From sequence record NC_048047.1: a DNA stretch of 64,000 nucleotides; one strand, given 5' to 3'. Positions within the stretch are counted from its first letter, which is position 1. Each line of letters opens with the position of its first letter. Below, in pieces: positions 1 to 64,000 of the stretch. Under the pieces are notes generated by a model. That model had not been told where the DNA came from. It worked only from the letters and a program-made list of their open reading frames with translations, and did no database searches. Made by a program: the position numbers and the translations under genes.

Positions 1-542
1 GCCTCTTCGGAGGCGCGTTCGACGACGTAGGGCAGGTTCGCGGTCGCCTCGCGCAGCGCCGTTTCCAGCAGCTTTTCAAGGTCGCGTAGGTCGCCCTTCT
101 TGGGCGCGCCGCCGGCCAGGATCGTTCGACATAGGTCGCGCGCATCCTTCGTGGCTTGCAGCGCCGTCGCCGCGTCTTCGGCGATCGCCTTTGACGCCAG
201 ATTGGCCGCGTCTTCCTTTGCGCTCGTCGGGGGTTCAGCCATGCCGACATATCGGCCTTCGCCGACCCAGCGGCGTTGAATGGTGCAGGGAACGCCCATG
301 GTGCCCACGCCGGTGATCAGTTGTGCGAACTGCACTTCCGACAAGGCGACCTTGATGATCTCCTTGTGCCCGAAGAACCGCTGCTCAACGCCACGCGTAT
401 AGCGCTCGGCCTCCACGACCGTGAGGGTCAGGTAGTGTCCCGTGGGCCACTCGCAGCCGACGAGATTACGTTCGCCCGAGGTGCGCAGGATTTGCACCAT
501 CCCATAGGACTCGTGGGCTTCCCTGATTTCATCGTCGGCCAT
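1..542 (-). CDS. Conserved phage hypothetical protein (3' end runs off the window)
   Basis: ATG at 542 after a GGAG RBS; own translation MADDEIREAHESYGMVQILRTSGERNLVG... is open to base 1; downstream of promoter 591-607; absent from the ORF track. Confidence 0.8.
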   Translation of the reverse strand, partial: MADDEIREAHESYGMVQILRTSGERNLVGCEWPTGHYLTLTVVEAERYTRGVEQRFFGHKEIIKVALSEVQFAQLITGVGTMGVPCTIQRRWVGEGRYVGMAEPPTSAKEDAANLASKAIAEDAATALQATKDARDLCRTILAGGAPKKGDLRDLEKLLETALREATANLPYVVERASEE

Positions 543-590
543 GGGGTCTCCTTTTCCGTTCGGGAGAGGTTTAGGACAGCCCTGAAAGGC

Positions 591-607
591 TGTCAACAGT
601 TTTCTTG
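591..607 (-). promoter_or_regulatory. Class I phage promoter (CAAGAAAACTGTTGACA)
   Basis: TTGACA -35, N16, CTAAAC; same element repeated about 19 times. Confidence 0.8.
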
Positions 608-636
608 CGCGTCCGCCGTCCAGGGACCAAGGACGC

Positions 637-1044
637 CTAGTAGTGCTTGGACAGTAGCCCACGCTGGTCCCAGATGTTAGGACGGGGCTGGTTGTAGGGA
701 TTGCGCGGATCGTCCCAGGCCAGGGTGTACTCCAGGCCGATGAGCTTGGCGCAGTCGGCGCCGATCAGGAACCAACCCATGTCCGAGCCGTGCCGGGGCC
801 AGCCGTCGCGCGGTTCGGGATAGGGCTCGACTTGCGCGAAAAGGTCTGTGTCATCCGGGTGGAGCGCGTAGGGTCCTCCGCCGACCGTGTGAACCACCCG
901 GCGCGGCTGACCTTCCTTCATGTCCTTCTGGCAGCGGCAGCAGAAGTGATTGGTCTTCGGATCACGGCGGTAATCCGGCTCCATCCACACTGCCCGGTAC
1001 GGGACGTTGGGCATGAACTCCTGCACGAATGTCGCCTTAGCCAC
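637..1044 (-). CDS. Hypothetical protein (Cys motifs CCRC, DCAK)
   Basis: Co-directional ORF, phage GC3 bias, coupled start; no family recognised. Confidence 0.7.
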   Translation of the reverse strand: MAKATFVQEFMPNVPYRAVWMEPDYRRDPKTNHFCCRCQKDMKEGQPRRVVHTVGGGPYALHPDDTDLFAQVEPYPEPRDGWPRHGSDMGWFLIGADCAKLIGLEYTLAWDDPRNPYNQPRPNIWDQRGLLSKHY

Positions 1045-1342
1045 GCTGGCGGGCCTTCCAGCGCGCGTCGAGGTCTTCCTTGGTCACGAAGATGCGCTCG
1101 GCCTCGGCGCCGCCATAAGGCTGCTCACAGACGAACACCGTGCCGGGCGTCGCCAAGGCGATCTCTGTGCCGTGGTCGCCACCACCCTCCGAGCCGTACT
1201 GGCTCATGTGGTAGGGCGAGACCTCGAAGGCTTCGGCGGCCTTGGCCTTCGAGGTTGTGGCCACGTAGGCTGCGCCCTGGCGCGAATTGCCGGGGATCGC
1301 CGGGTGGTAGAAGGTGAGGCTGTAGACCTTGAGCTTGGCCAT
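1037..1342 (-). CDS. Hypothetical protein
   Basis: Co-directional ORF, GC3 bias, TGATG coupling. Confidence 0.75.
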   Translation of the reverse strand: MAKLKVYSLTFYHPAIPGNSRQGAAYVATTSKAKAAEAFEVSPYHMSQYGSEGGGDHGTEIALATPGTVFVCEQPYGGAEAERIFVTKEDLDARWKARQRG

Positions 1343-1623
1343 CAGTCGATCACCGCGATGAAGTCGCTGCGGCGCCGCTTCCAGATGGCCGGACGTTCCG
1401 AGGCTTCCAGTTCAGCCGCCACCTCGGCGGTCACCGGCAGGTAGCCGATCTTGTCCCAGGTGGTGTACTCATGGGGCGTAGGACCGGTCTGCGAGGCGGC
1501 GTAGTCCTTCAGCCACGCGTCGGCGGTCGCTTCGGTGCGCAGGATCATGAAGCCGTCCGGGCGTTGGCCCCAGCCGCTCTCATGTTCGGTGCCTACGAGA
1601 ATGAAGAGGAAGGAGTGGGTCAT
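1342..1623 (-). CDS. Hypothetical protein
   Basis: ATG 1623 after GGAG RBS (MTHSFLFILVG...), downstream of promoter 1672-1688. Confidence 0.75.
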   Translation of the reverse strand: MTHSFLFILVGTEHESGWGQRPDGFMILRTEATADAWLKDYAASQTGPTPHEYTTWDKIGYLPVTAEVAAELEASERPAIWKRRRSDFIAVID

Positions 1624-1671
1624 CGGTCTTTCTCCTGGTTGTCGCTCCATTTAGGCGACTGCCTGGAGTGG

Positions 1672-1688
1672 TGTCAACTGTTTTCTAG
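1672..1688 (-). promoter_or_regulatory. Class I promoter (CTAGAAAACAGTTGACA)
   Basis: Repeat motif, N16 then CCTAAAT; its TGA is the stop codon of the upstream gene. Confidence 0.8.
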
Positions 1689-2006
1689 CACTCGCCGCTC
1701 GATATAGGCGCGCATCGCCGCCGAGGAGGCATAGCGCCATGTCCAGGGCGCCTTGTCAGGATCAGCGCCGTTGAACTGGCAAAGCCACAGATAGCCGGCC
1801 TCGGTGTGCGGGAACTGCTCGGCGGCGGCCGAAAACCCGGTCAAGCGGAAACAAGCCGCGACCTCGGCGGGTGAGAGGTTTGGCGGACGCACGTGGGTCA
1901 GCTTGACCTTCACCTCCTGCGGGGCAGTCGGGGGTGGCGGCTCGACCTCGTAGCCGGCCTTGCGCAGCAGCTTGATCGCCGCTGCGATTTCGGGTGACGG
2001 CTTCAT
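1674..2006 (-). CDS. Hypothetical protein
   Basis: ATG 2006 (MKPSPEIAAAIK...) overlaps the stop of the Rmf-like ORF (ATGA). Confidence 0.7.
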   Translation of the reverse strand: MKPSPEIAAAIKLLRKAGYEVEPPPPTAPQEVKVKLTHVRPPNLSPAEVAACFRLTGFSAAAEQFPHTEAGYLWLCQFNGADPDKAPWTWRYASSAAMRAYIERRVLENS

Positions 2007-2140
2007 CCCTGTACGCTCTTTTGGAAGTCCCAGCCATCCAACCATGTCCAGCGATCCAGGCTCAGGAGCCCGTACGGGCATGATGAGCGAGGGCGGCCAC
2101 GGGCGTAGGCTAGTTGCCCTTCTTGATAGGGGTCCATCAT
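2003..2140 (-). CDS. Rmf/CrpP-like small protein (45 aa)
   Basis: Own translation MMDPYQEGQLAYARGRPRSSCPYGLLSLDRWTWLDGWDFQKSVQG matches the Rmf pattern Y..G..A...G.....CPY......R..WL.GW; coupled on both sides. Confidence 0.7.
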   Translation of the reverse strand: MMDPYQEGQLAYARGRPRSSCPYGLLSLDRWTWLDGWDFQKSVQG

Positions 2141-2547
2141 TTCCTCGATTTGGCTATGTGCGTTTCCAGGGCTTCGTCATAGCCGGTCAGCTTATAGCCG
2201 GCTTCGGCGTAGGTCCGGGCATAGGACACCGCACAACGGTCGGTGCAGAACAGTTCGTCCTTGTAGCTCTCCCCGTCCCACACCGTGACCTTGTCGATAT
2301 AATCGCCTCCGGTCTCTCGCCGGTAGGTGTCGTGATGTGGGTTGTGCGGGTCGTACCGGCGCCACGAGACCGATACGATGACGCCGTTGATGAGGTCCTG
2401 GACCTCGGCCTTGCTGCGTGGATAGGTAGAGCCGAACCGGCGGCTATCCCCGCTCGCCATCTGGCCGAAGTAGTGGTAGTCGGTCGCCTTGCCGATCGGC
2501 TTGAAACAGCAGCGGCAGAGCGGGGCGATGGTTGCCTTGAACAGCAT
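2137..2547 (-). CDS. Zn-finger-like hypothetical (CRCC ... WDGESY ... FCTDRCA)
   Basis: Cys motifs; same domain as the C-terminus of 17085..17936. Confidence 0.75.
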   Translation of the reverse strand: MLFKATIAPLCRCCFKPIGKATDYHYFGQMASGDSRRFGSTYPRSKAEVQDLINGVIVSVSWRRYDPHNPHHDTYRRETGGDYIDKVTVWDGESYKDELFCTDRCAVSYARTYAEAGYKLTGYDEALETHIAKSRK

Positions 2548-3302
2548 CAGATGTGCGCTTCTTTGACGATTGCGATGGCCTTCATCAGGCTGTCGACCTC
2601 GAAGTTGGTCAGGTCGATAAGCTTGGCCTCGGCCTTGGTGCGGATGCCCTCCAACGCCTCGATCAGATCAGACCTCTCCTTGGTGGCCTGTGCGCGGGAC
2701 TCGCGCCAGCGCGCCTCGCGTTCCTCGTGAGCCTTCTTGGCCTGTGCGGCAGCTTCGCGCGTTTGGGTCAGCGACACCAGCTTGCCGGCCAGGAAAATCT
2801 GGTAGGCCAGATAGAGCGCCATTTCCTTGGAGTGGGCCGTGGTGCCAAAGGATCGACTGACGGTCTTCTCGACTCCAGCGACGGTGTTGACGCTAGAATA
2901 AAGGACCGGCTCTGGCTTTTGGCCTACCAGCACCTCGTCGCCATCGACCGCAAGCATCCTGATCATCCACTTGCCATTGTAGCCCGTGTCGAACAGGATG
3001 TGGGCGAAGGGCTCGCCGTTTACGACGGCGTAGTTGGCGCTTTTCCAGGCCTTGTTCTTGCCCGGCTCCCAGGCTTCGGTCTTCAGGTCAGCGCCGGTTT
3101 CGGCGATCTTCATCTTGCCGGCATGGCGGGCGCACGCCGGACAGGTGGCTTGGAAGGGGTCCTCGGTGGATCGGGTGACCCGCGTCGTGTCACGCTCACC
3201 GCAGTAGAAGACGTACTCGACCCTGGGGGTGTTCGACCCTTCCCAGTTGCCCAGATCGTTCTTCTGCTTGATCAGGTGATAGTGAGTAACTTGGCGGCCC
3301 AC
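2547..3302 (-). CDS. Hypothetical protein
   Basis: 251-aa ORF, GTG after GGAG RBS, downstream of promoter 3351-3367. Confidence 0.75.
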   Translation of the reverse strand: MGRQVTHYHLIKQKNDLGNWEGSNTPRVEYVFYCGERDTTRVTRSTEDPFQATCPACARHAGKMKIAETGADLKTEAWEPGKNKAWKSANYAVVNGEPFAHILFDTGYNGKWMIRMLAVDGDEVLVGQKPEPVLYSSVNTVAGVEKTVSRSFGTTAHSKEMALYLAYQIFLAGKLVSLTQTREAAAQAKKAHEEREARWRESRAQATKERSDLIEALEGIRTKAEAKLIDLTNFEVDSLMKAIAIVKEAHI

Positions 3303-3326
3303 GGCGATCTCCTTCTGTTCAGGGAC

Positions 3327-3812
3327 CTAGGTAGCGATCCGATGATCGGCTGTCAACAGTTTTATCGCAGGATGTAGGTGCCAGCGCCACCAGCGACTGG
3401 CCACCACCTGGGCGGCGGCGATCGTCAGGGACGTTAATTGGAGGGCATAGAGGATGTTGATGATCATCGTGTAGCCGCGATTAGAGGTGTGCGCCTCCAG
3501 GACGGCTTTGAGGAACCAGAAGATCAGGTGGCAGACCATCTGCGCGTAGAGCGATACACAGACCATGCGGCTCCACCATGAGGGCCGGCCCATGTAGATC
3601 AGGCCAATCATGACCGCCTGGATGGCGTCGATCCAGAGGTAGATCACCAGCGAGGATGAGCCGAAATAGAAGTAGACCCGCATCAGGTTGCAGACGATCC
3701 AACTGATGCAGAACATCGTGGCGACCACCTGCATGCCAGGGCGCCACGAAAGCAACGCGACCGTCCCCGTTAGGACGGTCGCGCCGGCAAAGATAAGCCC
3801 CCAGAACCCCAT
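3327..3812 (-). CDS. Multi-pass membrane protein (about 5 TM)
   Basis: Alternating hydrophobic segments; follows the 79-aa ORF after 3 bp. Confidence 0.75.
   Translation of the reverse strand: MGFWGLIFAGATVLTGTVALLSWRPGMQVVATMFCISWIVCNLMRVYFYFGSSSLVIYLWIDAIQAVMIGLIYMGRPSWWSRMVCVSLYAQMVCHLIFWFLKAVLEAHTSNRGYTMIINILYALQLTSLTIAAAQVVASRWWRWHLHPAIKLLTADHRIAT
3351..3367 (-). promoter_or_regulatory. Class I promoter (CGATAAAACTGTTGACA)
   Basis: Repeat motif inside the 3' end of the membrane gene. Confidence 0.75.
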
Positions 3813-3815
3813 GCG

Positions 3816-4055
3816 TTACGGGATCGTCGGTTCGTCTTCGGGCGGCTTGTCATTGCCTCCCGAGCGCAGGACCGCGACGTCCTTGATGCGCGGACCAAAG
3901 ACGCTGGCCGCGTAGTCGAGGAGGACGTTGAGACGTCGGTGGATACGATCCACGGTCGCCTTGATCTCCGGGTGCTCAGCGACCTGTTGGTGCAGGAGCA
4001 CGAAGTCTTCGGCGATGACGCCCACGAAACTAATGGCCTTGTCAATGATGCTCAC
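3816..4055 (-). CDS. Small protein with low-complexity tail RSGGNDKPPEDEPTIP
   Basis: GTG after GGAGG RBS; 79 aa. Confidence 0.7.
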   Translation of the reverse strand: MSIIDKAISFVGVIAEDFVLLHQQVAEHPEIKATVDRIHRRLNVLLDYAASVFGPRIKDVAVLRSGGNDKPPEDEPTIP

Positions 4056-4120
4056 TGGAGCCTCCCTTTACTCAGAACGAGGTTCTGCCTAGCAGCGGTC
4101 CTTCGGAGACGCGAGCGAAA

Positions 4121-4510
4121 TCATTGTGACGCGGCAGCTTTCGCAGCCTTGCGGGCCTTCACCTCCGCCGCCCTGGTCGCCATAAAGGCCTCGCCTTCTT
4201 CACGCGTGCGCCAAGAATCCCGGTGCTCCAGCAGGAAGGCGTAGCCGTCGGCCGACAACCGGTACTGCTTGGAACCACGCCGGTTCTTGAACTGCTTGTT
4301 GTGGAGTTCGGGCATGTTGCCGTGGCCACGCTGGCAGAAATCGACCAGACCGCGCTTGGCGAGTTTGGCCAGCGTCCCGGAATGGTGCGAGCCGTTCGTG
4401 GCGCCGATCCCGTAGGGCGTATGCCACTGGATCGGGTCATCCCGCCACAGCGGCGCCAGTTCGTTGAGCGTGGCGACATCGCGCTCGGTCAGGGGCTTCG
4501 GGCCAGCCAT
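4121..4510 (-). CDS. Winged-helix-like hypothetical protein
   Basis: ATG 4510; TLAKLAKRGLV...YRLSADG resembles a wHTH recognition helix plus wing. Confidence 0.6.
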   Translation of the reverse strand: MAGPKPLTERDVATLNELAPLWRDDPIQWHTPYGIGATNGSHHSGTLAKLAKRGLVDFCQRGHGNMPELHNKQFKNRRGSKQYRLSADGYAFLLEHRDSWRTREEGEAFMATRAAEVKARKAAKAAASQ

Positions 4511-4755
4511 CAGAAGTCCATGTCCAGGATGATGGTATGGGTGAAGCTGCCGTCCGTCAGGGTTTCCTTGACGATCCGCAGGCCCTTGACCTCGCGACCG
4601 CTCTGGTCCTGTACGAAGAACGACAGGCTCTCCTCCTCCTTCTCGGCTTCCTCGCACTGGTGCTGGGCCGTGCCCAGCGCCTCGATCAGGTCGTAGGCGA
4701 AAGACAGGCCTTGGCCATCGTCACCGGAGGTTTCGAAGATCACTTCCTTGGGCAT
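4510..4755 (-). CDS. Hypothetical protein
   Basis: ATG 4755 (MPKEVIFETSG...), acidic, coupled. Confidence 0.7.
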   Translation of the reverse strand: MPKEVIFETSGDDGQGLSFAYDLIEALGTAQHQCEEAEKEEESLSFFVQDQSGREVKGLRIVKETLTDGSFTHTIILDMDF

Positions 4756-4757
4756 GA

Positions 4758-5345
4758 TCACTCCTTTCTGGCCAGGGCGGCGGCCTCGGCTTCGAGTTTG
4801 CGGGCTTTGTCGATCAGGGTGGTGTGACCGGGCGTGTTCACGAGGTTGCGGGCCACGTCGCGCAGTTCCTGTGCCGATCGGCGCAGCGCGGCGATCTCGA
4901 TGTCGACTTCGTTCGACGGGTCCTTCGGAATGAAGACCACCGATGGCCGGCGCGCGTAATCCCGCGATTGCTTGCGCTTCTTGGTGCGGATCGCCTTGCG
5001 CTTTGCCGCGCCATAACCGCCGTGATAGTAGGTATAGACCAGAGTGCTCCTCCCCGGCGTCTCGCTTGGGATCAGCATGCTCTCGCGCTTGAGTGGGAAA
5101 GCCGGGGCCTCGATTCGAGTCCAACGGTCATCGAACGGCACCGCCGGTTCGAAAGTCTTCGGGCCGCCCTCGTCGGGACTGGACCGGCCGACCTTCACGC
5201 CGTCGGGATCGTAGTAGACGACGTCCATCAGGACCTCATCGCCGCACTCGTACGATTGGCGGATGCGCCCCACCACGATGCGGCCGTCATGGTTCTCGGC
5301 CACCCAGTCGCCCTGGACGACGGGAAGGATGCGTTCGTCGCTCAC
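4758..5345 (-). CDS. Hypothetical protein
   Basis: 195-aa ORF; GTG overlaps the upstream stop. Confidence 0.75.
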   Translation of the reverse strand: MSDERILPVVQGDWVAENHDGRIVVGRIRQSYECGDEVLMDVVYYDPDGVKVGRSSPDEGGPKTFEPAVPFDDRWTRIEAPAFPLKRESMLIPSETPGRSTLVYTYYHGGYGAAKRKAIRTKKRKQSRDYARRPSVVFIPKDPSNEVDIEIAALRRSAQELRDVARNLVNTPGHTTLIDKARKLEAEAAALARKE

Positions 5346-5509
5346 AGGTCGAAGACTTCCATGGCCAGGAGGGCGGCCCAGGGGGCAAGCGCAAATGCAC
5401 CTGCCATCGCCAACGACGCTGATCCGCTGATCAGGCCGCTCAGCATCAGCCCCGCGCTAATGGCGGTAATGATGCTGTAGCCGGCAATATTGCGCTTGCG
5501 GCGAGACAT
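5342..5509 (-). CDS. Small membrane peptide (55 aa)
   Basis: Own translation MSRRKRNIAGYSIITAISAGLMLSGL...; GGAGG RBS; not in the ORF track. Confidence 0.65.
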   Translation of the reverse strand: MSRRKRNIAGYSIITAISAGLMLSGLISGSASLAMAGAFALAPWAALLAMEVFDL

Positions 5510-5563
5510 GGGGCCTCCGGGTTGCTAGAAGTTGCGGGTACTTCTATGGCGAGAAGTGCCGTG

Positions 5564-5583
5564 AGTCAACTCATTTCTTGTAG
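5564..5583 (-). promoter_or_regulatory. Class I promoter variant (CTACAAGAAATGAGTTGACT)
   Basis: TTGACT -35 with A-rich upstream element. Confidence 0.65.
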
Positions 5584-5732
5584 AAATGCGAAGCTGCCCA
5601 AATAAGGGCGCCAACGCCTGCTAGGCCCCAAATCAGGGTCGACCCATGCAGGACGATGCGCGCATGAGAGACATAGTAGACAAGGCCGGCGCCTACGATG
5701 ACGGCGATCGCGACGCCGAATTTGCTGTTCAT
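5571..5732 (-). CDS. Small two-TM membrane peptide (53 aa)
   Basis: ATG 5732 after AGGA (MNSKFGVAIAVIVGAGL...). Confidence 0.6.
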   Translation of the reverse strand: MNSKFGVAIAVIVGAGLVYYVSHARIVLHGSTLIWGLAGVGALIWAASHFYKK

Positions 5733-5812
5733 GTCGATCCTCTGAAACTGATGCGGTGGATGGCCGTTGAGGCGGTTGTATCGTCGGTGGAGCTTCCACC
5801 GGAAAATCTTCT

Positions 5813-5838
5813 GTGACGTCGATCGTGACACTTGTCAA
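5813..5838 (-). promoter_or_regulatory. Class II promoter: TTGACA, 2 bp, 18-bp box
   Basis: Box reads GTGACG-TCGATC-GTGACA on the plus strand (5813-5830). Confidence 0.7.
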
Positions 5839-5874
5839 CCACGGCGTCGTGTGTCTAGTTAGAGGGACGAGTAC

Positions 5875-6339
5875 ATGAGGAAGGTGATGGGGCGCTATAC
5901 CAGCTTGTTCGAGGAGGCCGCCCAGGTCGTGGACGCAACGTCTCAGTACCCAGGGCAGACCATCCCCGGACTATGGGAGACCTCAGACACGGCTTCCTGG
6001 TCAATCCTGATGGGCGTGATCATGAGCAACGCCCTGGCGGCCACCTGTCGCCGGCGGGACGATTGCGTCTTCGAACATGCACTGGAGCGCTTGATCCAGA
6101 TCACGGCCGGCGTGGAAGTCGAACTAAAGGGCGACCCAGCGCAGATCGCGTCGCGCAGGCTGCGGCTCGCGGCCAAGATCAACGCCGATCGCGTGGAGAA
6201 CGCTGTCGAGCGCCTAAGTCGACTGGCGGCCGAAGCTGCGGGCTATCTCGAAGGCGAGAATGATCCTCGTCTCAAGCAACTGGTCATCGAAATACGCGCC
6301 GCCATCGGCGACGCCAAGGAAGCAGGAAAGATCGAGTGA
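5875..6339 (+). CDS. Hypothetical protein
   Basis: First gene of the plus-strand block; helical. Confidence 0.7.
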   Translation: MRKVMGRYTSLFEEAAQVVDATSQYPGQTIPGLWETSDTASWSILMGVIMSNALAATCRRRDDCVFEHALERLIQITAGVEVELKGDPAQIASRRLRLAAKINADRVENAVERLSRLAAEAAGYLEGENDPRLKQLVIEIRAAIGDAKEAGKIE

Positions 6340-6890
6340 CGACGCCGACCAAACCCAAGATCAAAGGCTCCAAGCGACTGGCCCGCCGCGCGGCGGCCCG
6401 CGCGCTCTATGGCGCCAAGCCTCCCGCTGGCGGCTACAAAGTCAAGCCGTTGCCTCGGTTCTTCACCAAGCCCGCACTGCCCTCGGACAGGGTGACGCGC
6501 ATCGAGACGCTGACCGGCATCCTGGAGAAGGCGGCGAAGGTTCAGCAAGGCCAACCGCCCTTCTATCAGAATCTGTATTGGACCGACCGCTCGGGTGCGA
6601 CCCAACGGCTGGTCGAGATGCCGATGATGCACCTGAAGTCGGCGATCCATCTTGTCCGGGTCAATCGCATCGACGCCATGAAGGCGGCGGCCAAGATCAA
6701 GGGGCAGGCCGAACGCAGCGCGCTCAACGCCCGTGCGGCCCTGGCCTGCGCTTGGCTGGTCTGCATGGAGGCCGAAGCCGAGCGGCGCGATCCTACCTAC
6801 GCCAGCCTGCGTAAGCTGCAAGGACACACCAAGGCCACGCCGTCTCCGGTCGAGATCGCGGCCTTGCCCGGCACCTTCATCGGGCAGTAG
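6336..6890 (+). CDS. Hypothetical basic protein
   Basis: GTGA coupling, GC3 bias. Confidence 0.7.
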   Translation: MTTPTKPKIKGSKRLARRAAARALYGAKPPAGGYKVKPLPRFFTKPALPSDRVTRIETLTGILEKAAKVQQGQPPFYQNLYWTDRSGATQRLVEMPMMHLKSAIHLVRVNRIDAMKAAAKIKGQAERSALNARAALACAWLVCMEAEAERRDPTYASLRKLQGHTKATPSPVEIAALPGTFIGQ

Positions 6891-6894
6891 CGGC

Positions 6895-7962
6895 ATGGGT
6901 TACTACGCCACGCGCTATCGTCTCCCCGACGGCACGATCCAGATCACTCAGTGCTACGCCGAGTCCGAGGAACACCTGGGTGAGGTGATGGCGGCGCGTG
7001 GCATGGGTGAGGCCCACCACCCGACGGGCTACGTCATCGCCAAGCCGAAGATGCCGTCTGAGTGGCTGGAAAAGCGCGACTACGCCAAGGCCATCCATGC
7101 CTTGACCTGGGCGGCGATGATCGCCGTCAAGGCGGGCGTGGACGCCTGGACCCTGCTCCACGACAAGGGTCTGATGCACGAGTTGGCGCACCTCAACGAA
7201 TACAACACCGAGGTCACCGCCTATCGACCGATGGATGCATGGTTGAACGCCTTCGGTCACCAAAGTGGGCAAGGCGCTGAGCCGCTCGATCTCAGAGCGC
7301 GCCGGCTGAAGCTGGTGGCCAGCCTCAAGGCGTTCGAGGCCACAGTACCGGGCTTGGCGCCGCCGCCGCCCAAGATCACGACCGTCGACTACAATGAACT
7401 CGAAAAGCGCGTCCTGGCGCAGGCCTACGATCTCCTGATCGAAGATTCCACCATTGAGTTCAAGACCGCGCCCAAGAAGGGCGAGAAGATCGTGGTGTCC
7501 TACGACTACGCCGCTGAAGAAGCCTTCCGATTGCCCGTCCGCATGCGCGTTGGGTCACGCGACTTCGATAAGCAGCGCCTGGAGCAATCCAGGACCGCCA
7601 AGGCCCAGAAGACCCAACAACTCCTGGCGAAGATGAAGGCGACCTCGGAAAAGTTGAAGGCCGCTCAGGCGCCGCCCTCGGAGGTAAGGGAGTCTGCGTT
7701 CAGTTCGATCTTGCGCGAGTATGCCGATAAAGTCCTGGGCAGCCCCCTGAGCAAGGACGCTGTCATCCCCAACGTCTTTTTGCCGGGAAGGACTTTCCGA
7801 GCCTCGAAGGTCGAGCCGGAAATGCAGAATTACGATCCCCAGGAACAGAAGTTCAAATACGAATACATCTTCGAGGTAAATCGCAAGAACCTAGATCAGC
7901 AAATCCTCGAAACTCTGACGCGCAAGGAAGACTTGGCGTTCAAGCTCGGAAGTCCCCTGTGA
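6895..7962 (+). CDS. HExxH family protein 1 (with long C-terminal extension)
   Basis: ATG 6895; LLHDKGLMHELAH; paralogous to 9719 and 36804. Confidence 0.75.
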   Translation: MGYYATRYRLPDGTIQITQCYAESEEHLGEVMAARGMGEAHHPTGYVIAKPKMPSEWLEKRDYAKAIHALTWAAMIAVKAGVDAWTLLHDKGLMHELAHLNEYNTEVTAYRPMDAWLNAFGHQSGQGAEPLDLRARRLKLVASLKAFEATVPGLAPPPPKITTVDYNELEKRVLAQAYDLLIEDSTIEFKTAPKKGEKIVVSYDYAAEEAFRLPVRMRVGSRDFDKQRLEQSRTAKAQKTQQLLAKMKATSEKLKAAQAPPSEVRESAFSSILREYADKVLGSPLSKDAVIPNVFLPGRTFRASKVEPEMQNYDPQEQKFKYEYIFEVNRKNLDQQILETLTRKEDLAFKLGSPL

Positions 7963-8462
7963 TGATTACGCCAGCCCGTCTGCCCGAACTGGACGACCGC
8001 TGCGCCTGCTACGGCCAGTGGCTCGATGAAGACATGTGGGTCACCGGAACGATCGTTGCCATCAGCGGCAGCGGCGCCACCGTCAAGACTGACCAGGGCA
8101 AGGAACTGAAGGTTCCGCACCGCCGGTTGACCTGGAAGAAGGCGCGCTCGGAATGGGCAGTCTGGTCGCCGCAGGTCGATCAGGAGGTCGAGAAGATTCG
8201 CACCCAGCGCGGCGGGGACGGTCGCTCGAAGTACAATCGTAAGCTGGTACCGGGCGAATACGTCCGTTGCCAGATGGGCACCAAGTTCGTCGGTGGTTTT
8301 GTCTGCCGGGTTCTTCTCGAAGGCTACATGATCACCATCCCCAAGGAAAAGTCCTTGGTACCCGACGCCGGCGTCGGTAACTTTGTGATCTCGGCCGACA
8401 TGCTTTCCTACGACCCCGACCGCCTGTGCTGGCAAGCCCGCTACACGCGGGTCAAACCGTGA
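7959..8462 (+). CDS. Hypothetical protein (beta-rich)
   Basis: GTGA coupling, GC3 bias. Confidence 0.7.
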   Translation: MMITPARLPELDDRCACYGQWLDEDMWVTGTIVAISGSGATVKTDQGKELKVPHRRLTWKKARSEWAVWSPQVDQEVEKIRTQRGGDGRSKYNRKLVPGEYVRCQMGTKFVGGFVCRVLLEGYMITIPKEKSLVPDAGVGNFVISADMLSYDPDRLCWQARYTRVKP

Positions 8463-8638
8463 CGAAGGATGATGCGATCAAGGTCGCCGAGGCCGTGAAC
8501 GCCATCGGGGATGTGGGCTTCTATCGAACCGAGACCCTGGCGCGTCTGCGCCGGTCTTTTCCCGAGGTCGCCGACGTCCTCGTCATCGACTATCCATCCA
8601 GCCGCCAGGAAAGGGAGGCTCGCTGTGCATCTGCCTGA
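8459..8638 (+). CDS. Small hypothetical protein
   Basis: GTG 8459 overlaps the upstream stop. Confidence 0.6.
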   Translation: MTKDDAIKVAEAVNAIGDVGFYRTETLARLRRSFPEVADVLVIDYPSSRQEREARCASA

Positions 8639-9212
8639 CGACGCCATCCGCTGGAAGATCAAGGCGCCGCGCCTACTGCCGCTGATCCCCCGTCCCTGGC
8701 TCCAGGAAGCGGCTGAGACCATCCGAGCCGAATGGACAAATCTGCGGCGCGGTCATCACGAGCCGTCGATCACCTCCTACCAACCCTTCGTGCGTGACGT
8801 GCCGCAGCACCAGAAGCTCAATCCTGGTCTGTCCTTCATCTATACCAATGGCGTGGCCCAGTATCACACCGACGGCAACTATCCGCGCTTCTTCTACCTG
8901 CTGATCCTTCATTCGCGGTCCTACTGCGTCGATGGTGGAGCATGGCCCGAGCCGTTCACCGCCGATCGTCCAGGCGACTTGATCTGCCTGGATAGTCACC
9001 TGGAGCACGGGCTGCGCGCCAAGTGGCTGGAGGGACCCGAAGACCTTGACCCTGAGGAGATGAACGTCAACCGCTGTCTGCCGAGCTACTGGCTGGCGCT
9101 GTCGATGGATTCCTGGGCGCTCTTGACACCAGAGCAGACGATCATGGCCTATAGCCGCGCTTTGGAGCACAACAACAAGAATATGCCGGCGCAAGCCCTG
9201 GAGATCGCATGA
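8625..9212 (+). CDS. Putative 2OG-Fe(II) dioxygenase / cupin-fold protein
   Basis: GTG 8625 after GGAGG; HTD ... GDLICLDSHLEH gives an HxD...H facial-triad pattern. Confidence 0.55.
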   Translation: MHLPDDAIRWKIKAPRLLPLIPRPWLQEAAETIRAEWTNLRRGHHEPSITSYQPFVRDVPQHQKLNPGLSFIYTNGVAQYHTDGNYPRFFYLLILHSRSYCVDGGAWPEPFTADRPGDLICLDSHLEHGLRAKWLEGPEDLDPEEMNVNRCLPSYWLALSMDSWALLTPEQTIMAYSRALEHNNKNMPAQALEIA

Positions 9213-9709
9213 AGACCCACTTCCATCGTATCCAGCCGTCCACGGTCCAGGACGCCATCGAGCTTCTGCACTCGTGGATGGACGAAAACGACAAGCTGGG
9301 CTTCATCATGGAAGGCCAGTCCGGTCGCCTGCACCATGGGTTCATGCGCGTCGTGCGTAACGAATGGAACCTCTGGGACACCTCCACGCCAATCGTGCGC
9401 AACACCAAGGCCGTCTATGGCGTCAACCACGCCGACGACATCTCGGGCCTGATCGAAGGCGGTCTGCTGGCCAAGCTGAACGGCGAGGATTTCAACTTCG
9501 ACGCCGAAGCCCGCCGCTACAAGGACCACTGGGCGCGCGAGGCGGCCAGCAAAGTCAAGGCCGTGCCGATCGAACCCTACACCCTCGCTTCCAGCCTCAC
9601 GGGAAGGGCCGACCACCTCGCGCCCAACCCGACTACCCGCCCTGGCACCTTGGAGGCTCCGCGTAAGCGGGGAATCCTCGATCGCCTGTTCTCCCACTTC
9701 AATCAATAG
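9209..9709 (+). CDS. DUF6794-like hypothetical protein
   Basis: H.GF.R.VRNEWNLW ... GVNHADDISGLI motif recognised by eye. Confidence 0.5.
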   Translation: MKTHFHRIQPSTVQDAIELLHSWMDENDKLGFIMEGQSGRLHHGFMRVVRNEWNLWDTSTPIVRNTKAVYGVNHADDISGLIEGGLLAKLNGEDFNFDAEARRYKDHWAREAASKVKAVPIEPYTLASSLTGRADHLAPNPTTRPGTLEAPRKRGILDRLFSHFNQ

Positions 9710-9718
9710 GAGCCCCGC

Positions 9719-10219
9719 GTGGCCAAGACCGACCCCAACCTGCCCTTCCTCTTCCATACCTCCTACGGCGAAGGCGCGCGCCGCCACGGCACCGTGATCG
9801 AGGCCGACAGCATCGAGCATGCTCGCGCCCTGGCCGTCCAGCGCGGCCTCAACGAGACCATCGACAGCCTGGGCTATCAAGGCGGCGATCCGGGCCTGGG
9901 CCATTTTGGCGCCTACCTGCTGAACGAGCGGTACGTCGATGCTCTGCACGAAGCCACTTTCCTGGGCTTCATCGCCATGCAATCGGGCGCGGCCACCGCC
10001 CGTGAAATCCTGGGCGACCGGGGCCTGCTGCACGAGATCGTCCACCTCATGCAGATGGGCAACGATCTCGACGATGAGCATCCCGACAGCCGCCTGATCC
10101 GCATCCGCGAACGGGCCAAGGACATCGCCATGCGCGTCCCCGGCTGGCCCAACGCCCACATCAACCACTTCTACCGCAACGCCGGCTTCGTGCCGAAGAA
10201 GGAAGTGGTCGAAGCCTGA
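9719..10219 (+). CDS. HExxH family protein 2
   Basis: GTG after GGAG; ILGDRGLLHEIVH. Confidence 0.75.
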   Translation: MAKTDPNLPFLFHTSYGEGARRHGTVIEADSIEHARALAVQRGLNETIDSLGYQGGDPGLGHFGAYLLNERYVDALHEATFLGFIAMQSGAATAREILGDRGLLHEIVHLMQMGNDLDDEHPDSRLIRIRERAKDIAMRVPGWPNAHINHFYRNAGFVPKKEVVEA

Positions 10220-10410
10220 TGACCGAGGTCCGACAGGAGGCGTTTGTCCACGCCTCCACCGACCAACGCTGCGTCCGCCTGGACAACGTCCATGGCGGAT
10301 GGGCGGCGCGCAACGCCGCCGGCGTGGAGAAGCAGTTCCCCACCTACGAGGCCGCCTGCCGATATGCGGGACTGCCGCCGCGCGTCCGAGAGCCAGTTCA
10401 TGATCAGTGA
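10219..10410 (+). CDS. Small hypothetical protein
   Basis: TGATG coupling. Confidence 0.65.
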   Translation: MTEVRQEAFVHASTDQRCVRLDNVHGGWAARNAAGVEKQFPTYEAACRYAGLPPRVREPVHDQ

Positions 10411-10657
10411 CGACCTCGATCTCGTGGACCCCGAGGTCGAGGCCCTGGCCCGCGCCATCACCGAGGAGGACTACCGCTACGGCGGCGGCGTGATCCTGCA
10501 CAATGAGCCTGACCTGGACAAGGTCGATGCCCACGTGGCCGCCAAGGTCGAATCACGCTGGCCCGAGCGCATCGAGCAGGCTCAGTCTCTGCTGGCGACC
10601 TTGCATCGATACAACCACACGGTGATACGCCTTCAGGGGCGTCTCGACCTGGGCTAA
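10400..10657 (+). CDS. Hypothetical protein
   Basis: ATG 10400 (MISDDLDLVDPEV...). Confidence 0.65.
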   Translation: MISDDLDLVDPEVEALARAITEEDYRYGGGVILHNEPDLDKVDAHVAAKVESRWPERIEQAQSLLATLHRYNHTVIRLQGRLDLG

Positions 10658-10721
10658 AAGGCGCGACCGGGGAGCGGCGGCGTAGCCGGCGTGAAACGGG
10701 ATGCGTTCGTGCTCTAATTCG

Positions 10722-10747
10722 TTGACACCGTGACGCGACTCGTGGCA
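10722..10747 (+). promoter_or_regulatory. Class II promoter: TTGACA-CC-GTGACG-CGACTC-GTGGCA
   Basis: Box 2 bp after the -35. Confidence 0.7.
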
Positions 10748-10757
10748 CGAACAGTGC

Positions 10758-11669
10758 ATGCAGCAGATCACCGACAGCGCTCCCCATCTTCGAGGCTACG
10801 GCTGGGCGCCGGGCGGCTACATGTCGACGTGTCACTCCTGCGAGCAGACCTTCATCGGCGACAAGCGCGCCATCTCCTGCCATCCGTGCGCCACCCGCCG
10901 CTACGAGAAAGAGCATCCCGAGACCATGACCGACGATCGCCGCCGCGTGCGCCAATCCTTCGCCGTCTACCTGGACCAGGATGGCGTGGTGTTCGACTTC
11001 GATGAGGGCCTGCGTCGGCTCGGGTTCCAACCCGACCCCGAGTACAACAAATCGTCGCACGCGATGAACGACGAAGCCAACCTGTGGAAGCAGGGCATGT
11101 ACGAGGTGATCAAGGGCACCGACTTCTTCGCCCGTCTCCCGCTCATGGACGGAGCCGTTGATCTCTACGCGGCTGTCGAGGACGCCGACCCGATCTTCCT
11201 GACGGCGTCGCCGAAGTTCGGCTCGACCGAGCATGATTTCCTGACCCATCCCTTCTTCCTGGGCGCGGCCTACCACAAGCGCCGATCGGTCGAAGAGGTG
11301 CTCCTGCCCCAGGTCGCCAAGCTGCGTATTCAGCAGTTGACGGGCAAGGAGCCCAAGGCCGCCGTACCGCGCGTGCGGATCGCTGACGATCGCTTCATCT
11401 GCACGACGTCCGCGCGCAAGCAGGAGTATATGCACCGGAAGCACTCGCCGCATCAGGTCCTGATCGACGACCGCATCGCCAACTGCGAGGCATGGGCGGC
11501 GGCTGGTGGCATCGCCATCCTGCATACCTCGGCCCGTAGCTCGATCACGATCTTCGAGCGGCTCGTCGATAGGGTGCTGGCCGGCGAGACCTTGGAGGCA
11601 GGCGTGCTGCGGACGGACTTTCCGCGTAGCAAGCAGCCCAAGGTCGATCTGGCGCAGGTCCTGGGCTGA
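10758..11669 (+). CDS. HAD-family 5'(3')-deoxyribonucleotidase-like protein with N-terminal Zn ribbon
   Basis: YLDQDGVV (motif I), FLTA (II), LIDD (IV); N-terminal CHSC...GDKRA..CHPC. Confidence 0.75.
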   Translation: MQQITDSAPHLRGYGWAPGGYMSTCHSCEQTFIGDKRAISCHPCATRRYEKEHPETMTDDRRRVRQSFAVYLDQDGVVFDFDEGLRRLGFQPDPEYNKSSHAMNDEANLWKQGMYEVIKGTDFFARLPLMDGAVDLYAAVEDADPIFLTASPKFGSTEHDFLTHPFFLGAAYHKRRSVEEVLLPQVAKLRIQQLTGKEPKAAVPRVRIADDRFICTTSARKQEYMHRKHSPHQVLIDDRIANCEAWAAAGGIAILHTSARSSITIFERLVDRVLAGETLEAGVLRTDFPRSKQPKVDLAQVLG

Positions 11670-11953
11670 TGAAGGACGCCCTTCTGGCCCTCTACGCCGT
11701 GGTGTCGGCGACGGCCATGGGGATCGCGCCGCTCATCCCGCTTATGTGCATGGTGGTCATCGCCGTGGAGAACCCCAAGCCAGAGGTGGAACGTAAGGCC
11801 TGGGGCCAAGCGTTCCGGTTTGGACTAGCCTGCTTCTCCGCCGGCTTCATCATGCTGCTGCTGGCCTATGGCCTGGGCTGGATGGCGCCGACTTATCGGG
11901 GCATCCCGCTCTGGGAGCAGAAAAATTACATAGCCGAGCATACTCGGCGCTAG
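11669..11953 (+). CDS. Small membrane protein
   Basis: Two hydrophobic segments; coupled. Confidence 0.7.
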   Translation: MKDALLALYAVVSATAMGIAPLIPLMCMVVIAVENPKPEVERKAWGQAFRFGLACFSAGFIMLLLAYGLGWMAPTYRGIPLWEQKNYIAEHTRR

Positions 11954-11962
11954 GAGGAAGCG

Positions 11963-12214
11963 ATGGGACTGCAATTGGATTTGGCCTGGATCATCCTCTG
12001 GGCGCTCGCGGCAGGCACGGGCCTGTCCGTCGGTTTGTTGGCCGAGGACATGGACAAGCGCTTCTGGGGCACCGTCCTGGGTGGTTGTCTGATCATCCTC
12101 TTCTTCTGGAAGGTCGTTCTTGCGGCGATCATCACCTTCTACGTTTTCGGCGCCGTGCTCTGGGGTCTGGGCGCCCTGCACAATCTCTCGGTCGCGAAAG
12201 GCTGGTTGCGCTGA
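11963..12214 (+). CDS. Small membrane protein
   Basis: GGAGG RBS; about 3 TM. Confidence 0.7.
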   Translation: MGLQLDLAWIILWALAAGTGLSVGLLAEDMDKRFWGTVLGGCLIILFFWKVVLAAIITFYVFGAVLWGLGALHNLSVAKGWLR

Positions 12215-12546
12215 TGTCCCGTGTCGTCCACTGGTACGCCATCAAGCCCTGGTCCGGCCCTGAAGCAGATTATCGGATCGCCGATGATCTGGCCGCAGGC
12301 ACCAGGGTCCTGACCGCTTGCATGCGGGAGGGAGCACCGGTGATCTATGTCGAGAAGGTCACGGCCAAGGGGCGGACCTCCGACATGTTCAAGAACCGCA
12401 TCGACGCCTTCTACGTGGAGACCGGCAAGGAGTTCGAAGAAGTCCTGCCACCGGGCGAACCGTTCCGCTACGTCGACACCATTCAGATCGATCGTCCGTC
12501 GGGGCTCTACTTCTATCATGTCTACGCACGGGTCCTGGGTCTGTGA
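12214..12546 (+). CDS. Hypothetical protein
   Basis: ATG 12214 coupled (MSRVVHWYAIKPW...). Confidence 0.7.
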   Translation: MSRVVHWYAIKPWSGPEADYRIADDLAAGTRVLTACMREGAPVIYVEKVTAKGRTSDMFKNRIDAFYVETGKEFEEVLPPGEPFRYVDTIQIDRPSGLYFYHVYARVLGL

Positions 12547-12811
12547 AGTTCTAAACCGCCGAGACTTCGGTGGTAAAATACCCCGTGGCGCTAAGTCTAT
12601 CGACAGGAACACGCCATACGGGAACCCATTTCACATCTCGCCTAAGATGACTCGGCCACAGGCCATAGCAGCTTTCAGTGTCTGGCTCCCGACACAACCA
12701 GCATTGATCGCCCGCGCGCGCCGCGAACTCTATGGCTACAATCTTGCCTGCTGGTGTGATCCCTTGCCTTGTCATGGGCACATCTGGAGGAAAATTCTCA
12801 TTACACCGTGA
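12518..12811 (+). CDS. DUF4326-family protein (start uncertain)
   Basis: IDR.TPYGNPF ... LYGYNLACWCDPLPCHG signature; many A/T-ending codons. Confidence 0.7.
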   Translation: MSTHGSWVCEVLNRRDFGGKIPRGAKSIDRNTPYGNPFHISPKMTRPQAIAAFSVWLPTQPALIARARRELYGYNLACWCDPLPCHGHIWRKILITP

Positions 12812-12825
12812 CGCCATCCTTGACA
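12800..12825 (+). promoter_or_regulatory. Class II box GTGACG-CCATCC-TTGACA upstream of the alarmone hydrolase
   Basis: Box 12808-12825; contains a TTGACA; preceded by ATTACA-CC. Confidence 0.6.
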
Positions 12826-12855
12826 GGGTAAGCGAAACCTAGGACACAATGTCAC

Positions 12856-13656
12856 ATGCTCTCGACCCCCGCGATCAAAGAGGCCTACGAATTCGCCTGT
12901 CAGGCGCATGCGGGGCAAATGTACGGCGACCAGACGTACGACGTCCACTTCCTTTCGGTCGCCCAGACCCTGGTCGAGCACGGCTATGACACCGACGACT
13001 GGATCATCATGGGCCTGACCCACGATGTGGTCGAGGACACCCCGGTCACCAAGGGTCAATTGGCCGACCGTTATGGCGACAATGTGGCCGAAGGCGTGTG
13101 GACGGTTTCGGGCTTTGGCGCCACCCGTGCGATCCGCAACGGCTGCATTGCCCTGAAGCTCTTGCGCCGGCCGCAGTACGCGCCTTTGAAGTGCGCCGAT
13201 CGAATCAGAAACGTTCGATCCGCCGCCGAGAAGAAGTCCATCCGCCATGCCGAACTCTATCTGGGCGAGGCCGGCGAATTCGATCCGCTGGTCAAGGGCC
13301 ACGTCCTGGCCTCGATGTTCCGCGACTTGCAAGACGCCTACCATGAAGCCGAACTCATGCTTCAGGCCGAGGGCGTCCAACGGAAGACTGGGCCGGCGAT
13401 GGAAGTCCACCCCGACGCCGCCTTCGACGATCAGGCGATCGACGCCTTTGCCGAGGCGCTGAAGGTCAAGATGGCCCAGTCTCGCGCCAAGGGCCGGGGA
13501 GGATGGAGCCGGCCCGAAGAGGTCTCCCAGGCCGCCCTGGTCGAGGCGTTGCATCATCACGTGAGCAAAGGTGATCCCCGTGACGTGGCGCTGTTCGCCA
13601 TGATGCTCAACTACCATGGCTGGTCGACGGCCATGACGCTTTCCGAGGCTGCATGA
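12856..13656 (+). CDS. Mesh1/small alarmone hydrolase-like HD protein fused to a helical phage domain
   Basis: AHAGQ, Y..H, THDVVEDT, KCADRIRN; C-terminal HPD..DD.AID.FA...K.KM..SRAKGRGGW...HV.KGDP.DVA..AMML. Confidence 0.8.
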   Translation: MLSTPAIKEAYEFACQAHAGQMYGDQTYDVHFLSVAQTLVEHGYDTDDWIIMGLTHDVVEDTPVTKGQLADRYGDNVAEGVWTVSGFGATRAIRNGCIALKLLRRPQYAPLKCADRIRNVRSAAEKKSIRHAELYLGEAGEFDPLVKGHVLASMFRDLQDAYHEAELMLQAEGVQRKTGPAMEVHPDAAFDDQAIDAFAEALKVKMAQSRAKGRGGWSRPEEVSQAALVEALHHHVSKGDPRDVALFAMMLNYHGWSTAMTLSEAA

Positions 13657-14093
13657 CTTACACGATCAAGCAGGCGTTGATCGCCCTTGACCATCTGACC
13701 CCTTCCCTCCCGCGCGAGACCGAGAGCGAGGAGGGCGGTTTTGAGACCAAGCCACCGGCCGACAAGTCGTGGGGCACGATTTCGCTGGCGCGCCGCCTCC
13801 AGACGTCCAAGGAAGCCGCCAGGGTCATCGAAGATGATCTGGTCGAAGACGGGCTGATGATCAGGACACCCGGCTTCCAGGGCAATCCGCGATTCAACCT
13901 GACCGATGCGGGCCACGCCTATCTGGTTCTGGGCCGCAAGGGTGGGCTGACCGCCGAACAGATCGTCAAGCGCATCCCCAGGGGGCCTTGCGCGGCTGAT
14001 CCGATCTCCATGCGTGGCACGCTGCTGAAGATGGAGTTTCTCGGCATCGTCTCGTCGGCCGACGGCGGTCAGACCTACTCGCTGGTGTCGTGA
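13653..14093 (+). CDS. Winged-helix-like protein (possibly tandem)
   Basis: ISLARRL...LVEDGLM...FNLTDAG; second L.KMEFLGIV segment. Confidence 0.55.
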   Translation: MTYTIKQALIALDHLTPSLPRETESEEGGFETKPPADKSWGTISLARRLQTSKEAARVIEDDLVEDGLMIRTPGFQGNPRFNLTDAGHAYLVLGRKGGLTAEQIVKRIPRGPCAADPISMRGTLLKMEFLGIVSSADGGQTYSLVS

Positions 14094-14881
14094 TGATCCA
14101 CGCCCGCGACCAGGAGGTCCTGGAATTCGTTCGCCAGGGTATCGAAGGCCCCGAGTTCATGCGCTGCGAAGTGCGCGAGCGTATGTGGGGAGCCTATTAC
14201 TGGATGGTCGCCACCGCGACCATGGGCCAACTCCAAGAGTTTCGTAAGCGTGGCGTGATGGGTTTCAGTCTACTTGAGTTGACCACTGAAGAAACCAGGA
14301 AGATCATCGAAGCGGAGGTCGCTTGGATGCTTCCGGGGATGGTCACCCGGTTCCCCGAACAAATCAGTAGAAGTTTCGGCGGCCTGCATATCAGCGCAGG
14401 ACTTCGGCGCGCCTACGATTTCCACCACACCAAGCAGCACTTCGAAGACGAGAACCCGTCCGCCGAGGTTGTGGGCCAAAGTGTCGACCGCGATTGGTGG
14501 CTGGTCCGCAAGAAGGACCCGATCGGCATCCTGGAAGAAGACCGGGCGTCTGGCGCGCGCAACGCAGTCATGTTCAGCGACCGCCCCCACGCCTCCAAGG
14601 AAGATTACCTGGACAGTGACGTCGTCGACGCGCCGGCGCTGCTACCGGCTGAGTACCATATCCTTCTCGACGCCCGAGCCAAGTTCTTCAAGAGGATGCG
14701 GCTGGGCGTGATGGGCTCCAGAACGGAAGTCGCCGAGCCGTTGGTCAGCCTGGGGCTGATCAAGCTGGAGCGGCCTCAAGACCGTTCACGCTCCGTTCAT
14801 GCGTGGGAGATCAGGCTGACGGACCTGGGCCTGCGGTTCTGCGGCATCAGCGACAAGCAGCGCAGGACTTTCGAAAGATGA
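14090..14881 (+). CDS. Hypothetical protein with C-terminal wHTH-like segment
   Basis: LVSLGLI...IRLTDLG; coupled. Confidence 0.65.
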   Translation: MMIHARDQEVLEFVRQGIEGPEFMRCEVRERMWGAYYWMVATATMGQLQEFRKRGVMGFSLLELTTEETRKIIEAEVAWMLPGMVTRFPEQISRSFGGLHISAGLRRAYDFHHTKQHFEDENPSAEVVGQSVDRDWWLVRKKDPIGILEEDRASGARNAVMFSDRPHASKEDYLDSDVVDAPALLPAEYHILLDARAKFFKRMRLGVMGSRTEVAEPLVSLGLIKLERPQDRSRSVHAWEIRLTDLGLRFCGISDKQRRTFER

Positions 14882-15147
14882 GCGTCTTCACGCCGTCCGA
14901 GAAGCAGCGCGGCATGCTGCACAACGCCCTGGGCCTGCTTTGGGCCAAGGAGCCTTATCGACGCCATTACGTGGTGGGGAAGGATAGTCCCTCCTACCAT
15001 GAGTGGAAGGAGTTGTGTGAGCACGGATACGGCGAACAGGCCGCAGACTCCGAGACTGGAGAACTCTACGACGCCGGGCCTCAGGTCTGGTTCTATGTAA
15101 CCGAGAAGGGCGCCGCCCTCTTCGGCAAGTCGCTTCCCCGCGACTAA
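14878..15147 (+). CDS. Hypothetical phage protein (wHTH-like)
   Basis: ATG 14878; YRRHY...W..L...GY...FYVTEKG. Confidence 0.65.
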   Translation: MSVFTPSEKQRGMLHNALGLLWAKEPYRRHYVVGKDSPSYHEWKELCEHGYGEQAADSETGELYDAGPQVWFYVTEKGAALFGKSLPRD

Positions 15148-15171
15148 AGCTTACAAGTTTGGGTGGTGTAA

Positions 15172-15567
15172 ATGGTGACAAAGGTTGAAAACTCGCTGTG
15201 GCCAGGGCGCCGCAGGGTCTGGGTCGAGTTTCTATTTGGAGGTCCGTTCAGCACGGCCTTCATCAATGAGAAGCAGTCCCATCGTGACGCGGCCATCGAG
15301 TTCAAAACGATGACGGCCGAAAAGCTCTGCCATCCGTGCGGTGACGGCACGAAGTGGAGCTTGTCCGACGCAGGCCGCGTGCTGCGTGTACTCTACATGC
15401 TGAGCGACAAGGAAGCTGGCCCCTGGACCTTGACCCAGGTGCGCCAATTCGCCGACATGAAGCGATTGACGGCCGACGAGGTTCTCCTGGGCCTCGAAGT
15501 CCTCGTCGAAGACAAAATCGTCCTCCTGCAACCTTCTTCCCGCACCCTCAAATGGGACCTGAAATGA
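15172..15567 (+). CDS. Hypothetical protein
   Basis: Co-directional ORF; start uncertain. Confidence 0.6.
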   Translation: MVTKVENSLWPGRRRVWVEFLFGGPFSTAFINEKQSHRDAAIEFKTMTAEKLCHPCGDGTKWSLSDAGRVLRVLYMLSDKEAGPWTLTQVRQFADMKRLTADEVLLGLEVLVEDKIVLLQPSSRTLKWDLK

Positions 15568-15800
15568 CCAAGACCTACTTCACCCGAGACGGGCAAGTCT
15601 ACAAACTGCAACTGGGGGAAGAAATCCCTATGCCGCTCGGCGGCGCAAAGCTGCGCCACACCCAGCACCTGACCGACGCTGGCTTCAACAAGGCGGCCTA
15701 CCCCGAAGTCGCTGAGAAGGAACTGGCGCAGGCCGCCGAACTGGCCGAGGCCATTCGAGAAGTTGATCCGACCTTCGATGGTAAGGCGGGCTTCTGCTAG
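15564..15800 (+). CDS. Hypothetical protein
   Basis: ATGA coupling at 15564. Confidence 0.65.
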   Translation: MTKTYFTRDGQVYKLQLGEEIPMPLGGAKLRHTQHLTDAGFNKAAYPEVAEKELAQAAELAEAIREVDPTFDGKAGFC

Positions 15801-15813
15801 AAAGCTGTTGACA
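15797..15813 (+). promoter_or_regulatory. Class I promoter (CTAGAAAGCTGTTGACA)
   Basis: Repeat motif. Confidence 0.8.
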
Positions 15814-15865
15814 AGCCTCCTCGTCCCCGCGTAAGAGAGCGTGACACCAACGAGGAGGCCCTGTC

Positions 15866-16171
15866 TTGAGCGAACGCTACGAAGTCCGGTTCATTACGCC
15901 CACTGGCGTACCGAACCCCAAGGGCGCCTACACCTACAGCGACGCCCTGTTCGTCCGGGACTCGGCGGCCAAGATGGACCCGCCCTACGCCCTCGCCAAT
16001 CCAGACATCGTGCGCTTCACCGAGACGGTGGTCCCCGCCTCGGCTTATCCGCGTCTTCTGGAGCCGCTGACCGGCCTGGAGATCACCGAAATTCGCACTG
16101 CTCTGCGTCGCGGCTGCGATGAGCGCACCGCGCAACGCGCCCTGGCCCAGATGGGAATCTTCGACCGATGA
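15866..16171 (+). CDS. Hypothetical protein
   Basis: TTG after GGAGG. Confidence 0.7.
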   Translation: MSERYEVRFITPTGVPNPKGAYTYSDALFVRDSAAKMDPPYALANPDIVRFTETVVPASAYPRLLEPLTGLEITEIRTALRRGCDERTAQRALAQMGIFDR

Positions 16172-16623
16172 AGCTGAAGCGTCCCCTCAAGACCGCGTCC
16201 GATCTCAAGCGCGGTGTCCGCCTCGCCACGCCGGCCCAGCGCGCCAAGCTGGACCCACTGGAACTCGCCAACGTCGTCGAAGCCGAGCGGAAGATGAAGG
16301 CCTACGATGACAAGCGTGCGGCCGATCTCGAAGCGGCCAAGCGTTCGCCGCTCGATGCCTATCGCGCTGGCAAGGGCTACACCGGCGACCCCATGCCCGA
16401 TAAGGGCCAACGCGACGGCTCCTGCAATCGCTCGGCCTGCCAGCTTCCCCTGGCCGGCAACCGCCAGTTCTACATGAAGGACCACTTCACCGGCGGGCGC
16501 CTCTACTATTGCCCGGCCTGCGAGCGCAAGTTCACCGAGGCTGATCGGCAGTTCGGTGAGCCGATGCGCTGCCAACCGGACGAAGACAACGAAAACCGCC
16601 CGCGTTGGGAGACCTATCCATGA
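16168..16623 (+). CDS. Zn-binding phage protein
   Basis: KG..DGSCNRSACQ ... YYCPAC. Confidence 0.7.
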   Translation: MKLKRPLKTASDLKRGVRLATPAQRAKLDPLELANVVEAERKMKAYDDKRAADLEAAKRSPLDAYRAGKGYTGDPMPDKGQRDGSCNRSACQLPLAGNRQFYMKDHFTGGRLYYCPACERKFTEADRQFGEPMRCQPDEDNENRPRWETYP

Positions 16624-17075
16624 CCGGCCCGCAACGCCTCGCCATCTTTCTGGTCTTCGCCGACATCCTGACCGACAGGCAGTTTCCCGAAGGCCAGCGG
16701 ATCAAGAACTTCTCCTTGACCGACCTGAACGTCGCGCAAGATCACATGAAGTTCGAGGACTTCCAGCAGGTTCGTCGTGTCTTGCGCGCCATGGAAGGCG
16801 ACGGGCTAGCCCGCAATACCGACGGCTTCTGGACCTTGACAGCGTCCGGCGCCGTCTACCGTTATCTCTGCCGCAAGGCCGAGACGTCGGTCGATCCCTC
16901 CGAGCGCATCCCCTACAAGAAGCTGATCATGCTCGAAGAGTTCGACGTCTACGCGGCCAAGAACATCAATCACGCTCCGACCGAATTGCGTGAGCGCAAT
17001 CTGGTCGAAGCTGACTTCCGCAACAAGACCGTCTGGCTCTCGGACGTCTTCTATCCGCTCTCACTCCTGTCCTAG
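16620..17075 (+). CDS. Winged-helix-like protein
   Basis: VRRVLRAMEGDGL...WTLTASG. Confidence 0.6.
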   Translation: MTGPQRLAIFLVFADILTDRQFPEGQRIKNFSLTDLNVAQDHMKFEDFQQVRRVLRAMEGDGLARNTDGFWTLTASGAVYRYLCRKAETSVDPSERIPYKKLIMLEEFDVYAAKNINHAPTELRERNLVEADFRNKTVWLSDVFYPLSLLS

Positions 17076-17084
17076 GAGCATCCC

Positions 17085-17936
17085 ATGACGACGTTCGAAA
17101 TCGTTGATCGCGAGCACACGTCCGGCTCCCAGGGTGGCACGGACTACGGGTCCAAGGCCTTGACGGTCCTGGCGCGCTCGCCCAAGGCCGTTCTGCTGTG
17201 GATGCCGGGTCACTCCTACTTCGGCGGGATCGGGATGCGCAATTACGCTTCTGCCTACATGCTACTGGTCAAGGAGCGGCGTCTGGGCGGCTGGAAGACT
17301 GGAGACAAGGAAGACTTCCGGCACAACCAGGACGCACCCGCGACGCGGCTGTCGCCGGCTTTGGTCATGGAACGCGCTGAGCGAATCAATCAGTTCTTCG
17401 AGGCCGATGTCGCCACGCAGATCGCCCAGGCGGTCAAGACGCGCCAGACGCTGTTGATCGATGGCGGCGGCGAGGCGCTGCGCAAGGATTACAACACCGA
17501 GCGCAAGAAGGCCCAGGCGCATGTGCAGAAGATTGCCGCCCAGGCCAGCGTGGCGCGTTCGATCGAACCGGAAGGCGTGGCCTGCTGTCGCCAGTGCGGC
17601 GTGAAGCTTACGCCCAGTCGCCATAAGCATTGGGTCGAGGACGGTGATGTGCAGCCCACCTCGCTCGAAGACCTCCAGCGCCGCTTCAACGATCTACGCG
17701 TCCTGGCGGTTGGACCGCACAACACCGTCGACAAGGCCCATCTGATCGGAACCTATACGACGTGGGATGGCGTGTCCTACGACAATGGTCCGTATTTCTG
17801 CACCGAGGGCTGCGCGGAGAACTATGCCGTCCGCGCCGTCGAAGCGTATGCGCCGCTCCCGATCATCCCCCAGCCCACGGCGGAGGAACTGGCGGCCCAG
17901 GAACGCGCCAAGCGGGACGCTGTCTGGGGTCTGTGA
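17085..17936 (+). CDS. Hypothetical protein with C-terminal Zn-finger-like domain
   Basis: CCRQC ... WDGVSY ... FCTEGCA; GGAG RBS. Confidence 0.75.
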   Translation: MTTFEIVDREHTSGSQGGTDYGSKALTVLARSPKAVLLWMPGHSYFGGIGMRNYASAYMLLVKERRLGGWKTGDKEDFRHNQDAPATRLSPALVMERAERINQFFEADVATQIAQAVKTRQTLLIDGGGEALRKDYNTERKKAQAHVQKIAAQASVARSIEPEGVACCRQCGVKLTPSRHKHWVEDGDVQPTSLEDLQRRFNDLRVLAVGPHNTVDKAHLIGTYTTWDGVSYDNGPYFCTEGCAENYAVRAVEAYAPLPIIPQPTAEELAAQERAKRDAVWGL

Positions 17937-17950
17937 GAAACCTGTTGACT
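17933..17950 (+). promoter_or_regulatory. Class I promoter (GTGAGAAACCTGTTGACT)
   Basis: Repeat motif, N16, CCTATGT; weak class II box at 17971-17988. Confidence 0.7.
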
Positions 17951-17999
17951 TGACGTGGCTGCTTGCCCTATGTCACGTTCAGCATCACAGGAGACCCGC

Positions 18000-18371
18000 T
18001 TGACCGACCAGCCGAAGACCACGGAACGCCACCTCGCTCCCAAGCAGATGCAGCACTGGGCGCGCCGTCACGGTCTCGTGCCGATCATGTATCGCAAAGG
18101 TGGTTGGCGGGAATATCCCCTCTTCAAGTCCGCAAAGCCAAAGTTCATCGCCGGCTGCCGCGACCAGAAGCGCTTCGTCCGTGTCCTTCCCCATCTGGAT
18201 CGGATGGAAATCTGCGACGGCTACATGGACCGTTGGGCCAATTCGCACGGCGCCGAAGTAGTCATGCCCAAGACCATGGCGCAGTTCGACGTGGCGATCG
18301 AAACCCTCCTGAAGGAGGCCGCGCCTAGGGTCCGTGACACCCATCCCGTCGAGGAGAACGCCAATGGCTAG
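18000..18371 (+). CDS. Hypothetical protein
   Basis: TTG 18000 after GGAG. Confidence 0.7.
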   Translation: MTDQPKTTERHLAPKQMQHWARRHGLVPIMYRKGGWREYPLFKSAKPKFIAGCRDQKRFVRVLPHLDRMEICDGYMDRWANSHGAEVVMPKTMAQFDVAIETLLKEAAPRVRDTHPVEENANG

Positions 18372-18765
18372 CGCCGCCGCGATCGAAGGCATCAGCGTCT
18401 ATGGCCTAAAGTGGCGTTGGGTCTGCTCCATCGGCCTGCGCAACAACGCCGCTCGGTTGGTCGCCATGATCGACCATATCGAAAACCCGGTCCAGGCCGA
18501 GGTTCTTCATCCGATGTGGTTCGACGACATCGTTGAACCCGTGCGCGTCTATGTCGAAAAGATCGAGGCCAAAGGCGTCCGCGACGACCACGAGCGCGCC
18601 CTGGTCACGGCGCTCAACGACTGGGTCTATGAGGCCAAGACCGTCCTGGTCTCCGACATCGACACGGTCTACGACGGCGACCCCGACGCCTGGATCGAGT
18701 CCCGGATCGAGGACCTGCACGAACTCTACGACGTCTTCGACTACTACCGCGTGTGCTGCTACTGA
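18364..18765 (+). CDS. Hypothetical protein
   Basis: ATG 18364 after GGAG. Confidence 0.7.
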   Translation: MASAAAIEGISVYGLKWRWVCSIGLRNNAARLVAMIDHIENPVQAEVLHPMWFDDIVEPVRVYVEKIEAKGVRDDHERALVTALNDWVYEAKTVLVSDIDTVYDGDPDAWIESRIEDLHELYDVFDYYRVCCY

Positions 18766-18974
18766 TGTCCCGAACCAGTTCGACAGGACCGCGCTACTGG
18801 ATCGAGGACGATGGGCGGGTCATGATGATCGAAGACGGGGTTTCCTCGCATCTCACGACCCTTGACAAGGGTGAGTTGACCAAGCTCCGCAGTAACGGTT
18901 GGCGGATCGGTTCTTCCGCGCGCCGCTACGCTTATAATCCGGCCGCAATCGTGCGTGGAGCCTTCAACCGATGA
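18765..18974 (+). CDS. Small hypothetical protein
   Basis: TGATG coupling. Confidence 0.65.
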   Translation: MSRTSSTGPRYWIEDDGRVMMIEDGVSSHLTTLDKGELTKLRSNGWRIGSSARRYAYNPAAIVRGAFNR

Positions 18975-19243
18975 GCGTCGATCTCCTGGTTCTCGACGAA
19001 CATTACGATGTCGTCGTCAGCCATGACACGGTCTGGGTCAACGACGCCGTCGGCATGTGCATTGGCCGCTTCGGGCCGCGCGGCATCGACGTCCATGCCA
19101 CGGCCCAGGACCAGCTAGAGGGCGCGCACTGCTTGGCCTGCGCCAAGCGCACCGCCGACGTCGATCAGGACTGGTCGTTCTTCGTCGACAACATGCTCAC
19201 CCATCACCGCATCAAGCTCACCGACAAGGACCGCCCACGATGA
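18971..19243 (+). CDS. Hypothetical protein
   Basis: ATGA coupling. Confidence 0.7.
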   Translation: MSVDLLVLDEHYDVVVSHDTVWVNDAVGMCIGRFGPRGIDVHATAQDQLEGAHCLACAKRTADVDQDWSFFVDNMLTHHRIKLTDKDRPR

Positions 19244-19614
19244 CCCTGCACAAGAACATCGCCGACGCGGTCGGCGCCAATGTCTCGCAACTCATGCTGC
19301 GCACCGAATTCGAGAGCGCGGCCAACGACATTCTGGCGCTGCTGGGGCCGCATGCCGAACTCGCCTGGGCCATCCATGCCGTCGAGCAGACCCTGCCCGG
19401 CTGGGGCTGGCTGACTCGGGCCGACGCGGAGCAAGGCTACTTCGCCAACATCATGACCCCCGACTTCGCGGGCGGCGTGGCGCTCGTCGACGGCTTCGTC
19501 CTGGACTTCAGCGTGGGGGAACGGTTCATGGCCTATGCCAAAACCCCTGGTGAGGCCCTTCTGAACTCCCTGGGACAGGTCACCGCTCGATTGAAGAAGA
19601 CCGCCGATGCCTAG
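19240..19614 (+). CDS. Hypothetical protein
   Basis: ATGA coupling at 19240. Confidence 0.7.
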   Translation: MTLHKNIADAVGANVSQLMLRTEFESAANDILALLGPHAELAWAIHAVEQTLPGWGWLTRADAEQGYFANIMTPDFAGGVALVDGFVLDFSVGERFMAYAKTPGEALLNSLGQVTARLKKTADA

Positions 19615-20791
19615 CCGTATCCTGATCCCCTCCGACCTGCTGCGTCTGCGTCAGGGCTTCCAGAGCATCGACCGCGACGTCCGCTTCGTCGGCGGCTGCG
19701 TGCGCGACACCTTGTTCGGCCTCGTGCCCAAGGACATTGATCTCTGCACCGACGCCTCGATCAACGAGATGATCCTGATCGCCAGCCGTCTGGGGATCAC
19801 CGTGATCCCCACCGGTGCCGAGCACGGCACCCTGACGTTCAAGCTCGACAGCGGCCTCTACGAGATCACCTGCCTGCGTGAGGAGACCAAGCACGACGGC
19901 CGCCGCGCCGAGTGCCGCTTTGGTCGGGATTGGGACAAGGACCTCTCGCGCCGCGACCTTACCATCAATGCCATGGCCATGGACTTCGACGGCGTGATCT
20001 ACGACCCGTTCGGCGGCCAGAAGGACCTGGAGCACGGCATCGTTCGCTTCGTGGGCGAGGCCGCCGATCGGATGCGGGAGGACTACCTGCGCATCCTGCG
20101 GTGGCTGCGCTTCCACGGACGCTATCGCGGCGCGCCAATCGACTTCCACGCCATGCTCGCCGCCCAGGACGTTCGCGAGGGACTTTCGAAGCGGGACGTC
20201 GATGGATCGTTCCTGATCTCGCGTGAGCGGGTCTGGGCCGAGATGGCCAAAATCTTCGCCGGCCCCAGCGTCGGCTACATCCTTCACTACCTCGTCTACA
20301 TGCGCCTGGACGAGCACATCGACATGAAGGGTCCCTATAACGTCAACCGCCTGGAGTGGGTGGCCAAGAAGACCGACGACTACATCGTCCGCCTTGTGGC
20401 GTTCATGACGTCCGTGGCCCAGGTCGAGGCGCTGGCCGAGGCCTGGAAGTGGAGCGTTGACGAGCGCAAACGCGCCGTTTTCCTGGCCAAGGAGGCCTAT
20501 GGACGTCGTACGCGCCTGGACTGGTTGGTGCTGATGGGTATGGCGTCCAAGGAATGGGCCGAGGACATCGCCCTCATCCGCGAGGACGAGGAGACCTTTG
20601 AGACCCTGCGTGCCTGGAATCCGCCCAGCTTCCCGCTGCGTGGCCAGGATTTGCTGGACATAGGCTTCACGCCGGGTCCCGCGATCGGCTACCATCTGGA
20701 TGAACTTCGGGTCGCCTGGGCGCATGCCGACGGCCTCCTCACCAAAGAGCAACTTCTTCAAGGCGTCACGCCGGAGACCAATTATGGCTGA
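19607..20791 (+). CDS. cca: Class II tRNA nucleotidyltransferase (CCA-adding enzyme / poly(A) polymerase family)
   Basis: VGGCVRD...DID, RRDLTINAMA, DPFGG..DL, EDYLRILR.LRF. Confidence 0.9.
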   Translation: MPSRILIPSDLLRLRQGFQSIDRDVRFVGGCVRDTLFGLVPKDIDLCTDASINEMILIASRLGITVIPTGAEHGTLTFKLDSGLYEITCLREETKHDGRRAECRFGRDWDKDLSRRDLTINAMAMDFDGVIYDPFGGQKDLEHGIVRFVGEAADRMREDYLRILRWLRFHGRYRGAPIDFHAMLAAQDVREGLSKRDVDGSFLISRERVWAEMAKIFAGPSVGYILHYLVYMRLDEHIDMKGPYNVNRLEWVAKKTDDYIVRLVAFMTSVAQVEALAEAWKWSVDERKRAVFLAKEAYGRRTRLDWLVLMGMASKEWAEDIALIREDEETFETLRAWNPPSFPLRGQDLLDIGFTPGPAIGYHLDELRVAWAHADGLLTKEQLLQGVTPETNYG

Positions 20792-21110
20792 TCTGAGTCC
20801 CATCCTGATCCAGGAAATCACCCGGATCATCAACACCAAGTCGCCGCTGGCGGACAAGCCTCAAGGCGTCAGCGGGGTGTCCTATGTCGGCGGCACCCTG
20901 CCCGACCGCATCACCCACATCATCGCCTTCCATGTGGAGGGCTGGGGGCTACATCGTTGGGCCTCGTTCGCCTATGTGATCGCTGGCCCCGATCCGCTCA
21001 ACATGGAGGTCAGGAACATCGTCTATCGCGAGGACCTGACCATGCCCGGCGCCGATCCCTGGGACGACGAGGACCTGACCGCCCTGGCCGCCAAGCTCCT
21101 CTATGTCTGA
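20784..21110 (+). CDS. Hypothetical protein
   Basis: ATG 20784 after GGAG. Confidence 0.7.
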   Translation: MADLSPILIQEITRIINTKSPLADKPQGVSGVSYVGGTLPDRITHIIAFHVEGWGLHRWASFAYVIAGPDPLNMEVRNIVYREDLTMPGADPWDDEDLTALAAKLLYV

Positions 21111-21348
21111 GCGCGTCCTGGTCGCCGCGATCCATGGCGACCGCAACCGCTATTACGCGGAGCCCTGGTGCGACCCGTGGAAAACCTGGGCTTTCCGATG
21201 GAAGGTCTACCGCCACGATCGCCTGCCCTGTGACGGGCGCATGCGCCAGTATGTGGGCGAAGCCGCCTCACTGATGGAGGCCAGGACTGTGATCGCCCGG
21301 AACATCCGCAACATGCGACGGCGAGCGCGTCTGCGAGAAAACAGTTGA
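21103..21348 (+). CDS. Hypothetical protein
   Basis: Coupled; stop codon supplied by the promoter motif. Confidence 0.65.
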   Translation: MSERVLVAAIHGDRNRYYAEPWCDPWKTWAFRWKVYRHDRLPCDGRMRQYVGEAASLMEARTVIARNIRNMRRRARLRENS

Positions 21349-21350
21349 CA
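21333..21350 (+). promoter_or_regulatory. Class I promoter (GCGAGAAAACAGTTGACA)
   Basis: Repeat motif. Confidence 0.75.
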
Positions 21351-21400
21351 AGCGCCCGTATCCTCCCCAAGGATGCGGGCGTTTTCATTTGGAGGATCGC

Positions 21401-21658
21401 ATGACCCGCATACCGCCGCCGCTGAATGGCGAAAAGACCCATCCGCTGTCGGCCGTCGCCCTGAGCACGCTGCGGAGCATCAGCCGTTTCCCCTGCCCGA
21501 CCCAGGAGATCAATCACGGTCTGATCAACCGCTACCAGCGCGAGGGACTGATCGAACTCTACGAGGACGTCAGCCCGTACAAGACCCACAAGGGCAAGAA
21601 GATCAGCTTCGTACGCATCTCGCCGGCGGGGCAGGCCATCCTGCAAGAAACCGGTTGA
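21401..21658 (+). CDS. Small wHTH-like protein in a single-gene cassette
   Basis: GGAGG RBS; L...GLIE...VRISPAG; bracketed by two class I promoters. Confidence 0.65.
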   Translation: MTRIPPPLNGEKTHPLSAVALSTLRSISRFPCPTQEINHGLINRYQREGLIELYEDVSPYKTHKGKKISFVRISPAGQAILQETG

Positions 21659-21660
21659 CA
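21644..21660 (+). promoter_or_regulatory. Class I promoter (CAAGAAACCGGTTGACA)
   Basis: Repeat motif, N16, CCTAGAT. Confidence 0.8.
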
Positions 21661-21709
21661 TCTGATCGATAGGTGTCCTAGATATCGATCAACAGCCTCG
21701 GAGGCCCTT

Positions 21710-22141
21710 ATGCAAGTCAACGCCAGCAACCTGCGCAACGCCCTGGTCGTCCTCAAGGAGGAAGACCCCAATCTGGCCAAGCTGCTCGATCCGATCATCG
21801 ACGATCGCGTCACCCTGCGCCAGTTCGCCGACATCCTGAACACCGTCTACGAGGCCGGATACAACCGCCCGACACTGTCGTCGTTCACGGTCACCGGCTC
21901 CAAGCACATCGGCTTCCCGATGGATATGCTGCGCAAGGGCGACTGCTGGCCGGCCTCGACCGACGATGCCAACCTGATCGAGAAGCTCATCGAGCGCAAC
22001 GACGGCTACATCGCCCGGCTGCCCAAGAACGTCACGGTCCGCCTGACGACCTGCGCCAGCGAGTACGCCCAGGACAACGCCGCCCACCGCTGGGCCTCGT
22101 TCGGCTGGACCGTTTCGGCCCTGGAGCAGGACGCCGCGTGA
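21710..22141 (+). CDS. Hypothetical protein
   Basis: GGAGG RBS. Confidence 0.75.
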   Translation: MQVNASNLRNALVVLKEEDPNLAKLLDPIIDDRVTLRQFADILNTVYEAGYNRPTLSSFTVTGSKHIGFPMDMLRKGDCWPASTDDANLIEKLIERNDGYIARLPKNVTVRLTTCASEYAQDNAAHRWASFGWTVSALEQDAA

Positions 22142-22470
22142 GCCAGACCAAAAACCCTCGACGCGACAAGGTCTACGCCGTCCTCTATGACCGCCATTGC
22201 GCGCCGGCCGAGCCGGTAATGGTCTGGGTCATCTGGGAAGGCCATGGCGGTGCTGTGATCGCCGACTGGAAGGCCGAGGACAATACCACGAAGGTTCGCC
22301 TCGTGAGCCTCGAAAACCTTTACTACAAGGGCGCCTTCGAGGACGTGTTGAAGGGTTGGGCGGCGCCGTCTGTCCTGTTCAACCAATTCGTCAGGAAGAC
22401 CGAGGCCGCCAAGACCGCCCGCGAAGAACTCGACGCCGAAGTTCGTCGCCTCCTGGCGCCGGGCAAATAG
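22138..22470 (+). CDS. Hypothetical protein
   Basis: GTGA coupling. Confidence 0.7.
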   Translation: MSQTKNPRRDKVYAVLYDRHCAPAEPVMVWVIWEGHGGAVIADWKAEDNTTKVRLVSLENLYYKGAFEDVLKGWAAPSVLFNQFVRKTEAAKTAREELDAEVRRLLAPGK

Positions 22471-22482
22471 CAGGAGACCCTG

Positions 22483-22902
22483 ATGCGCAAAGCCCTGACC
22501 AAGGCCGTGACGATCGCCGGCCGTCGCTTCAACCTGATCGACATCTTCGTCAAGCGGGTGGACCTGTCGATGCTGCACGATCGTCCAACGGTCGACACGG
22601 CTGTCGGCGTACGCATCCTGGGCCTGGGCTTCAACATCCAGGCCTATCAGAGCACGCGATCCTTCACCCTGGCCCTGGGCCATTCCTGGTTGCTGGATGT
22701 TCAAATCGGCGGGACGGCGCCAGCCGTCTCGTCGCCGCTGAACACGGGGGCTCCCGATTTCAACCCGCCGGGCGTTCGGTTCTGCATGACCATCCTGGGC
22801 TCGATCACCAAGACGCGCTGGACCTGGGAGGGCTTCGAGGTCACCAATGTCCTCTACCCCGGACATGGCCGCGTGATGCGTTGGAGCCACCAGTTTGGCT
22901 GA
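22483..22902 (+). CDS. Hypothetical protein
   Basis: GGAG RBS. Confidence 0.7.
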   Translation: MRKALTKAVTIAGRRFNLIDIFVKRVDLSMLHDRPTVDTAVGVRILGLGFNIQAYQSTRSFTLALGHSWLLDVQIGGTAPAVSSPLNTGAPDFNPPGVRFCMTILGSITKTRWTWEGFEVTNVLYPGHGRVMRWSHQFG

Positions 22903-24100
22903 TCTAGACCTCTACAACGAACTATGGATTCGGACGGAACGTGAAGAGTCGTTCCGGTACATGAACGACGCTGTTCGACGCGCCCGCGCCTTTACGCTCG
23001 ATGACGACATGGCAAGCGTGCTGAGTCGATTGGCAGCATCCGCCGACGATCGGATGCTTCTGCGTTATAAGCAGGCAGCGCGGCTTCCCTATCCTGAAAT
23101 GTGGTTGGAAGCCAGCTACGAGCACGCCTTCGCGGACAACGCAGCGTCACGGCACGTATTTGGCCGCCCAACGAGGGTTGGATGGCTAATTCGTCAAGGA
23201 GACGTGAGGTATGGACCTGACGTGATCCAAGCTGTTCGGATTGCAAAAACCGATGGAGGCGGGCCTTTGTCTGGCGGCGATCAACTCGCGTCAGTCTATC
23301 CTATCAGAATGATTTGGCGCCCGGAAGGGAAGATCGAGTATCTTAATCACTCCAACTACGATGCTCACGAAGGCCCCGTTGGTCGCTATCTCCGAGAGAT
23401 TTGTGACGCTGAAAGAGACTTCAACTCCAAATCGGCTTCCATGCGTCTTTGCTGGACGCCCAACGATCCAGGCGTCGAGCGTGTCCAAGGACTGGATGCG
23501 CAGGCGCTGCTCGAACGCGCCAGCCGTGAGACGGATAAGCTGCCTTTGGCTGGCCACGCAGTCTTGACGACGGAGAATCGTACGTTATCCGGCTTATTGG
23601 AGCGTGTTGGCGCACGGAGTGTGGGTGAAGGCATCAACGAGATCATGGGCGCCGCGCTCTATGATCAAACCGGTGATCTGGGCCTGATCGTCACGGCCCT
23701 GTCCCTGATCAACGAAATTCCCGTCCGTTTCGTCGAGCACCAGCCGCGCGGGTCACTACGGGCCGGCGGTCGGATGCGCCCCTACATGCGCTCCTCCATC
23801 GTCTCGATCGAAGTCCCTGCCACCCGTCGCCGGATCAAGGACATCGAGAAGACGATCAAGCAGAAGGTCGAGGCCGCCAAACGCGCCCGCCACGAGGTGC
23901 GCGGCCATTGGATGACCGCTGACAAGCCGCCGCGCGTCGAGCAGACCCGCGAGACCAAGCGCTGGGAGACCTACTTCGATCGCGAAGGCCGTATCCGCTG
24001 GCGGACCTGGGTCGACAACCACATGCGCGGCAGCGCCGAGGTTGGCTACGTCCAGCAGGTCTATGAGGTGACCGAGAACCCGCGCCGTTCGAACTACTAG
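22895..24100 (+). CDS. Conserved hypothetical protein with C-terminal H.VRGHW motif
   Basis: 401 aa; RHEVRGHW...WV.NHMRG. Confidence 0.75.
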   Translation: MADLDLYNELWIRTEREESFRYMNDAVRRARAFTLDDDMASVLSRLAASADDRMLLRYKQAARLPYPEMWLEASYEHAFADNAASRHVFGRPTRVGWLIRQGDVRYGPDVIQAVRIAKTDGGGPLSGGDQLASVYPIRMIWRPEGKIEYLNHSNYDAHEGPVGRYLREICDAERDFNSKSASMRLCWTPNDPGVERVQGLDAQALLERASRETDKLPLAGHAVLTTENRTLSGLLERVGARSVGEGINEIMGAALYDQTGDLGLIVTALSLINEIPVRFVEHQPRGSLRAGGRMRPYMRSSIVSIEVPATRRRIKDIEKTIKQKVEAAKRARHEVRGHWMTADKPPRVEQTRETKRWETYFDREGRIRWRTWVDNHMRGSAEVGYVQQVYEVTENPRRSNY

Positions 24101-24113
24101 AAAACGGTTGACA
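24097..24113 (+). promoter_or_regulatory. Class I promoter (CTAGAAAACGGTTGACA)
   Basis: Repeat motif, N16, CTAAGA. Confidence 0.8.
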
Positions 24114-24165
24114 CAGTTTGCAGGCGCCTCTAAGAGGGAGCAACTGAACCAGGAAAGGATTCGCT

Positions 24166-24699
24166 TTGACCGACGAGACCGAGACCGAAACCGAGCACGC
24201 CCTGTACTACGCCCTTGTCGCCGGCGCGGCCGAGTATGACGGGCTTCCGGCTGTGCTCCTGGCGGTCTGGGCCGAGAACGACAAGACCGTCACCGGCCGC
24301 GTCGTCGAGCAAATCTACACCTACAACAACAACATCACTCACGTGACCAAGCCCGACCAGAAGTTCGCCTTCATGGGCGGACGGCAGGGCACCGGCCTCT
24401 ATCGGGCCTCGAAGAACAAGCTGCTGGCCACCTTCGCCGATAAGGCGACGGCCGAGGATGCGACCTTCAAGGCCAAGACCATCGCCTCGGTCCAGGTCGA
24501 CGAATTTGGCGAGAGCGCCAAAATCAAGGACATCCTCCACCGCGCCGGCGAACTGGAGCAGCAGGCCCGGAAGCTGCGCGAGGAAGTAAGGCCGCTCCGT
24601 GCCGCCGCCTGGAAAGAACGCTTCCAGCAAGTCCTCGGGACGCTGCGCGACGCGGGCGCCTCTCATGTCTGGGCGCCGCCTGAGGACGTCACGGCATGA
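24166..24699 (+). CDS. Hypothetical protein
   Basis: TTG after AGGA. Confidence 0.75.
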   Translation: MTDETETETEHALYYALVAGAAEYDGLPAVLLAVWAENDKTVTGRVVEQIYTYNNNITHVTKPDQKFAFMGGRQGTGLYRASKNKLLATFADKATAEDATFKAKTIASVQVDEFGESAKIKDILHRAGELEQQARKLREEVRPLRAAAWKERFQQVLGTLRDAGASHVWAPPEDVTA

Positions 24700-24887
24700 C
24701 GCTCCTCGACGCCTGGATCATCGGCCTCGTGCCGTCGGTGCTGATCATCCTCTACTGGAATACCTACGAACTACGTGGGTGGAACATCCCCTACGTCATC
24801 ATCGGAGCGTTCATCGCCGGCGGCCTTTGGCCGATCTTCTGGCCCTGGCACCTGATCATGACCGCCAAGCAAGACCAAGAAAGCTGA
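24696..24887 (+). CDS. Small membrane protein
   Basis: Two TM segments; ATGA coupling. Confidence 0.7.
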   Translation: MTLLDAWIIGLVPSVLIILYWNTYELRGWNIPYVIIGAFIAGGLWPIFWPWHLIMTAKQDQES

Positions 24888-24889
24888 AC

Positions 24890-25525
24890 ATGAACCAACC
24901 CATCAAGCATCTCATCCTCCACAGCGTCGAAGACGCCGGTATCCAGGGCATGGTCCGCGCCGTGCTCGGCCCGGACTTCTCCTCGATCCTGGTTCCCGCC
25001 GAGATGATCCACGAGGAGTGGGACAACCCCGAACCCGTCGCCGTCCTGCTCCAGCCGGTCTACAACGAAGAGACCGGCCGCCTGGGCGTTGTCCTGGGCC
25101 GCCGCGCGGTCGCGCCGAAGATCGGCGAATGGGCGATCCCCGGAGGCTTCATGGAGCGTGGCGAGACGCCCGAAGAAGGTGCGGTGCGCGAGACCCAGCA
25201 GGAGTGGGGCATCGCTGGCCTCTATGGCCACACCGCGCGCATCTGGAAGGTCTATCCCTCGACGGGCGCAAAGCCGCGTCTGCTGATCTTCTGCGTCAAC
25301 GGCCACACCCTGAAGGCCTCGGAAGTTCGCGAAATCCTCGGCGCCAGCAAAGGCGACGGCGAGATGAGCGAGTTCCAGGTCTTCTACGACCCGATCGAGA
25401 CGGCCTTCCCGATCCACACCACCGTCCTGGCGAAGTTCTTCGCCGAGGCCGGCGTGGGCGCCAAGGAGTTCCCGATGAGCGGCTACGGGCTGATCGCCTC
25501 CCGCAGCCATCCCCCGCAACGCTAG
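24890..25525 (+). CDS. Nudix hydrolase
   Basis: ATG 24890; WAIPGG FMERGE TPEEGAV RETQQEWGI Nudix box (EE->QE). Confidence 0.85.
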   Translation: MNQPIKHLILHSVEDAGIQGMVRAVLGPDFSSILVPAEMIHEEWDNPEPVAVLLQPVYNEETGRLGVVLGRRAVAPKIGEWAIPGGFMERGETPEEGAVRETQQEWGIAGLYGHTARIWKVYPSTGAKPRLLIFCVNGHTLKASEVREILGASKGDGEMSEFQVFYDPIETAFPIHTTVLAKFFAEAGVGAKEFPMSGYGLIASRSHPPQR

Positions 25526-25535
25526 GAGACTGGCC

Positions 25536-25703
25536 ATGCCTGCTACCCGCCTGCGTGACCCCAAGTCGGTGGCCAAGATCATCAAGACCTTCGATGAGAC
25601 CAAGAGCCTCGACAAGACCGCCAAGAAGATGAAGGCCTCGGTCTCGGGTATCCGCGCCGTGCTTCGCGTGCATGCGCCGCACCTGCTCGAACCGGGAGCC
25701 TGA
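25536..25703 (+). CDS. Small helix-turn-helix protein (55 aa)
   Basis: Own translation MPATRLRDPKSVAKIIKTFDETKSLDKTAKKMKASVSGIRAVLRVHAPHLLEPGA; GGAG RBS; not in the ORF track. Confidence 0.65.
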   Translation: MPATRLRDPKSVAKIIKTFDETKSLDKTAKKMKASVSGIRAVLRVHAPHLLEPGA

Positions 25704-25707
25704 CAAA

Positions 25708-25735
25708 CCGCCTAGGGCGTCTGCGCCCTAGGCGG
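25708..25735. terminator. Perfect 12-bp stem-loop, likely terminator
   Basis: CCGCCTAGGGCG-TCTG-CGCCCTAGGCGG between an operon end and the next promoter; weak U-tract. Confidence 0.6.
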
Positions 25736-25740
25736 AAATT

Positions 25741-25760
25741 CTACAAGAAAGCTGTTGACA
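25741..25760 (+). promoter_or_regulatory. Class I promoter (CTACAAGAAAGCTGTTGACA)
   Basis: Repeat motif, N16, CCTATGT. Confidence 0.8.
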
Positions 25761-25812
25761 GCCTTTCCTCGCGTAGCCTATGTTGCGTCCATAGCCGCTT
25801 GAGGAGAGCCCC

Positions 25813-26646
25813 ATGTCGATCATCATGCCCGCCCGCAAGGACGCCGAGGGCAACTGGCCCGAGACGGCTTATACGCCGGTCGAGACCTTCACCGAGGGCT
25901 CCTATCCGACTACCCAGCGCTACGACCGCGAGGCCAAGAAGGACATCCTGGTCTATGACGAGTTCGACCCGGCCACTGGGCGCTACGTCCAGGTCACGCC
26001 GATGTTTGGCCCCTATCGTCGCAATCACCTCGTCGGCTATCGTCCGACCGAACGCTTTGAGTGCGTCATGGCCGAAACCCACAAGGGTCAGGTCCTGAGC
26101 CTGGGCGAGGTCAACGGCTATCACGACAGCGACTTCTACGCGATCGCCTGGAACCCTGAGAAGCCCGGCTACGAGCGCATCGAGTACGCCTCGACGCGCG
26201 GCTACACCTACCATTGCAGCGCCTATGTCGACGCCACGGACGACGTCCGCGCCGCCGCCCAGGCCTACGACGAGGAACAGACCCGTCTGCGGATCGAGGC
26301 GCGTGCGAAGGCCGTGGACGACGCGCGCGCGGACTACGCCAAGACGCTGGAGGTAGACACCTCGGTGATCTCGCGTCTGGAGCAGGCCTACGGGCAAATC
26401 GACCCGCGTCCCGTCTCAACCTACGGACGCTATGGCGGCCACTATACCTCGCTGTCGAGGGCCTATGGCTTCACCCGTGAATCCACGGCTCTCGACGCTG
26501 TCCTGGCGCTGATCATCAGCGCCAAGAAGGGTCGCCTGCGCAGCGAATTCAAGAAGAAGCTCGCCGCCCAGGTCATGGCTTGGCTGGCCGACCCCGCACC
26601 GAAGTACCCGACTCCGCTTTCCACCAAGCAACTCCAGCACGTCTAA
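25813..26646 (+). CDS. Conserved phage hypothetical protein
   Basis: NGYHDSDFYA...STRG...VDAT; GAGGAG RBS. Confidence 0.75.
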   Translation: MSIIMPARKDAEGNWPETAYTPVETFTEGSYPTTQRYDREAKKDILVYDEFDPATGRYVQVTPMFGPYRRNHLVGYRPTERFECVMAETHKGQVLSLGEVNGYHDSDFYAIAWNPEKPGYERIEYASTRGYTYHCSAYVDATDDVRAAAQAYDEEQTRLRIEARAKAVDDARADYAKTLEVDTSVISRLEQAYGQIDPRPVSTYGRYGGHYTSLSRAYGFTRESTALDAVLALIISAKKGRLRSEFKKKLAAQVMAWLADPAPKYPTPLSTKQLQHV

Positions 26647-26659
26647 GGGAGGACCTCCT

Positions 26660-27457
26660 TTGAAACACGCTCCGAACGGCCTTTGTCTTCACTGCGGCTC
26701 GGCCCTCAACCCCATGGACTGCTGCGACGTCTGCGGCGCCGACGCTGATCTGGCGGTCGATGCCGCCCTGGGCGGCCTGCTGCGGGACTATCCAGACCCG
26801 ATCACGATCGAGCACTGGATGGGTGAGGAAGACCCCTATGTCCTGCTGTCGGCGCGTAAATCCTTTGCGGTCGACGGCGACGCTGTTCGTCGGGCCTTCT
26901 GGGTGAGCAACATCGATTTGGGCATCAACGCCGACGGCGTGACCGACGTCACCATCGCCTTCCGCGACGCGCTGTGCTTCACCCGCAAGATGGCTGAAGG
27001 CCTCATGGAGACCTACAAAGGCGAATACATCGCCGTGCCCTATGAGGTCGCGCGACGCATCAACACCCTGAGCAACCGCTTCCACTACATCCGGGGTGAG
27101 TACGCCAAGGGCATCGCCCAGGGCCACGAGGAAGTGACCCTCGATCGCCGGACCATGCTGCTCGACATGTACCGCAGCGACGCCTACGTGCTGCTGACGG
27201 AGCATGCCCTGTGGAAGCCACGCGCCTTCATGTGGTCGAAGGCCAACGACAGGACCGACAACACGCCGCACCTGACCGAAGCCGGCGCCTACGACTGGGA
27301 CGAAGCGCGGATGGTCCGCAGCCTGATGCCCTCGTCGTTTTTCATCCTGCCCTGTGATCTCGCCGGCCGGCTGGTCTATCTCGACATCTACACCCAATCG
27401 CTGGTCGAAAACGTCACCGGCGGCATCCTGACCCTCAAAATGGGAGAACCCGCTTGA
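26660..27457 (+). CDS. Hypothetical protein
   Basis: TTG after GGAGG; N-terminal CxxC motifs. Confidence 0.75.
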   Translation: MKHAPNGLCLHCGSALNPMDCCDVCGADADLAVDAALGGLLRDYPDPITIEHWMGEEDPYVLLSARKSFAVDGDAVRRAFWVSNIDLGINADGVTDVTIAFRDALCFTRKMAEGLMETYKGEYIAVPYEVARRINTLSNRFHYIRGEYAKGIAQGHEEVTLDRRTMLLDMYRSDAYVLLTEHALWKPRAFMWSKANDRTDNTPHLTEAGAYDWDEARMVRSLMPSSFFILPCDLAGRLVYLDIYTQSLVENVTGGILTLKMGEPA

Positions 27458-28413
27458 CCTTCATCGATAATACCCAGCCCGTCGAGAGCGGCAACTTCGC
27501 CATCATGTGGAGCGGAGGCGCCTTCGAGGTCTTCGAACTGCGCTCCCAGTTTCGCGAGAAGCAAGGCGACGGTACGATCCTTCGCTTCAATGCCTACGAG
27601 GTCACCGACCCCTATCCGATTATCCTGAACGCGCGAGAGATCACCGCCCGCTACGACGACAAGGACGAGGCGCTGCTGTGCGCCGAGACCGCCAGGGCGG
27701 CCTGGAAGGGCGGTGACGACGCGCTGAAGGAACTGCAAGACGAGTTCGACCGCAAGAAGAAGCTGCTCACCGAGCGCCGCGACCGCTACGCCCGCGATCT
27801 GGCGATCGCCGGCCGCGAGAAGATCGACGCCGGCACCATCAAGCCGATGCCGATCCCGCTAAGCGATCGCGAAATCGATCGCGAGATGGAAGCGTCCTAT
27901 CGCCAGGACGCTGCCGTCGAGAGCGCGCTGGGCAACATCACCGAGGTCCTACCGCCGGTCTGCGAGTTCCCCGGCATGCCGGACTCCTGGTACGAGAAGC
28001 CCGTCTGCTTCGTTGAGTGGGCCAGAGAGGACGGTGACCCGTCCGTCGGCATCCCCGGCTGGCACGGCCTCGTCCTCAAGCCCGATCAAACCGGCACGAT
28101 CCTGGGCGACATCCTCGCCGACCTGAAGGACGACGTCGACGCGGCGCCGGCCGAGGGCCAGGAAGTCGTCACCGCACCGGCTGGCGTCTCCAAGCTCTAC
28201 ACGCGACTGGAAGCGGCCGAGGCGGTGATCGCCCTGCTGACCTCCATGATGGAGGACCAGACCTCGACCCACATGCGGTTCGAATCCGATCAAGCCGCCT
28301 ACAAGGATCGCGTCCGGGTCCTGATGGCCTATGTCGAGGGCAACGCCAATCGGCTGGTCGAAGCGCTAGGCGTCTGGGAAGAAGCCGTCGAAGCCATGAA
28401 GGAAACCGCATGA
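27454..28413 (+). CDS. Hypothetical protein
   Basis: 319 aa; TTGA coupling; GDPSVGI motif. Confidence 0.75.
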   Translation: MTFIDNTQPVESGNFAIMWSGGAFEVFELRSQFREKQGDGTILRFNAYEVTDPYPIILNAREITARYDDKDEALLCAETARAAWKGGDDALKELQDEFDRKKKLLTERRDRYARDLAIAGREKIDAGTIKPMPIPLSDREIDREMEASYRQDAAVESALGNITEVLPPVCEFPGMPDSWYEKPVCFVEWAREDGDPSVGIPGWHGLVLKPDQTGTILGDILADLKDDVDAAPAEGQEVVTAPAGVSKLYTRLEAAEAVIALLTSMMEDQTSTHMRFESDQAAYKDRVRVLMAYVEGNANRLVEALGVWEEAVEAMKETA

Positions 28414-28907
28414 CCGCCATCTACGACAAGCCCACCGTGCTCCAGCGCGTCCGCTTCGCCCAGAAGCTGATCCGCGCCATCCCGGATGACGGCGACGCCA
28501 TGCTGCCGGACACCAACGCCGCCATGGCCCAGGACGCGGTCATCAACCTGATCGTGGCCTACAACCTGATCAGCGACGAGGTGGACTTCAAGTCGGCCCG
28601 CGTGGCGGTGACGTCAGATACCAGCCGCAAGCAGCCGCCGGTCCTGATGGACCCGATCGCTCTGCGCGTGCCCGCAGGCCCGCTCACGATCGTCATGGGC
28701 GCCATCCGCAACTACGACATGCTCGCCGCCGGCCGCTTCGATGCGATCATCGGCCTGCTGACGATGCCGGGCTTTTTGAGCCCCAATCGCAAGTACGCCG
28801 CCTTGTCGTTCGACGACATGAAGGAACTCGATCGCCTGGATCGGGTACGCCTGTCGTACCTGCTGCTGGACCTGATCGAGGTCTTCACCTACGGCTTCAT
28901 CGCCTAA
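28410..28907 (+). CDS. Hypothetical protein
   Basis: ATGA coupling. Confidence 0.75.
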   Translation: MTAIYDKPTVLQRVRFAQKLIRAIPDDGDAMLPDTNAAMAQDAVINLIVAYNLISDEVDFKSARVAVTSDTSRKQPPVLMDPIALRVPAGPLTIVMGAIRNYDMLAAGRFDAIIGLLTMPGFLSPNRKYAALSFDDMKELDRLDRVRLSYLLLDLIEVFTYGFIA

Positions 28908-28927
28908 CTACAAGAAAACTGTTGACA
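28908..28927 (+). promoter_or_regulatory. Class I promoter (CTACAAGAAAACTGTTGACA)
   Basis: Repeat motif, N16, CTAAAA. Confidence 0.8.
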
Positions 28928-28979
28928 CCCGTCTAAGGGGTCTCTAAAAGACGCTCATCCGCCGCTAGAGGAGACCCCG

Positions 28980-29345
28980 ATGACCACCGAAGCCGCCATC
29001 AACGCCAAGCCCTTCATCCTCACCCACGACGGTGGCGGCCAGATTCGCATCTGGGAAGTCAAGGGTCTGCGCGCACGCGGTGAACGTGAACCGGGCGTCT
29101 TCGAGATCGACATCGCCGACACCGAGGAGAACAACTCCACGTCGATCCGCAGTGACGACTTCGACACGATCTTCGCCACGGCGCCGACCATCGAAATGGC
29201 CAAGCTCGCCCGTCGCGCCGCCCAGGGTACCTGGGAGAGCCACGAGCGCACGATCGCCTCGATCTCCAACGCCCTGCAAAACGCCCGCAACAACCAGTGG
29301 GCCGAGTTCAAGGCGGTCGCCCGCATGATCGTCGAGGTCCTGTAG
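28980..29345 (+). CDS. Hypothetical protein
   Basis: GAGGAG RBS. Confidence 0.75.
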   Translation: MTTEAAINAKPFILTHDGGGQIRIWEVKGLRARGEREPGVFEIDIADTEENNSTSIRSDDFDTIFATAPTIEMAKLARRAAQGTWESHERTIASISNALQNARNNQWAEFKAVARMIVEVL

Positions 29346-29348
29346 GCC

Positions 29349-29720
29349 ATGACCGACCATCCGCTCGTCATTCGCCGCGACGCCATCAAGAAGCTCCACG
29401 TCGCTGTTGCGGCGCTGACCGGCTGGGGTCGCCAAAGCTACCACCTGGGCGCCAACGCCCTGCGGATCGCGCTGGAGCGCGCCATGTCGACGGAAGACGA
29501 CGGTAAGTGGCGCTACGAAGCTCTAGGTTTTGTCGAAGGCACCCGCCAAGCCCTGGAGGGCATGTCGGACACCTACTGCGACATCCCCTGCGATCCACTC
29601 TACGCCGCCCTTTCTCACGCGCGGGACCTCCTGCGCTGGGAACAGCCCAAGCACTACGACGCGGTGATGACCGACATCGCCCCGACCGTAAAAGCCCTGG
29701 AGGACCTCGCCCGTGGTTGA
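29349..29720 (+). CDS. Hypothetical protein, tandem paralogue A
   Basis: WRYEALGFVEGTR. Confidence 0.75.
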   Translation: MTDHPLVIRRDAIKKLHVAVAALTGWGRQSYHLGANALRIALERAMSTEDDGKWRYEALGFVEGTRQALEGMSDTYCDIPCDPLYAALSHARDLLRWEQPKHYDAVMTDIAPTVKALEDLARG

Positions 29721-30099
29721 GTTCACCGCCATCACCGTCGACGACCGTCGCCAGCAGGTCCTGCGCGCCATCCGTGACGCCGTTGTGCGTCATCGCACCG
29801 ACAAGAAGCCCTGGACCCATCCGACGTTCGAGGCCATCCGCGACGCGGCCGACGCCGGCGCCAAGGATCGCATCTGGCGCATGGAAGCGGCCGGCTATGT
29901 CGACGGCACCCGCAACACCCTCCTGCGCCTGCGCAGCAACTTCGTGCTGCCCCAGGGCCTGGACATGCAACCCATGCTCGACGCCCTCATCCAGGTCTAT
30001 CAGGTCCTGGAGGTCGAGGACCTCGCCGCCCTGAAATTGGAGGAGACCGGCGTCCACCGGGTCCTCGACGTTCTGGAAAGGACCCGCCCTCGTGACTGA
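29713..30099 (+). CDS. Hypothetical protein, tandem paralogue B
   Basis: WRMEAAGYVDGTR. Confidence 0.75.
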   Translation: MVEFTAITVDDRRQQVLRAIRDAVVRHRTDKKPWTHPTFEAIRDAADAGAKDRIWRMEAAGYVDGTRNTLLRLRSNFVLPQGLDMQPMLDALIQVYQVLEVEDLAALKLEETGVHRVLDVLERTRPRD

Positions 30100-30538
30100 T
30101 CCGATCCCCGACCGCCTGAGCCGCAACGCCGAAAACGGCGTCTGGAACCTCTACGACTGCAATCTGAACCGATTGCTGACGGACGCGGACTTCGCCCACG
30201 CGGGCGTGACGGTCGCCGAAGTTGGCACCGCGCTCGACTCGGGCCACTACAAGTTCTACAGCCTGGGCGAGCCGGGCGACTGGACGCGTCGCGATGTCGT
30301 GCGGGCTGGCACCCTGGATTTCCCGGTGCGCGGCGTGACGATCGAACTGGCGGCCATCCGCACCTGGATGGACACCGAATGGGTGAAGCGCGAGGCGGAC
30401 AAAGCGAAGGCGGCAGCCGCAGCGGAGTTCGTCGACGCGATCAAGTCCCAGATGGAAGCCGCCGCCATCACCCACGAGGACGTCATCCTGCACCTGACCC
30501 CCGGTCAGCAGCAGATGCTGAAGGAGTACCTGAAGTGA
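30092..30538 (+). CDS. Hypothetical protein
   Basis: Coupled ORF. Confidence 0.75.
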   Translation: MTDPIPDRLSRNAENGVWNLYDCNLNRLLTDADFAHAGVTVAEVGTALDSGHYKFYSLGEPGDWTRRDVVRAGTLDFPVRGVTIELAAIRTWMDTEWVKREADKAKAAAAAEFVDAIKSQMEAAAITHEDVILHLTPGQQQMLKEYLK

Positions 30539-30900
30539 CCAACATCCATGCCTTCTCCGAAGCCCTCTACGAGAGCCGTGACACCATGCGCGGCGTGGCG
30601 GGCGGTCTGGCGCACCTCGCCGGCGCCTTCATGATGACGGGCAACGCCAAGGTCGCCGAGGAACTCTACGATCTGTGCAACGTCCTGGACAAGCAGGTCG
30701 ACCGGCTGATGTCGGCCTACAGCCAGAAGGTCAACGACGACATGCGCGCCTCCGAGCAGGCGACCGCGACCATGCTGCTGGGTATCGCCGGCGGCATGAA
30801 GGTCGCGGGCGGCCTCTCGCCCGAGAGCGAGGACGTCATGTTCGCTCTGGCCGAATCCGTCTCGCCGGGCATCACCATCCCGATCCGCGAGGCCGTCTAG
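30535..30900 (+). CDS. Hypothetical protein
   Basis: GTGA coupling at 30535. Confidence 0.7.
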   Translation: MTNIHAFSEALYESRDTMRGVAGGLAHLAGAFMMTGNAKVAEELYDLCNVLDKQVDRLMSAYSQKVNDDMRASEQATATMLLGIAGGMKVAGGLSPESEDVMFALAESVSPGITIPIREAV

Positions 30901-30902
30901 CC

Positions 30903-31319
30903 TTGAACGACACCACCAATCCGGCGCATACCCGCGCCAGTCAGATCAGGGCGCTGTCGACCTGTCTCGACAAGTTCGTGGCGCGGTTCGACACGCCGTC
31001 CAAGCGCCGCCTGATGCCCTTCTATCTTCAGCCGGCCGCCGAGATGGTCCGAGAGTCCCTGACCGCGACGCGCGCCGACAGCATGATGGCGCGCAAGGAG
31101 TGGGGCCTGAAGCTGATGGGAGCCCATGCGCTGCTCGGCGTGCATCCCAAGGACGCGGTGGCGCCCCTGGTGACCCAGGTCCTGGATCATGCCGCCTACG
31201 TCATGTTGGCCGAGACGACCAACCGGATGAAGGAGCGCTGGGACCCTATCAACACCCTCGTCGCCAAGGTGGCGGCGATCAAGATCGACCCGCCGGTCTC
31301 GACTCCCGTCAAGGCCTAG
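30903..31319 (+). CDS. Hypothetical protein
   Basis: TTG 30903 after GAGG. Confidence 0.65.
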   Translation: MNDTTNPAHTRASQIRALSTCLDKFVARFDTPSKRRLMPFYLQPAAEMVRESLTATRADSMMARKEWGLKLMGAHALLGVHPKDAVAPLVTQVLDHAAYVMLAETTNRMKERWDPINTLVAKVAAIKIDPPVSTPVKA

Positions 31320-31334
31320 CTGAAGGAGCCTACG

Positions 31335-31571
31335 ATGAGCCAGAACACCCATCCCACCTTCCGCCTCCAGATCACCGTCCGTGATTATCTGCCGTTCGAG
31401 GTTTTCGGTGATTCACCCGAAGACGTCATGACCCAGTTCACCGACGCGGTCCATCGCAAGGCCAAGATCGGTGGCTGGAGCGCGCACGCCCAGCACGAAA
31501 TCGACCGCATCCGCCCCGAGTGGATCGAGGAACTACGTCATGGCGTGACGATCGAAGGCGAGCCTTTCTGA
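31335..31571 (+). CDS. Hypothetical protein
   Basis: GGAG RBS. Confidence 0.7.
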   Translation: MSQNTHPTFRLQITVRDYLPFEVFGDSPEDVMTQFTDAVHRKAKIGGWSAHAQHEIDRIRPEWIEELRHGVTIEGEPF

Positions 31572-31576
31572 TCCTG

Positions 31577-31593
31577 CAAGAAAGCTGTTGACA
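31577..31593 (+). promoter_or_regulatory. Class I promoter (CAAGAAAGCTGTTGACA)
   Basis: Repeat motif, N16, CTAAAA. Confidence 0.8.
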
Positions 31594-31639
31594 CGGCGGT
31601 GATGGCCTCCTAAAACGGGTTCAACGAAAGGAGGCCCTC

Positions 31640-31885
31640 ATGGCTGAGTTCCATGTCATCTGCCGTCGGGACGGTCGCGAGCGCGATCGCGCCGACTTCG
31701 AGTCCCTGGCCCAGGCCAAGACGCGCGCCACCCGCTACGCCGAGCGCGAGGCGATGATTCAGGGCATCCTGCATACGGACGAGTTCGAGGCCGCCAAGGA
31801 CGCGATCCAGGCTTTCAAGCCGGGATGCTTCAAGGGCGTCCAGATCGGCGCCAACGCCGTCGTGCGGATCGAGGATCACTCGTGA
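31640..31885 (+). CDS. Hypothetical protein
   Basis: GGAGG RBS. Confidence 0.75.
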   Translation: MAEFHVICRRDGRERDRADFESLAQAKTRATRYAEREAMIQGILHTDEFEAAKDAIQAFKPGCFKGVQIGANAVVRIEDHS

Positions 31886-32175
31886 AGCTGTTCGTCTGGC
31901 AAGGCGGCGACGTCGTTCGCGACTATAGCAGCGGCATGGTCGTGATCTTGGCCGAGAACGAGGCCGTCGCCTGGGACAAGTTGCGACAAGCCCATCTGCG
32001 GGCTTTCGTTCAATTGGTCACCGGCCATCACTTCTGCGTCGATCACCCCGAGGAACTGGTGCTCTACTGGGAAGACCTGGAGCCTGATGAGATGATCAGG
32101 CCGGGCTTCCCGATCCTGCCGGTGGCCTACGACATCAATCAGGCGCCCGTGCTGGTTCAATGGGGAGGCGGCTGA
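31882..32175 (+). CDS. Hypothetical protein
   Basis: GTGA coupling at 31882. Confidence 0.7.
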   Translation: MKLFVWQGGDVVRDYSSGMVVILAENEAVAWDKLRQAHLRAFVQLVTGHHFCVDHPEELVLYWEDLEPDEMIRPGFPILPVAYDINQAPVLVQWGGG

Positions 32176-32546
32176 TGGCCATTCCGACCTACACGATCGA
32201 ACGCGACATCGACGACACCCGTCAACGGGACTTGATGTCCCTGGCCTACGAGTGGTTCGACAACGGTATCGGCAAGGCCATGTACCAGTTCGCCGGCGGC
32301 CGTCCCTGTGACGGACGCAAGCTGCTGGCGGAGGCTAAGACAACTCTTCGGGTCGCCCAGGCAACCAATCACCGCGACGTGCCTCGCTTGGTTGAACTCG
32401 TCGACTACGCCGCCGCGCAGGTGGCCTATGCCCGCCTGCGCATCAAGACTCGCGTCCTGCTGATCGAGGCGGCCAAAGCCGGCGTCGACAAGCACGAAGT
32501 GAAAGCCTGGATGGAGGAAGCCTATGCTGACCAACCGCGTGCCTGA
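32175..32546 (+). CDS. Hypothetical protein
   Basis: TGATG coupling, GGAGG RBS. Confidence 0.7.
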   Translation: MAIPTYTIERDIDDTRQRDLMSLAYEWFDNGIGKAMYQFAGGRPCDGRKLLAEAKTTLRVAQATNHRDVPRLVELVDYAAAQVAYARLRIKTRVLLIEAAKAGVDKHEVKAWMEEAYADQPRA

Positions 32547-32787
32547 CTTCATGCTCGATCCCGTGACCGGGGTGGGGCCGACCATCAAGCAGCGCATGGT
32601 CGAGCGCCTGCGCATCCGACAGGACCTCGAACGGGAGCATCCTGGCTGGAAGGTCCAAAGCACTACCGAATCGCGTACGGGCTGGATCGAAGCCGTCATG
32701 TTCAAGGATGGCGAAACCTTCCCCAAGCGCGTCTCCTGGAACCGCGACGCCTATCTGGGCCGGCAGTTCCTCCTACCCTTCAACTAG
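32524..32787 (+). CDS. Hypothetical protein
   Basis: GGAGG RBS. Confidence 0.7.
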   Translation: MLTNRVPDFMLDPVTGVGPTIKQRMVERLRIRQDLEREHPGWKVQSTTESRTGWIEAVMFKDGETFPKRVSWNRDAYLGRQFLLPFN

Positions 32788-32796
32788 GAGGCCCCA

Positions 32797-33012
32797 ATGG
32801 GCTGGAAATCGACCCAGCGCCTGACCCGTCAGGACGCTGAAGAACGCTATCTCCGCTTTCGGCTCGCCGACCCGGACCTGATCCGTTCCATCCGCGCCGA
32901 GGCGGTGATGATGAACGATACGGCCCTCGAAGACGCGCTGGAGCGCCTCGCAGAACAGAACCATGAATCCGGCTACAACTACCTCATCACCGCCTACCCC
33001 GACGAAGACTAA
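32797..33012 (+). CDS. Hypothetical protein
   Basis: GGAGG RBS. Confidence 0.7.
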   Translation: MGWKSTQRLTRQDAEERYLRFRLADPDLIRSIRAEAVMMNDTALEDALERLAEQNHESGYNYLITAYPDED

Positions 33013-33062
33013 GTTCGTCCTGGTGCTGGGACAGCCACGTCAGGCTCTCTGGCGGCGAGCGG

Positions 33063-33115
33063 CAAGAAAACTGTTGACACGCCTGCTCTAGGTCCCCTAG
33101 AACGGGCGTGTCAAC
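33063..33115 (+). promoter_or_regulatory. Class I promoter within an inverted repeat (mirror-image promoter on the minus strand)
   Basis: GTTGACACGCC-tgct-CTAG-gtccc-CTAG-aacg-GGCGTGTCAAC. Confidence 0.8.
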
Positions 33116-33132
33116 GAAAGAGGAGACACCCC

Positions 33133-33996
33133 GTGGCCAAGGCCGAGAACGTGAGCGTCGTGCTCATCATCTACAAGCTCTACGAGACCGACAGCGCCGT
33201 CGCCGTCAATGCCGGGGAGCTTCAGATGCAGCGTGACAATCCGCGCGGCCTTGCCTATCTGCCCAAGAGCCAGATCATCGTCGGCAAGCCACTGGCCGGC
33301 CATGAGGACAAAGTCCGCTCGCGTGGCGTGCCCATGAAGGTCGCCGAGCGCCTGGGCATCTCCTTGACGGGCTACTATGCCGTCTTCGCCTCAGGCGGTG
33401 AGGTGACCTCGCGGGTCGAGTGGTGCCCCGTCACCATGCCCAAATGGCTGGCCGATAAGAACGGCTGGACCCATCAATCGGCTGAGGACATGGTCGCGGT
33501 CTGCAAGACCTGGGCCTATACCGACATCACGGTGCAGCAGGCCCTGGAGGCGATCGCCTCGCCGGGTGATCTGGCCCTCGCCCGCAAGGCCGCGAGAGAG
33601 GCCAAGGACCCTACCCAGGAGCGCCTGGGCAAAGCCCTCGATAGCTTGATGAACCTGCCTGCAACCGAGCCGGTCGCCTGGGAGGCCAAGGAGACCGGCT
33701 ATTACTGGATCGCGCTCAACGACCACATCGACTTCTATCCCGTGGGCAAGGCGCGTCCTTTCCTGGTCAAGGTCGAGGTTGAAGAGGCCTATGCCATGGT
33801 AACCTCCGTCGACGGCCGGCTCCACTTCGAGTTCGACATGACCGTCAAGGACCGTCCGCGCAACCAGTACAAGATCGCCTTCTCCGGCAACATCGCCGGC
33901 GCCATCCCCACCACCACCTGGGAATGGCTGGGCGTGACCTGGATCAGCGAGGTCCACCCGCCGGCCATGCCCAAGGAGCTTGCCCTGTGCGAGTAA
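33133..33996 (+). CDS. Hypothetical protein
   Basis: GTG after GAGGAG; ETD.AV...YLPKSQI...MPKWLA phage motif. Confidence 0.75.
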   Translation: MAKAENVSVVLIIYKLYETDSAVAVNAGELQMQRDNPRGLAYLPKSQIIVGKPLAGHEDKVRSRGVPMKVAERLGISLTGYYAVFASGGEVTSRVEWCPVTMPKWLADKNGWTHQSAEDMVAVCKTWAYTDITVQQALEAIASPGDLALARKAAREAKDPTQERLGKALDSLMNLPATEPVAWEAKETGYYWIALNDHIDFYPVGKARPFLVKVEVEEAYAMVTSVDGRLHFEFDMTVKDRPRNQYKIAFSGNIAGAIPTTTWEWLGVTWISEVHPPAMPKELALCE

Positions 33997-34244
33997 ACCA
34001 GAGGAAGCCTTCCATCCTGCGTTGGGTCGAGGACCGAGGCGGCGCCATGGGCTATCTCGGCGACATCTACGTCGCCCATGTCGCTGACTATGGGACCGGC
34101 AAGCGCTACTGGCGCACCGAGTTCGCCGCGCCGGGCTTTAACCGGGCGGGCAAGGGCATCGGCGAAGCCTACTGCCGACGGCAAGCCGAAAGGCGATCCA
34201 GAACTGGTTGGACGCGGCCGGCCTTGCGATCAAGTCGACGGTAG
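33987..34244 (+). CDS. Hypothetical protein (start uncertain)
   Basis: GTG 33987 after GGAG. Confidence 0.55.
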   Translation: MRVNQRKPSILRWVEDRGGAMGYLGDIYVAHVADYGTGKRYWRTEFAAPGFNRAGKGIGEAYCRRQAERRSRTGWTRPALRSSRR

Positions 34245-34280
34245 AGTAAGCAAGGACGTCACCACGATAGAAGAAACGAC

Positions 34281-34517
34281 ATGCCACACGTTGTCACCGT
34301 TGAGGACGCCATGGCGATCCTGGCGTCCATGCCCAAGAAGGCCGTCCTGGTGATTGGCAACGAGTGCGTCGCCGGCCTGTCCCTGCAAGAGGGCCGGGTC
34401 CGCGAAGGCTACTACAACAAGTCGTTCAAACCGCTCGAAGGCGGTCGTGATCAGGCCGTGCGCTTCACGACCGTCACCGAACTTTCCACCGGCGAAGTCA
34501 CTGAGGTGCCCCTATGA
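34281..34517 (+). CDS. Hypothetical protein
   Basis: Co-directional ORF, GC3 bias. Confidence 0.7.
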   Translation: MPHVVTVEDAMAILASMPKKAVLVIGNECVAGLSLQEGRVREGYYNKSFKPLEGGRDQAVRFTTVTELSTGEVTEVPL

Positions 34518-35155
34518 TCGGCGCGTTCGATCTCCTGCTGCGCAAGGCCGGCGCCGTGCGCTTCTCGGTCAACGAGAACCGAAGCTACTACGAAACGGCC
34601 GCGATCGACTTCCACAAGCACATGATGCTGCCGGAGGAATGGTCGAACACGATCGAGAAGGCCATGATCGAAACCCTGGGCGCCCAGAAGGACTCGCCCA
34701 TCACGACGACCAAGATTTTCCTGCGCGACGAGGTCCAGGGCAAGGAACGTTCCTTCACCGCCGGCGTCAACCCGGCGCTCGTGATCGCCAGGGCTCTTGA
34801 TCGCTGGCGTCTTGAAACCGGGAACCTCGATCCGATCACGGACTTCGCGGCCGACGAGATGTTGGAGTTGGAACAGGCGATGATCTACCTGACGGTAGAG
34901 TCCGTCTCCTGGTACATCGACGGCAACGAGCATCTGCGCGACGGCGCGTCCACATACGCCGAGATCGTCCGTGACTATCCAGGCTCTTTTCCGACCTGGG
35001 TCGGCGAGCCTGTTGCTGACGACTACACCGGCGACATCATGATCCTGACCTTCTATCCCGATACACCCATCGGCTCCTACCGAATGGCGGCTGCGACGCT
35101 GCCGGAAGTCCTACGAGCCGCCCACGCCCTGATGAGAGAATTGCGCGGACAATGA
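34514..35155 (+). CDS. Hypothetical protein
   Basis: Coupled; C-terminal FYPDTPIG phage motif. Confidence 0.75.
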   Translation: MIGAFDLLLRKAGAVRFSVNENRSYYETAAIDFHKHMMLPEEWSNTIEKAMIETLGAQKDSPITTTKIFLRDEVQGKERSFTAGVNPALVIARALDRWRLETGNLDPITDFAADEMLELEQAMIYLTVESVSWYIDGNEHLRDGASTYAEIVRDYPGSFPTWVGEPVADDYTGDIMILTFYPDTPIGSYRMAAATLPEVLRAAHALMRELRGQ

Positions 35156-36000
35156 GCCTCTTCGAAACCAAGGACGCCTTTGGCGACCGCATGAAGGCCT
35201 ACGAGAAGGTTGAGACCGGTCGCCGTTTCATGCCGGGCCTGCCGCTCTACGTCCGCCTGGACGGACGGGGCTTCTCGCGCTTCACCAAGGGCATGGCCAA
35301 ACCCTTTGATCCGCGCATGACCGAGGCGATGGCCGAGACCACCCGCACGCTGGTGGCCAAGACCCACGCCAGCCTCGGCTACTGCCAATCCGACGAGATC
35401 AGCTTGGTCTTCATGCCCAAGGACCAGATCAACGACTACTTCTTCGCCGGCAAAGTGCAGAAGATCGTCTCGGTCCTGGCTGGCCTATGCTCGACCGTTT
35501 TCTATCGCGAGTTCGAGGTTCAATGCGGCGATCATATCCCCACACGCGGCGTCGAGCATCCCGACCAGTTCCTCAGGCGCTTGCCGCACTTTGACGCCCG
35601 CGCCTTCCAGGTGCCGGTGCTCTACGAGGTCGCCAACGCGGTCCTGTGGCGTGTCAAGGACGCCGAACGCAATGCCGTGCAGATGGCGGCCCAGGCGGTC
35701 TATTCGCAGCGGGACCTGCACAAACAGCCCACCCGCAAGCTGCGCGAGATGATCGCCGAAGCTGGCGTCGACTTCGAGGCCTACCCCAGGGCGGTGCGGT
35801 CGGGCCGCTTCTACGCGCGCATCACCGAAGAACGGGCGACGCCGCCGGAAATTCTGGCCAGGATGAAGGAGAAGGATCGCGACAAGAACGCGATCATCAG
35901 CCGCAGCGAAGTCCAGGAGATCATCCCCGAAGGGCCGATCACCTACCAGACGATCGCCGACCTCTTGAAGTTCGATCCGCCCGCGACGGTGGCGCCGTGA
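35152..36000 (+). CDS. thg1: tRNA(His) guanylyltransferase / Thg1-like 3'-5' polymerase
   Basis: RMK.YE, RLDGRGFSRFT, SDEISL, KI.S, FDARAF, WR..DA.RN. Confidence 0.9.
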   Translation: MSLFETKDAFGDRMKAYEKVETGRRFMPGLPLYVRLDGRGFSRFTKGMAKPFDPRMTEAMAETTRTLVAKTHASLGYCQSDEISLVFMPKDQINDYFFAGKVQKIVSVLAGLCSTVFYREFEVQCGDHIPTRGVEHPDQFLRRLPHFDARAFQVPVLYEVANAVLWRVKDAERNAVQMAAQAVYSQRDLHKQPTRKLREMIAEAGVDFEAYPRAVRSGRFYARITEERATPPEILARMKEKDRDKNAIISRSEVQEIIPEGPITYQTIADLLKFDPPATVAP

Positions 36001-36254
36001 GCCGCGTCGTCGTTCATGAGCGCAACGACCGCTCGATCTTCTACATGGTCGCCCTTGATGGCGCCGGCCCGCCCACGCGCCTGCATGCCGACCCGGATAA
36101 GGCGCTGAAGGAGGCCAAGCGCCTGACCAAGCACTTCAAGCGCCCCGCCCGTATCCTGATGCAGATCGGCATGGTCTTTCCGACCTCCCAGCCGGACTCC
36201 GTCATCGTGGCGAATTTCGCCGTCGGCCAATGGTACACCGAACATGGCTCATGA
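35997..36254 (+). CDS. Hypothetical phage protein
   Basis: GTGA coupling; PT..H....A.KEA.RL. Confidence 0.7.
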   Translation: MSRVVVHERNDRSIFYMVALDGAGPPTRLHADPDKALKEAKRLTKHFKRPARILMQIGMVFPTSQPDSVIVANFAVGQWYTEHGS

Positions 36255-36804
36255 CCTGACGGGTTGGTCCATGTCCTTCCTGGAGCCGCAGCCGCCGGTG
36301 CGCGTCAACGAGCACGGCTGGGCGATCTACCCGAACTTCCACTGCTATCTGACGCGCTATGCGCCCAAGGCCAAGCCGGAAGACAAGGACGTGATCCTTG
36401 AAGTGATCGGCGCCGCAAGCTCCACGAGCATGGATGAAGCCCATGCGGAGGTCCTGCGCCAATTCACCCACTACCGTCGTGACCGGCTCGACTTCTACCG
36501 CTGGCGCTATGCCAAGCATCTACTCGATCAGGCGCTTCCAGGGGTCCGTCAGCGGCTGAAACAGCCCCGATGGTTCCGACATAGCTGGCAGGATGAATAT
36601 CCCGACCAGAAGCCGCCCAAGAGCCTTGATGACGGCCGGGAGTCCATCTGGTTCCCCGAGCGCTTCATCAACGAGACCTACGAGGCCGCCTGGGGCGATG
36701 GTGAGACGGTCCTGACGGTCGTGGCCGCCCGTTTTGGCTGGACCCTAGGACAGGCCTATCAGGCGACCGAGGACTGGTTTCGCGATCCGGTGAACTACAA
36801 CTGA
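36244..36804 (+). CDS. Hypothetical protein
   Basis: Co-directional ORF. Confidence 0.7.
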   Translation: MAHDLTGWSMSFLEPQPPVRVNEHGWAIYPNFHCYLTRYAPKAKPEDKDVILEVIGAASSTSMDEAHAEVLRQFTHYRRDRLDFYRWRYAKHLLDQALPGVRQRLKQPRWFRHSWQDEYPDQKPPKSLDDGRESIWFPERFINETYEAAWGDGETVLTVVAARFGWTLGQAYQATEDWFRDPVNYN

Positions 36805-37406
36805 TGCCCCTATATTTTAGCACCTACAAGTTCAAAACGTCCAAATACCCAGGGCAGACAGTCGAGGCTGCGACGCAGTTCTACGCCCGCGACTACGGCC
36901 ATGCGCTCCAAACGCTGAAGATGCGGAACCTGGACGAATTCGTTTGCCGCCCGCCCTTGCCGCGACCCGGTATCGTCACAGGCGCCGAAGGTCCTCCCGA
37001 GATGCCTTCCGACATGATACAGCAAGGTCGCTTGGCCGAAGCCATGCATGCGGCGATCTATATGGGCTTCCTGGCGCACGCCTGCGAGGCCACGAAAGGC
37101 TACGATCTCTTGCATGACATCGGTGTGCTGCACGAGATCGGACATCTTCTTCTTTTCGATGCCTGGGGTAAGGCAGGGTCGCTACGCAACCCCTACGCGG
37201 CCTCCGGTCGCGACAAGGAGATCGTCGCGGAAGTCGCGGCCTTGGAGCGTCGCATCCCTGGTTTCCATCCCTCGTGGTCAGGCGTGGAGGAATATCCAGC
37301 CGTACCGTTCCCGCAGCGCCTTGCCTGGGCCAAGGACGGCATCCAGGAACCGGACTGGTATGCCAAGGACATCCCGTGGTCGGCGCCTCGGGTGATCTTC
37401 GGCTAA
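36804..37406 (+). CDS. HExxH family protein 3
   Basis: TGATG coupling; LLHDIGVLHEIGH. Confidence 0.75.
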   Translation: MPLYFSTYKFKTSKYPGQTVEAATQFYARDYGHALQTLKMRNLDEFVCRPPLPRPGIVTGAEGPPEMPSDMIQQGRLAEAMHAAIYMGFLAHACEATKGYDLLHDIGVLHEIGHLLLFDAWGKAGSLRNPYAASGRDKEIVAEVAALERRIPGFHPSWSGVEEYPAVPFPQRLAWAKDGIQEPDWYAKDIPWSAPRVIFG

Positions 37407-37408
37407 GG

Positions 37409-37428
37409 CTACAAGATAACTGTTGACA
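37409..37428 (+). promoter_or_regulatory. Class I promoter (CTACAAGATAACTGTTGACA) heading the NAD module operon
   Basis: Repeat motif, N16, CTACCC. Confidence 0.75.
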
Positions 37429-37482
37429 GGCCATGTGGCGGTCACTACCCATGACGCAACAGCTTTCACCAGGGGAGTCCAC

Positions 37483-38097
37483 GTGACCTACCAATCCACT
37501 CTGAAACCGCCGGGCTTCGTCACCGAGGAGGGCGGTTTTCGCGACTACCTCCACGTCTGGATCAAGGGTTCGCCCGAGGGCGCCTCGGGTGAACTGGCGC
37601 TGGGCGTCAGCCTGGGAAGCGACGACACGACCGAGCCGCCCAACCTGCGCGAAGCCATCGCGGTGATCGCCGCCTTCGCCAGCGGCGTGATCATGAAGCA
37701 ACCCGGCTTCGTCGGCATGACCGACGAGCAGCGCGAGCATGCCGTCCAGGGTGGGGTCTACCGGCTGCTTTCGGCCGTCATCGAGTCGGCCGCTCCGGGT
37801 TTCGGTCCGCATCCTGGCACACTGCTGCCGCCCGAGCCGATCGAGGACGAACCCGAAGCTATCCAAGCCATTGGCATCTGGGCCACACCCGGCGCCGATG
37901 GCGGCTTCTTCGCAGAGTTCATCGACGAACCGTCGACCATGCCCGTCGGCGCCATCCTGGCCGCAGCCGCGCTCGAAGCCGGTGTCGCCACTGAAGGCTC
38001 GGACGAAGACGTCTACGACACCGCCCTGGTGCGCGCTGTCCAGGCCGACTTCAACAAGACGATCGAAACCGCGCTCGTGGTCGGGACCGTCCAGTGA
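37483..38097 (+). CDS. Acidic hypothetical protein (first gene of the NAD operon)
   Basis: GTG 37483 after GGGGAG. Confidence 0.7.
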   Translation: MTYQSTLKPPGFVTEEGGFRDYLHVWIKGSPEGASGELALGVSLGSDDTTEPPNLREAIAVIAAFASGVIMKQPGFVGMTDEQREHAVQGGVYRLLSAVIESAAPGFGPHPGTLLPPEPIEDEPEAIQAIGIWATPGADGGFFAEFIDEPSTMPVGAILAAAALEAGVATEGSDEDVYDTALVRAVQADFNKTIETALVVGTVQ

Positions 38098-38783
38098 TCC
38101 ACAGCACCCTCCTTCGCGTCTGCGCGCTGGCCGTCCTGGCCAGCGCCTTCGTCTCGACGGCCCAGGCCGCAGACCTCGCCGGCTCGGTCAGCCTGACCAG
38201 CGCCTACATCTCTCGCGGCACCGACCAGAACGTCCTCAACGGCGCGGCCGTCCAAGGCTTCGTGACCTACACACGTGGCCCGTTCTATGTCAGCGCCTTC
38301 GCCTCGTCCATGAACTACGGCGAGGGCACGACCAAGGAACTCGACTTCTTCGGCGGGGTGCGCAAGAGCGTAGGCCCCTGGACGGTCGATCTCGGGTTCG
38401 CCAACATCAACTACCCCGACAACCACACGCCGCTGAACTTCGTCGAGTACGATCTGAAGGTCGACCGCGCGATCGGCAAGGGCAACGTCGGGGTCTGGCT
38501 CGGCTACACTGACGCCTACTTCAACACCTACGGCCAGGGCGTCTGGACCGAGGCCCACGCCAGCTATCCGATCACCTCGACGGTGACGATCAGCGGGGCG
38601 GTCGCCAACCAGGACCTGCCCAACAACTTCGACTACCGGACCTGGAACGTGGGCGCGACGAAAAGCTTCGCGCACGGCGTTTCGGCCGACCTGCGCTATA
38701 GCGATACCGACCGTCACGATCTGGACCCCCGCTGGCACACCTACAGCGCGCGGACCTCGCTGACCCTCACCAAGAGCTTCTAG
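38094..38783 (+). CDS. TorF/TIGR02001-like outer-membrane beta-barrel porin
   Basis: Sec signal ending AQA|A; S.Y.SRG..Q...AVQG, ELDFFGG, alternating beta pattern, C-terminal Phe. Confidence 0.75.
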   Translation: MIHSTLLRVCALAVLASAFVSTAQAADLAGSVSLTSAYISRGTDQNVLNGAAVQGFVTYTRGPFYVSAFASSMNYGEGTTKELDFFGGVRKSVGPWTVDLGFANINYPDNHTPLNFVEYDLKVDRAIGKGNVGVWLGYTDAYFNTYGQGVWTEAHASYPITSTVTISGAVANQDLPNNFDYRTWNVGATKSFAHGVSADLRYSDTDRHDLDPRWHTYSARTSLTLTKSF

Positions 38784-38792
38784 GGGGAGCCG

Positions 38793-39428
38793 ATGAGCCT
38801 GCTTGAAATCCTAGCCACTGTCGTCACCGTCGCCTGCGTCCTGCTGGCCGTCAAACGGTCGACTTGGCAGTACCCTATCGGCATCGTCGGCACGATCCTG
38901 TTCTTCTTCGTCTTCCTGGGCGCCAAGCTCTATGCGAGCGCCATGCTCCAGGTCTTCTTCACCGGCGTGCAGGTCTACGGCTGGTGGTACTGGATCAAGG
39001 GCTACAAGGGCAAGGCGCCGCCGATCACGTCCTGGTCGGCGCCCGTGACTGGGCTTGTGATCCTGGCGGGCCTAGCCCTGGGCATCACCTTGAGCGATCT
39101 GCTGTCGGCCTTCACCGACGCCAAGGTCGCCAAGGCCGACTCGATCATCTTTGGCCTTTCCATGGCCGCGCAGTTTCTGCTCGACCGCAAGAAGCTGGAA
39201 AACTGGCTGGTCTGGGCAGGCGTCAACGCCATCTCGATCTACGTCTACGGCAGCCAGGGGCTGGCCCTGACGACCGTCCTCTACACCTTCCTGTTCTTCA
39301 ATGCCTTCTACGGCTACTACGAGTGGCACAAGGCCAAGCGCGCCCAACGCATCGTCTGGGAAGCCGACGCCAAGAAGTACCCGCCGGCGCCCGTGGTCGA
39401 GACCAAGCCAGGGGACCTCATCCTTTGA
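38793..39428 (+). CDS. pnuC: Nicotinamide riboside transporter PnuC
   Basis: W.YPIG, LQVFF...YGWW.W, DS.I..LS..AQ.L..RKK.ENW..W...N, YGY..W. Confidence 0.9.
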   Translation: MSLLEILATVVTVACVLLAVKRSTWQYPIGIVGTILFFFVFLGAKLYASAMLQVFFTGVQVYGWWYWIKGYKGKAPPITSWSAPVTGLVILAGLALGITLSDLLSAFTDAKVAKADSIIFGLSMAAQFLLDRKKLENWLVWAGVNAISIYVYGSQGLALTTVLYTFLFFNAFYGYYEWHKAKRAQRIVWEADAKKYPPAPVVETKPGDLIL

Positions 39429-40465
39429 ACTACGCACAGCAAATCCTTCCCCATCCGTTCGAGGCCAAGCCCGAGAAGGGCTTCGTCCTGGGCAAGTTCA
39501 TGCCGCCGTCGGAGGGCCATCGGTTCCTCTGCGAGTTCGCGCGTGAATACTGCCAGAAGCTGACCATCCTGGTCTGCTCGATGCCCGACGAGCCGATCGA
39601 CGGCTTCTTGCGCTTCCAGTGGATGCGCGAGATGTTCCCCGACTGCAATGTCGTCTGGTGCCAGGAGGTCCTGCCCCAGGAACCGGTGGGCGAGGACCCG
39701 CAGTTCTGGGAGACCTGGGCGGGCGTCATCCAGAAGTACGGCAGCCGCTATGGCGAGCCCTACAAGCCCGACGTCGTCTTCGCCTCCGAGCCCTATGGCC
39801 ACAAGCTGGCCGCCAGCGTCGGCGCCCGGTTCGTGCCCTGCGACATCTCGCGGACGGCGCGCGACATCTCGGCCACCCGCATCCGCGCCCAGCCCCTGGC
39901 CAACTGGTCCTACATCCCCAACGTCGTGCGCCCGCACTTCGTCAAGCGGGTGACCATGTTTGGCCCCGAGAGCAGCGGCAAGTCGACCTTGGCCTGCGCC
40001 TTGGCCAAGGTCTACGACACTATCGTCGTGCCCGAGTACGGGCGCACCTACACCGAGCAATTCGGGACCGATGTTGGCGCCGAAGACCTGATCCGCATCG
40101 TCCAGGGTCACCGCGCCAGTGTCACAGCAGGCAAGCGGCAGGCCAACCGCATCCTGTTCGAGGACACCGATCCGATCATGAGCGCGGTCTGGTCCGATAT
40201 GCTGGGCGTGCCTCGTGACCCGTGGTTCGACAGCTTCGACGACAAGGCCGACCTCTACCTGCTCTGTGGCGTCGACATCCCCTGGGTGGACGACGGCACT
40301 CGCTACTTCTCGTCGGAGGCTGATCGGCAGCGCTTCTATGGGCTGTGCAAGCTGGAACTCGAACGGCGCGGCTGCGCCTATGTGGAGATCAGCGGTTCGA
40401 TGCTGGACAGACGCATCACCGCCATGACCGCAATCAACAAGACCTTCGGGATCGAAGCGCCATGA
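39425..40465 (+). CDS. nadR: NadR-type NMN adenylyltransferase / nicotinamide riboside kinase (no HTH)
   Basis: TTG 39425; GKFMPPSEGH, ISATRIR, Walker A GPESSGKS, PEYGR, FEDTD, PWVDDG.R. Confidence 0.9.
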   Translation: MNYAQQILPHPFEAKPEKGFVLGKFMPPSEGHRFLCEFAREYCQKLTILVCSMPDEPIDGFLRFQWMREMFPDCNVVWCQEVLPQEPVGEDPQFWETWAGVIQKYGSRYGEPYKPDVVFASEPYGHKLAASVGARFVPCDISRTARDISATRIRAQPLANWSYIPNVVRPHFVKRVTMFGPESSGKSTLACALAKVYDTIVVPEYGRTYTEQFGTDVGAEDLIRIVQGHRASVTAGKRQANRILFEDTDPIMSAVWSDMLGVPRDPWFDSFDDKADLYLLCGVDIPWVDDGTRYFSSEADRQRFYGLCKLELERRGCAYVEISGSMLDRRITAMTAINKTFGIEAP

Positions 40466-40854
40466 TCAACTTCACTTACCTGGGCATCCCCTACACCTCC
40501 AAGAACCCCAACCCTGTCGAGGCCGCTGCTGAGCGCGCCGCTCGCATGGTCGAGTTCTGGAAGGCCTGCGCCATGCTGATCGACCAGGGCGAAAACATCG
40601 TCTCGCCGATGACCCTGGAGCCAGCCCTGACCGTGGTTCCCGATCTGCCCTACGAATGGCCGTTCTGGCAGCACTATTCCCGGAACATGCTGGCCTTCTG
40701 CTCCAAGCTGGTCGTCCTTCAACTGGACGGCTGGGATGTCTCCACGGGCATCGCCGGCGAGGTCGAGGAGGCCCAGCGTCTTGGGCTGGAAATCCACTAT
40801 CTGGCGCCGCAGGAAGTCGAGGCGTGGAGACAGGGGCGATCCCGTGGCGGCTAA
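40462..40854 (+). CDS. DUF1937 / nucleoside 2-deoxyribosyltransferase-like fold protein
   Basis: ATG 40462; YLGIPY, IVSP, W..W, LVVLQLDGWDVSTGIAGEVEEA..LG. Confidence 0.7.
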   Translation: MINFTYLGIPYTSKNPNPVEAAAERAARMVEFWKACAMLIDQGENIVSPMTLEPALTVVPDLPYEWPFWQHYSRNMLAFCSKLVVLQLDGWDVSTGIAGEVEEAQRLGLEIHYLAPQEVEAWRQGRSRGG

Positions 40855-41095
40855 GGCTCCAAACACCAAGGCCGGCCGCGAAGCGCTGAACACGATCCGT
40901 GATCGCCTCAAGCCCCTGGGCATGGATGTCAGGTTCGAAACCGGGTCCAAGCACAACTACATCGTGGTTCGCGGACATCGTCAGCAGGACCTTTGGCGGC
41001 TCACCTTGACCCAGGGCTGCAAAAGCCACCAAGGCACCTACATCAAGGTCGCCGAAGGCTTCTGCCGCCAAGTCAAGGCCGCCATAGCGGCCTAG
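40844..41095 (+). CDS. HicA-like small basic protein
   Basis: GTG 40844; helix, then RFETGSKH-beta-hairpin pattern. Confidence 0.45.
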   Translation: MAAKAPNTKAGREALNTIRDRLKPLGMDVRFETGSKHNYIVVRGHRQQDLWRLTLTQGCKSHQGTYIKVAEGFCRQVKAAIAA

Positions 41096-41104
41096 ACTTT
41101 CTGC

Positions 41105-41149
41105 TTGCACCGTGTCACGAAGCATGTACTGATGACGCGACAAGTGACA
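41105..41149 (+). promoter_or_regulatory. Class II promoter with two boxes
   Basis: TTGCAC-CG-TGTCAC... then ATGACG-CGACAA-GTGACA (41132-41149). Confidence 0.65.
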
Positions 41150-41160
41150 CGGGGTATTTC

Positions 41161-41745
41161 ATGGGCGACACCACCGACGATCCGTTCGGCGGCGACGAAG
41201 GGTTCTTGAGCTACGTCGAGTCGCACTCCCAAACCGAACGGGCTCTGTTCTCCGTCGAGCATATCGACCGTTTCGCCAAGCTCGCTGGGCCGCCATGGAA
41301 GTTTGATCCGGCCGACTACAGCGCCAAGGCCTTCCTGCCGATGCCGTACGACCATATCGCCGGCGCCGTGAAGGCGGCGTGGAACCGGCACAAGAACAAG
41401 CGCCGGCCGCAGGCCGTACTCGACCCTGGCACCTATGGCGGCAGTAAGGCCTTCCATCGCCTGACCGAGGACCTGAACAAGGCTCAGGACGCCAATCTCA
41501 ACCGCCTGATCTCCCGCCACTTGACGGACCTGCGCAAAGGCTTCAAGGACCTGGAGAGCCTGTCGATCAGCACTCATCGGCGCATGGCTCTGCTCTGGCT
41601 TCGAGAGCACGAGCGGACCGCCGAGGAGACGATCATCCCGCGTCTCCACGCCATCGGGACCAACGTGTCCCTCTACCGCAACCTGATGAAAGCCTGCTAC
41701 CGCGACTCGCTGAGGCGCGCTGCCGGCGTGAAGAAGAAGTTTTGA
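41161..41745 (+). CDS. Hypothetical protein
   Basis: ATG 41161. Confidence 0.7.
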   Translation: MGDTTDDPFGGDEGFLSYVESHSQTERALFSVEHIDRFAKLAGPPWKFDPADYSAKAFLPMPYDHIAGAVKAAWNRHKNKRRPQAVLDPGTYGGSKAFHRLTEDLNKAQDANLNRLISRHLTDLRKGFKDLESLSISTHRRMALLWLREHERTAEETIIPRLHAIGTNVSLYRNLMKACYRDSLRRAAGVKKKF

Positions 41746-41945
41746 TGTCTCATCGTGACGCCACGCCCGCCGACTTCGAGGGCAAGAAGATCATCCTGGC
41801 CGAAGTTGGCGCGATCAACGTCTGGCGCCTGCACTTCGATGACGGGACCAACGTCACGGTCGAGTTGACCTATTTCGGGCCTCAGGTTGGCTACGGCATG
41901 GCCGTCTGCGAGTGCGAAAAGCCTGTACCGGAACTGGAGGCCTGA
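41742..41945 (+). CDS. Small hypothetical protein
   Basis: Coupled. Confidence 0.65.
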   Translation: MMSHRDATPADFEGKKIILAEVGAINVWRLHFDDGTNVTVELTYFGPQVGYGMAVCECEKPVPELEA

Positions 41946-41946
41946 C

Positions 41947-42303
41947 ATGCGTCGGCATCTGCCCAATCGTGGCTGGCTGACGCGCTGTGGCCTCTGCGTC
42001 TACGGAGGCGAGGTGGACGATCCAAGCCGTCCGCTCCCCGACGACGCCTCGCTGATCGATCCCAAGAGCTTTCGTCCAGGCACGTTCGAGGTGATCGGCA
42101 TCTACAAGACCGAGAAGGAAGCGATCGACGCATGGAAAGCCAAGGCATGGCAAACCGTCGACAACGCTCATGCGCGTTATCGGATCGCCGAGGCGTTCTT
42201 GGAAGACCTGCCGCCGGTCCACGCCGATCACGGCTTCTTGCCAGGGACCCTGACCGCCAAGTTCCTCGGCGTGCTGCGCTATCGGGAGGCTAAGGATGCC
42301 TGA
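41947..42303 (+). CDS. Hypothetical protein
   Basis: ATG 41947 after GGAGG. Confidence 0.7.
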   Translation: MRRHLPNRGWLTRCGLCVYGGEVDDPSRPLPDDASLIDPKSFRPGTFEVIGIYKTEKEAIDAWKAKAWQTVDNAHARYRIAEAFLEDLPPVHADHGFLPGTLTAKFLGVLRYREAKDA

Positions 42304-42640
42304 TCCCATCCGCACCCTTCGCGTCATCGTCGAAGAGACGGTCACCCGCGCCTACGACCTCTCGGTCGACGCCGATCCCGCCCACTTCACCTACGTGGAT
42401 GCGTTGAGCTACAACGTCTCCGACCCGGACGTCCGCTATATCCCGGCCGCCCTCAAGGGCTATCTGGGCAAAGGCGGCGAACCGGTCGAACTACCCGTCG
42501 GTCTACGTCCATCCTCGGAACTCACCAGGATCACCAAGGTCACGCAATTGGCCTGTGATGACGGCGAGCCCTTTCACAAGATCGTCCGCACCCCGTCCAC
42601 CATCACGGCCGGTCCCGTCCGCGCCAAGCGCAAACGCTGA
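42296..42640 (+). CDS. Hypothetical protein
   Basis: GGAGG RBS. Confidence 0.7.
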   Translation: MPDPIRTLRVIVEETVTRAYDLSVDADPAHFTYVDALSYNVSDPDVRYIPAALKGYLGKGGEPVELPVGLRPSSELTRITKVTQLACDDGEPFHKIVRTPSTITAGPVRAKRKR

Positions 42641-42656
42641 TCCTGGAGACGCCATC

Positions 42657-43403
42657 ATGGCCATCATCTATTCGCCCGCCGTCCTCACCAAGATCGAAGA
42701 CCTCCTCAACGATCGCCTGGAAGGTAACTACAGCCCGTTCCTGCTTCAGACGATCAATGGCAGCCTTGACTACCTGCTCAACGGCAACCTGAAGTACACC
42801 TATACCCGCAACTTCCTGGGCAACGCCAACGACATGGGCACGCTGCTGCGCTCGCTGCTGCCGGGCGCTTCGATCGTCACCCAGGTCAAGAAGGGCTTCC
42901 TGACCATTGGCGCCGGCACCGAGGTCACCATCGAATACGACGGCGAGACCTATACCGACTTCGTGGGCACCACCGACGAAATCCTGGCGACCGCGCTCGC
43001 CGCCCTCGCGCCGCTGCGCGTCAAGCTGACCAAGGACGAGGCCGAGCGCGCCGAGAAGGCCATCAAGGCCGAGGCCCGCAAAGCCGCCAAGAAGGCCACT
43101 GCCGCCGCGCCGAAGCTCGCCGATACCGGCCTGTCCGTGGCCAAGGAAGCCGACAAGCCGGCCCCCAAGAAGAAGGCCCCCTCCAAGAAGGCCAAGCACG
43201 AAGTTCTGGACGCCGGCACCGACGTCATCGAGCGGCAGGTCGCCCTGGAGCCTACGGGCAAGAAGACCGGCGAAGTCCAGGCCAGATCGTCGGGCTCGCA
43301 TCGCCCCGCAGGCTTCAAGGCCCCGACCGCCGGCCGCAACACCTCTTCGACCAGCGGTTCGGTGGGCCATCGCCAGATCGTCCGCGACCCGTCCAAGCGC
43401 TAG
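42657..43403 (+). CDS. Hypothetical protein with Lys/Ala-rich C-terminal half
   Basis: ATG 42657 after GGAG; PAPKKKAPSKKAK. Confidence 0.75.
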   Translation: MAIIYSPAVLTKIEDLLNDRLEGNYSPFLLQTINGSLDYLLNGNLKYTYTRNFLGNANDMGTLLRSLLPGASIVTQVKKGFLTIGAGTEVTIEYDGETYTDFVGTTDEILATALAALAPLRVKLTKDEAERAEKAIKAEARKAAKKATAAAPKLADTGLSVAKEADKPAPKKKAPSKKAKHEVLDAGTDVIERQVALEPTGKKTGEVQARSSGSHRPAGFKAPTAGRNTSSTSGSVGHRQIVRDPSKR

Positions 43404-43406
43404 TCC

Positions 43407-43880
43407 ATGACCTGCATCGTCTACCGCGACGGCGTCCTGGTGGCCGATAGCTGGGTGCTCGACGTCTGGACCAAGATCGGCCGGTTCCCCAAGATCGCCA
43501 AACGCGAGGGGGCGCACGGTACGATCCTGCTGGCCGCGTCGGGTGACAGTGGCTACTCCAAGAATTTCCTGGACTGGGGTCGCGGCCCCGGCCTCCTGGA
43601 CTGGATCAAGAAGGGCGACGAGGTTCACGAGGGCATCCCCAACCTGGGCGAAGGCGATCGCACCGCCAACGGCATGCTGATCATGCCCGACGGCTCGTGC
43701 ATCCGTTTTGACCCAGGCTCCTTGCCCTACGTGATCAAGGCGCCGTTCTACGCCATGGGTTCGGGGTGCTGGGTCGCGCTGGGCGCCCTGGAGGCTGGAG
43801 CCACGGCCGAGGAAGCCGTCCTGGCCGCCGAGAAATGGGACGTAGGCACGAACGGCCCGCTCATCACACTGAGGCACTGA
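43407..43880 (+). CDS. Ntn-hydrolase, proteasome-beta/HslV-like
   Basis: M-T-C-I-V N-terminus, ADS, K in FPKI, AMGSG...ALGA, D..T.G. Confidence 0.7.
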   Translation: MTCIVYRDGVLVADSWVLDVWTKIGRFPKIAKREGAHGTILLAASGDSGYSKNFLDWGRGPGLLDWIKKGDEVHEGIPNLGEGDRTANGMLIMPDGSCIRFDPGSLPYVIKAPFYAMGSGCWVALGALEAGATAEEAVLAAEKWDVGTNGPLITLRH

Positions 43881-44158
43881 TGATCAATCTCACCATCACC
43901 GAGACCGTCACCCGGACCTACGTCCTGCTCGAAAACGAGGAGAACTTGGCCCTGCTCGACGATCTGCGCGAGACGATGCTGAAGGCCAACGAGCAGCCCG
44001 CCGTCCAGGTCTTCGGCCAGTTGCCCAGGCCCAAGGCGGGTGTCCCCGCCGCATTGCGGGGCCAGGAGCAGAACGCCGTGTTCGAGATGAGCACCTATCG
44101 CTATTCCACCTCCAAGCGTCGCGAGTCCGGCGAACACGGGCACATCTACACGCCATGA
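43880..44158 (+). CDS. Hypothetical protein
   Basis: TGATG coupling. Confidence 0.7.
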   Translation: MINLTITETVTRTYVLLENEENLALLDDLRETMLKANEQPAVQVFGQLPRPKAGVPAALRGQEQNAVFEMSTYRYSTSKRRESGEHGHIYTP

Positions 44159-44667
44159 GAACCCCCGAAGAGATCAAGGAACTTCCGCGCCTGGAGCCGC
44201 GCTATGGCGGCACCTTCGTGCTGCTCAACGACGAGCGCATGCTGATCCGCCGCGCCGTGCCCGACTTCCAACTAGGCGGCGAGATGAAGCAGCTTGCTTC
44301 ACAAGGCCGGGCGATCCTGGTCTTCAAGGAGGTCCATCACGACTGCCGCCACTGCCGGGCGCGGCGAGAGGCTTTCGCCAAGGAGCATCCCAATCTCACG
44401 CGGCCAACCCTGATTGAACGCCTGCGCGCCGCCAAGGATCGCGACGCCTACTGGTGCAATACCTGTCAGGCCACCGGCTGGGTCGTCGAGCCCATCGAAG
44501 ACCTGATCAAGCGCCTCGACATCGTGACCTGGGAGAAGAAGGCCGCCGCCCTCTCCAACGAGGAATTGAAGGTGGAGATGGCCCAGGCCAGCGACCTCAA
44601 CTTCCGCCTCCACAAGAAGGGCTTTCCGCCCGACGTCCTGGCCGCCGAAGCGGCCCGCAGGCTCTAG
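44155..44667 (+). CDS. Hypothetical protein (CxxC pairs)
   Basis: CRHC, CNTC; ATGA coupling. Confidence 0.7.
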   Translation: MRTPEEIKELPRLEPRYGGTFVLLNDERMLIRRAVPDFQLGGEMKQLASQGRAILVFKEVHHDCRHCRARREAFAKEHPNLTRPTLIERLRAAKDRDAYWCNTCQATGWVVEPIEDLIKRLDIVTWEKKAAALSNEELKVEMAQASDLNFRLHKKGFPPDVLAAEAARRL

Positions 44668-44676
44668 GAGACACCC

Positions 44677-44865
44677 ATGCTGCCCCAACTCGTGACCATC
44701 TTCTACCACCTGGACGGCGCCGTTACCCGTCACCAGGACATCGACGAGGCCGTCGCCCTGCGCGCCGATGAAACTGGCAAGGCCGAGTTCAAGGGCCAAA
44801 TCTACAACGCCGATGTCTACTGGGACACCTATGGGCGCGTCGACATCTACCTGAAGGCGGCCTGA
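44677..44865 (+). CDS. Small hypothetical protein
   Basis: GGAG RBS. Confidence 0.7.
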   Translation: MLPQLVTIFYHLDGAVTRHQDIDEAVALRADETGKAEFKGQIYNADVYWDTYGRVDIYLKAA

Positions 44866-44867
44866 CG

Positions 44868-45266
44868 ATGGCGCAGATCGTCTGGCTGGCTGTCCTCTTC
44901 CAGGTCAAGCACTTCGTCTTCGACTGGGCCTATCAGCCGCCCTACATGTGGAAGAACAAGGGCACCTTCGGGCACTGGGGCGGGCTCGTCCATTCGGGCA
45001 TCCATGCGGTCTGGTCGGCGCTGATCCTGGCGCTGTTTGCCGCGATCACCCTCAAGTCCGACGGAGCCGTACGCGCCATCCCGCTGATCGCCGTGGCCGA
45101 GTTCGTCGCCCACTACCTGATCGACTGGGCCAAGATGAACATCAACAGGAAGATGGGGTGGACCGCCACGACCCATCACGCCTTTTGGGTTCTGACGGGC
45201 TTTGACCAGCTACTCCATCAACTCACCTATGTGGCGATCGTCGCTTACTGGGTCAGCCTCTGGTAA
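44868..45266 (+). CDS. DUF3307-family membrane protein
   Basis: KHFVFDWAYQ, HSGIH, HYLIDW.K, GFDQLLH. Confidence 0.8.
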   Translation: MAQIVWLAVLFQVKHFVFDWAYQPPYMWKNKGTFGHWGGLVHSGIHAVWSALILALFAAITLKSDGAVRAIPLIAVAEFVAHYLIDWAKMNINRKMGWTATTHHAFWVLTGFDQLLHQLTYVAIVAYWVSLW

Positions 45267-45270
45267 CCGC

Positions 45271-45996
45271 ATGGCCGACTACTTCCAGCCGATCGTCTTC
45301 TGGGGCGCGCTCTATGACGCCTGGATGACCCCCAAGTCCGAGGGCGGTCTGGGTCCAGAGAACGCCCGTGAGGTGCTCGGGATCGAGGCCTTTCACCACT
45401 ATGGGGTGACGACGCACGAGGCGGTCGCCGGCACGGCGGCTGGCGAAGTGATCTATGGTCTCGTTCGCTCGACGTGGCACAAGCCACGTGAGGATGGCGG
45501 CGGCCTGCACGACGACGACCATACCTGGGACTTCAAGGACCCCTCCGCGCCAGGAGGACGCGGGCGCGTCCAAATCTACAAGACCGAGAAGGCCGGATAC
45601 TGGGCGTTCAATCCGTACGGTGTCGCCGATGGCCCTGGTGCGCGCTGGTTCGATCAGGAGTATCGCGTTCCCACCGTTGGTGAGTTGCTCGCCGAGGCCG
45701 CCTATTGCGAGGCCAAGATCGTCGAGCATGGCAACGAGATGCTGCGCTGTCGCGATACCGTGCGCGGGCGCAAGAGCATCAAGAACCTCAAGAGCCTGAT
45801 CGAGGACCGCGAATGGCGTCGCAAGATGGTACTTAAGCGCTGGCCTCAGACCAGCATCTTCCTGGACGCCCCGCTGACGGCGCCGGCGCACCTGCCGGCC
45901 GATCGCCTAGACATCACCAAGTTCTCGGCCCAGCGCCTGGAGAGCTATCCCATCATCCGCGCTCTCCTGGGAGACCACCCGTGCGCTACTACCTAG
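45271..45996 (+). CDS. Hypothetical protein
   Basis: ATG 45271. Confidence 0.7.
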   Translation: MADYFQPIVFWGALYDAWMTPKSEGGLGPENAREVLGIEAFHHYGVTTHEAVAGTAAGEVIYGLVRSTWHKPREDGGGLHDDDHTWDFKDPSAPGGRGRVQIYKTEKAGYWAFNPYGVADGPGARWFDQEYRVPTVGELLAEAAYCEAKIVEHGNEMLRCRDTVRGRKSIKNLKSLIEDREWRRKMVLKRWPQTSIFLDAPLTAPAHLPADRLDITKFSAQRLESYPIIRALLGDHPCATT

Positions 45997-46430
45997 ACTG
46001 TGAATTCGACGGGCATGGTGGCCCTCTGATCTCCCTGGCCCTGTACCGCAAGGACGGCCGCCACCTCTATCTGGTGCGCGACGACGCTGAATTCATGATT
46101 CAGGACCTGTGGGTGCGCCAGAACGTCTTTCCCATCCTGCGAAGCGTTCCGTCCAACATCGGCATCGATGTCGTACCCATCGGAGAGTTCGGCCAGAAGA
46201 TCGCCGAGTTCTTCCAGGACGAGACCCCCTACATCGTCTGTGATTGGCCCATGGACGCCAGCCTGTTCTCCCAGACCCTGATGATCCGGCCCGATCGCAT
46301 GGCGACACTGCCCAACTACGTGGTCCAGGTTTTCCGCATCGACGCCTACGAGGGCACGCCATTCAAGAACGCCGTTCGGCACAACGCCGCCTGGGATGCC
46401 ATCGTCCTCTGCGACGCCATCGAACCGTGA
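45981..46430 (+). CDS. DEDDh 3'-5' exonuclease, Rv2179c/RNase AS-like
   Basis: YYLDCEF, LISLAL, WV..NV.P.L, DW..D, HNA.WDA. Confidence 0.75.
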   Translation: MRYYLDCEFDGHGGPLISLALYRKDGRHLYLVRDDAEFMIQDLWVRQNVFPILRSVPSNIGIDVVPIGEFGQKIAEFFQDETPYIVCDWPMDASLFSQTLMIRPDRMATLPNYVVQVFRIDAYEGTPFKNAVRHNAAWDAIVLCDAIEP

Positions 46431-46446
46431 TCCCCAGAAAGGTCAC

Positions 46447-46472
46447 GTGACACCTTGACGCGATCGGTGTCA
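46447..46472 (+). promoter_or_regulatory. Class II promoter: GTGACA-CC-TTGACG-CGATCG-GTGTCA
   Basis: Box 2 bp after a -35-like hexamer. Confidence 0.6.
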
Positions 46473-46511
46473 TGGAGGATGAAAGGTTAAGCAAGAAACC
46501 GAGGTTCTCCC

Positions 46512-46844
46512 GTGACCGCCGCGCCCATTTGGGACTACTACCCGACGCCTCCAGGCTCCCTTGAACGCATGCGATACCACGTCGACTCGGCCGGCTCGCA
46601 TCTGCACTTCGAGATTCACGATGCCGACGGCTCCGACGACGCGCCGCTGATCGACGGAGCCGCGCGCATCTTTGGCACGGTCAACTGGGAAGGGTGCATC
46701 AACTGGCGCACCCACAAGTACATGAACTGCCACTTCTGCACGCCGGCCGATTCGCTGCGTCTGCATGAACTGTTCAAGGGCCTGTGGCGCCTTGCCAGCC
46801 TGTCCTTGCCCAACTGGTGTGGAGACGTGGAGGAAACGGCGTGA
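46512..46844 (+). CDS. Hypothetical protein
   Basis: GTG after GAGG. Confidence 0.7.
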   Translation: MTAAPIWDYYPTPPGSLERMRYHVDSAGSHLHFEIHDADGSDDAPLIDGAARIFGTVNWEGCINWRTHKYMNCHFCTPADSLRLHELFKGLWRLASLSLPNWCGDVEETA

Positions 46845-47395
46845 ACCAGGGCGATATCGACTTCACCCAGGCGTGGTGGAGCAACAAGCTGGGTGATCCG
46901 CCGGCCTTGCTGCGCTTCCTGGAGAAGCTGCACTACACCGAGTTCAGCGGCTACAAGGACAACATCGACGCCGCCTACAAGTGGGCGCCGAACAATCCAA
47001 CGGCCCATCACATCTTCTGCCAGACGGCGGAAGACGAGATGCGCCATGCCCAGCTTCTCGTTCCCCTGGTCCTCGATCGTGGCGGACGCTGCGATGGTAT
47101 CGATGCGCCTGCGCAGTCCTTCTACTGGGACGAGATGGACAAGGCGATCATCGACCTGGAATCCTGCGCCGCCGTCTTCCACCTCGGGGAAAAGCTCGCC
47201 GCCGAGCGCTTCGAGGTGATGCTGGACAATTATGGCAATCCCGAAGACATCCGGGCCTTCCTGGAATCGGTCATTCCCGATGAGCAGCACCATGCGCGCA
47301 TCTTCGGCAAGCTGGCTGGCCCCGAAGCGATCGCCGCGATGCAGGCCCACCACGACAAGACCGTCATCCAGTTGAAGGACGCAGGCGGAAGCTGA
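46841..47395 (+). CDS. Ferritin-like di-iron carboxylate protein
   Basis: GTG 46841 after GGAGG; E...DEMRH...E...DEQHH. Confidence 0.75.
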   Translation: MNQGDIDFTQAWWSNKLGDPPALLRFLEKLHYTEFSGYKDNIDAAYKWAPNNPTAHHIFCQTAEDEMRHAQLLVPLVLDRGGRCDGIDAPAQSFYWDEMDKAIIDLESCAAVFHLGEKLAAERFEVMLDNYGNPEDIRAFLESVIPDEQHHARIFGKLAGPEAIAAMQAHHDKTVIQLKDAGGS

Positions 47396-47811
47396 TGAAC
47401 ACCTACATGAACACCTACATGATGCCGACCGGCGCGTACGAGGCGCTGGACTATCCGCGCCGCGCGTCGTCTAGCTGGTCGCGGGACCTGCCGGACTGGA
47501 CCTTCATCACGATCTCGCCGGGAGATGTGCCACCCGAGGGCGCCGTGCCGATCAGCTTCATCCACGCGGCGGTCGAGCAGGCCTACAACGCCTACCACCT
47601 CAATGGCTGGATCAACTGGGAAGGCGGTGAGATGCCTCTGCCTCAGGGCACCCTGGTCGATGTCAAGCACCGCGACGGTACGACCTACACCGAGCAGTTC
47701 GCCGGCTCGATCGAAGGCGCCGCCGCCGAGTGGTTCCACGGCGATGAGCAGAACGGAGCGACGAGTCCGGCCGACATCATCGCCTATCGCCGGACGCCCC
47801 GGCGTGGATGA
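47395..47811 (+). CDS. Hypothetical phage protein
   Basis: W..W.GG..P....V.V..RDG...W.H...DIIAYR motif. Confidence 0.7.
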   Translation: MNTYMNTYMMPTGAYEALDYPRRASSSWSRDLPDWTFITISPGDVPPEGAVPISFIHAAVEQAYNAYHLNGWINWEGGEMPLPQGTLVDVKHRDGTTYTEQFAGSIEGAAAEWFHGDEQNGATSPADIIAYRRTPRRG

Positions 47812-48049
47812 TGCCAAGACGGTCCAGACCGTCCTGGAGGTGGCGAGGCGCTTGGCGGCCCAGGGCATGGAGCCCTGGCCGTCGATCGCACCAAAGCTGA
47901 CCGGCGCCTACGAGGAACCGCAATTCGTCTTCACGGTCGGCAAGGCTGAACTTCGGATCGACGAAGCCATCCATCTGGTGCATCCGCCGACTGAAGCCAA
48001 TGTCGTGATCCTGTGTGAGATCGAGAAAGTCCATCGCGCTCGTGGCTAG
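47804..48049 (+). CDS. Hypothetical protein
   Basis: GTG 47804. Confidence 0.6.
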   Translation: MDDAKTVQTVLEVARRLAAQGMEPWPSIAPKLTGAYEEPQFVFTVGKAELRIDEAIHLVHPPTEANVVILCEIEKVHRARG

Positions 48050-48290
48050 CCGTACCTGCATCAATCCAAACTGCGGCCGTCGGTTCAAGCCCGATCATCG
48101 AGGGCACTTCTGGTGTCAGCAGATGTGCCGTCAGAGCCACTTCAAGATCGACACTGGCAAGGACCTGTCAGGCGCCTTTGGCTTCATGACGGACCGCAAT
48201 CTCGTGCGGGCCTTCGACGACAAGTGGATCAAGGCCGCCGGCCGACGCACGAAGCCCACGAAGAAGAAGGCTCAGCCATGTCCATCATGA
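48042..48290 (+). CDS. Small Zn-ribbon-like protein
   Basis: CINPNC...F...CQQMC. Confidence 0.65.
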   Translation: MASRTCINPNCGRRFKPDHRGHFWCQQMCRQSHFKIDTGKDLSGAFGFMTDRNLVRAFDDKWIKAAGRRTKPTKKKAQPCPS

Positions 48291-48487
48291 CCGTCACCTC
48301 GCCCGTCTCGTTCCGCTACTTCATGCAGAAGTCCAAGGATTGGCTGGCGTCCCACATCCAGACCCTGGAAGGGCTTCTGGACCGCCCCAGGACGCCGCAC
48401 AGCGCCCTGATGACGCTTCTCCGCTACGACCTAGCCAAGATGGCTCTCGCCCTCCACAGCGAGCTTCCTGAGGACGACAATGTCTGA
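48278..48487 (+). CDS. Small hypothetical protein
   Basis: ATG 48278. Confidence 0.6.
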   Translation: MSIMTVTSPVSFRYFMQKSKDWLASHIQTLEGLLDRPRTPHSALMTLLRYDLAKMALALHSELPEDDNV

Positions 48488-49250
48488 CCTCTCCGACGCC
48501 TTCGTAGAGCGCTATGGCGCCGACCTCTTCGACGACTTGTGTGAAGGCGTCCTGTCACCTGAGGCCTATCCGCACGTGCGGGTCACCGAAACCGAAAGGC
48601 ACAATGCCTGCAACCACACCTATCGTGGCGAGATCGTCCGCGAGGGCCAGGAGACGGTGTATTACTCCCTCGATAGTGGGGATTGGAACGGGACCTACCT
48701 GCGCTACTTCAGCGAGGAAGGCCCGGAGGACTACGAGCGCGGCTATCGCGTCTATGTCTTCGATCTCAATCCCAGTCGGCTGACCGTACCCGTCGCTGAG
48801 GTCCGTCTGAAGGTTTCGATCTGGCTCAACAACTACCTGTCGGTCACCATGGCCAACGGCGAGTTCAAGGACAAGGAGCGCGGCTACGGCTATGATTCCA
48901 CCTTCGCCCCCGGTGTCGTGACTGACAAGCACTATCGCGACTACGCCGCCTCCCGCGATCTGATCCCCGCTTCCGCCTGGATACCCGAGACCATCGAGCG
49001 GGTGTCCACGACCGAATTCAACAACGCCCGGATCGAATACGAGAAGGCGGCCGACATCCGCTACCGCAAGCAATTCCGCGACAAGGTCGAGCCGCAGCAC
49101 GAAGAGGCCTTGAGCCAACGTGCCGGCGAGTTCTTCCGGCTCCTGGCGATCCGGTTCGCCAGCGAGGGGCGCGAGAACGCCGCCGCTCTGGCCAAGGACG
49201 TTTCTAAGGCTTGGCTGGATGCTCTGGTCGATTCACCAAGTTCTGCTTGA
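48480..49250 (+). CDS. Hypothetical protein
   Basis: 256 aa; GAGG RBS. Confidence 0.75.
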   Translation: MSDLSDAFVERYGADLFDDLCEGVLSPEAYPHVRVTETERHNACNHTYRGEIVREGQETVYYSLDSGDWNGTYLRYFSEEGPEDYERGYRVYVFDLNPSRLTVPVAEVRLKVSIWLNNYLSVTMANGEFKDKERGYGYDSTFAPGVVTDKHYRDYAASRDLIPASAWIPETIERVSTTEFNNARIEYEKAADIRYRKQFRDKVEPQHEEALSQRAGEFFRLLAIRFASEGRENAAALAKDVSKAWLDALVDSPSSA

Positions 49251-49272
49251 ACTCTGTCACGAATGGCGTCAT
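49247..49272 (+). promoter_or_regulatory. Class II promoter: TTGAAC-TC-TGTCAC-GAATGG-CGTCAT
   Basis: Box in reverse orientation 2 bp after the -35; CATGAT at 17-bp spacing. Confidence 0.65.
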
Positions 49273-49561
49273 GATGCCGCAAATGCTGACCCAGAAGGGG
49301 CCGATGCCCGTGAACACTAACCCGGATAGACGCTCGTTCCTGGCCCTCCTGGGCCTGGGCGTCGGGGGCTTCAGCGCCGGCTTGGGCGGCGGGCTCCTGG
49401 CCATCAAGCCGCCCGAGCCCAAGGTGATCGTGGCCAACTTGCCCGCTATCGACACCAGCAACGCCGGAAAGTATCTGGTCTACGACGGCGAGAAGATGGC
49501 CTGGATCAAGGTCAATCCCCAGGCCCGTAGAATCCTCCAGGAAATTGAGAGTCACCTGTGA
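49271..49561 (+). CDS. Small protein with twin-arginine-like signal
   Basis: DRRSFLALLG followed by a hydrophobic Gly-rich stretch. Confidence 0.6.
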   Translation: MMPQMLTQKGPMPVNTNPDRRSFLALLGLGVGGFSAGLGGGLLAIKPPEPKVIVANLPAIDTSNAGKYLVYDGEKMAWIKVNPQARRILQEIESHL

Positions 49562-49965
49562 ACGCCTCCGACCTCGTTCCGCTACGCGACGGCGACCTCT
49601 TGACCCTCAAGGGCGTGTTCCGTCTCCAGGACGGTCAGCCCCATGTCGACTTCCGCTGCGCTGGCGCCGCGTGGCTGCCGCTCCTCGAAGGGGTGATGCA
49701 GCAGGTCGTCAGCATCGACCATCTGCTGCACAAGGGTGACTACGTCTCGGCCTCCGGGCAGTACGGGCACGTTCGTCAGGCGCTGATGGCCAACGGCGAG
49801 ATCGCCGAGCCGGGTCAGCGCCCCGATGCCTACTTGGTCGACATCGAGCGCGACTCCTACGGGTCGTTCGGCGACAAGGCCAAACCCAGCGGCCTGACCC
49901 TGGTTGAGGCCGGCAAGGTTCATCTTCGTAAGCGTACCGCTTCAGGCCGACAAGGATTGACATGA
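49558..49965 (+). CDS. Hypothetical protein
   Basis: GTGA coupling. Confidence 0.7.
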   Translation: MNASDLVPLRDGDLLTLKGVFRLQDGQPHVDFRCAGAAWLPLLEGVMQQVVSIDHLLHKGDYVSASGQYGHVRQALMANGEIAEPGQRPDAYLVDIERDSYGSFGDKAKPSGLTLVEAGKVHLRKRTASGRQGLT

Positions 49966-50387
49966 CCACCAGCACCCAGACCGTTCGCCCCGGCTCCGTC
50001 ACCGAAATCTACCTGATGCGGGCGGGCTTCCTGAAGCTGGCGGTCTACGGCATCGAGCCGGCCAGCGAGCACGAGCCGATCGAGTATCAGGCCCACTATA
50101 TCGTTGGCGATACCGTCGGCGCCGTTCTTCCGCTCCCGCTGCTGCGGATGCTCAAGGCCAATCGCGATTACATCGCCACCATGGTCCAGGGCCTTGCCGA
50201 GTACGATGGGTTGGTCGATGAGGTCGACGGCGCCGGCCTCCTGGTGCAACGCTACCAGGACGCCAACGGCAAGACCCAGATCAGGACCATCCTGTCCTGG
50301 CAGGGCATGACGATCGGCGTCCTGGGTGGCGGCATCGGCGAGATCGACCTGATCCTGAGCGCTCTCGAACATATCCCGACCACTTGA
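49962..50387 (+). CDS. Hypothetical protein
   Basis: ATGA coupling. Confidence 0.7.
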   Translation: MTTSTQTVRPGSVTEIYLMRAGFLKLAVYGIEPASEHEPIEYQAHYIVGDTVGAVLPLPLLRMLKANRDYIATMVQGLAEYDGLVDEVDGAGLLVQRYQDANGKTQIRTILSWQGMTIGVLGGGIGEIDLILSALEHIPTT

Positions 50388-50403
50388 GCCAAGGAGACAC
50401 CCG

Positions 50404-50859
50404 ATGGCCAACGACCAGAACCGCGATTTCACCTGCTGCTACCTGCTGATGCGTGTCGACCTTAAGTCGCTGTGCGCCGGCAAGGCGATCGCCCAGGCCC
50501 ACCACGCCGGGCTTCAGTTGGAGCATGACGCCAAGGACTGGACCTCCGAGCAGCAGGCGATCTTCGCCCGCTATCGCAAGGAGGCCCGTGGCTTCGGGAC
50601 GACCATGACCCTGGCTGTCACCGAGCAGGAGATGCGCGCGGCGATGATTCGCGCTCGCGACCTGGGCTACCTGCATGGCGTGGTCCACGATCCTTCCTAT
50701 CCGCTCTATGATGGCGGGTTCCTGCACCACATCCCGCTGGACACCTGCGCCTACGTCTTCGGCGAGAAGCGCTTCGTCGAGAACGCGGTGATAGGCCTGG
50801 ACCTCCTGCGTCGCGCCAGTCTCTGGCAGCCGGTGTCCAAAGTGCCGGCCGATGGCTGA
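50404..50859 (+). CDS. Divergent Pth2-like (peptidyl-tRNA hydrolase type 2 fold) protein
   Basis: LLMRVDL....GKAIAQAHHA, TMTLAV, VHDP, TCAYVFG, LDLL. Confidence 0.65.
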   Translation: MANDQNRDFTCCYLLMRVDLKSLCAGKAIAQAHHAGLQLEHDAKDWTSEQQAIFARYRKEARGFGTTMTLAVTEQEMRAAMIRARDLGYLHGVVHDPSYPLYDGGFLHHIPLDTCAYVFGEKRFVENAVIGLDLLRRASLWQPVSKVPADG

Positions 50860-51154
50860 TCTGCTACAAACCTGGGATCGCCTCGACGCGGCCATCCAGC
50901 GAGTCCTGACCTCGACGATCGAGGACGTCAGTCCGCGCGCCCAGGTGCTCGATACCATGCGCGAGGAAATGCGTGACGTGCTTCAGCAGCGCGCCCGGCA
51001 TCAGGACCTCATCGTCAAGGCGCTCGAAGCCTATGACGACGTCTTGAAGGCGGGCAGCCAAGAAGCTGCCGACGTGCCCGGCGCCCAGGCCTTCATCGCG
51101 CACAACGACCACATCCGCCTGAAAATCGCCGAGGCGATCGAGCTTCACCTATGA
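50852..51154 (+). CDS. Hypothetical helical protein
   Basis: Coupled. Confidence 0.7.
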   Translation: MADLLQTWDRLDAAIQRVLTSTIEDVSPRAQVLDTMREEMRDVLQQRARHQDLIVKALEAYDDVLKAGSQEAADVPGAQAFIAHNDHIRLKIAEAIELHL

Positions 51155-51582
51155 CCCCGCGTGAGCACAACTACGCCCAACTCCGCATGGCGCTCAGCCG
51201 TGACTTCAAGGGCCATGCCGAGATCAGGAAGCTGATCAAGGGCCAGAAGCTGCGCGACGACCTGGACGCGGCCGAAGACCTCGCCGGCGTCAAGGCCGTG
51301 GTCCACGAACTGATCACCAGCGTCTATGGCGACCATCCCTGGCTCCGTGAACCGCCCCCGGTCTACGAGGGCGAGATCAAGAAGGGCATGGAGTTCTTGA
51401 TGACGGTCGACGAGGGCAATGCCCGAGAGATCAAGATCGTCGAGGTCCAGGAAGACAATCTAGGACACCGTTTCTACAATTATCGCTACATGAATGGCGT
51501 CGGTAAAGGCCACATCGAGTCTCTGGCCGACGACATGCTGCGCGGGATCATCGAACCGCTCGACGACGAAATCCCCTTCTAG
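51151..51582 (+). CDS. Hypothetical protein
   Basis: ATGA coupling; ends DDEIPF. Confidence 0.7.
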   Translation: MTPREHNYAQLRMALSRDFKGHAEIRKLIKGQKLRDDLDAAEDLAGVKAVVHELITSVYGDHPWLREPPPVYEGEIKKGMEFLMTVDEGNAREIKIVEVQEDNLGHRFYNYRYMNGVGKGHIESLADDMLRGIIEPLDDEIPF

Positions 51583-51597
51583 CCAAGAGACCCGAAC

Positions 51598-51870
51598 ATG
51601 GCTTTTATCCGCCTCTCCGTGGACGACATCCTGCATCACTTCGATCTGACCAAGGCTTCTCCTGGCAACATCCGCGTCAGTGATGGCGCGGGCATCACCA
51701 TTGGAATGGGTGAAGAAGCTTTCGATCTGGAGATCGATGTCGAGCACCCCGACTTGCCCGAAGGCCGGGTCGAGGTTCACGCCGACTTCAAATACCACGA
51801 CGACGGCGGCATTACGCTGCTGCGCATCAATGATGTCGACCTCCAAGATGTCGCTGGCGAGGACGACTAA
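51598..51870 (+). CDS. Acidic hypothetical protein
   Basis: Co-directional ORF. Confidence 0.7.
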   Translation: MAFIRLSVDDILHHFDLTKASPGNIRVSDGAGITIGMGEEAFDLEIDVEHPDLPEGRVEVHADFKYHDDGGITLLRINDVDLQDVAGEDD

Positions 51871-51872
51871 TC

Positions 51873-52118
51873 ATGAGCATCATGCCTGACACGCGCCAAG
51901 GCGCACACATCGAAGTGCCGGCCAATGCGCCGCATGAGCTTTCCCGCGCCCTGGCGGCCCTGCTGAAGGTGCATCCCGAGATGGGCGTCTACCGGGGACA
52001 CTTCTCGTCCCTGTGGGAGCGCAACTACACCATGACGGCCGAAGGCGGTGCCTATCTGGCCCGCCTGATCCTGAAGGACCTGGAAGAACGCGGCGCGACG
52101 GACCTCTTGACGTCGTGA
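51873..52118 (+). CDS. Hypothetical protein
   Basis: Stop codon lies within the class II box. Confidence 0.7.
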   Translation: MSIMPDTRQGAHIEVPANAPHELSRALAALLKVHPEMGVYRGHFSSLWERNYTMTAEGGAYLARLILKDLEERGATDLLTS

Positions 52119-52132
52119 CGTCGATCGTGTCA
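52107..52132 (+). promoter_or_regulatory. Class II promoter: TTGACG-TC-GTGACG-TCGATC-GTGTCA
   Basis: Box matches the 5813 box at 17 of 18 positions. Confidence 0.7.
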
Positions 52133-52165
52133 TCTGGTCACCAATCATAGCAAGAAGCGTGCCAG

Positions 52166-52393
52166 ATGGCCCTCCTCCAACATTTCCAGATCGGCCAACA
52201 GGTCCGCGTTCGCCTCCTTGAGGACGAGCCCTGGACCCGTGATTGGCAGGACTACGCTGACCTGTGGGTCGCCGGTGTCGAATACGAGATCGGCAAGGGC
52301 ACGCCCTCCTACACCTTGTCCGATCACTGGCCGCCGCGTTCGCGAGGCGACATGACCAGCGAATTTTCCGAACACCACATCGAGGCCGTCTGA
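52166..52393 (+). CDS. Hypothetical protein (SH3-like beta pattern)
   Basis: FQIGQQVRV...VAGV.Y. Confidence 0.65.
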   Translation: MALLQHFQIGQQVRVRLLEDEPWTRDWQDYADLWVAGVEYEIGKGTPSYTLSDHWPPRSRGDMTSEFSEHHIEAV

Positions 52394-52683
52394 TGCTCAG
52401 CCGTCAAACCCGCACCCAGCACATCGTCCTCGTGACCGTCGATCCGGCCAAGTTCACGCCGGAGTTCATGGAAGAGTTCCGCGCCCACTTCTTCGACTAC
52501 GAGACGATCGAGGAGCACATCGAGCACCTGGGCAGCCTCTACGGGCGCGGGGTGATCGAAGGATTCCCCCACGAGTTCATCGAAGGCTATGGTGTCGCCA
52601 AGGAGATGGGCATCTCCTTCAAGACCCTCGTCGAGCAGACCGAACTGCTCTACGACTACGAGGAAGTGGAAATCCGCCCGTGA
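52393..52683 (+). CDS. Hypothetical protein
   Basis: TGATG coupling. Confidence 0.7.
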   Translation: MLSRQTRTQHIVLVTVDPAKFTPEFMEEFRAHFFDYETIEEHIEHLGSLYGRGVIEGFPHEFIEGYGVAKEMGISFKTLVEQTELLYDYEEVEIRP

Positions 52684-53207
52684 TCCTCGCTGACGAGAGC
52701 GCCAGCCTCGCGCCGGCGGCGGCTCCTCCGCTGGATAACCTCTGCTTGGAGGTCCAGGTCCCGCTGACCGAGGAAGAGAAAGACGCACGCTTCCGCGCCG
52801 CGATCGCCGAGGCCAAGAAGGCTTGGTACCCGAAGTCCAACGAAAAGGCCCTGCACGACTTCAGTCTGCCGGCCATCGTCCGGGGCTTCCTGGCGCTGCA
52901 CCAAGGACCGGCGACCGAGGTTCTGGCGATCGAGGAAGCAGGCTTCATGCCGCGCCTGTTCGCCAAGCATGGTGAGCGGCACTGCCAAGTCACCCTGGTC
53001 TCGGCCATGGACGACATCGGCATCTCCTACACCTACCAGCCTGACGGGTACGGCTACACCGAACGCCTGTCGATCTACGACCTGACCGACTTCACCTTGA
53101 CCAACCCTTTCCGCCAGTTCGGAGAGAGCGAAGAGGTCGAGTACGTCCAATACGAGAGCGGTCGGATCGGGCGTCGCAAGAAGCGTCGTCTACGGAGCCG
53201 CCTGTGA
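52680..53207 (+). CDS. Hypothetical protein
   Basis: GTGA coupling. Confidence 0.7.
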   Translation: MILADESASLAPAAAPPLDNLCLEVQVPLTEEEKDARFRAAIAEAKKAWYPKSNEKALHDFSLPAIVRGFLALHQGPATEVLAIEEAGFMPRLFAKHGERHCQVTLVSAMDDIGISYTYQPDGYGYTERLSIYDLTDFTLTNPFRQFGESEEVEYVQYESGRIGRRKKRRLRSRL

Positions 53208-54253
53208 TCCCGCATCTGGTCTTCTTCGCCGAGGGCGACGTCGTCTTCGACGGCAAGATGTACCATTTCGAGGACTGCTATGGCGGCGTCGGCGGAAGCT
53301 ACGACACGGCTGCCCAGTGCGCCTTCAAGGAAGGCTGGGAAGTTCTCGTCTATTTTGTTGAGCGATTCGATGAGATCAAGACGATCGAAGAAACCGAGCG
53401 CCTAATCAATCTTTGTCCTGAGACTGGAGAGCACCGTATCTGGTTGCTCAAGTCGAACTCCAAAAGAACGCGTCCCCTTCACATGAGCAAGACCTTCAGC
53501 TTGGACGAGCACATCAACAGTCAGCCGCTGTCGATCGACAAGCCTAAACTGGTTGATCCCGACGCGCTACACTACAACGTCTGGACCTCCTCAGGCCATT
53601 ACTTTGCCGGTGACGCCGAGGCCTACGTCAAACGTTTCAACCCGCGCCACGTCGAACCCACGCTCCAAAGCATCGTGGCGCACGCTCAGCGTAGCGACTA
53701 CGATCTCGTCATCACCAAAGGCGCGGCGACGACACGCATGATCCAGCGTTTCGGCGCCTTGGTCTACGACCTCAACGACGTCTTCATCGTTGACCCGAAC
53801 AATCCCGACCAACTCAAGGAAGTCGATCTCACCCAGCCCGACTGGGAAAAGGTGGTGCGAGGACAGGCTGCCCAGGCTCCGGCCAAGGAGCCCTTCGTCC
53901 TGCCGCCGGTCTTGGGCAAGTGGCTCGCCTTTGGTCTGCCGGCCCTGCTGTTCCTGCTGGTCCTCACCTTCACTGGAGCCTGGACGCCGATCTTCGATGT
54001 CCTGGGCGCCTGGGGCGTAGGCTTCGTCCACGTCTGCATTGCCATTGGGCACTGGTTCGCGGTCTACTGGTGGGTGCCACTGATCCCGATCGTGTTGATC
54101 CTGATGGTCACCGACGGGGGTATCGCCCTCCTCCTGGCCATCGCCGCCGTGTTTGGCTTGATCTGGGGTCTCTGGAGCGCCACCGTGGGGCTCTACCACT
54201 ATGGCAAGGAAATTCAGGCCAGGGAGCGGGCGGCGATCCATGCTCCACGCTAA
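53204..54253 (+). CDS. Hypothetical protein with C-terminal TM segments
   Basis: 349 aa; about 4 hydrophobic helices at the C-terminus. Confidence 0.75.
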   Translation: MIPHLVFFAEGDVVFDGKMYHFEDCYGGVGGSYDTAAQCAFKEGWEVLVYFVERFDEIKTIEETERLINLCPETGEHRIWLLKSNSKRTRPLHMSKTFSLDEHINSQPLSIDKPKLVDPDALHYNVWTSSGHYFAGDAEAYVKRFNPRHVEPTLQSIVAHAQRSDYDLVITKGAATTRMIQRFGALVYDLNDVFIVDPNNPDQLKEVDLTQPDWEKVVRGQAAQAPAKEPFVLPPVLGKWLAFGLPALLFLLVLTFTGAWTPIFDVLGAWGVGFVHVCIAIGHWFAVYWWVPLIPIVLILMVTDGGIALLLAIAAVFGLIWGLWSATVGLYHYGKEIQARERAAIHAPR

Positions 54254-54476
54254 CTGGCCCGGCCGACGGCCCGTTCTTCCGGGCGATCTGATCCTCCAAT
54301 TGGAATGGCGCGACGAGCCGGGCGCCTGGAAGGATGTCGAGCCCCTCAATCCGGCCCTGTCGTCGAGCTTCCAGCTTGCGGCCCTGGTCGAAGAAGGCAT
54401 GGTGTCGGTCCGCCGCTACGGCGACCTGAAGTACCTGCCAAACTTCCGCATCGCCACCTACGAGCCCCGCATATGA
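54240..54476 (+). CDS. Hypothetical protein
   Basis: ATG 54240. Confidence 0.65.
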   Translation: MLHANWPGRRPVLPGDLILQLEWRDEPGAWKDVEPLNPALSSSFQLAALVEEGMVSVRRYGDLKYLPNFRIATYEPRI

Positions 54477-54688
54477 CCTACGCAAGCAGACGTGAGAAGG
54501 TCAACCAGACCTATCAGGCCACCCGTGCGGTCGAGGCCGCGATCAACAATCTCGACTTCTCCGCTCTGGAGGATGGCGGCGCGCGCCTGATCGCCACGCT
54601 GGAGACTGCCCTGGGCAAGCACCGCGTCGCGGCGGACAAGGTCGCCGAGGAGACGCGGATTGACGGCATTATCAAGGGGGACCGTTAA
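54473..54688 (+). CDS. Small helical protein
   Basis: ATGA coupling. Confidence 0.65.
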   Translation: MTYASRREKVNQTYQATRAVEAAINNLDFSALEDGGARLIATLETALGKHRVAADKVAEETRIDGIIKGDR

Positions 54689-55419
54689 TGGGCTGGTCTG
54701 ACTGCGGCGATGACAGCAAGGGCCGCCCGATCGGATATGGCCACGCCGCGACCTGTGATCAGGAAGGCTGCACCGCCGAAATCCATCGCGGGCTGGCCTA
54801 TGCCTGCGGTGACATGCACGGTTCCTCACCCGGCTGCGAGGGCTACTTCTGCGACGAGCACATGGGCTCGGCCTGGGACCCCGGCGTGCAGCAGTACATC
54901 CAGGTCTGCGCCAAATGCGAGGCAGACCTGGAGAACGCCAAGGCCGAGGCCTACAAGGACGTTCTTCTGTCAGCCGTGCGTGTGGCCGCGCCGGCGCCGG
55001 ACTTCAAGCCGATCGACAGCAAGCGCATCGACGTCTTCCTGCAAGGACACTTCGTTGGGTCGCTCAAGGCCCGCGACAGTGGTTCCTGGGAGTTCGTCGA
55101 CGAGGGCTTCACCATGACCATGGGCAAGGATGCTCCTTCGGCGGTGTCGCGCTGTATCGAGCACTTCACCCAGCCACCGCTGACCCACCGTCAGCTTCGC
55201 GCCAGGATCATGGCGCTGATGGTCGAGTGGGACGACGAGGACCTTCATCTGCTCCCTACCGGGTCTGGCTTGGTGTCGGAGTCCGAGGAGAAGTCCATCG
55301 TCGCGGCCAAGGAACGCCACGCCAATTGGACGGTCAAGATCGAGCCCAACCAGGAGGTCATGGACCGCCTGAAGGACATGGCCCGCGAGCGTAACGCCCA
55401 GGTCAAGATTATCGCGTAA
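54688..55419 (+). CDS. Cys/His-rich Zn-binding phage protein
   Basis: GR.IGY...CD..GC...I.RGL.Y.CG..HG...GC..YFC..H. Confidence 0.75.
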   Translation: MGWSDCGDDSKGRPIGYGHAATCDQEGCTAEIHRGLAYACGDMHGSSPGCEGYFCDEHMGSAWDPGVQQYIQVCAKCEADLENAKAEAYKDVLLSAVRVAAPAPDFKPIDSKRIDVFLQGHFVGSLKARDSGSWEFVDEGFTMTMGKDAPSAVSRCIEHFTQPPLTHRQLRARIMALMVEWDDEDLHLLPTGSGLVSESEEKSIVAAKERHANWTVKIEPNQEVMDRLKDMARERNAQVKIIA

Positions 55420-55429
55420 GGAGAGCCCC

Positions 55430-55801
55430 GTGGGCCAGGATATCAAAGCCATTGGAGGCGTGGGCCTCATCATCGACCTCGACGATTTCGACCTGGACGA
55501 GGAGGTCGAGGAACTGCTGCGCGACGCCCTTAGCTGGGGTGACGACGGCATGACCTGCTCGAAGGTCGGAGCCTATCCCGACGAGACCGGCAGCAATCTC
55601 TTCTTCGTCGGTGTGGGCGTTGAGCGGGTTGGCTACGCCGAAATCGTCACCAAAGGCGCGCCCATCCCCGACCCGGCGAAGGTCAAGGAAAAGATCAAGA
55701 AGTTCCTCTACAGCATCGACGACCTCGACAAGAAGATCGCCGATGCCATGCTGGCCAAGAAGGCCAACTTCGGCCTCCACGCCAACGTCTACGTGTACTG
55801 A
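55430..55801 (+). CDS. Hypothetical protein, tandem paralogue C
   Basis: GVGLIIDL ... KIKKFLYSIDDLD ... FGLH. Confidence 0.75.
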   Translation: MGQDIKAIGGVGLIIDLDDFDLDEEVEELLRDALSWGDDGMTCSKVGAYPDETGSNLFFVGVGVERVGYAEIVTKGAPIPDPAKVKEKIKKFLYSIDDLDKKIADAMLAKKANFGLHANVYVY

Positions 55802-56262
55802 TGAGCACCGACTACACGCCCGGCGCCGGTATCGGCATCCTTCTGGACCTCAAGCGCCTGGACAAACCCGGCGGCGTCCAGCAATCCTGCGAGCACGAGC
55901 AACGGATTGGCCAGCGCTTCTGCCCGGTCTGCGGCAAAGCGGTCAAAAAGGATCGGCCGGCGATCGACTCGACCGCGCGATGGGCCGTGTCCGAGCAGTT
56001 CCAGGAGTGCCCGCAGCTTCAGAATCCCGAGGCCACGGACCTGATGCTCGCACATGCCGACTATCACGAAGACGTCTGGTTCCTAGGCTGGGGCAGGACC
56101 TTCGATCGCGACGATATGCTTGGGCCGTTCTCCCTCCCTGACCTGGAGGACCTGGACCGCAAGATCGAGACCTTCCTGAAGTCGATCAATGGCCTCGACG
56201 ACCCGGACGTCATCGTCAAGCCCAAGTCGTTTGGCTTCCACGTCTTCATGCCGGGGTGGTGA
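55801..56262 (+). CDS. Hypothetical protein, tandem paralogue D (Zn-ribbon insert)
   Basis: GIGILLDL ... CPVCG ... KIETFLKSINGLD ... FGFH. Confidence 0.75.
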   Translation: MSTDYTPGAGIGILLDLKRLDKPGGVQQSCEHEQRIGQRFCPVCGKAVKKDRPAIDSTARWAVSEQFQECPQLQNPEATDLMLAHADYHEDVWFLGWGRTFDRDDMLGPFSLPDLEDLDRKIETFLKSINGLDDPDVIVKPKSFGFHVFMPGW

Positions 56263-56264
56263 CC

Positions 56265-56546
56265 ATGTGCGGCTGCGTCAACGTCGAGATGGGCTCCTAC
56301 GCCAACCAGGAGGAGCGCTGGGCGCCCACGGGCCGGCTGGTGGGCATCGACCGCTGCCTGCTCGACGAGATCGAAGGCCTCTGGCGTCTGGGCGTCGTAA
56401 CCGTCGAAAGCTGCTGCGGCCACAATCAGGCCAGCGGCTACATCGCCGTGGCGTCTGGCCACGAGCCCATCATGCGGGCGATGGGCTACCAGCCCGATCC
56501 GCGTGTGCCAGATCGCGTCGACCTTTTCAGCCCCAAGAGCCTATGA
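56265..56546 (+). CDS. Small phage protein with ID...G..T..SCCGH motif (Taw3/TYW3-like pattern)
   Basis: IDRCLLDEIEGLWRLGVVTVESCCGH. Confidence 0.6.
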   Translation: MCGCVNVEMGSYANQEERWAPTGRLVGIDRCLLDEIEGLWRLGVVTVESCCGHNQASGYIAVASGHEPIMRAMGYQPDPRVPDRVDLFSPKSL

Positions 56547-56848
56547 CCAAGCTGCGCATCATCCCGTTGAGCCTTTTCCAGGCGCTGAAGGAGCAGCTTC
56601 CCCTGACGCGACTCCTGCGTAACTTCTTCGTCACCGGCAACGCCTGGGGCATGTTCCATGCCAATAGCCACATCGTCGGTGCAACGGGAAAACCCAAGGC
56701 CGTCCATCCGACCAAGGCCAGCGCCGAGAAGGCAGCAGCGTCCATGGCCAAGAAGCATGGCGGGGTCTTCAGACCCTACAAATGCGTCTATTGCACGGGC
56801 TATCACATAGGCAAGAACCGGCCGCCGGAGCCGCCTCAGGATGTGTGA
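56543..56848 (+). CDS. Basic protein with Y.C..C..YH motif
   Basis: ATG 56543; K...A.KAA...YKCVYCTGYHIG. Confidence 0.7.
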   Translation: MTKLRIIPLSLFQALKEQLPLTRLLRNFFVTGNAWGMFHANSHIVGATGKPKAVHPTKASAEKAAASMAKKHGGVFRPYKCVYCTGYHIGKNRPPEPPQDV

Positions 56849-57092
56849 GCCCGCAGAAAAGATCGGCAATGAAATCGGCGCCGATCCCTGGCTAATCGAT
56901 ACTAAGACCTGGAGCGACCAGGACATTTCGGAACTCAAAGATCGGCAATATACCGACGAAGAGTTCAAGCGCCTCTACATGCAGGAGTGGGAATATGAGC
57001 CAAGACCCCCTGAACCTCTTCAGTCACCGCCCGATCCTCGACCACGGCGAAGAACCCGCCCTTTCCGAGATTATCGAGACCTACTACGCTAA
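56841..57092 (+). CDS. Possible small ORF (overlaps the next gene by 98 bp)
   Basis: DPW...ELK....EEF.R.YM.EW; weak RBS. Confidence 0.45.
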   Translation: MCEPAEKIGNEIGADPWLIDTKTWSDQDISELKDRQYTDEEFKRLYMQEWEYEPRPPEPLQSPPDPRPRRRTRPFRDYRDLLR

Positions 57093-57381
57093 GCATGGGC
57101 TAGCGGCGGACAGGGCTGCCCAGGTCGCGCACGCCTACATGTCCAAGATGTCTTCGGACATCCAGGCTGCGGTCGCCCCCGATCCTCGCGACGACAACGG
57201 ACACCAACTGGCCCACCTGTCGGTCAAGGTCGCTGCGCTTCTGAAGCTGCCCGCCCAGTTGATCGCGGGCGATCGGGCGCACATCGCCGCCGTCAAGCTC
57301 TACAACGCCATCCAAAGCGGCGACCAGGACGAAATCTTCGCCGTCTTGCGCGAGATCAAAGAAGCGTTCCCAGCCCTATGA
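56995..57381 (+). CDS. Hypothetical protein
   Basis: GGAG RBS; coupled to the next gene. Confidence 0.7.
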   Translation: MSQDPLNLFSHRPILDHGEEPALSEIIETYYAKHGLAADRAAQVAHAYMSKMSSDIQAAVAPDPRDDNGHQLAHLSVKVAALLKLPAQLIAGDRAHIAAVKLYNAIQSGDQDEIFAVLREIKEAFPAL

Positions 57382-57854
57382 TTGCTGCCTGGAGCCCGCC
57401 GGCCGACGTGCGCGCCCGCAACCAGATCATCGGCATCTATGACTTCTCGCCGCGCTCCAATGCCCGCCCCGTCTATGCCATTTGCCTGGACATGGCCGAC
57501 CATCTTTTCGTCAAGGACATCTTCGAAGGTCGGCAGGACTGGTGCTTCGATCAGCTTGAGATGTTGCAGGAGCGCTATCCGGGGCGAGGATTTGCGTTCC
57601 ATCCTCTACCGCGCGATCTCCAGGTCCAGGTCGATGAGTGGGCGCGCCATCGCGGCGTGACGATCTGGACCAAGGGCACACGCGACCCTAAGCATCACGC
57701 GCATCTGGGGGTGATCCAGCACGCCATAGAACGCGGCGCCATCCGGCTGCGCCCCGACCTCATGATCGAGAACGCCGCCTATCTGGAGGCTCTGTTCTAC
57801 CCTTGGCAATGGTACCATCGCCCGCCGATAGCCGTTAACTATCTCGTGCAATAA
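57378..57854 (+). CDS. Hypothetical protein
   Basis: ATGA coupling. Confidence 0.7.
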   Translation: MIAAWSPPADVRARNQIIGIYDFSPRSNARPVYAICLDMADHLFVKDIFEGRQDWCFDQLEMLQERYPGRGFAFHPLPRDLQVQVDEWARHRGVTIWTKGTRDPKHHAHLGVIQHAIERGAIRLRPDLMIENAAYLEALFYPWQWYHRPPIAVNYLVQ

Positions 57855-57865
57855 CGCTGTTGACA
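57851..57865 (+). promoter_or_regulatory. Class I-like promoter (ATAACGCTGTTGACA)
   Basis: TTGACA, N16, CTATAT. Confidence 0.75.
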
Positions 57866-57927
57866 ACCTAAAGTCATGCGCCTATATGCCGCATCCTGAC
57901 GCGGATGCTATCATGGAGGCGCCACGC

Positions 57928-58050
57928 ATGTTACGACATATCTGGTGCGACATGTTTCACTGGCTTCGCTGGGAACTGCTCGACGCCAACGACCGAACCA
58001 ATCGTCGCTGGCGCTGCAAAGAGTGCGGCCAGCATCACCACGTCGACTAG
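57928..58050 (+). CDS. 40-aa Cys/His peptide (DUF1660-like pattern)
   Basis: GGAGG RBS; MLRHIWCDMFHWLRWELLDANDRTNRRWRCKECGQHHHVD; not in the ORF track. Confidence 0.6.
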   Translation: MLRHIWCDMFHWLRWELLDANDRTNRRWRCKECGQHHHVD

Positions 58051-58063
58051 AGGCCTTCGCCAC

Positions 58064-58276
58064 ATGCCCTGGGACCGGATGGAGCGCCACAAGACCCGTA
58101 GCTGCACCTCCAAGGTCCGCTACGGCTCCGAGGCCCTGGCCCGCGACGGCGCCCAGGACATGCTTCAGCGCACCGGCCGCAAACGCGCCGGCGTCTATCC
58201 GTGCGAGTTCTGCGGCCTCTGGCACGTCTCCAGCGACGGTGTCGGGCGCTTCATCGTCGTGCGAGAAAACTGTTGA
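58064..58276 (+). CDS. Small protein with C.SK.RY...Y.C..C..WH motif
   Basis: ATG 58064 after GAGG; stop codon inside the promoter motif. Confidence 0.7.
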   Translation: MPWDRMERHKTRSCTSKVRYGSEALARDGAQDMLQRTGRKRAGVYPCEFCGLWHVSSDGVGRFIVVRENC

Positions 58277-58278
58277 CA
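58261..58278 (+). promoter_or_regulatory. Class I promoter (GCGAGAAAACTGTTGACA)
   Basis: Repeat motif; drives the 719-aa/Pth2 operon. Confidence 0.75.
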
Positions 58279-58335
58279 AGCTCCTTCTAAGGCCCGATAA
58301 CGCGAGCCTCGACGACGAAGAAAGGCCCGCCGCCC

Positions 58336-60495
58336 ATGATGGAAGACAGCCCCCTTTGGAAAGCCATTGGTCTCTGGGAAGAGATCACCGGCGTGGCTGT
58401 GCCCAATGCCGACGGCTCGTTCAAGGGCACGCTGGGCGAATACGACATTCGCCAGACCTATATCGAACTGCGCGAGACCCTGGAGCTTGATCCCACCGAG
58501 GTCACGACGAACCTGATCTTCAACACGTTCGTCAAGCAGTGGATGGCCAAGCAGCAAAACAGCCTGCTCGACCTCTTCAACGACCCGGTCAAGTACGAGC
58601 AGAAGCTGGAAAAGCCGCGTCTGCTGATGAGCATCCTCAACCGCCCCGAGATCATCGAGGCGCGTGACGCGTTCCTGGCGTCGTTGAACGAACTGACCGT
58701 CCGGTACGGCGCCGATCAGCGCGCTGATCTCCAGAAGACCCTGGTACAGTACGACCTGCTCGCCTTCCTGCGCCGCGACGCGCTGCGGGCCTCCGCGCGC
58801 CTGCGCATCCACCAGTTCACCTCTGGCGCCCCAGAGGCTGCTGACTACAAGCCCGTCTTCGTCAAGACCGTCCACCAGTGGTGGAACATCAACTCGCTGC
58901 TCGAAGCAGCCCTGCGCATGCCTTCGGGCATCTCTCTGAACCTGATCCGCGACCCGGACATGTTCCAGTCGTTCTTTTGCTTCTGCATCCGCAATGGCGG
59001 CAACCTCTTCATCCTCACCGACGCGCCCGAGAACGCCCATCCCCTGCAAGGGTTGTTCCGTCGCAAGCCAGAACGCGCCTACGAGGCGCGCGTCAGCAAG
59101 TCGTGGTTCCCCTATGACCTGATGAACCTGGAGTGGGATGAGGAAACCGAACGCTATTTCCAGGCGGAGTCGACGGTCACCGCCCTGGCGACCTACCAGA
59201 ACCAGCACCTGCCGCTGAAGCCCTTCAACGAGCTTGACCCGGCCGAATTCCTGTGGTGCTCGATGATGCTCGACCTGATCGTCGAGAAGTTCTGGCGCCA
59301 GAACTATCAGCACCCCTCGCTGTCCTATACCGGCGAAATGCTGATCATCGAAAATCGCCTGGAAACCAGCGCCGCGAGCGCCGGCCTGCCCGTGGCCGCA
59401 TACCAGCCGCTGAACCTGCCGGCGCTGTCCGCCGCCGACATGAAGACCGACCGTCTCGACGAGGCCGCGATCGGCCTCTCCTACCACAAGCCCAACCTTT
59501 GGTTGGAGGAGCGGTTTGGGCACAAGGTCCAGGACGCGGCCCTAAACCTCGTGGCTGACACCAGCCAACTGATCCTGATGGACAAGTCGACGGGGGAGAT
59601 CACCACCGAAGGCCGCGAGTTCATCAAGAAGTACGAGGCCATTCCGTCGGTGTTCACCGACCGGAAGGCTCAGATGATGGCCGGCCGCGTCAAGATGCAG
59701 GTCCTCAATCCCACGCGGTTTGGCACCCGCGAGGAACTGGACAACGACCGCAAGTTCATCGCCCGCTACAACTACGCCACCGAAATCGGGCGCATGGCCC
59801 ATGAGGAGTTCGCGGCGCGCAAGGACGCGATCAAGGCGTGGTGGAAGAAGGCGGTCGAGAAGAACCGCGACAACCTCCTGGCCTACGCCGCCGCCGAGAG
59901 CGTCTGGGTCTGGTCGGACATGAAGGGCTCGGGCGACACCTTCGACCATATGCGCTCGGGCGCTGGGCCGCGCTATCGCGTCGACCTGGGCCAAGGCGAT
60001 CAAGGCGGCTTCCGCAGCCGCCGCTACAAGGACGCCCACAAGTTCACCCACCGCGTCCCGATGGAGAAGTTCGACTACTCCACCCTGGGCTTTGAGTGGG
60101 TCAATCTCGGCGACTATGAGCACAAGCGTCGCTATCTCTGCGCGATCAACGAGACCAAGGCCTCGTTCATGCAGTGCTTCCACCCGACCAATGCCGACGA
60201 ACTGGCGATCCTGGCCGGCTGCACCGTCGAGGAGCTTCCTGACGTGCTTCAGCACTGGACCCTGGCTGATCCCTACGACGGCAATCACCTCCTGAGCCGG
60301 ATCGATCCGCTCAACTGGAACGTCAAGAACCCGTGGCTGAGTCTGAGCTTCCGTGTCGGCATCCCGTTGTCGATGCGCGGCGCGGCCAAGATCGCACCGA
60401 TGGCCCGTAAGCCGGCGATCCCCAACATCATCCCGGACGATCTGATCGTTGACGATCGCCCCTCCTTCCCTTCGCCTTTCAGGACCGAACAATGA
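58336..60495 (+). CDS. Large hypothetical protein (719 aa)
   Basis: Longest ORF in the window, strong GC3 bias; no motif recognised. Confidence 0.85.
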   Translation: MMEDSPLWKAIGLWEEITGVAVPNADGSFKGTLGEYDIRQTYIELRETLELDPTEVTTNLIFNTFVKQWMAKQQNSLLDLFNDPVKYEQKLEKPRLLMSILNRPEIIEARDAFLASLNELTVRYGADQRADLQKTLVQYDLLAFLRRDALRASARLRIHQFTSGAPEAADYKPVFVKTVHQWWNINSLLEAALRMPSGISLNLIRDPDMFQSFFCFCIRNGGNLFILTDAPENAHPLQGLFRRKPERAYEARVSKSWFPYDLMNLEWDEETERYFQAESTVTALATYQNQHLPLKPFNELDPAEFLWCSMMLDLIVEKFWRQNYQHPSLSYTGEMLIIENRLETSAASAGLPVAAYQPLNLPALSAADMKTDRLDEAAIGLSYHKPNLWLEERFGHKVQDAALNLVADTSQLILMDKSTGEITTEGREFIKKYEAIPSVFTDRKAQMMAGRVKMQVLNPTRFGTREELDNDRKFIARYNYATEIGRMAHEEFAARKDAIKAWWKKAVEKNRDNLLAYAAAESVWVWSDMKGSGDTFDHMRSGAGPRYRVDLGQGDQGGFRSRRYKDAHKFTHRVPMEKFDYSTLGFEWVNLGDYEHKRRYLCAINETKASFMQCFHPTNADELAILAGCTVEELPDVLQHWTLADPYDGNHLLSRIDPLNWNVKNPWLSLSFRVGIPLSMRGAAKIAPMARKPAIPNIIPDDLIVDDRPSFPSPFRTEQ

Positions 60496-61223
60496 GCGTC
60501 TACACCCAGCTTCCCGCCAATGGCGTCCCGATCCGCTGTCTGGGTTCGGACAAGGACTATATCGAGCGGGCGCGCGTCTGGGCCGTCGAGAACACCAAGT
60601 TCACGGTCGCCCAGATCAGGCCCAAGGAAAACCACGGCAACGTCGCCGAGAACATCATGGTCTTCGAGACTTTCGAGCAGAAGCGGGATTTCGCCCGGAA
60701 GTGGCTGGTCGGCGTTCACTTCGCGCCGCTCGACAAGATTCCCTGGGAACGAGCCTATCCTGACCAACCCCTGTTCAGTGACGAGACCTGGAGCGCCCCG
60801 CCGGTGCGCCACGAATATTCCGAACTGGTGATGTACTCGATCATCAGCGAGGAAGCCCTGAAGGCCATGAAGGGCAATCGCGGCAAGCTGGTCTCCCAGG
60901 GCGGGCATGCCTACCTGCACACGTGGTGGGACTCCGAGCGGCGCTTCTCCAGCGCGGCCTACGCGTACCGCAACTCCAACGCGGCCGTGAAGGTGGCGCT
61001 TAGGCCGATGCAAGACCTTGCTCTGCCCGACATCCTGGTGGCCGACACCGAAGACCAGCTTTCGGCCCTCTACGACATCTTCCATCCGATCTGTGGGTGT
61101 ACCCTGACCCGCGACGCCGCCCGGACCGTCTTCACCGAACCGACGGTGACCTTCCTGGGTGTGGGGCCGATCTACAAGACCCTCTTCAACGAACTGGCGC
61201 CGGGGCTGCGTCCACTCCTTTAG
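60492..61223 (+). CDS. pth2: Peptidyl-tRNA hydrolase type 2 (Pth2) fused to an unknown N-terminal domain
   Basis: MKGNRGKLVSQGGHA, VKVAL, DTEDQL, RDAARTVF.EPTVTFLGVGP, LRPL. Confidence 0.8.
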   Translation: MSVYTQLPANGVPIRCLGSDKDYIERARVWAVENTKFTVAQIRPKENHGNVAENIMVFETFEQKRDFARKWLVGVHFAPLDKIPWERAYPDQPLFSDETWSAPPVRHEYSELVMYSIISEEALKAMKGNRGKLVSQGGHAYLHTWWDSERRFSSAAYAYRNSNAAVKVALRPMQDLALPDILVADTEDQLSALYDIFHPICGCTLTRDAARTVFTEPTVTFLGVGPIYKTLFNELAPGLRPLL

Positions 61224-61227
61224 ACCC

Positions 61228-61279
61228 GCGAGAAAACTGTTGACAGCCTCCTAGGTGCGTCCTAGAAGACTGTCAACAG
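61228..61279 (+). promoter_or_regulatory. Class I promoter within an inverted repeat (mirror-image promoter on the minus strand)
   Basis: CTGTTGACAG-cctc-CTAGG-tgcgt-CCTAG-aaga-CTGTCAACAG. Confidence 0.8.
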
Positions 61280-61299
61280 CCGCCGCAAGGAGACAGTCC

Positions 61300-61701
61300 A
61301 TGACCGCCCCGTACGTGACCCGCGCCCTGATCATCGTGGACAAAGAAGTCGCCAATCCCAACCACGATCGCCGCGTCAAGCACGGCGAGGACAGTCTGGC
61401 CAAGCTCACCGTCGGCGAGCGTCTCGTCGTCTCCACGGCCGACTACGGTACGCACCAGGAAGTCACCATGCGCCGCATCGGCGCCAACACCAGCATCTGG
61501 AAGCGCGCCTTCGTCGAAGCGATCCAGGCCAACGCCTCGCCGATCGAGCCGGAGACCTTCGCTGAGTGGGCCGCGCTGACCGGCGACGAGGGCGAGGGCA
61601 TCAACCGCCGGATGTTGGAAATTCTCTTCCAGACCAAGCCTGACATCGTCAAGAAGGCCCACGCCTCGGCGGTGGCGCGCTACGACGAGTTCAACGACTG
61701 A
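61300..61701 (+). CDS. Hypothetical protein
   Basis: ATG 61300 after GGAG. Confidence 0.75.
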   Translation: MTAPYVTRALIIVDKEVANPNHDRRVKHGEDSLAKLTVGERLVVSTADYGTHQEVTMRRIGANTSIWKRAFVEAIQANASPIEPETFAEWAALTGDEGEGINRRMLEILFQTKPDIVKKAHASAVARYDEFND

Positions 61702-61892
61702 TGCGCCTGATCATAAACGCTCCCGAACCCTGGGTCCCGGAGGCCATGAAAATCCTGGCCGCCCAGGTTAAGCGTTTCGACGAATATCCGAAGATCGGCT
61801 GGGGATGGTCATTTGGCCATTACCCCAACAAGTTCTTTGTGCGTCGGATTAAAGACGGTCTGTCAATCACCCACGTGATGCCGAAACTCTGA
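61701..61892 (+). CDS. Small hypothetical protein
   Basis: TGATG coupling. Confidence 0.65.
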   Translation: MRLIINAPEPWVPEAMKILAAQVKRFDEYPKIGWGWSFGHYPNKFFVRRIKDGLSITHVMPKL

Positions 61893-61893
61893 C

Positions 61894-62247
61894 ATGAAGC
61901 AGCGCTGGATCAAGGACCGCTTCGGTGACAGCCGGCGGGCGCCCATGACGGTCAACGACGCGATCGTGATCATCCTGGAGCACATGCAAAGCTCGGTCGC
62001 GAGCATGGCCCGCATGCCCGAGTATCAGAATCCGCGCAATCCCAACCGCCTTCCCGAAAAGTCGATGTCGTCGACCAAGGTCTTCCCGCCTCGCTACTGG
62101 CAGGCGGCCGAACGCCTGATTAAGGAAGGCGCCGTGGTCGCCACTTGCGGCAGCCCTGACATCCGCGACGACTTCAGCAATCCTTTGTTCATGATCGCCG
62201 GGCCAAACTACGACAAGGCCATACGCACCTATCTGGGAGACGTCTGA
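61894..62247 (+). CDS. Hypothetical protein
   Basis: Co-directional ORF. Confidence 0.7.
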   Translation: MKQRWIKDRFGDSRRAPMTVNDAIVIILEHMQSSVASMARMPEYQNPRNPNRLPEKSMSSTKVFPPRYWQAAERLIKEGAVVATCGSPDIRDDFSNPLFMIAGPNYDKAIRTYLGDV

Positions 62248-62408
62248 TGCTCTACGAAGCTTGCGCCTTCGGTTACGGTGTCGTGACCTTGCGCCCGGCC
62301 CCGCTCATTGAACTCCTGGCGTTCGTCGTCGCCCTGGCCGCCGGCGTCGAGTGCTGGCGCGCATGGGCCATGCGCGAGGTCAAGAAGGCCATGCAAGAAA
62401 ACGGTTGA
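62247..62408 (+). CDS. Small membrane peptide (53 aa)
   Basis: TGATG coupling, GGAG RBS; MLYEACAFGYGVVTLRPAPLIELLAFVVALAAG...; not in the ORF track. Confidence 0.55.
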   Translation: MLYEACAFGYGVVTLRPAPLIELLAFVVALAAGVECWRAWAMREVKKAMQENG

Positions 62409-62410
62409 CT
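62394..62410 (+). promoter_or_regulatory. Class I promoter (CAAGAAAACGGTTGACT)
   Basis: Repeat motif, N16, CTAGAA. Confidence 0.75.
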
Positions 62411-62460
62411 CAATCCTCGAACCCACCTAGAAATCAGGCTCCGCAATCGAGGAGGACCCG

Positions 62461-63507
62461 ATGAAGAAGGAACGGTTCGAGGTGCTGGACGCCCTGCGCG
62501 GCGTCGCTGCCGTGCTGGTGATGCTTTATCACGTTGGCAACACCTTCTCGGCCGAGGCCGGCATTGGTCATCTGGCGATCTTCGCCCAGCACGGCTGGGT
62601 GGCGGTCGACTTCTTCTTCATGCTGAGCGGCTTCATCATCGCCCACGCCTATGACGCCAAGCTGGCGACTGGGCTGGGCGCGATGCCGTTCATGAAGGCG
62701 CGCATCAAGCGGCTCTATCCCTTGTACTTGGTCGGTGCGGTCCTGGGCGCGTTCGCGACCGTCTGCCTGACCCTGACCAAAGACGTGCCCGTCGGACCCG
62801 CCGAGGTGATCGTTGTCCTGACCACGACACTGCTGTTCTGCCCCATCCTGGGTGCGGCTCCCGCCTTCGTTTTCAACGTGCCGGCGTGGTCTCTGTTCTT
62901 CGAGATCGTGGCCAATCTCGCCTACGCCGCCGGCTTCAAGTGGACTTCCAAGCGCGTACTGCTGGGCGCCTCGCTGGTGGGTCTCGCGGGGCTGGGCGCC
63001 TGCCATGCTGCTTACGGCACGCTCGACGTGGGCTGGTCCGGCGGCAACTTCCTGGGTGGGCTGGCCCGCATCGCCTTTGCCTTCCCCTTGGGCGCGCTGA
63101 TCTATCGCCTCCACGTCGAAGGCCGTTTCTCCTGGGTCCCCCGCGTCAGCCCGGTCATGCTGATCGCCTTGCTGGTGGCTCTCACCTGCCTGCCGGCGCC
63201 GCGCAACACCATGATCGATCTGCCGATCATCGCCACGATCTTCCCTCTTTACCTGATCCTGGCAGCCCAGTCGCGCTTCGCTAAACCGGCCAAGCTGCTT
63301 CGCCAAGGCGGCGATCTCTCCTACGCGCTCTATGCGACCCACTCGCCGGTCTTGGTCCTGGTCTCGGCGATCCAGGTCGCCGCACATGCCTCGCCCGTCC
63401 TGCTACTGACCTCGGCGCCCTTGGCTATCCTCGTGGCAATGGGCGCGCAGCACCTGACGACGAAATCCTGCAAGAAAGCGGTTGACACCCGTCTGGCGGT
63501 CGCCTAA
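62461..63507 (+). CDS. Acyltransferase-3 (OafA/YrhL-like) membrane O-acyltransferase
   Basis: LDALRGVAA..V..YH, G..AVDFFF.LSGF, R..RLYP, WSL..E, SY.LY..H; about 10 TM, no SGNH domain. Confidence 0.9.
   Translation: MKKERFEVLDALRGVAAVLVMLYHVGNTFSAEAGIGHLAIFAQHGWVAVDFFFMLSGFIIAHAYDAKLATGLGAMPFMKARIKRLYPLYLVGAVLGAFATVCLTLTKDVPVGPAEVIVVLTTTLLFCPILGAAPAFVFNVPAWSLFFEIVANLAYAAGFKWTSKRVLLGASLVGLAGLGACHAAYGTLDVGWSGGNFLGGLARIAFAFPLGALIYRLHVEGRFSWVPRVSPVMLIALLVALTCLPAPRNTMIDLPIIATIFPLYLILAAQSRFAKPAKLLRQGGDLSYALYATHSPVLVLVSAIQVAAHASPVLLLTSAPLAILVAMGAQHLTTKSCKKAVDTRLAVA
63471..63487 (+). promoter_or_regulatory. Class I promoter (CAAGAAAGCGGTTGACA)
   Basis: Repeat motif, N16, CTAAGA; inside the 3' end of the acyltransferase gene. 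Confidence 0.8.
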
Positions 63508-63542
63508 GACTAGGACATCAACCGCGAAGGGAGCCCCAGCGC

Positions 63543-64000
63543 ATGCCGAAGAAAATCCACACCGTGACTTTCGCCGATGGCACGACCGCCACCCGCGAGT
63601 CCGAGAACCGGACCTACAGCCACGTCGTGGTCGGCAAGCACGACAAGCGGGTCGACATCGACTACGCGCGCAAGCGTTCGCGCAGCGATCGCAGCAACTA
63701 CGACTACTACACGAACATGGCCAACGCCACGCCGGGCGTCCCGGCGACCTACACCTCGCACTCGGACGACCGCCCCTTCACCTTCACCTATACCGCCGCC
63801 GAGATCGCCAACGGCCAGGAAGAAATCGCCGGCCGCGACGCGGACACCTACTGCAAGGACAAGCTGGCCGAACGTCTCGACGAGATCGAGAAGAAAGCCG
63901 CTGAAGGGTACTACGATCGCTGGAACGCCCTGACCTGGGCCTCCCGCGCCGATCTGGCCGCCAAGCAGGTGAACAACTGGGCCAAGACCTTCACCGAGGT
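63543..64000 (+). CDS. Hypothetical protein (3' end runs off the window)
   Basis: ATG 63543 after GGGAG; MPKKIHTVTFADG... open to the window end. Confidence 0.75.
   Translation, partial: MPKKIHTVTFADGTTATRESENRTYSHVVVGKHDKRVDIDYARKRSRSDRSNYDYYTNMANATPGVPATYTSHSDDRPFTFTYTAAEIANGQEEIAGRDADTYCKDKLAERLDEIEKKAAEGYYDRWNALTWASRADLAAKQVNNWAKTFTE

What the first reader, a model, noticed from the sequence alone, without database searches (positions are those of the whole stretch)
35152..36000. Thg1-like enzyme in a phage whose inferred host does not need G-1 on tRNA(His)
Seen: intact Thg1 motifs including both metal-binding Asp residues. Known: Caulobacter and related alphaproteobacteria have tRNA(His) lacking G-1 and a HisRS that does not require it; bacterial Thg1-like proteins can repair truncated tRNA 5' ends by templated 3'-5' synthesis. 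Inference (depends on the host assignment): the phage enzyme is for 5'-end repair or another RNA substrate rather than His identity.
Basis: partly seen in the sequence, partly recalled or inferred. Interest (0 to 1): 0.65.

Follow-up and report, generated by a model that had tools for sequence, protein, structure and literature searches.

The report
Phage Thg1-like tRNA 5'-end repair enzyme
The gene is a real, well-conserved Thg1-like "reverse" RNA polymerase, already annotated in Caulobacter phage CcrBL9. Neither the host's nor the phage's own histidine tRNA uses the extra G-1 nucleotide, so it is most likely a general repair enzyme for damaged tRNA 5' ends, which is the role expected for this family.

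Summary
The window is Caulobacter phage CcrBL9 (322 kb; host C. vibrioides CB15). ORF 35152-36000 (+) is gp364, publicly annotated as tRNA-His guanylyltransferase. It is a genuine Thg1-like protein (TLP):
- Pfam Thg1 E=6e-30.
- The model (pLDDT 88) superposes on Bacillus thuringiensis TLP.
- All catalytic residues are invariant.
- dN/dS is 0.09 against phage CcrSC.
- The eukaryotic Thg1 HINN motif is absent.

- The phage's own tRNA-His has U at -1, G1·U72 and no encoded G-1, which is the host-type "ΔG-1" pattern.
- Four other TLP-carrying phage lineages of ΔG-1-clade hosts also lack G at -1.
- Three TLP phages of ordinary hosts encode G-1/C73, so they do not need the enzyme for G-1 either.
- Two TLP phages have no tRNA-His at all.
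- The host lacks any Thg1 homologue.

The argument is not special to Caulobacter. 5'-end restoration by jumbo-phage Thg1 is already in the literature (Iyer et al. 2021). The enzyme sits in a window that also encodes a CCA-adding enzyme, a Pth2 protein and an HD-type hydrolase.

Verdict: an ordinary, uncharacterised member of a known family with a misleading product name. This scan's first readers noted the same idea on several other phage pieces.

The parts
35152..36000 (+). Thg1-like protein (TLP) gene, CcrBL9 gp364, 282 aa. Catalytic residues: E18, R35, D37, K50, S80, D81, E82, K104, R150, N174. C-terminal beta-hairpin with near-invariant R251.
   Evidence: ORF. Pfam, PHROG and PDB matches. 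Invariant columns. Model and fold match to 4kgm/4kgk. dN/dS 0.09 against CcrSC.
34514..35155 (+). gp365, 213-aa protein of unknown function. Its stop overlaps the TLP start (ATGA), so the two are probably translationally coupled.
   Evidence: No Pfam or PHROG match. Conserved only within Bertelyvirus, so it is not a conserved TLP partner.
35997..36254 (+). gp363, 85-aa protein of unknown function. Its GTG start overlaps the TLP stop (GTGA).
   Evidence: No family match. Found in Bertelyvirus only.
19607..20788 (+). CCA-adding tRNA nucleotidyltransferase (394 aa). It is the 3'-end counterpart of the TLP. The link is inferred from co-occurrence, not from adjacency.
   Evidence: PF01743 E=2.6e-27. 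It co-occurs with a TLP in Bertelyvirus, Colossusvirus, Brevundimonas phages, Atu_ph07, MD18 and DSS3_MAL1. Both are absent from phiCbK.
60492..61223 (+). Protein with a C-terminal Pth2 peptidyl-tRNA hydrolase domain. Context only: another tRNA-care gene in the same window.
   Evidence: PF01981 E=5e-6, above the cut-off.
12856..13656 (+). HD_4 (RelA/SpoT-type hydrolase) domain protein. Context only.
   Evidence: PF13328 E=5e-8, above the cut-off.

Best explanation
gp364 is an active Thg1-like protein, a two-metal 3'-5' nucleotidyltransferase.

Proposed mechanism. The enzyme activates the 5' end of a tRNA that has lost one or more 5' nucleotides. It then re-adds them one at a time, using the intact 3' strand of the acceptor stem (positions 72, 71, ...) as a Watson-Crick template. 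Substrate choice depends on acceptor-stem length and the tRNA elbow, not on the histidine anticodon.

Proposed role. In the infected cell it serves as the 5'-end arm of a dispersed phage kit that keeps tRNAs usable. The other parts are 28 phage tRNAs, a tmRNA, a CCA-adding enzyme, RNA-ligase-family proteins, Pth2 and an HD hydrolase. It does not establish tRNA-His identity.

What is shown: family membership, an intact active site, the fold, purifying selection, and that G-1 is unnecessary for both host and phage tRNA-His.

What is inferred: the substrate (5'-truncated tRNA), the templated chemistry, and the biological purpose (quality control or counter-defence).
For: Family, residues and fold:
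-.
- The closest solved relative is BtTLP. [quoted passage not shown]
- The eukaryotic Thg1 'HINN' segment reads 'ERNA' here, as in BtTLP ('SKNS').
- The model has a long C-terminal beta-hairpin (strands 219-229 and 248-257) carrying the near-invariant R251. This is consistent with the elbow-binding hairpin and conserved Arg of the M. acetivorans TLP (PMC4820378).

Selection: dN/dS is 0.09 against CcrSC.

G-1 is not needed:
- Host HisRS biochemistry.
- Cellular tRNA-His genes of the host's order are of the ΔG-1 type.
- The phage tRNA-His has U-1, G1·U72 and G73.
- None of five phage lineages infecting ΔG-1-clade hosts has G at -1.

TLP presence is independent of tRNA-His:
- Yersinia phage fHe-Yen9-04 and Burkholderia phage BcepSauron have a TLP but no tRNA-His.
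- Phages G, XacN1 and D148 encode G-1/C73 in the gene.
- phiCbK has no TLP but does have a tRNA-His-like cloverleaf.

No cellular source of the activity: there is no Thg1 family hit in the C. vibrioides control genome, nor in 150 other genomes of the sampled order.

Companion genes: CCA enzyme, Pth2, HD_4 and RNA_ligase-family hits.

Published expectation for jumbo-phage Thg1: PMC7824862.
Against: - No biochemical or transcript data exist for this protein. I found no RNA run holding the gene.
- No host nuclease that trims tRNA 5' ends in Caulobacter is known to me.
- No conserved neighbouring gene points to a pathway.
- TLPs can also add G-1 to tRNAs with a His anticodon through a second binding mode (PMC4820378). 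Activity on tRNA-His therefore cannot be excluded from sequence alone.
- The three Dolichocephalovirinae tRNA-His types all deviate from the cellular G1·U72/A73 pattern (G73; U1·U72; C1-G72). The repair model does not explain this.
Confidence: 0.65

Rival explanations
1. The database annotation is literally right. The enzyme adds a -1 nucleotide (G-1 or another) to tRNA-His, either the phage's or the host's, to alter or secure histidine identity.
For: - The product name in GenBank and PHROG.
- TLPs retain a His-anticodon-dependent binding mode.
- Within Dolichocephalovirinae, the three TLP-bearing groups all carry a standard-looking tRNA-His in the Leu(gag)-His-Ala slot.
Against: - Host HisRS does not need G-1, and G-1 lowers its efficiency five-fold.
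- The phage tRNA-His has G73, so a templated addition would give C-1, not G-1.
- TLPs occur in phages without any tRNA-His.
- phiCbK, which lacks a TLP, still has a tRNA-His-like gene.
- The phage has no full-length HisRS.
Confidence: 0.08
2. The enzyme is a maturation or 5'-editing factor for the phage's own tRNAs, as in mitochondrial 5' tRNA editing. It would replace a mismatched or mis-cut 5' nucleotide.
For: - CcrColossus and CcrPW tRNA-His has a U1·U72 mismatch.
- One CcrBL9 tRNA-Met has U1·U72.
- Dictyostelium and Acanthamoeba TLPs perform this kind of editing (general knowledge of the family; PMC3561963 is listed).
Against: - In CcrBL9, 27 of 28 tRNAs have fully paired acceptor stems (Watson-Crick or G·U). 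The exception is a U1·U72 tRNA-Met, which is most simply read as initiator-like. Nothing in this phage needs editing.
- A templated repair of G1·U72 would give A1-U72, changing a host-type feature.
Confidence: 0.1
3. The enzyme acts on something other than tRNA. It could extend or cap the 5' end of another RNA (tmRNA, a phage transcript, a primer), or make a small nucleotide product, as the related GGDEF and Cas10 palm domains do.
For: - The Thg1 palm domain is related to GGDEF and CRISPR polymerase domains (PMC2904730; weak fold hits at ranks 34-49).
- The phage has its own tmRNA.
Against: - The full TLP architecture is conserved, including the C-terminal hairpin used for the tRNA elbow.
- All strong structural matches are Thg1/TLP.
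- TLP-carrying phage records are large genomes (most about 100 kb or more), and every TLP phage whose tRNA genes I examined carries tRNA genes.
Confidence: 0.12
4. The gene is an inactive relic carried along in a large genome.
For: There is no obvious need for G-1 in this host.
Against: - dN/dS is 0.09.
- Every catalytic residue is invariant.
- The ORF is intact in all 11 Bertelyvirus records.
Confidence: 0.02

Closest known systems
Bacillus thuringiensis Thg1-like protein (BtTLP; PDB 4KGK/4KGM)
   Same: - Best sequence match (E=6.6e-24) and best fold match (TM 0.83-0.85).
- Same three carboxylates and the same triphosphate-binding and activation residues.
- Lacks the Thg1 HINN motif.
- Similar length, single-domain architecture.
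   Different: - About 28-31% identity only.
- The Bertelyvirus protein has a 17-21-residue, lower-confidence insertion around residues 125-145 and a longer C-terminal tail.
- It is encoded by a phage whose host has ΔG-1 tRNA-His.
- Its activity is untested.
Methanosarcina acetivorans TLP with tRNA-Phe(delta1) (PDB 5AXK-5AXN)
   Same: - Same fold (TM 0.77-0.80 by target length).
- The model has a C-terminal beta-hairpin with a near-invariant Arg (R251). This resembles the elbow-measuring hairpin and R215 of MaTLP.
   Different: - About 21% identity.
- The equivalence of R251 and R215 is inferred, not aligned residue by residue.
Eukaryotic Thg1 (yeast, human, Candida; PDB 3OTB, 3WBZ, 5XOX)
   Same: Same palm fold and the same catalytic carboxylates.
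   Different: - True Thg1 adds a non-templated G-1 opposite A73 and reads the His anticodon.
- Here the HINN segment is replaced, and neither the host nor the phage tRNA-His needs G-1.
Thg1 genes of other jumbo phages (Iyer et al. 2021, PMC7824862; e.g. 201phi2-1, GAP32, phage G)
   Same: - Homologous at 31-50% identity.
- Large genomes with tRNA sets and other RNA-repair genes.
- 5'-nucleotide restoration has already been proposed for them.
   Different: - CcrBL9 and other phages of alphaproteobacteria add the case in which G-1 restoration cannot be the purpose.
- Bertelyvirus TLPs form their own clade, grouping weakly with alphaproteobacterial (probably prophage) copies.

Membership tests
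Thg1/TLP superfamily (Pfam PF04446) | Significant match to the Thg1 catalytic domain over its full length | tested here: met
   E=6.3e-30, 104 bits against a cut-off of 29.2, profile positions 2-130 of 130. The whole-genome six-frame scan finds only this copy.
Thg1/TLP superfamily (Pfam PF04446) | Three conserved carboxylates (hTHG1 D29, D76, E77; BtTLP D30, D75, E76) | tested here: met
   D37, D81 and E82 align to them. They are invariant in alignments of 10 and 30 sequences.
Thg1/TLP superfamily (Pfam PF04446) | Activation-step and nucleotidyl-transfer residues (Sc K44/S75/N161; R27/K96/R133) | tested here: met
   K50 (K or R in relatives), S80 and N174, plus R35, K104 and R150, lie in the aligned motifs.
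Thg1/TLP superfamily (Pfam PF04446) | Polymerase-like palm fold with a fingers region, as in the solved structures | tested here: met
   The model (pLDDT 87.7) has 32 PDB matches at E<=1e-3, and every one listed is Thg1 or TLP.
Thg1/TLP superfamily (Pfam PF04446) | Homotetramer (dimer of dimers) | not tested
   No complex prediction was run. It would not change the reading.
Eukaryote-type Thg1 (G-1 addition opposite A73) | Conserved HINNLYN motif, recalled from the literature on the Thg1/TLP distinction | tested here: not met
   The segment aligned to Candida Thg1 'dchinn' reads 'daerna'.
Eukaryote-type Thg1 (G-1 addition opposite A73) | A cognate tRNA-His that requires post-transcriptional G-1 | tested here: not met
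   - Host HisRS is G-1-independent.
- Phage tRNA-His is G1·U72/G73 with U at -1.
- Cellular tRNA-His genes of the host's order are of the ΔG-1 type.
Bacterial/archaeal TLP (templated 5'-end repair) | Closest relatives are characterised TLPs rather than Thg1 | tested here: met
   BtTLP scores E=6.6e-24, against 4e-8 or weaker for Thg1 proteins. The fold ranking agrees.
Bacterial/archaeal TLP (templated 5'-end repair) | Flexible beta-hairpin with a conserved Arg that binds the tRNA elbow | tested here: inconclusive
   The hairpin (219-229 and 248-257) and R251 (at least 90% conserved) are present. No residue-level superposition on MaTLP R215 was available.
Bacterial/archaeal TLP (templated 5'-end repair) | Watson-Crick-templated 3'-5' addition to 5'-truncated tRNAs | not testable with these tools
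   Needs an enzyme assay.

The most novel reading that the evidence does not exclude
The TLP is not mere housekeeping. It could be one arm of a phage counter-defence, together with the CCA-adding enzyme, against an undiscovered Caulobacter or alphaproteobacterial nuclease that attacks the tRNA acceptor end.

Alternatively, it could remodel the 5' end of the phage's own atypical tRNA-His. In Bertelyvirus this tRNA has G73; in Colossusvirus it has U1·U72; in Brevundimonas phages it has C1-G72. Remodelling could create a phage-specific acceptor end, possibly read by the phage's stand-alone class-II synthetase-like core (gp471).
Probability: 0.12. Interest if true: 0.7.

Novelty: new member of a known kind. 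Interest (0 to 1): 0.3.

Why it matters
The practical point is annotation. 'tRNA-His guanylyltransferase' is almost certainly a misnomer for this gene, and probably for phage TLPs in general.

The comparison made here is a clean natural control:
- Phage tRNA-His genes copy their host's identity rule: G-1/C73 in ordinary hosts, and no G at -1 (mostly G1·U72) in ΔG-1-clade hosts.
- TLPs occur in both groups, and also in phages with no tRNA-His.

This argues that phage TLPs act in general 5'-end repair. CcrBL9 with C. vibrioides CB15 is a tractable pair in which any TLP phenotype cannot be confounded by G-1 addition. If a 5'-end-trimming host defence exists, this system would be a good place to find it. 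Otherwise the finding is ordinary.

Tried and rejected
1. tRNAs in the window: none. The phage's tRNAs lie elsewhere in the genome.

2. Mitochondrial-style 5' editing of phage tRNAs. The acceptor stems of all 28 tRNAs were inspected. Only a U1·U72 tRNA-Met, which I read as initiator-like, is mismatched. Rejected for CcrBL9.

3. A conserved operon partner. The coupled neighbours gp365 and gp363, and five further flanking genes, have no informative family match (one matches a PHROG of unknown function). They are conserved only within Bertelyvirus, and the contexts in Colossus, Bambus and C1 differ.

4. A phage-encoded canonical HisRS that might need G-1. Only a 241-aa class-II core without an anticodon-binding domain was found, and it is closest to GlyRS.

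5. Strict co-occurrence of TLP with tRNA-His. This fails in both directions.

6. RtcB: absent.

7. Getting a named Caulobacter genome. A scan with the phage porin-like gp359 found no relative, and genus names are withheld for genomes reached through loci. I therefore used the order of a Hyphomonadaceae MAG as a proxy.

8. Expression data. No RNA run holds the gene.

9. TLP phylogeny. The backbone is unresolved. Only the Bertelyvirus clade, the Colossus+Bambus pair and a weak link to alphaproteobacterial copies are supported. No donor can be named.

10. The large protein searches were not run, because the family scans left nothing open.

11. Literature searches found no paper on a phage TLP's activity or on the CcrBL9 gene.
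Full report
**What the window is.** Megablast shows the window is 100% identical to Caulobacter phage CcrBL9 (MH588546 / NC_048047; 322,272 bp; Dolichocephalovirinae, Bertelyvirus). The recorded host is Caulobacter vibrioides CB15. The genome tool places the window at 186001-250000. The ORF at 35152-36000 (+) is gp364, and the public record already names it 'tRNA-His guanylyltransferase'.

**The observation.** The ORF is intact at 282 codons.
- It matches Pfam Thg1 over the entire profile (E=6.3e-30).
- It matches PHROG 4717 (E=1.3e-70).
- It has no NCBIfam match.
- Its best solved relative is the Bacillus thuringiensis Thg1-like protein (4kgk, E=6.6e-24). Eukaryotic Thg1 proteins score far weaker, at E=4e-8 or worse.

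I read the alignment against the residue numbering of Hyde et al. 2013 (PMC3701042). This gives the following equivalences:

| CcrBL9 gp364 | Equivalent | Role |
|---|---|---|
| D37, D81 | BtTLP D30, D75 | metal ligands |
| E82 | BtTLP E76 | third carboxylate |
| E18, R35, R150 | BtTLP E12, R28, R131 | bind the incoming NTP |
| K50, S80, N174 | yeast K44, S75, N161 | activation step |
| K104 | yeast K96 | nucleotidyl transfer |

All except K50 (K or R in relatives) are invariant in an alignment of ten phage TLPs. In an alignment of 30 phage and cellular TLPs they are also invariant, apart from K104, which is at least 90% conserved.

An AlphaFold model built on the 30-sequence alignment is confident (pLDDT 87.7, pTM 0.84). 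Its 32 PDB matches at E<=1e-3 are, as far as listed, all Thg1 or TLP chains, with BtTLP first (TM 0.83-0.85 by target length over about 270 columns).

Against the sister phage CcrSC the gene has dS 0.48 and dN 0.044, so dN/dS is 0.09.

**Thg1 or TLP?** Three points place gp364 on the TLP side of the family, whose characterised members repair 5'-truncated tRNAs by templated addition.
- The segment that aligns with the eukaryotic 'HINN' of the HINNLYN motif reads 'ERNA' (BtTLP: 'SKNS').
- The model ends in a long beta-hairpin (strands 219-229 and 248-257) carrying R251, which is conserved in at least 90% of both alignments. In the M. acetivorans TLP-tRNA structure such a hairpin, with one fully conserved arginine, binds the tRNA elbow and measures acceptor-stem length (PMC4820378). 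The equivalence is plausible, but I could not verify it residue by residue.
- Sequence and fold rankings both put TLPs ahead of Thg1.

**The host side of the argument.**
- Yuan et al. [quoted passage not shown]
  - Adding G-1 lowers kcat/Km five-fold.
  - Identity rests on the anticodon, U72 and, more weakly, A73.
  - The ΔG-1 group has G1-U72, A73 and an enlarged D-loop with U20a.
- I checked this against genomes. One cellular TLP hit came from a Hyphomonadaceae MAG, and I used it as a centre to sample its taxonomic order. Names of the sampled genomes are withheld by the tool, so that this order includes the Caulobacteraceae is my inference from the record title.
  - A BLAST with a ΔG-1-type phage tRNA-His recovered eight cellular tRNA-His genes.
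  - All eight have C or T at -1, begin GCC and end GGT-A-CCA (G1·U72, C2-G71, C3-G70, A73), and have a nine-base D-loop. This is exactly the published ΔG-1 type.
- The Thg1 family was found in none of 150 other genomes of that order. It was also not found in the named C. vibrioides control genome.

So the host neither needs nor supplies this activity.

ARAGORN finds 28 tRNAs and a tmRNA in the CcrBL9 genome, none of them in the window. tRNA-His(GUG) lies at genome positions 82349-82421.
- It has U at -1, G1·U72, C2-G71, U3-A70, a D-loop ending GGTTA, and G73.
- After C74 the next gene (tRNA-Ala) starts with no spacer, so CCA is not encoded.
- CcrSC and C1 have the same ends, with a compensatory G5-C68 to A5-U68 change that confirms the stem register.

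This tRNA carries the host identity elements (anticodon, U72, an extra D-loop U). It has no G-1 in the gene and no C73 that could template one. A Watson-Crick-templated addition opposite G73 would give C, not G.

**Comparative test.** A tblastn of gp364 finds TLPs in 158 phage records. Most listed are genomes of about 100 kb or more, and they span Bacillus, Mycobacterium, many Proteobacteria and others. I examined tRNA-His in a sample.

Phages of hosts in Caulobacterales, Rhodobacterales and Rhizobiales (placing the last two in the ΔG-1 clade rests on the literature and my recollection; I did not test it here):

| Phage | -1 | 1:72 | 73 |
|---|---|---|---|
| Bertelyvirus (CcrBL9, CcrSC, C1) | U | G1·U72 | G |
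| CcrColossus / CcrPW | A | U1·U72 | A |
| Brevundimonas phage Bambus | C | C1-G72 | A |
| Phaeobacter phage MD18 | U | G1·U72 | U |
| Agrobacterium phage Atu_ph07 | U | G1·U72 | A |

None has G at -1.

Phages of ordinary hosts: Bacillus phage G, Xanthomonas phage XacN1 and Vibrio phage D148 all have G at -1 and C73. This is the canonical genome-encoded G-1.

Two TLP-bearing phages have tRNA sets but no tRNA-His at all:
- Yersinia phage fHe-Yen9-04, with 28 tRNAs called by ARAGORN and 32 Rfam matches.
- Burkholderia phage BcepSauron, with 9 tRNAs called by ARAGORN and 10 Rfam matches.

Conversely, phiCbK lacks both the TLP and the CCA enzyme. At first it appeared to lack tRNA-His too. However, the 83-nt spacer in the syntenic Leu(gag)-Ala slot folds into a cloverleaf with a GUG anticodon, G1·U72, C2-G71, C3-G70, U73 and CCA, and an unusual T-loop. 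ARAGORN calls it only at a relaxed threshold.

Phage tRNA-His genes therefore follow their host's identity rule, and TLP presence is independent of tRNA-His in both directions. This is the strongest sequence-level evidence available that the enzyme is not there for histidine identity.

**Other tests of rival readings.**
- The phage has no full-length HisRS. The only class-II synthetase signal is gp471 (genome 166555-167280, minus strand). It is a 241-aa catalytic core without an anticodon-binding domain. It scores at threshold for the HisRS and class-IIb Pfam models and is closest to GlyRS among solved structures.
- Apart from one U1·U72 tRNA-Met, which I read as initiator-like, all phage tRNAs have fully paired acceptor stems. 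Nothing in CcrBL9 calls for mitochondrial-type 5' editing.
- The stop codon of gp365 overlaps the TLP start (ATGA), and the TLP stop overlaps the gp363 start (GTGA). Neither these nor five further flanking genes have an informative family match. They are conserved only inside Bertelyvirus, and the contexts in Colossus, Bambus and C1 differ. The TLP is a stand-alone module.

**Context.** The same window encodes three other tRNA-related proteins on the same strand:
- a CCA-adding enzyme (19607-20788, PF01743 E=2.6e-27);
- a protein with a Pth2 peptidyl-tRNA hydrolase domain (60492-61223);
- an HD_4 RelA/SpoT-type hydrolase domain protein (12856-13656).

Elsewhere the genome has RNA_ligase-family ORFs and no RtcB.

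The CCA enzyme and the TLP co-occur 2-15 kb apart on the same strand in Bertelyvirus, Colossusvirus, several Brevundimonas phages (for example Bambus), MD18 and DSS3_MAL1. Both are also present, but far apart, in Atu_ph07. At least 24 records appear in both hit lists.

The phage's tRNA-His and tRNA-Val(GAC) lack encoded CCA, so a CCA enzyme also has a routine maturation role. Iyer et al. 2021 already list Thg1 with CCA-adding enzymes, RNA ligases and Pth2 as jumbo-phage RNA-repair functions, with Thg1 restoring 5' nucleotides (PMC7824862).

**Relatives in cells.** A profile scan of species-representative genomes returned at least 544 TLP-encoding stretches. They are dominated by Myxococcota and Planctomycetota, with some alphaproteobacterial copies: Enterovirga rhinocerotis (50% identity), a Hyphomonadaceae MAG, Jannaschia and Loktanella.
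- The Enterovirga copy sits in an array of small co-directional genes, several matching PHROGs, and is probably a prophage.
- In a maximum-likelihood tree, the Bertelyvirus TLPs form a fully supported clade. It groups weakly (80/58) with these alphaproteobacterial copies.
- Colossus and Bambus pair separately (98/97), and the backbone is unresolved. One Myxococcales row had an extreme branch length and should be ignored. I draw no donor from this tree.

**Conclusion.**
- Shown: gp364 is an intact, selected TLP. Neither host nor phage tRNA-His needs G-1. Phage TLPs are distributed independently of tRNA-His.
- Inferred from family biochemistry: gp364 rebuilds missing 5' nucleotides of tRNAs using the 3' strand as template, as the 5'-end counterpart of the CCA enzyme. 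I put this at about 0.65.
- Unexplained: what produces 5'-truncated tRNAs during infection, and why the Dolichocephalovirinae tRNA-His genes each deviate from the cellular G1·U72/A73 pattern.
- Novelty is low. The gene is annotated, the family is known in jumbo phages, and repair is the published expectation. I found no paper on the activity of any phage TLP or on this gene.
- First readers of this scan recorded the same idea on several other phage pieces.

Noticed in passing
outside the window: CcrBL9 genome 166555-167280 (-), locus L188:1056-1781: gp471 is annotated as hypothetical. It is a 241-aa stand-alone class-II aminoacyl-tRNA-synthetase catalytic core with no anticodon-binding domain.
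- Pfam tRNA-synt_2b scores 26.9 bits and tRNA-synt_His 25.5 bits. The best PDB match is GlyRS (1e-4), followed by PylRS.
- It is conserved in Bertelyvirus, Brevundimonas phages, Sinorhizobium phage Phosso, Xanthomonas phage XbC2 and huge metagenomic phages.
- It belongs to virus-dominated clusters of about 230-aa proteins.
- Its substrate is unknown.
   Followed up: partly
phiCbK JX100813 about 50600-50682 (locus L182:3601-3683): The spacer between tRNA-Leu(gag) and tRNA-Ala in phiCbK folds as a cloverleaf with a GUG anticodon, G1·U72, C2-G71, C3-G70, U73, CCA and a non-canonical T-loop. It looks like an unannotated, divergent tRNA-His that default ARAGORN and Rfam both miss.
   Followed up: partly
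outside the window: CcrBL9 genome 82349-82496 and 89129-89277 (locus L002): tRNA-His and tRNA-Val(GAC) lack an encoded CCA. Each ends at C74 directly against G1 of the next tRNA (Ala, Ile). Nearly all the other phage tRNAs encode CCA. These two would depend on a CCA-adding enzyme for maturation.
   Followed up: partly
loci L011:347-417 (CcrPW), L182:3684-3754 (phiCbK), L030 1375-1445 (Bambus): There are 71-nt 'tRNA-Ala(TGC)' copies with the anticodon at position 29, which appear to have a reduced D-arm. They are conserved next to the normal tRNA genes in three phage genera. The phiCbK copy was not reported by the Rfam tRNA model.
   Followed up: no
tRNA-His of CcrColossus/CcrPW (L016:1469-1543, L011:188-262) and Bambus (L030 1483-1558): The phage tRNA-His genes of this subfamily each deviate from the cellular G1·U72/A73 pattern in a different way: G73 (Bertelyvirus), a U1·U72 mismatch (Colossusvirus), and C1-G72 (Brevundimonas phage). 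Whether the host HisRS charges them is unknown.
   Followed up: partly
window 38094-38783 (+): The phage encodes an exported Gcw_chp / porin-like outer-membrane protein (PF09694 E=2.5e-19) just upstream of the PnuC-NadR NAD salvage genes. An 8-mer scan of species-representative genomes found no close cellular relative.
   Followed up: partly
window 12856-13656 (+) and 60492-61223 (+): An HD_4 (RelA/SpoT-type hydrolase) domain protein and a protein with a C-terminal Pth2 domain lie in the same window as the CCA enzyme and the TLP. Together they look like a dispersed tRNA-care gene set.
   Followed up: partly
locus L073 (Enterovirga rhinocerotis NZ_SNZR01000013.1 798744-805424): The closest cellular TLP (50% identity) lies in an array of small co-directional overlapping genes, three of which match PHROG families. 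It is probably a prophage in a Rhizobiales genome, a group I take to belong to the ΔG-1 clade (not tested here).
   Followed up: partly

Follow-up and report, generated by a model that had tools for sequence, protein, structure and literature searches.

A TorF/Gcw_chp-family putative porin co-inherited with PnuC and NadR in a probable NAD+ salvage locus of Caulobacter phage CcrBL9

The window analysed here (64,000 nt of NC_048047.1) corresponds to positions 186001-250000 of the record of Caulobacter phage CcrBL9 (100% identity), a giant Bertelyvirus phage with a 322 kb genome. Six genes on the + strand lie there in one tightly packed run: gp341 (37483..38097; 204 aa, acidic, with a GTG start and no signal peptide), which opens the run; a TorF/Gcw_chp-family putative porin (38094..38783; 229 aa, beginning with a signal peptide and ending in Phe); a PnuC-family putative inner-membrane nicotinamide riboside (NR) transporter (38793..39428; 211 aa); an HTH-less NadR-like bifunctional enzyme (39425..40465; 346 aa, TTG start); a DUF1937 protein (40462..40854; 130 aa); and gp346 (40844..41095; 83 aa), an annotated CDS that closes the run. 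The gp341 stop and porin start share 4 bp (GTGA) and gp341 is translationally coupled to the porin, a 9 bp gap separates the porin from PnuC, and the following genes overlap by 4 bp (PnuC/NadR, TTGA), 4 bp (NadR/DUF1937, ATGA), and 11 bp (DUF1937/gp346). The original prediction had placed four genes, porin through DUF1937, under one promoter. All four open reading frames are present on the + strand at the coordinates and with the close spacing it described, and family matches bear out the identities it gave (a beta-barrel with signal peptide and terminal Phe, PnuC, HTH-less NadR, and DUF1937), but the packed run comprises six genes, with gp341 added on the 5' side and gp346 on the 3' side.

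Upstream of gp341 lies a promoter-like element (37412..37451, + strand) composed of CAAGATAAC, a -35-like TTGAC, a variable spacer of 17-18 nt, and a -10-like CTACCCA, 3' of which follow a GGGGAG ribosome-binding site and the gp341 GTG start. The intergenic blocks (CAAGATAAC-nG-TTGAC-(variable 17-18 nt)-CTACC) are kept in CcrBL9, CcrSC, C1, and the metagenomic contig L004 and, since the spacer has diverged, form a phylogenetic footprint; two copies of GTTGAC-N15-19-CTACC lie in the window, where chance alone would give 0.05. The promoter predicted at 37409 fares unevenly: a sigma-70 consensus scan of the window gave no match at the element, while its conservation across four phages suggests that it may well serve as a promoter. 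The first gene of the run, gp341, has no family match in Pfam, NCBIfam, or PHROG, is confined to Bertelyvirus-type contigs among the relatives compared, and evolves fast, with 25-29% identity to its counterparts in C1 and L004 and a dN/dS of ~1 between subgroups. For gp346, NCBIfam and PHROG likewise returned no family match, and identity to its CcrSC counterpart is only 41%.

The PnuC protein matches PF04973 (E=5.5e-48), phrog_1880, and the equivalog TIGR01528 (96 bits, cut-off 42.45), aligns with N. mucosa PnuC (4QTN), and has its nearest bacterial relatives among pnuC products of the Caulobacterales and Hyphomonadaceae (43-59% identity). Because its gene is paired with nadR, its substrate is probably NR and not that of the thiamine or riboflavin Pnu subtypes. 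The NadR protein, with an N-terminal NMN adenylyltransferase (NMNAT) and a C-terminal ribosylnicotinamide kinase (RNK) domain, matches AAA_28 (E=2e-27) and phrog_3462, and its nearest relatives are HTH-less NadR proteins from Caulobacterales and Hyphomonadaceae (52-54% identity). Alignments run the full length of the protein with H. influenzae NadR (1LW7; residues 4-344, E=1.9e-36), 8X7F, and 9X6F (E=2.9e-31), the last being a 'nicotinamide-nucleotide adenylyltransferase' that we take to be Bas30_86. Its match to the full-length model NF005988 begins at profile position 62, and hence there is no HTH, as had been anticipated for a NadR retaining both domains. Since it scores 241.4 bits against the equivalog TIGR01526, below the curated cut-off of 341.15, it reads as a diverged member of the NadR family. 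The motifs ISATRIR (NMNAT) and Walker A GPESSGKST, DTD, and WVDDGTRYF (RNK) are intact. In the NMNAT motif GKFMPPSEGH, the first His of HxGH (PPHxGH) is replaced by Ser, as it is in L011; this position holds Thr in CcrSC, C1, L006, and L012, and Gln in L004. (H/T)xxH variants of NMNATs are active. Because of the Ser at the first His, adenylyltransferase activity of the CcrBL9 enzyme is not certain.

Phage import of NR by PnuC and NadR was hypothesised in 2024, and in 2026 Yan et al. (Sci Adv 2026, PMC13464706) characterised PnuC with an HTH-less NadR (Bas30_87 and Bas30_86) under the name NARP3, a phage pathway whose biochemistry and anti-Sir2-HerA activity they demonstrated with the homologues of E. 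coli phage. NR import by the pair is therefore not an undescribed route to NAD+ rescue; CcrBL9 shows the gene features of NARP3, i.e. adjacent pnuC and nadR joined by a short overlap and a NadR lacking the HTH. The terms 'porin', 'outer membrane', and 'Caulobacter' do not appear in the NARP3 paper (PMC13464706), a literature search found no paper on an outer-membrane step of NARP3, and the link between a porin and phage PnuC-NadR appears to be new.

The DUF1937 protein matches PF09152 of the nucleoside deoxyribosyltransferase-like clan (E=1.4e-12, 48.7 bits against a threshold of 23) and phrog_355, and its AF2 model (pLDDT 80.8) has a nucleoside 2-deoxyribosyltransferase/TIR-like fold, with 1T1J as best match (TM 0.71/0.74) and ThsB TIR and NDT structures next. 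Its place behind NadR is limited to Bertelyvirus-type genomes, and it is absent from that position in L005-L013; phiCbK-like phages have it too, but a DNA search found nothing else of the module in them, and neither pnuC nor nadR is present within 2.5 kb of it. Given this lack of co-conservation, its proposed membership of the NAD module has to be given up: DUF1937 is a neighbour of porin-PnuC-NadR and not a conserved member, and, like gp341, is a co-transcribed neighbour of the trio in Bertelyvirus only. CcrBL9 also encodes a NARP2-type Nampt and NadM/Nudix pair, which lies 53 kb upstream of these genes; as this pair acts intracellularly, import would add to intracellular recycling and not substitute for it.

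The porin matches Pfam Gcw_chp (PF09694; E=2.5e-19, 70.6 bits against a threshold of 24) and NCBIfam TIGR02001, 'TorF family putative porin' (101.7 bits, cut-off 47.15). Its N-terminus, MIHSTLLRVCALAVLASAFVSTAQA followed by AD, reads as a signal peptide with a cleavage site between AQA and AD, and its C-terminus is ...TKSF, with F229 near-invariant across the phage clade. The AF2 model (pLDDT 88.3) is a barrel with 12 long strands by DSSP; signal peptide, modelled barrel fold, and C-terminal aromatic residue, the hallmarks of outer-membrane beta-barrels, are all present, and point to an outer-membrane location. The best Foldseek superposition is on KdgM (4fqe; TM 0.62/0.81, of which 0.81 is target-normalised, rmsd 3.4 A), NanC (2wjr) and VhGalP (8xua) are further close superpositions, and the PDB matches listed for the model (to E about 3e-5) are all outer-membrane barrels, mostly porins. 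At E<=0.01 the porin has no match to the KdgM Pfam family, only to Gcw_chp and, sub-threshold, to Porin_4. In a tree with bacterial TorF proteins, the phage porins form a monophyletic clade (100/100 support) on a long branch, at 29-36% identity to Caulobacterales TorF porins. The porin gene is under purifying selection, its dN/dS (0.20-0.37) being similar to that of PnuC and NadR.

In all 13 phage-clade members with downstream sequence, PnuC comes after the porin, and NadR is next wherever sequence allows. Porin-PnuC(-NadR) adjacency was scored in L002-L009, L011-L013, L047, L049, and L050, whose porins share 53-90% identity, and the same gene run is found in 11 Bertelyvirus records. By comparison, PnuC or NadR was found at 0/79 bacterial-type TorF loci (fetched flanks up to 6 kb) and a porin at 0/21 alphaproteobacterial pnuC loci (up to 8 kb). 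The predicted synteny across phages is thus strongly positive within one phage clade. The metagenomic relatives range in GC content from 48% to 64%.

Phage gene blocks can be co-inherited without a functional link, and the barrel could accordingly be an unrelated membrane 'moron' that travels in a linked block with pnuC-nadR and serves superinfection exclusion, envelope remodelling, or another solute. Bacterial relatives of the porin lie in unrelated gene contexts; a literature search found no relevant experimental characterisation of the TorF/Gcw_chp family, and we know of none; and a porin is missing from most phages with PnuC-NadR (of 346 phage records bearing PnuC, only 11 carry it, all Bertelyvirus), an absence that also counts against the import model. 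We nevertheless consider this explanation rather unlikely, given that adjacency is kept down to 53% porin identity despite reshuffled flanks on both sides and small ORFs inserted between the genes, the upstream neighbour of the porin varying among clade members (gp341, PncA, or NadE). Furthermore, in diverged contigs the genes around the porin form a dense NAD-salvage cluster, with PncA or NadE on one side of it and PnuC on the other, and no clade member was found outside a PnuC context.

Putative lumen-facing strand residues of the porin are net acidic, and several strand positions are switched clade-wide between bacterial TorF and the phage proteins (e.g. K->D at 120, A->K at 122, S->D at 124, and N->H at 155). 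By a crude tally of the charges that face the lumen, the phage clade could not be told apart from bacterial TorF proteins. We suggest tentatively, as something a little short of an even chance, that this phage lineage evolved a dedicated, substrate-adapted outer-membrane channel for NR. The channel might instead admit NMN or NAD+ from lysed neighbour cells, with host periplasmic nucleotidases making NR for PnuC. This has a precedent in the V-factor route of H. influenzae, which runs from the porin OmpP2 through NadN and e(P4) to PnuC and NadR (PMC4081464); the solutes of KdgM and NanC, which have the closest folds, are acidic, and a gammaproteobacterial pnuC-nadR locus (L030) adjoins a secreted Metallophos phosphoesterase. 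Set against this, the net-acidic putative lumen residues would favour cationic NR over anionic NAD+, and a periplasmic nucleotidase or phosphatase is not encoded in the phage operon or its relatives. In the operon, no product besides the porin has an N-terminal signal sequence (translations read) or a nucleotidase/phosphatase domain match, and the His_Phos_1 gene that separates porin and PnuC in L007 encodes no signal peptide. Entry of NMN or NAD+ in place of NR thus seems quite improbable, although the lack of an NMN/NAD-trimming enzyme in the operon counts against the import model as well.

On balance, and with modest confidence, we favour reading the locus as a phage NAD+ precursor import-and-salvage operon in which a NARP3 core is joined by a co-inherited TorF/Gcw_chp outer-membrane barrel, giving a two-membrane route. 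The small 12-stranded barrel would be a third component co-inherited in this alphaproteobacterial-phage lineage, with a remote origin in a Caulobacterales-type TorF porin. It would be exported via its signal peptide, inserted via its C-terminal Phe signal, and most likely provide the path for NR (or for NMN/NAD+, in which case periplasmic trimming would be needed) through the Caulobacter outer membrane. PnuC would carry NR over the inner membrane, and the HTH-less NadR would phosphorylate NR to NMN and adenylate NMN to NAD+. C. crescentus is without OmpF/C, Tsx, and LamB-type porins (PMC4659666), and a host without OmpF/C-type and Tsx-type channels offers a rationale for a phage-encoded outer-membrane channel.

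The operon and the separate Nampt and NadM/Nudix pair, presumably timed to act in infection, would keep NAD+ available either against NAD-depleting defences or for the needs of the phage. That the module is solely an auxiliary metabolic set, raising NAD+ to feed the NAD-consuming reactions of the jumbo phage itself in a host that is oligotrophic, is possible, though we incline to doubt it. Many jumbo phages carry NAD synthesis genes, with pnuC in 68/174 NAD-jumbo phages (PMC11662467), and CcrBL9 itself combines two routes of salvage with Nudix genes; Sir2-HerA and other NADase defences, however, are neutralised by homologous PnuC-NadR and Nampt-NMNAT pairs (PMC13464706), and a metabolic role and a counter-defence role are compatible.

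Anti-phage immunity in bacteria commonly ends in the depletion of NAD+, and NARP1, 2, and 3 are a current topic. Because NARP3 needs an external precursor, outer-membrane permeability should be limiting, and a strictly co-inherited phage porin would show phages bringing their own channel. If the import model is true, porin-PnuC-NadR would be the first virus-encoded metabolite import across both Gram-negative membranes, would assign a substrate to a TorF/Gcw_chp protein for the first time, and would explain NARP3-type counter-defence in hosts without general outer-membrane porins, such as Caulobacter. It would also open a way into the function of a family of outer-membrane proteins that is large and uncharacterised in proteobacteria, add a rare case of a virulent phage remodelling outer-membrane transport, and be of practical value as a compact three-gene NR-uptake cassette for porin-poor bacteria.

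Among known systems, bacterial TorF/Gcw_chp proteins (Caulobacter, Brevundimonas, and Phenylobacterium) share with the phage porin their HMM family, a length of about 230 aa, and, on the lumen side, many acidic residues (E82, D84, D99, E118, E153, and D199), but in none of the 79 loci do they adjoin pnuC or nadR. KdgM and NanC, likewise small, monomer-sized 12-stranded barrels and the best structural superpositions of the model, belong to another sequence family and have acidic sugars as substrates, while resembling the phage porin in that their bacterial genes are encoded with the uptake system of their own substrate. The H. influenzae V-factor route follows the same two-membrane logic, from an outer-membrane channel to PnuC and a bifunctional NadR (PMC4081464); unlike the CcrBL9 operon, it is cellular and needs periplasmic NadN and e(P4), counterparts of which CcrBL9 does not encode there, and OmpP2 is a general porin that is unlinked to pnuC/nadR and is not a TorF homologue. 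NARP2 (KVP40-type NadV and NatV) is also phage-driven NAD+ reconstitution, but it uses intracellular nicotinamide, without a transport step or membrane proteins. NARP3 comes closest, with a PnuC-family transporter adjoining an HTH-less NadR-like enzyme (NMNAT and RNK) in a lytic phage, and differs as a two-gene cassette of Enterobacteriaceae phages with no outer-membrane part (PMC13464706). With an outer-membrane barrel gene added to the operon, an alphaproteobacterial host without general porins, and Ser at the first His of the NMNAT motif, the porin, PnuC, and NadR of CcrBL9 are a new three-part variant of the known NARP3 system.

The window covers record positions 186001-250000 of Caulobacter phage CcrBL9 (MH588546.1 / NC_048047.1), a 322-kb Bertelyvirus of the Dolichocephalovirinae whose host is C. 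vibrioides CB15; bases 37400-40900 match it at 100% identity. All four plus-strand ORFs that the original prediction had combined into a two-membrane module for import and salvage of NAD precursors were found in place and with the right gene identities. These encode a 229-aa putative outer-membrane beta-barrel (38094-38783; Pfam Gcw_chp, E=2.5e-19; NCBIfam TIGR02001 'TorF family putative porin', 101.7 bits vs. a cut-off of 47.15), referred to here as the porin; PnuC (38793-39428; PF04973, E=5.5e-48; above the TIGR01528 cut-off); NadR (39425-40465), which aligns over its full length with H. influenzae NadR 1LW7 (E=1.9e-36) and with 8X7F and 9X6F; and a DUF1937 protein (40462-40854; E=1.4e-12). 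The packed run is one gene longer on each side than these four, opening with gp341 (37483-38097, plus strand), whose stop overlaps the porin start, and closing with gp346 (40844-41095, plus strand); successive genes overlap or are separated by gaps of <=9 bp. The depositors named the four genes, in order, 'putative exported protein', 'ribosyl nicotinamide transporter, PnuC-like', 'ribosylnicotinamide kinase', and 'hypothetical protein', and RefSeq calls the fourth a 'nucleoside 2-deoxyribosyltransferase'; names for PnuC and NadR are thus already public, as is one for the fourth gene in RefSeq, while the porin appears only as an exported or hypothetical protein. Gp341 itself is an ORFan of 204 aa, acidic and coupled to the porin at the level of translation; its dN/dS between Bertelyvirus subgroups is ~1, whereas its operon partners are constrained. 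Elsewhere in the genome, a Thg1-like tRNA-His guanylyltransferase (35152-36000; PF04446, E=6.3e-30) sits upstream of the run, a few genes away, and is kept in the related phages CcrSC and C1 and in the relative L004, and TerD and tellurite-resistance-like genes cluster with a membrane protein at record positions 177130-180689, outside the window.

A promoter at 37409 had been proposed for the operon. A sigma-70 scan found neither a promoter nor a terminator for it; the proposal does, however, coincide with an intergenic phylogenetic footprint, in which CAAGATAAC..TTGAC and CTACC are conserved in four phages while the 17-18 nt spacer has diverged, with a GGAG ribosome-binding site and then a GTG start downstream. 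The promoter-like motif GTTGAC-N15-19-CTACC occurs twice in the window vs. 0.05 copies expected, and it may resemble the consensus of Caulobacter housekeeping promoters (TTGACGS, 10-14 nt, GCTANAWC). Its other copy is at 3330-3357 on the minus strand, and there is no third.

A protein search with the porin returned 18 close homologues, then, after a wide gap, ordinary bacterial TorF proteins. Maximum-likelihood analysis places the 18 phage-type sequences in a single clade (100/100 support), separated from the TorF porins of Caulobacter, Brevundimonas, Phenylobacterium, and Asticcacaulis by a long branch of 0.32 + 0.82 substitutions per site (29-36% identity). The test proposed with the original prediction, synteny of porin, pnuC, and nadR across phages, was run on the 13 distinct clade members with a usable contig (CcrBL9, CcrSC, the C1 group, and the fetched loci L004, L005, L006, L007/8, L009, L011, L012/13, L047, L049, and L050), and it bore out the linkage: PnuC is the next real gene after the porin in 13/13, and NadR follows wherever sequence remains. 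Bertelyvirus-type genomes have gp341 upstream of the porin; in L005, L007, L009, and L047 this place is taken by a PncA-like isochorismatase, and in L006, L011, and L012 by NadE. In some cases porin and PnuC are separated by small unrelated ORFs, by a His_Phos_1 gene, or by an ORF of 314 aa; the porin-PnuC-NadR unit (hereafter the trio) persists though its surroundings change. The small ORFs (L004, L005, L006, L011, L013) were rejected as a conserved fourth component, having no mutual similarity evident by eye, and the His_Phos_1 product (L007/L008) was rejected as a periplasmic NMN phosphatase, having no signal peptide. Selection on the porin within Bertelyvirus is purifying: its dN/dS of 0.20-0.37 is close to that of NadR (0.12-0.30), and the gene is more conserved than pnuC (0.35-0.39).

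At least two of the relatives are viral, L004 being a 114-kb contig syntenic with CcrBL9 and L007 carrying a tail-fibre gene (phrog_4209, 8e-23). L011 has GcrA-like and NUMOD3 genes, and the other contigs appear phage-like by gene density, which falls short of proof of viral origin. Searching IMG/VR with the alignments of porin and PnuC recovered CcrBL9 and CcrSC only and added no diversity, a GTDB genome scan with the porin-clade pattern gave no match, and a JGI metagenome scan yielded no new clade member, only distant bacterial TorF relatives (<=39% identity), which served as a negative control set.

At bacterial-type TorF loci, PnuC or NadR matches were found in 0/79 (L037-L040 and L052-L126; 0.7 Mb). 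Conversely, 0/21 alphaproteobacterial pnuC loci had a porin match within the flanks retrieved, which reached up to 8 kb. The loci were collected by scanning one genome per GTDB species, and most are from Caulobacterales and Hyphomonadaceae. In most of the bacterial loci with downstream sequence an HTH-less nadR comes next, and the pair typically sits between glnD and mutS. The Caulobacter matches of the pnuC/nadR pattern scan were in species other than C. vibrioides, and its other matches were Caulobacterales. A PnuC-like gene is present in 346 of 50,697 phage records, and only 11 of the 346 have the porin, all of them Bertelyvirus; Sinorhizobium phage phiM12, for example, has a plain pnuC-nadR pair. 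Because adjacency in 13/13 clade members stands against 0/79, 0/21, and 11/346 in the controls, the association of porin, PnuC, and NadR is strong and specific, and it is restricted to a single phage lineage. Beside one bacterial pair, in a Halieaceae MAG, we observed a divergently oriented calcineurin-like phosphoesterase with a signal-peptide-like N-terminus (L030:1990-3177), a candidate periplasmic NMN/NAD-trimming enzyme.

The DUF1937 gene had been counted as part of the unit and is better described as a neighbour. It follows NadR only in Bertelyvirus-type genomes, is missing from L005-L013, and also occurs in phiCbK-type phages, among hypothetical genes and with no pnuC or nadR within 2.5 kb; we therefore rejected it as a module member. 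In a DNA search of phiCbK-type phages with the whole module DUF1937 was the sole match; phiCbK shares nothing else with the region, and no clean insertion of the trio beside an ancestral DUF1937 was seen. The description of its product as NDT-fold does hold, because a structure model built from a three-sequence alignment (pLDDT 80.8) best matches 1T1J (TM 0.71/0.74), followed by Thoeris ThsB TIR domains and nucleoside deoxyribosyltransferases. In Sinorhizobium phage Phosso, a 'nucleoside deoxyribosyltransferase' (L042:13710-14162) ends a jumbo-phage NAD cluster (NadE, PncB, MutT, NMNAT, and a hydrolase). Genes of the NDT fold may thus tend to turn up near NAD genes in phages, despite the lack of co-conservation between DUF1937 and the trio.

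CcrBL9 NadR lacks the N-terminal HTH, as judged by profile matches, and scores below the TIGR01526 equivalog cut-off (241 vs. 341 bits). Its kinase motifs are intact (Walker A GPESSGKST, DTD, and WVDDGTRYF), as is the adenylyltransferase ISATRIR. In the NMNAT PPHxGH motif (39494-39511; region of NadR residues 24-29) the first His, invariant in six aligned bacterial NadR sequences, is replaced by Ser in CcrBL9 and L011, by Thr in CcrSC, C1, L006, and L012, and by Gln in L004. Among NMNATs, Thr is a normal variant at this position, and the Ser form of the adenylyltransferase motif appears plausible.

The N-terminus of the porin reads as a typical signal peptide (…STAQA|AD), and its last residue is Phe. 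An AlphaFold2 model, computed from an alignment of 19 clade sequences (mean pLDDT 88.3, pTM 0.78), has 12 long beta strands after a signal helix, and the 50 PDB matches listed by Foldseek were outer-membrane barrels throughout. The top superpositions were KdgM (4fqe, TM 0.62/0.81, rmsd 3.4 Å), NanC (2wjr), and VhGalP (8xua), which like the model are 12-stranded and are specific channels, with OmpG and FapF next. As far as the fold goes, the model supports a small, monomer-sized outer-membrane channel. Rough parity analysis of strand residues gives a net acidic interior, common to bacterial TorF proteins as well; it suggests a lumen that would suit cationic nicotinamide riboside (NR) and is not diagnostic. 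The parity-based lumen-charge count did not separate phage from bacterial TorF proteins and was dropped as a phage-specific mark, while several strand positions are switched across the whole phage clade relative to bacterial TorF.

Outside the window, CcrBL9 has a Nampt gene (NAMPT_N + NAPRTase domain matches; record 168571-169989, minus strand; L045:28571-31089 with its neighbour) adjoining a NadM-family NMNAT/Nudix gene (record 170001-171089, minus strand). By their domains these form a pair of the NARP2 type, the phage route from intracellular nicotinamide, so that with the trio CcrBL9 would have two routes of NAD+ reconstitution. A further Nudix gene, this one inside the window (24599-25525; PF00293, E=1.1e-12), bears a weak resemblance to the Nudix half of NadM-Nudix enzymes. 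In the diverged relatives (L005, L006, L007/L008, L009, L011, L012/L013, and L047) the trio lies within a larger, apparently viral NAD cluster of NadM-Nudix, PncB-like NAPRTase, PncA-like isochorismatase, and one or two copies of NadE, with a Macro-domain gene in L007 and L009 and the cytoplasmic His_Phos_1 phosphatase in L007/L008. This gene content points to a near-complete Preiss-Handler and NR salvage set. PncB, PncA, and NadE of these types had no match in the CcrBL9 regions searched or in any Caulobacter phage of the collection. A 254-aa 'NAD synthetase' annotated in CcrBL9 (record 264226-264990; L044:14226-14990) has no Pfam match and is doubtful.

A 2024 preprint (bioRxiv 10.1101/2024.02.11.579819) proposed phage PnuC + NadR operons as a likely third route of NAD+ reconstitution, and pnuC occurs in 68/174 'NAD-jumbo phages' (PMC11662467). 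In August 2026, Bas30_87/Bas30_86 were characterised, with crystal structures, as NARP3, a two-gene pathway of Enterobacteriaceae phages in which PnuC imports NR, HTH-less NadR converts it to NMN and then NAD+, and the pair restores NAD+ depleted by Sir2-HerA (PMC13464706). The original view of PnuC-NadR as a different route to NAD+ rescue is thus outdated. The porin link, of which it knew no description, is undescribed as far as the literature searched shows: the words 'porin', 'outer membrane', 'Caulobacter', and 'TorF' do not occur in the NARP3 paper (PMC13464706), no report of a phage-encoded porin was found, and searches pairing TorF or PnuC with porin gave nothing relevant except the Haemophilus pathway. 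On comparative genomic grounds, the porin-PnuC-NadR linkage is real. General porins are plentiful in the enterobacterial hosts of NARP3 phages. C. crescentus lacks genes both for OmpF/C-type general porins and for Tsx/LamB-type specific ones, and depends on 67 TonB-dependent receptors (PMC4659666).

We give slightly better than even odds that the barrel serves as the outer-membrane entry step of a pyridine precursor, which in a Caulobacter host without general porins would then pass through PnuC to NadR and into NAD+. The H. influenzae V-factor route takes NAD+, NMN, and NR through outer-membrane porins, trims them to NR with NadN and e(P4), and continues through PnuC and NadR (PMC4081464). 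Of these steps the phage operon has porin, PnuC, and NadR, with no gene for a periplasmic trimming enzyme, and for this reason NR itself is the simplest candidate for the porin substrate. Among known systems, we class the locus as a variant of NARP3 with three components.
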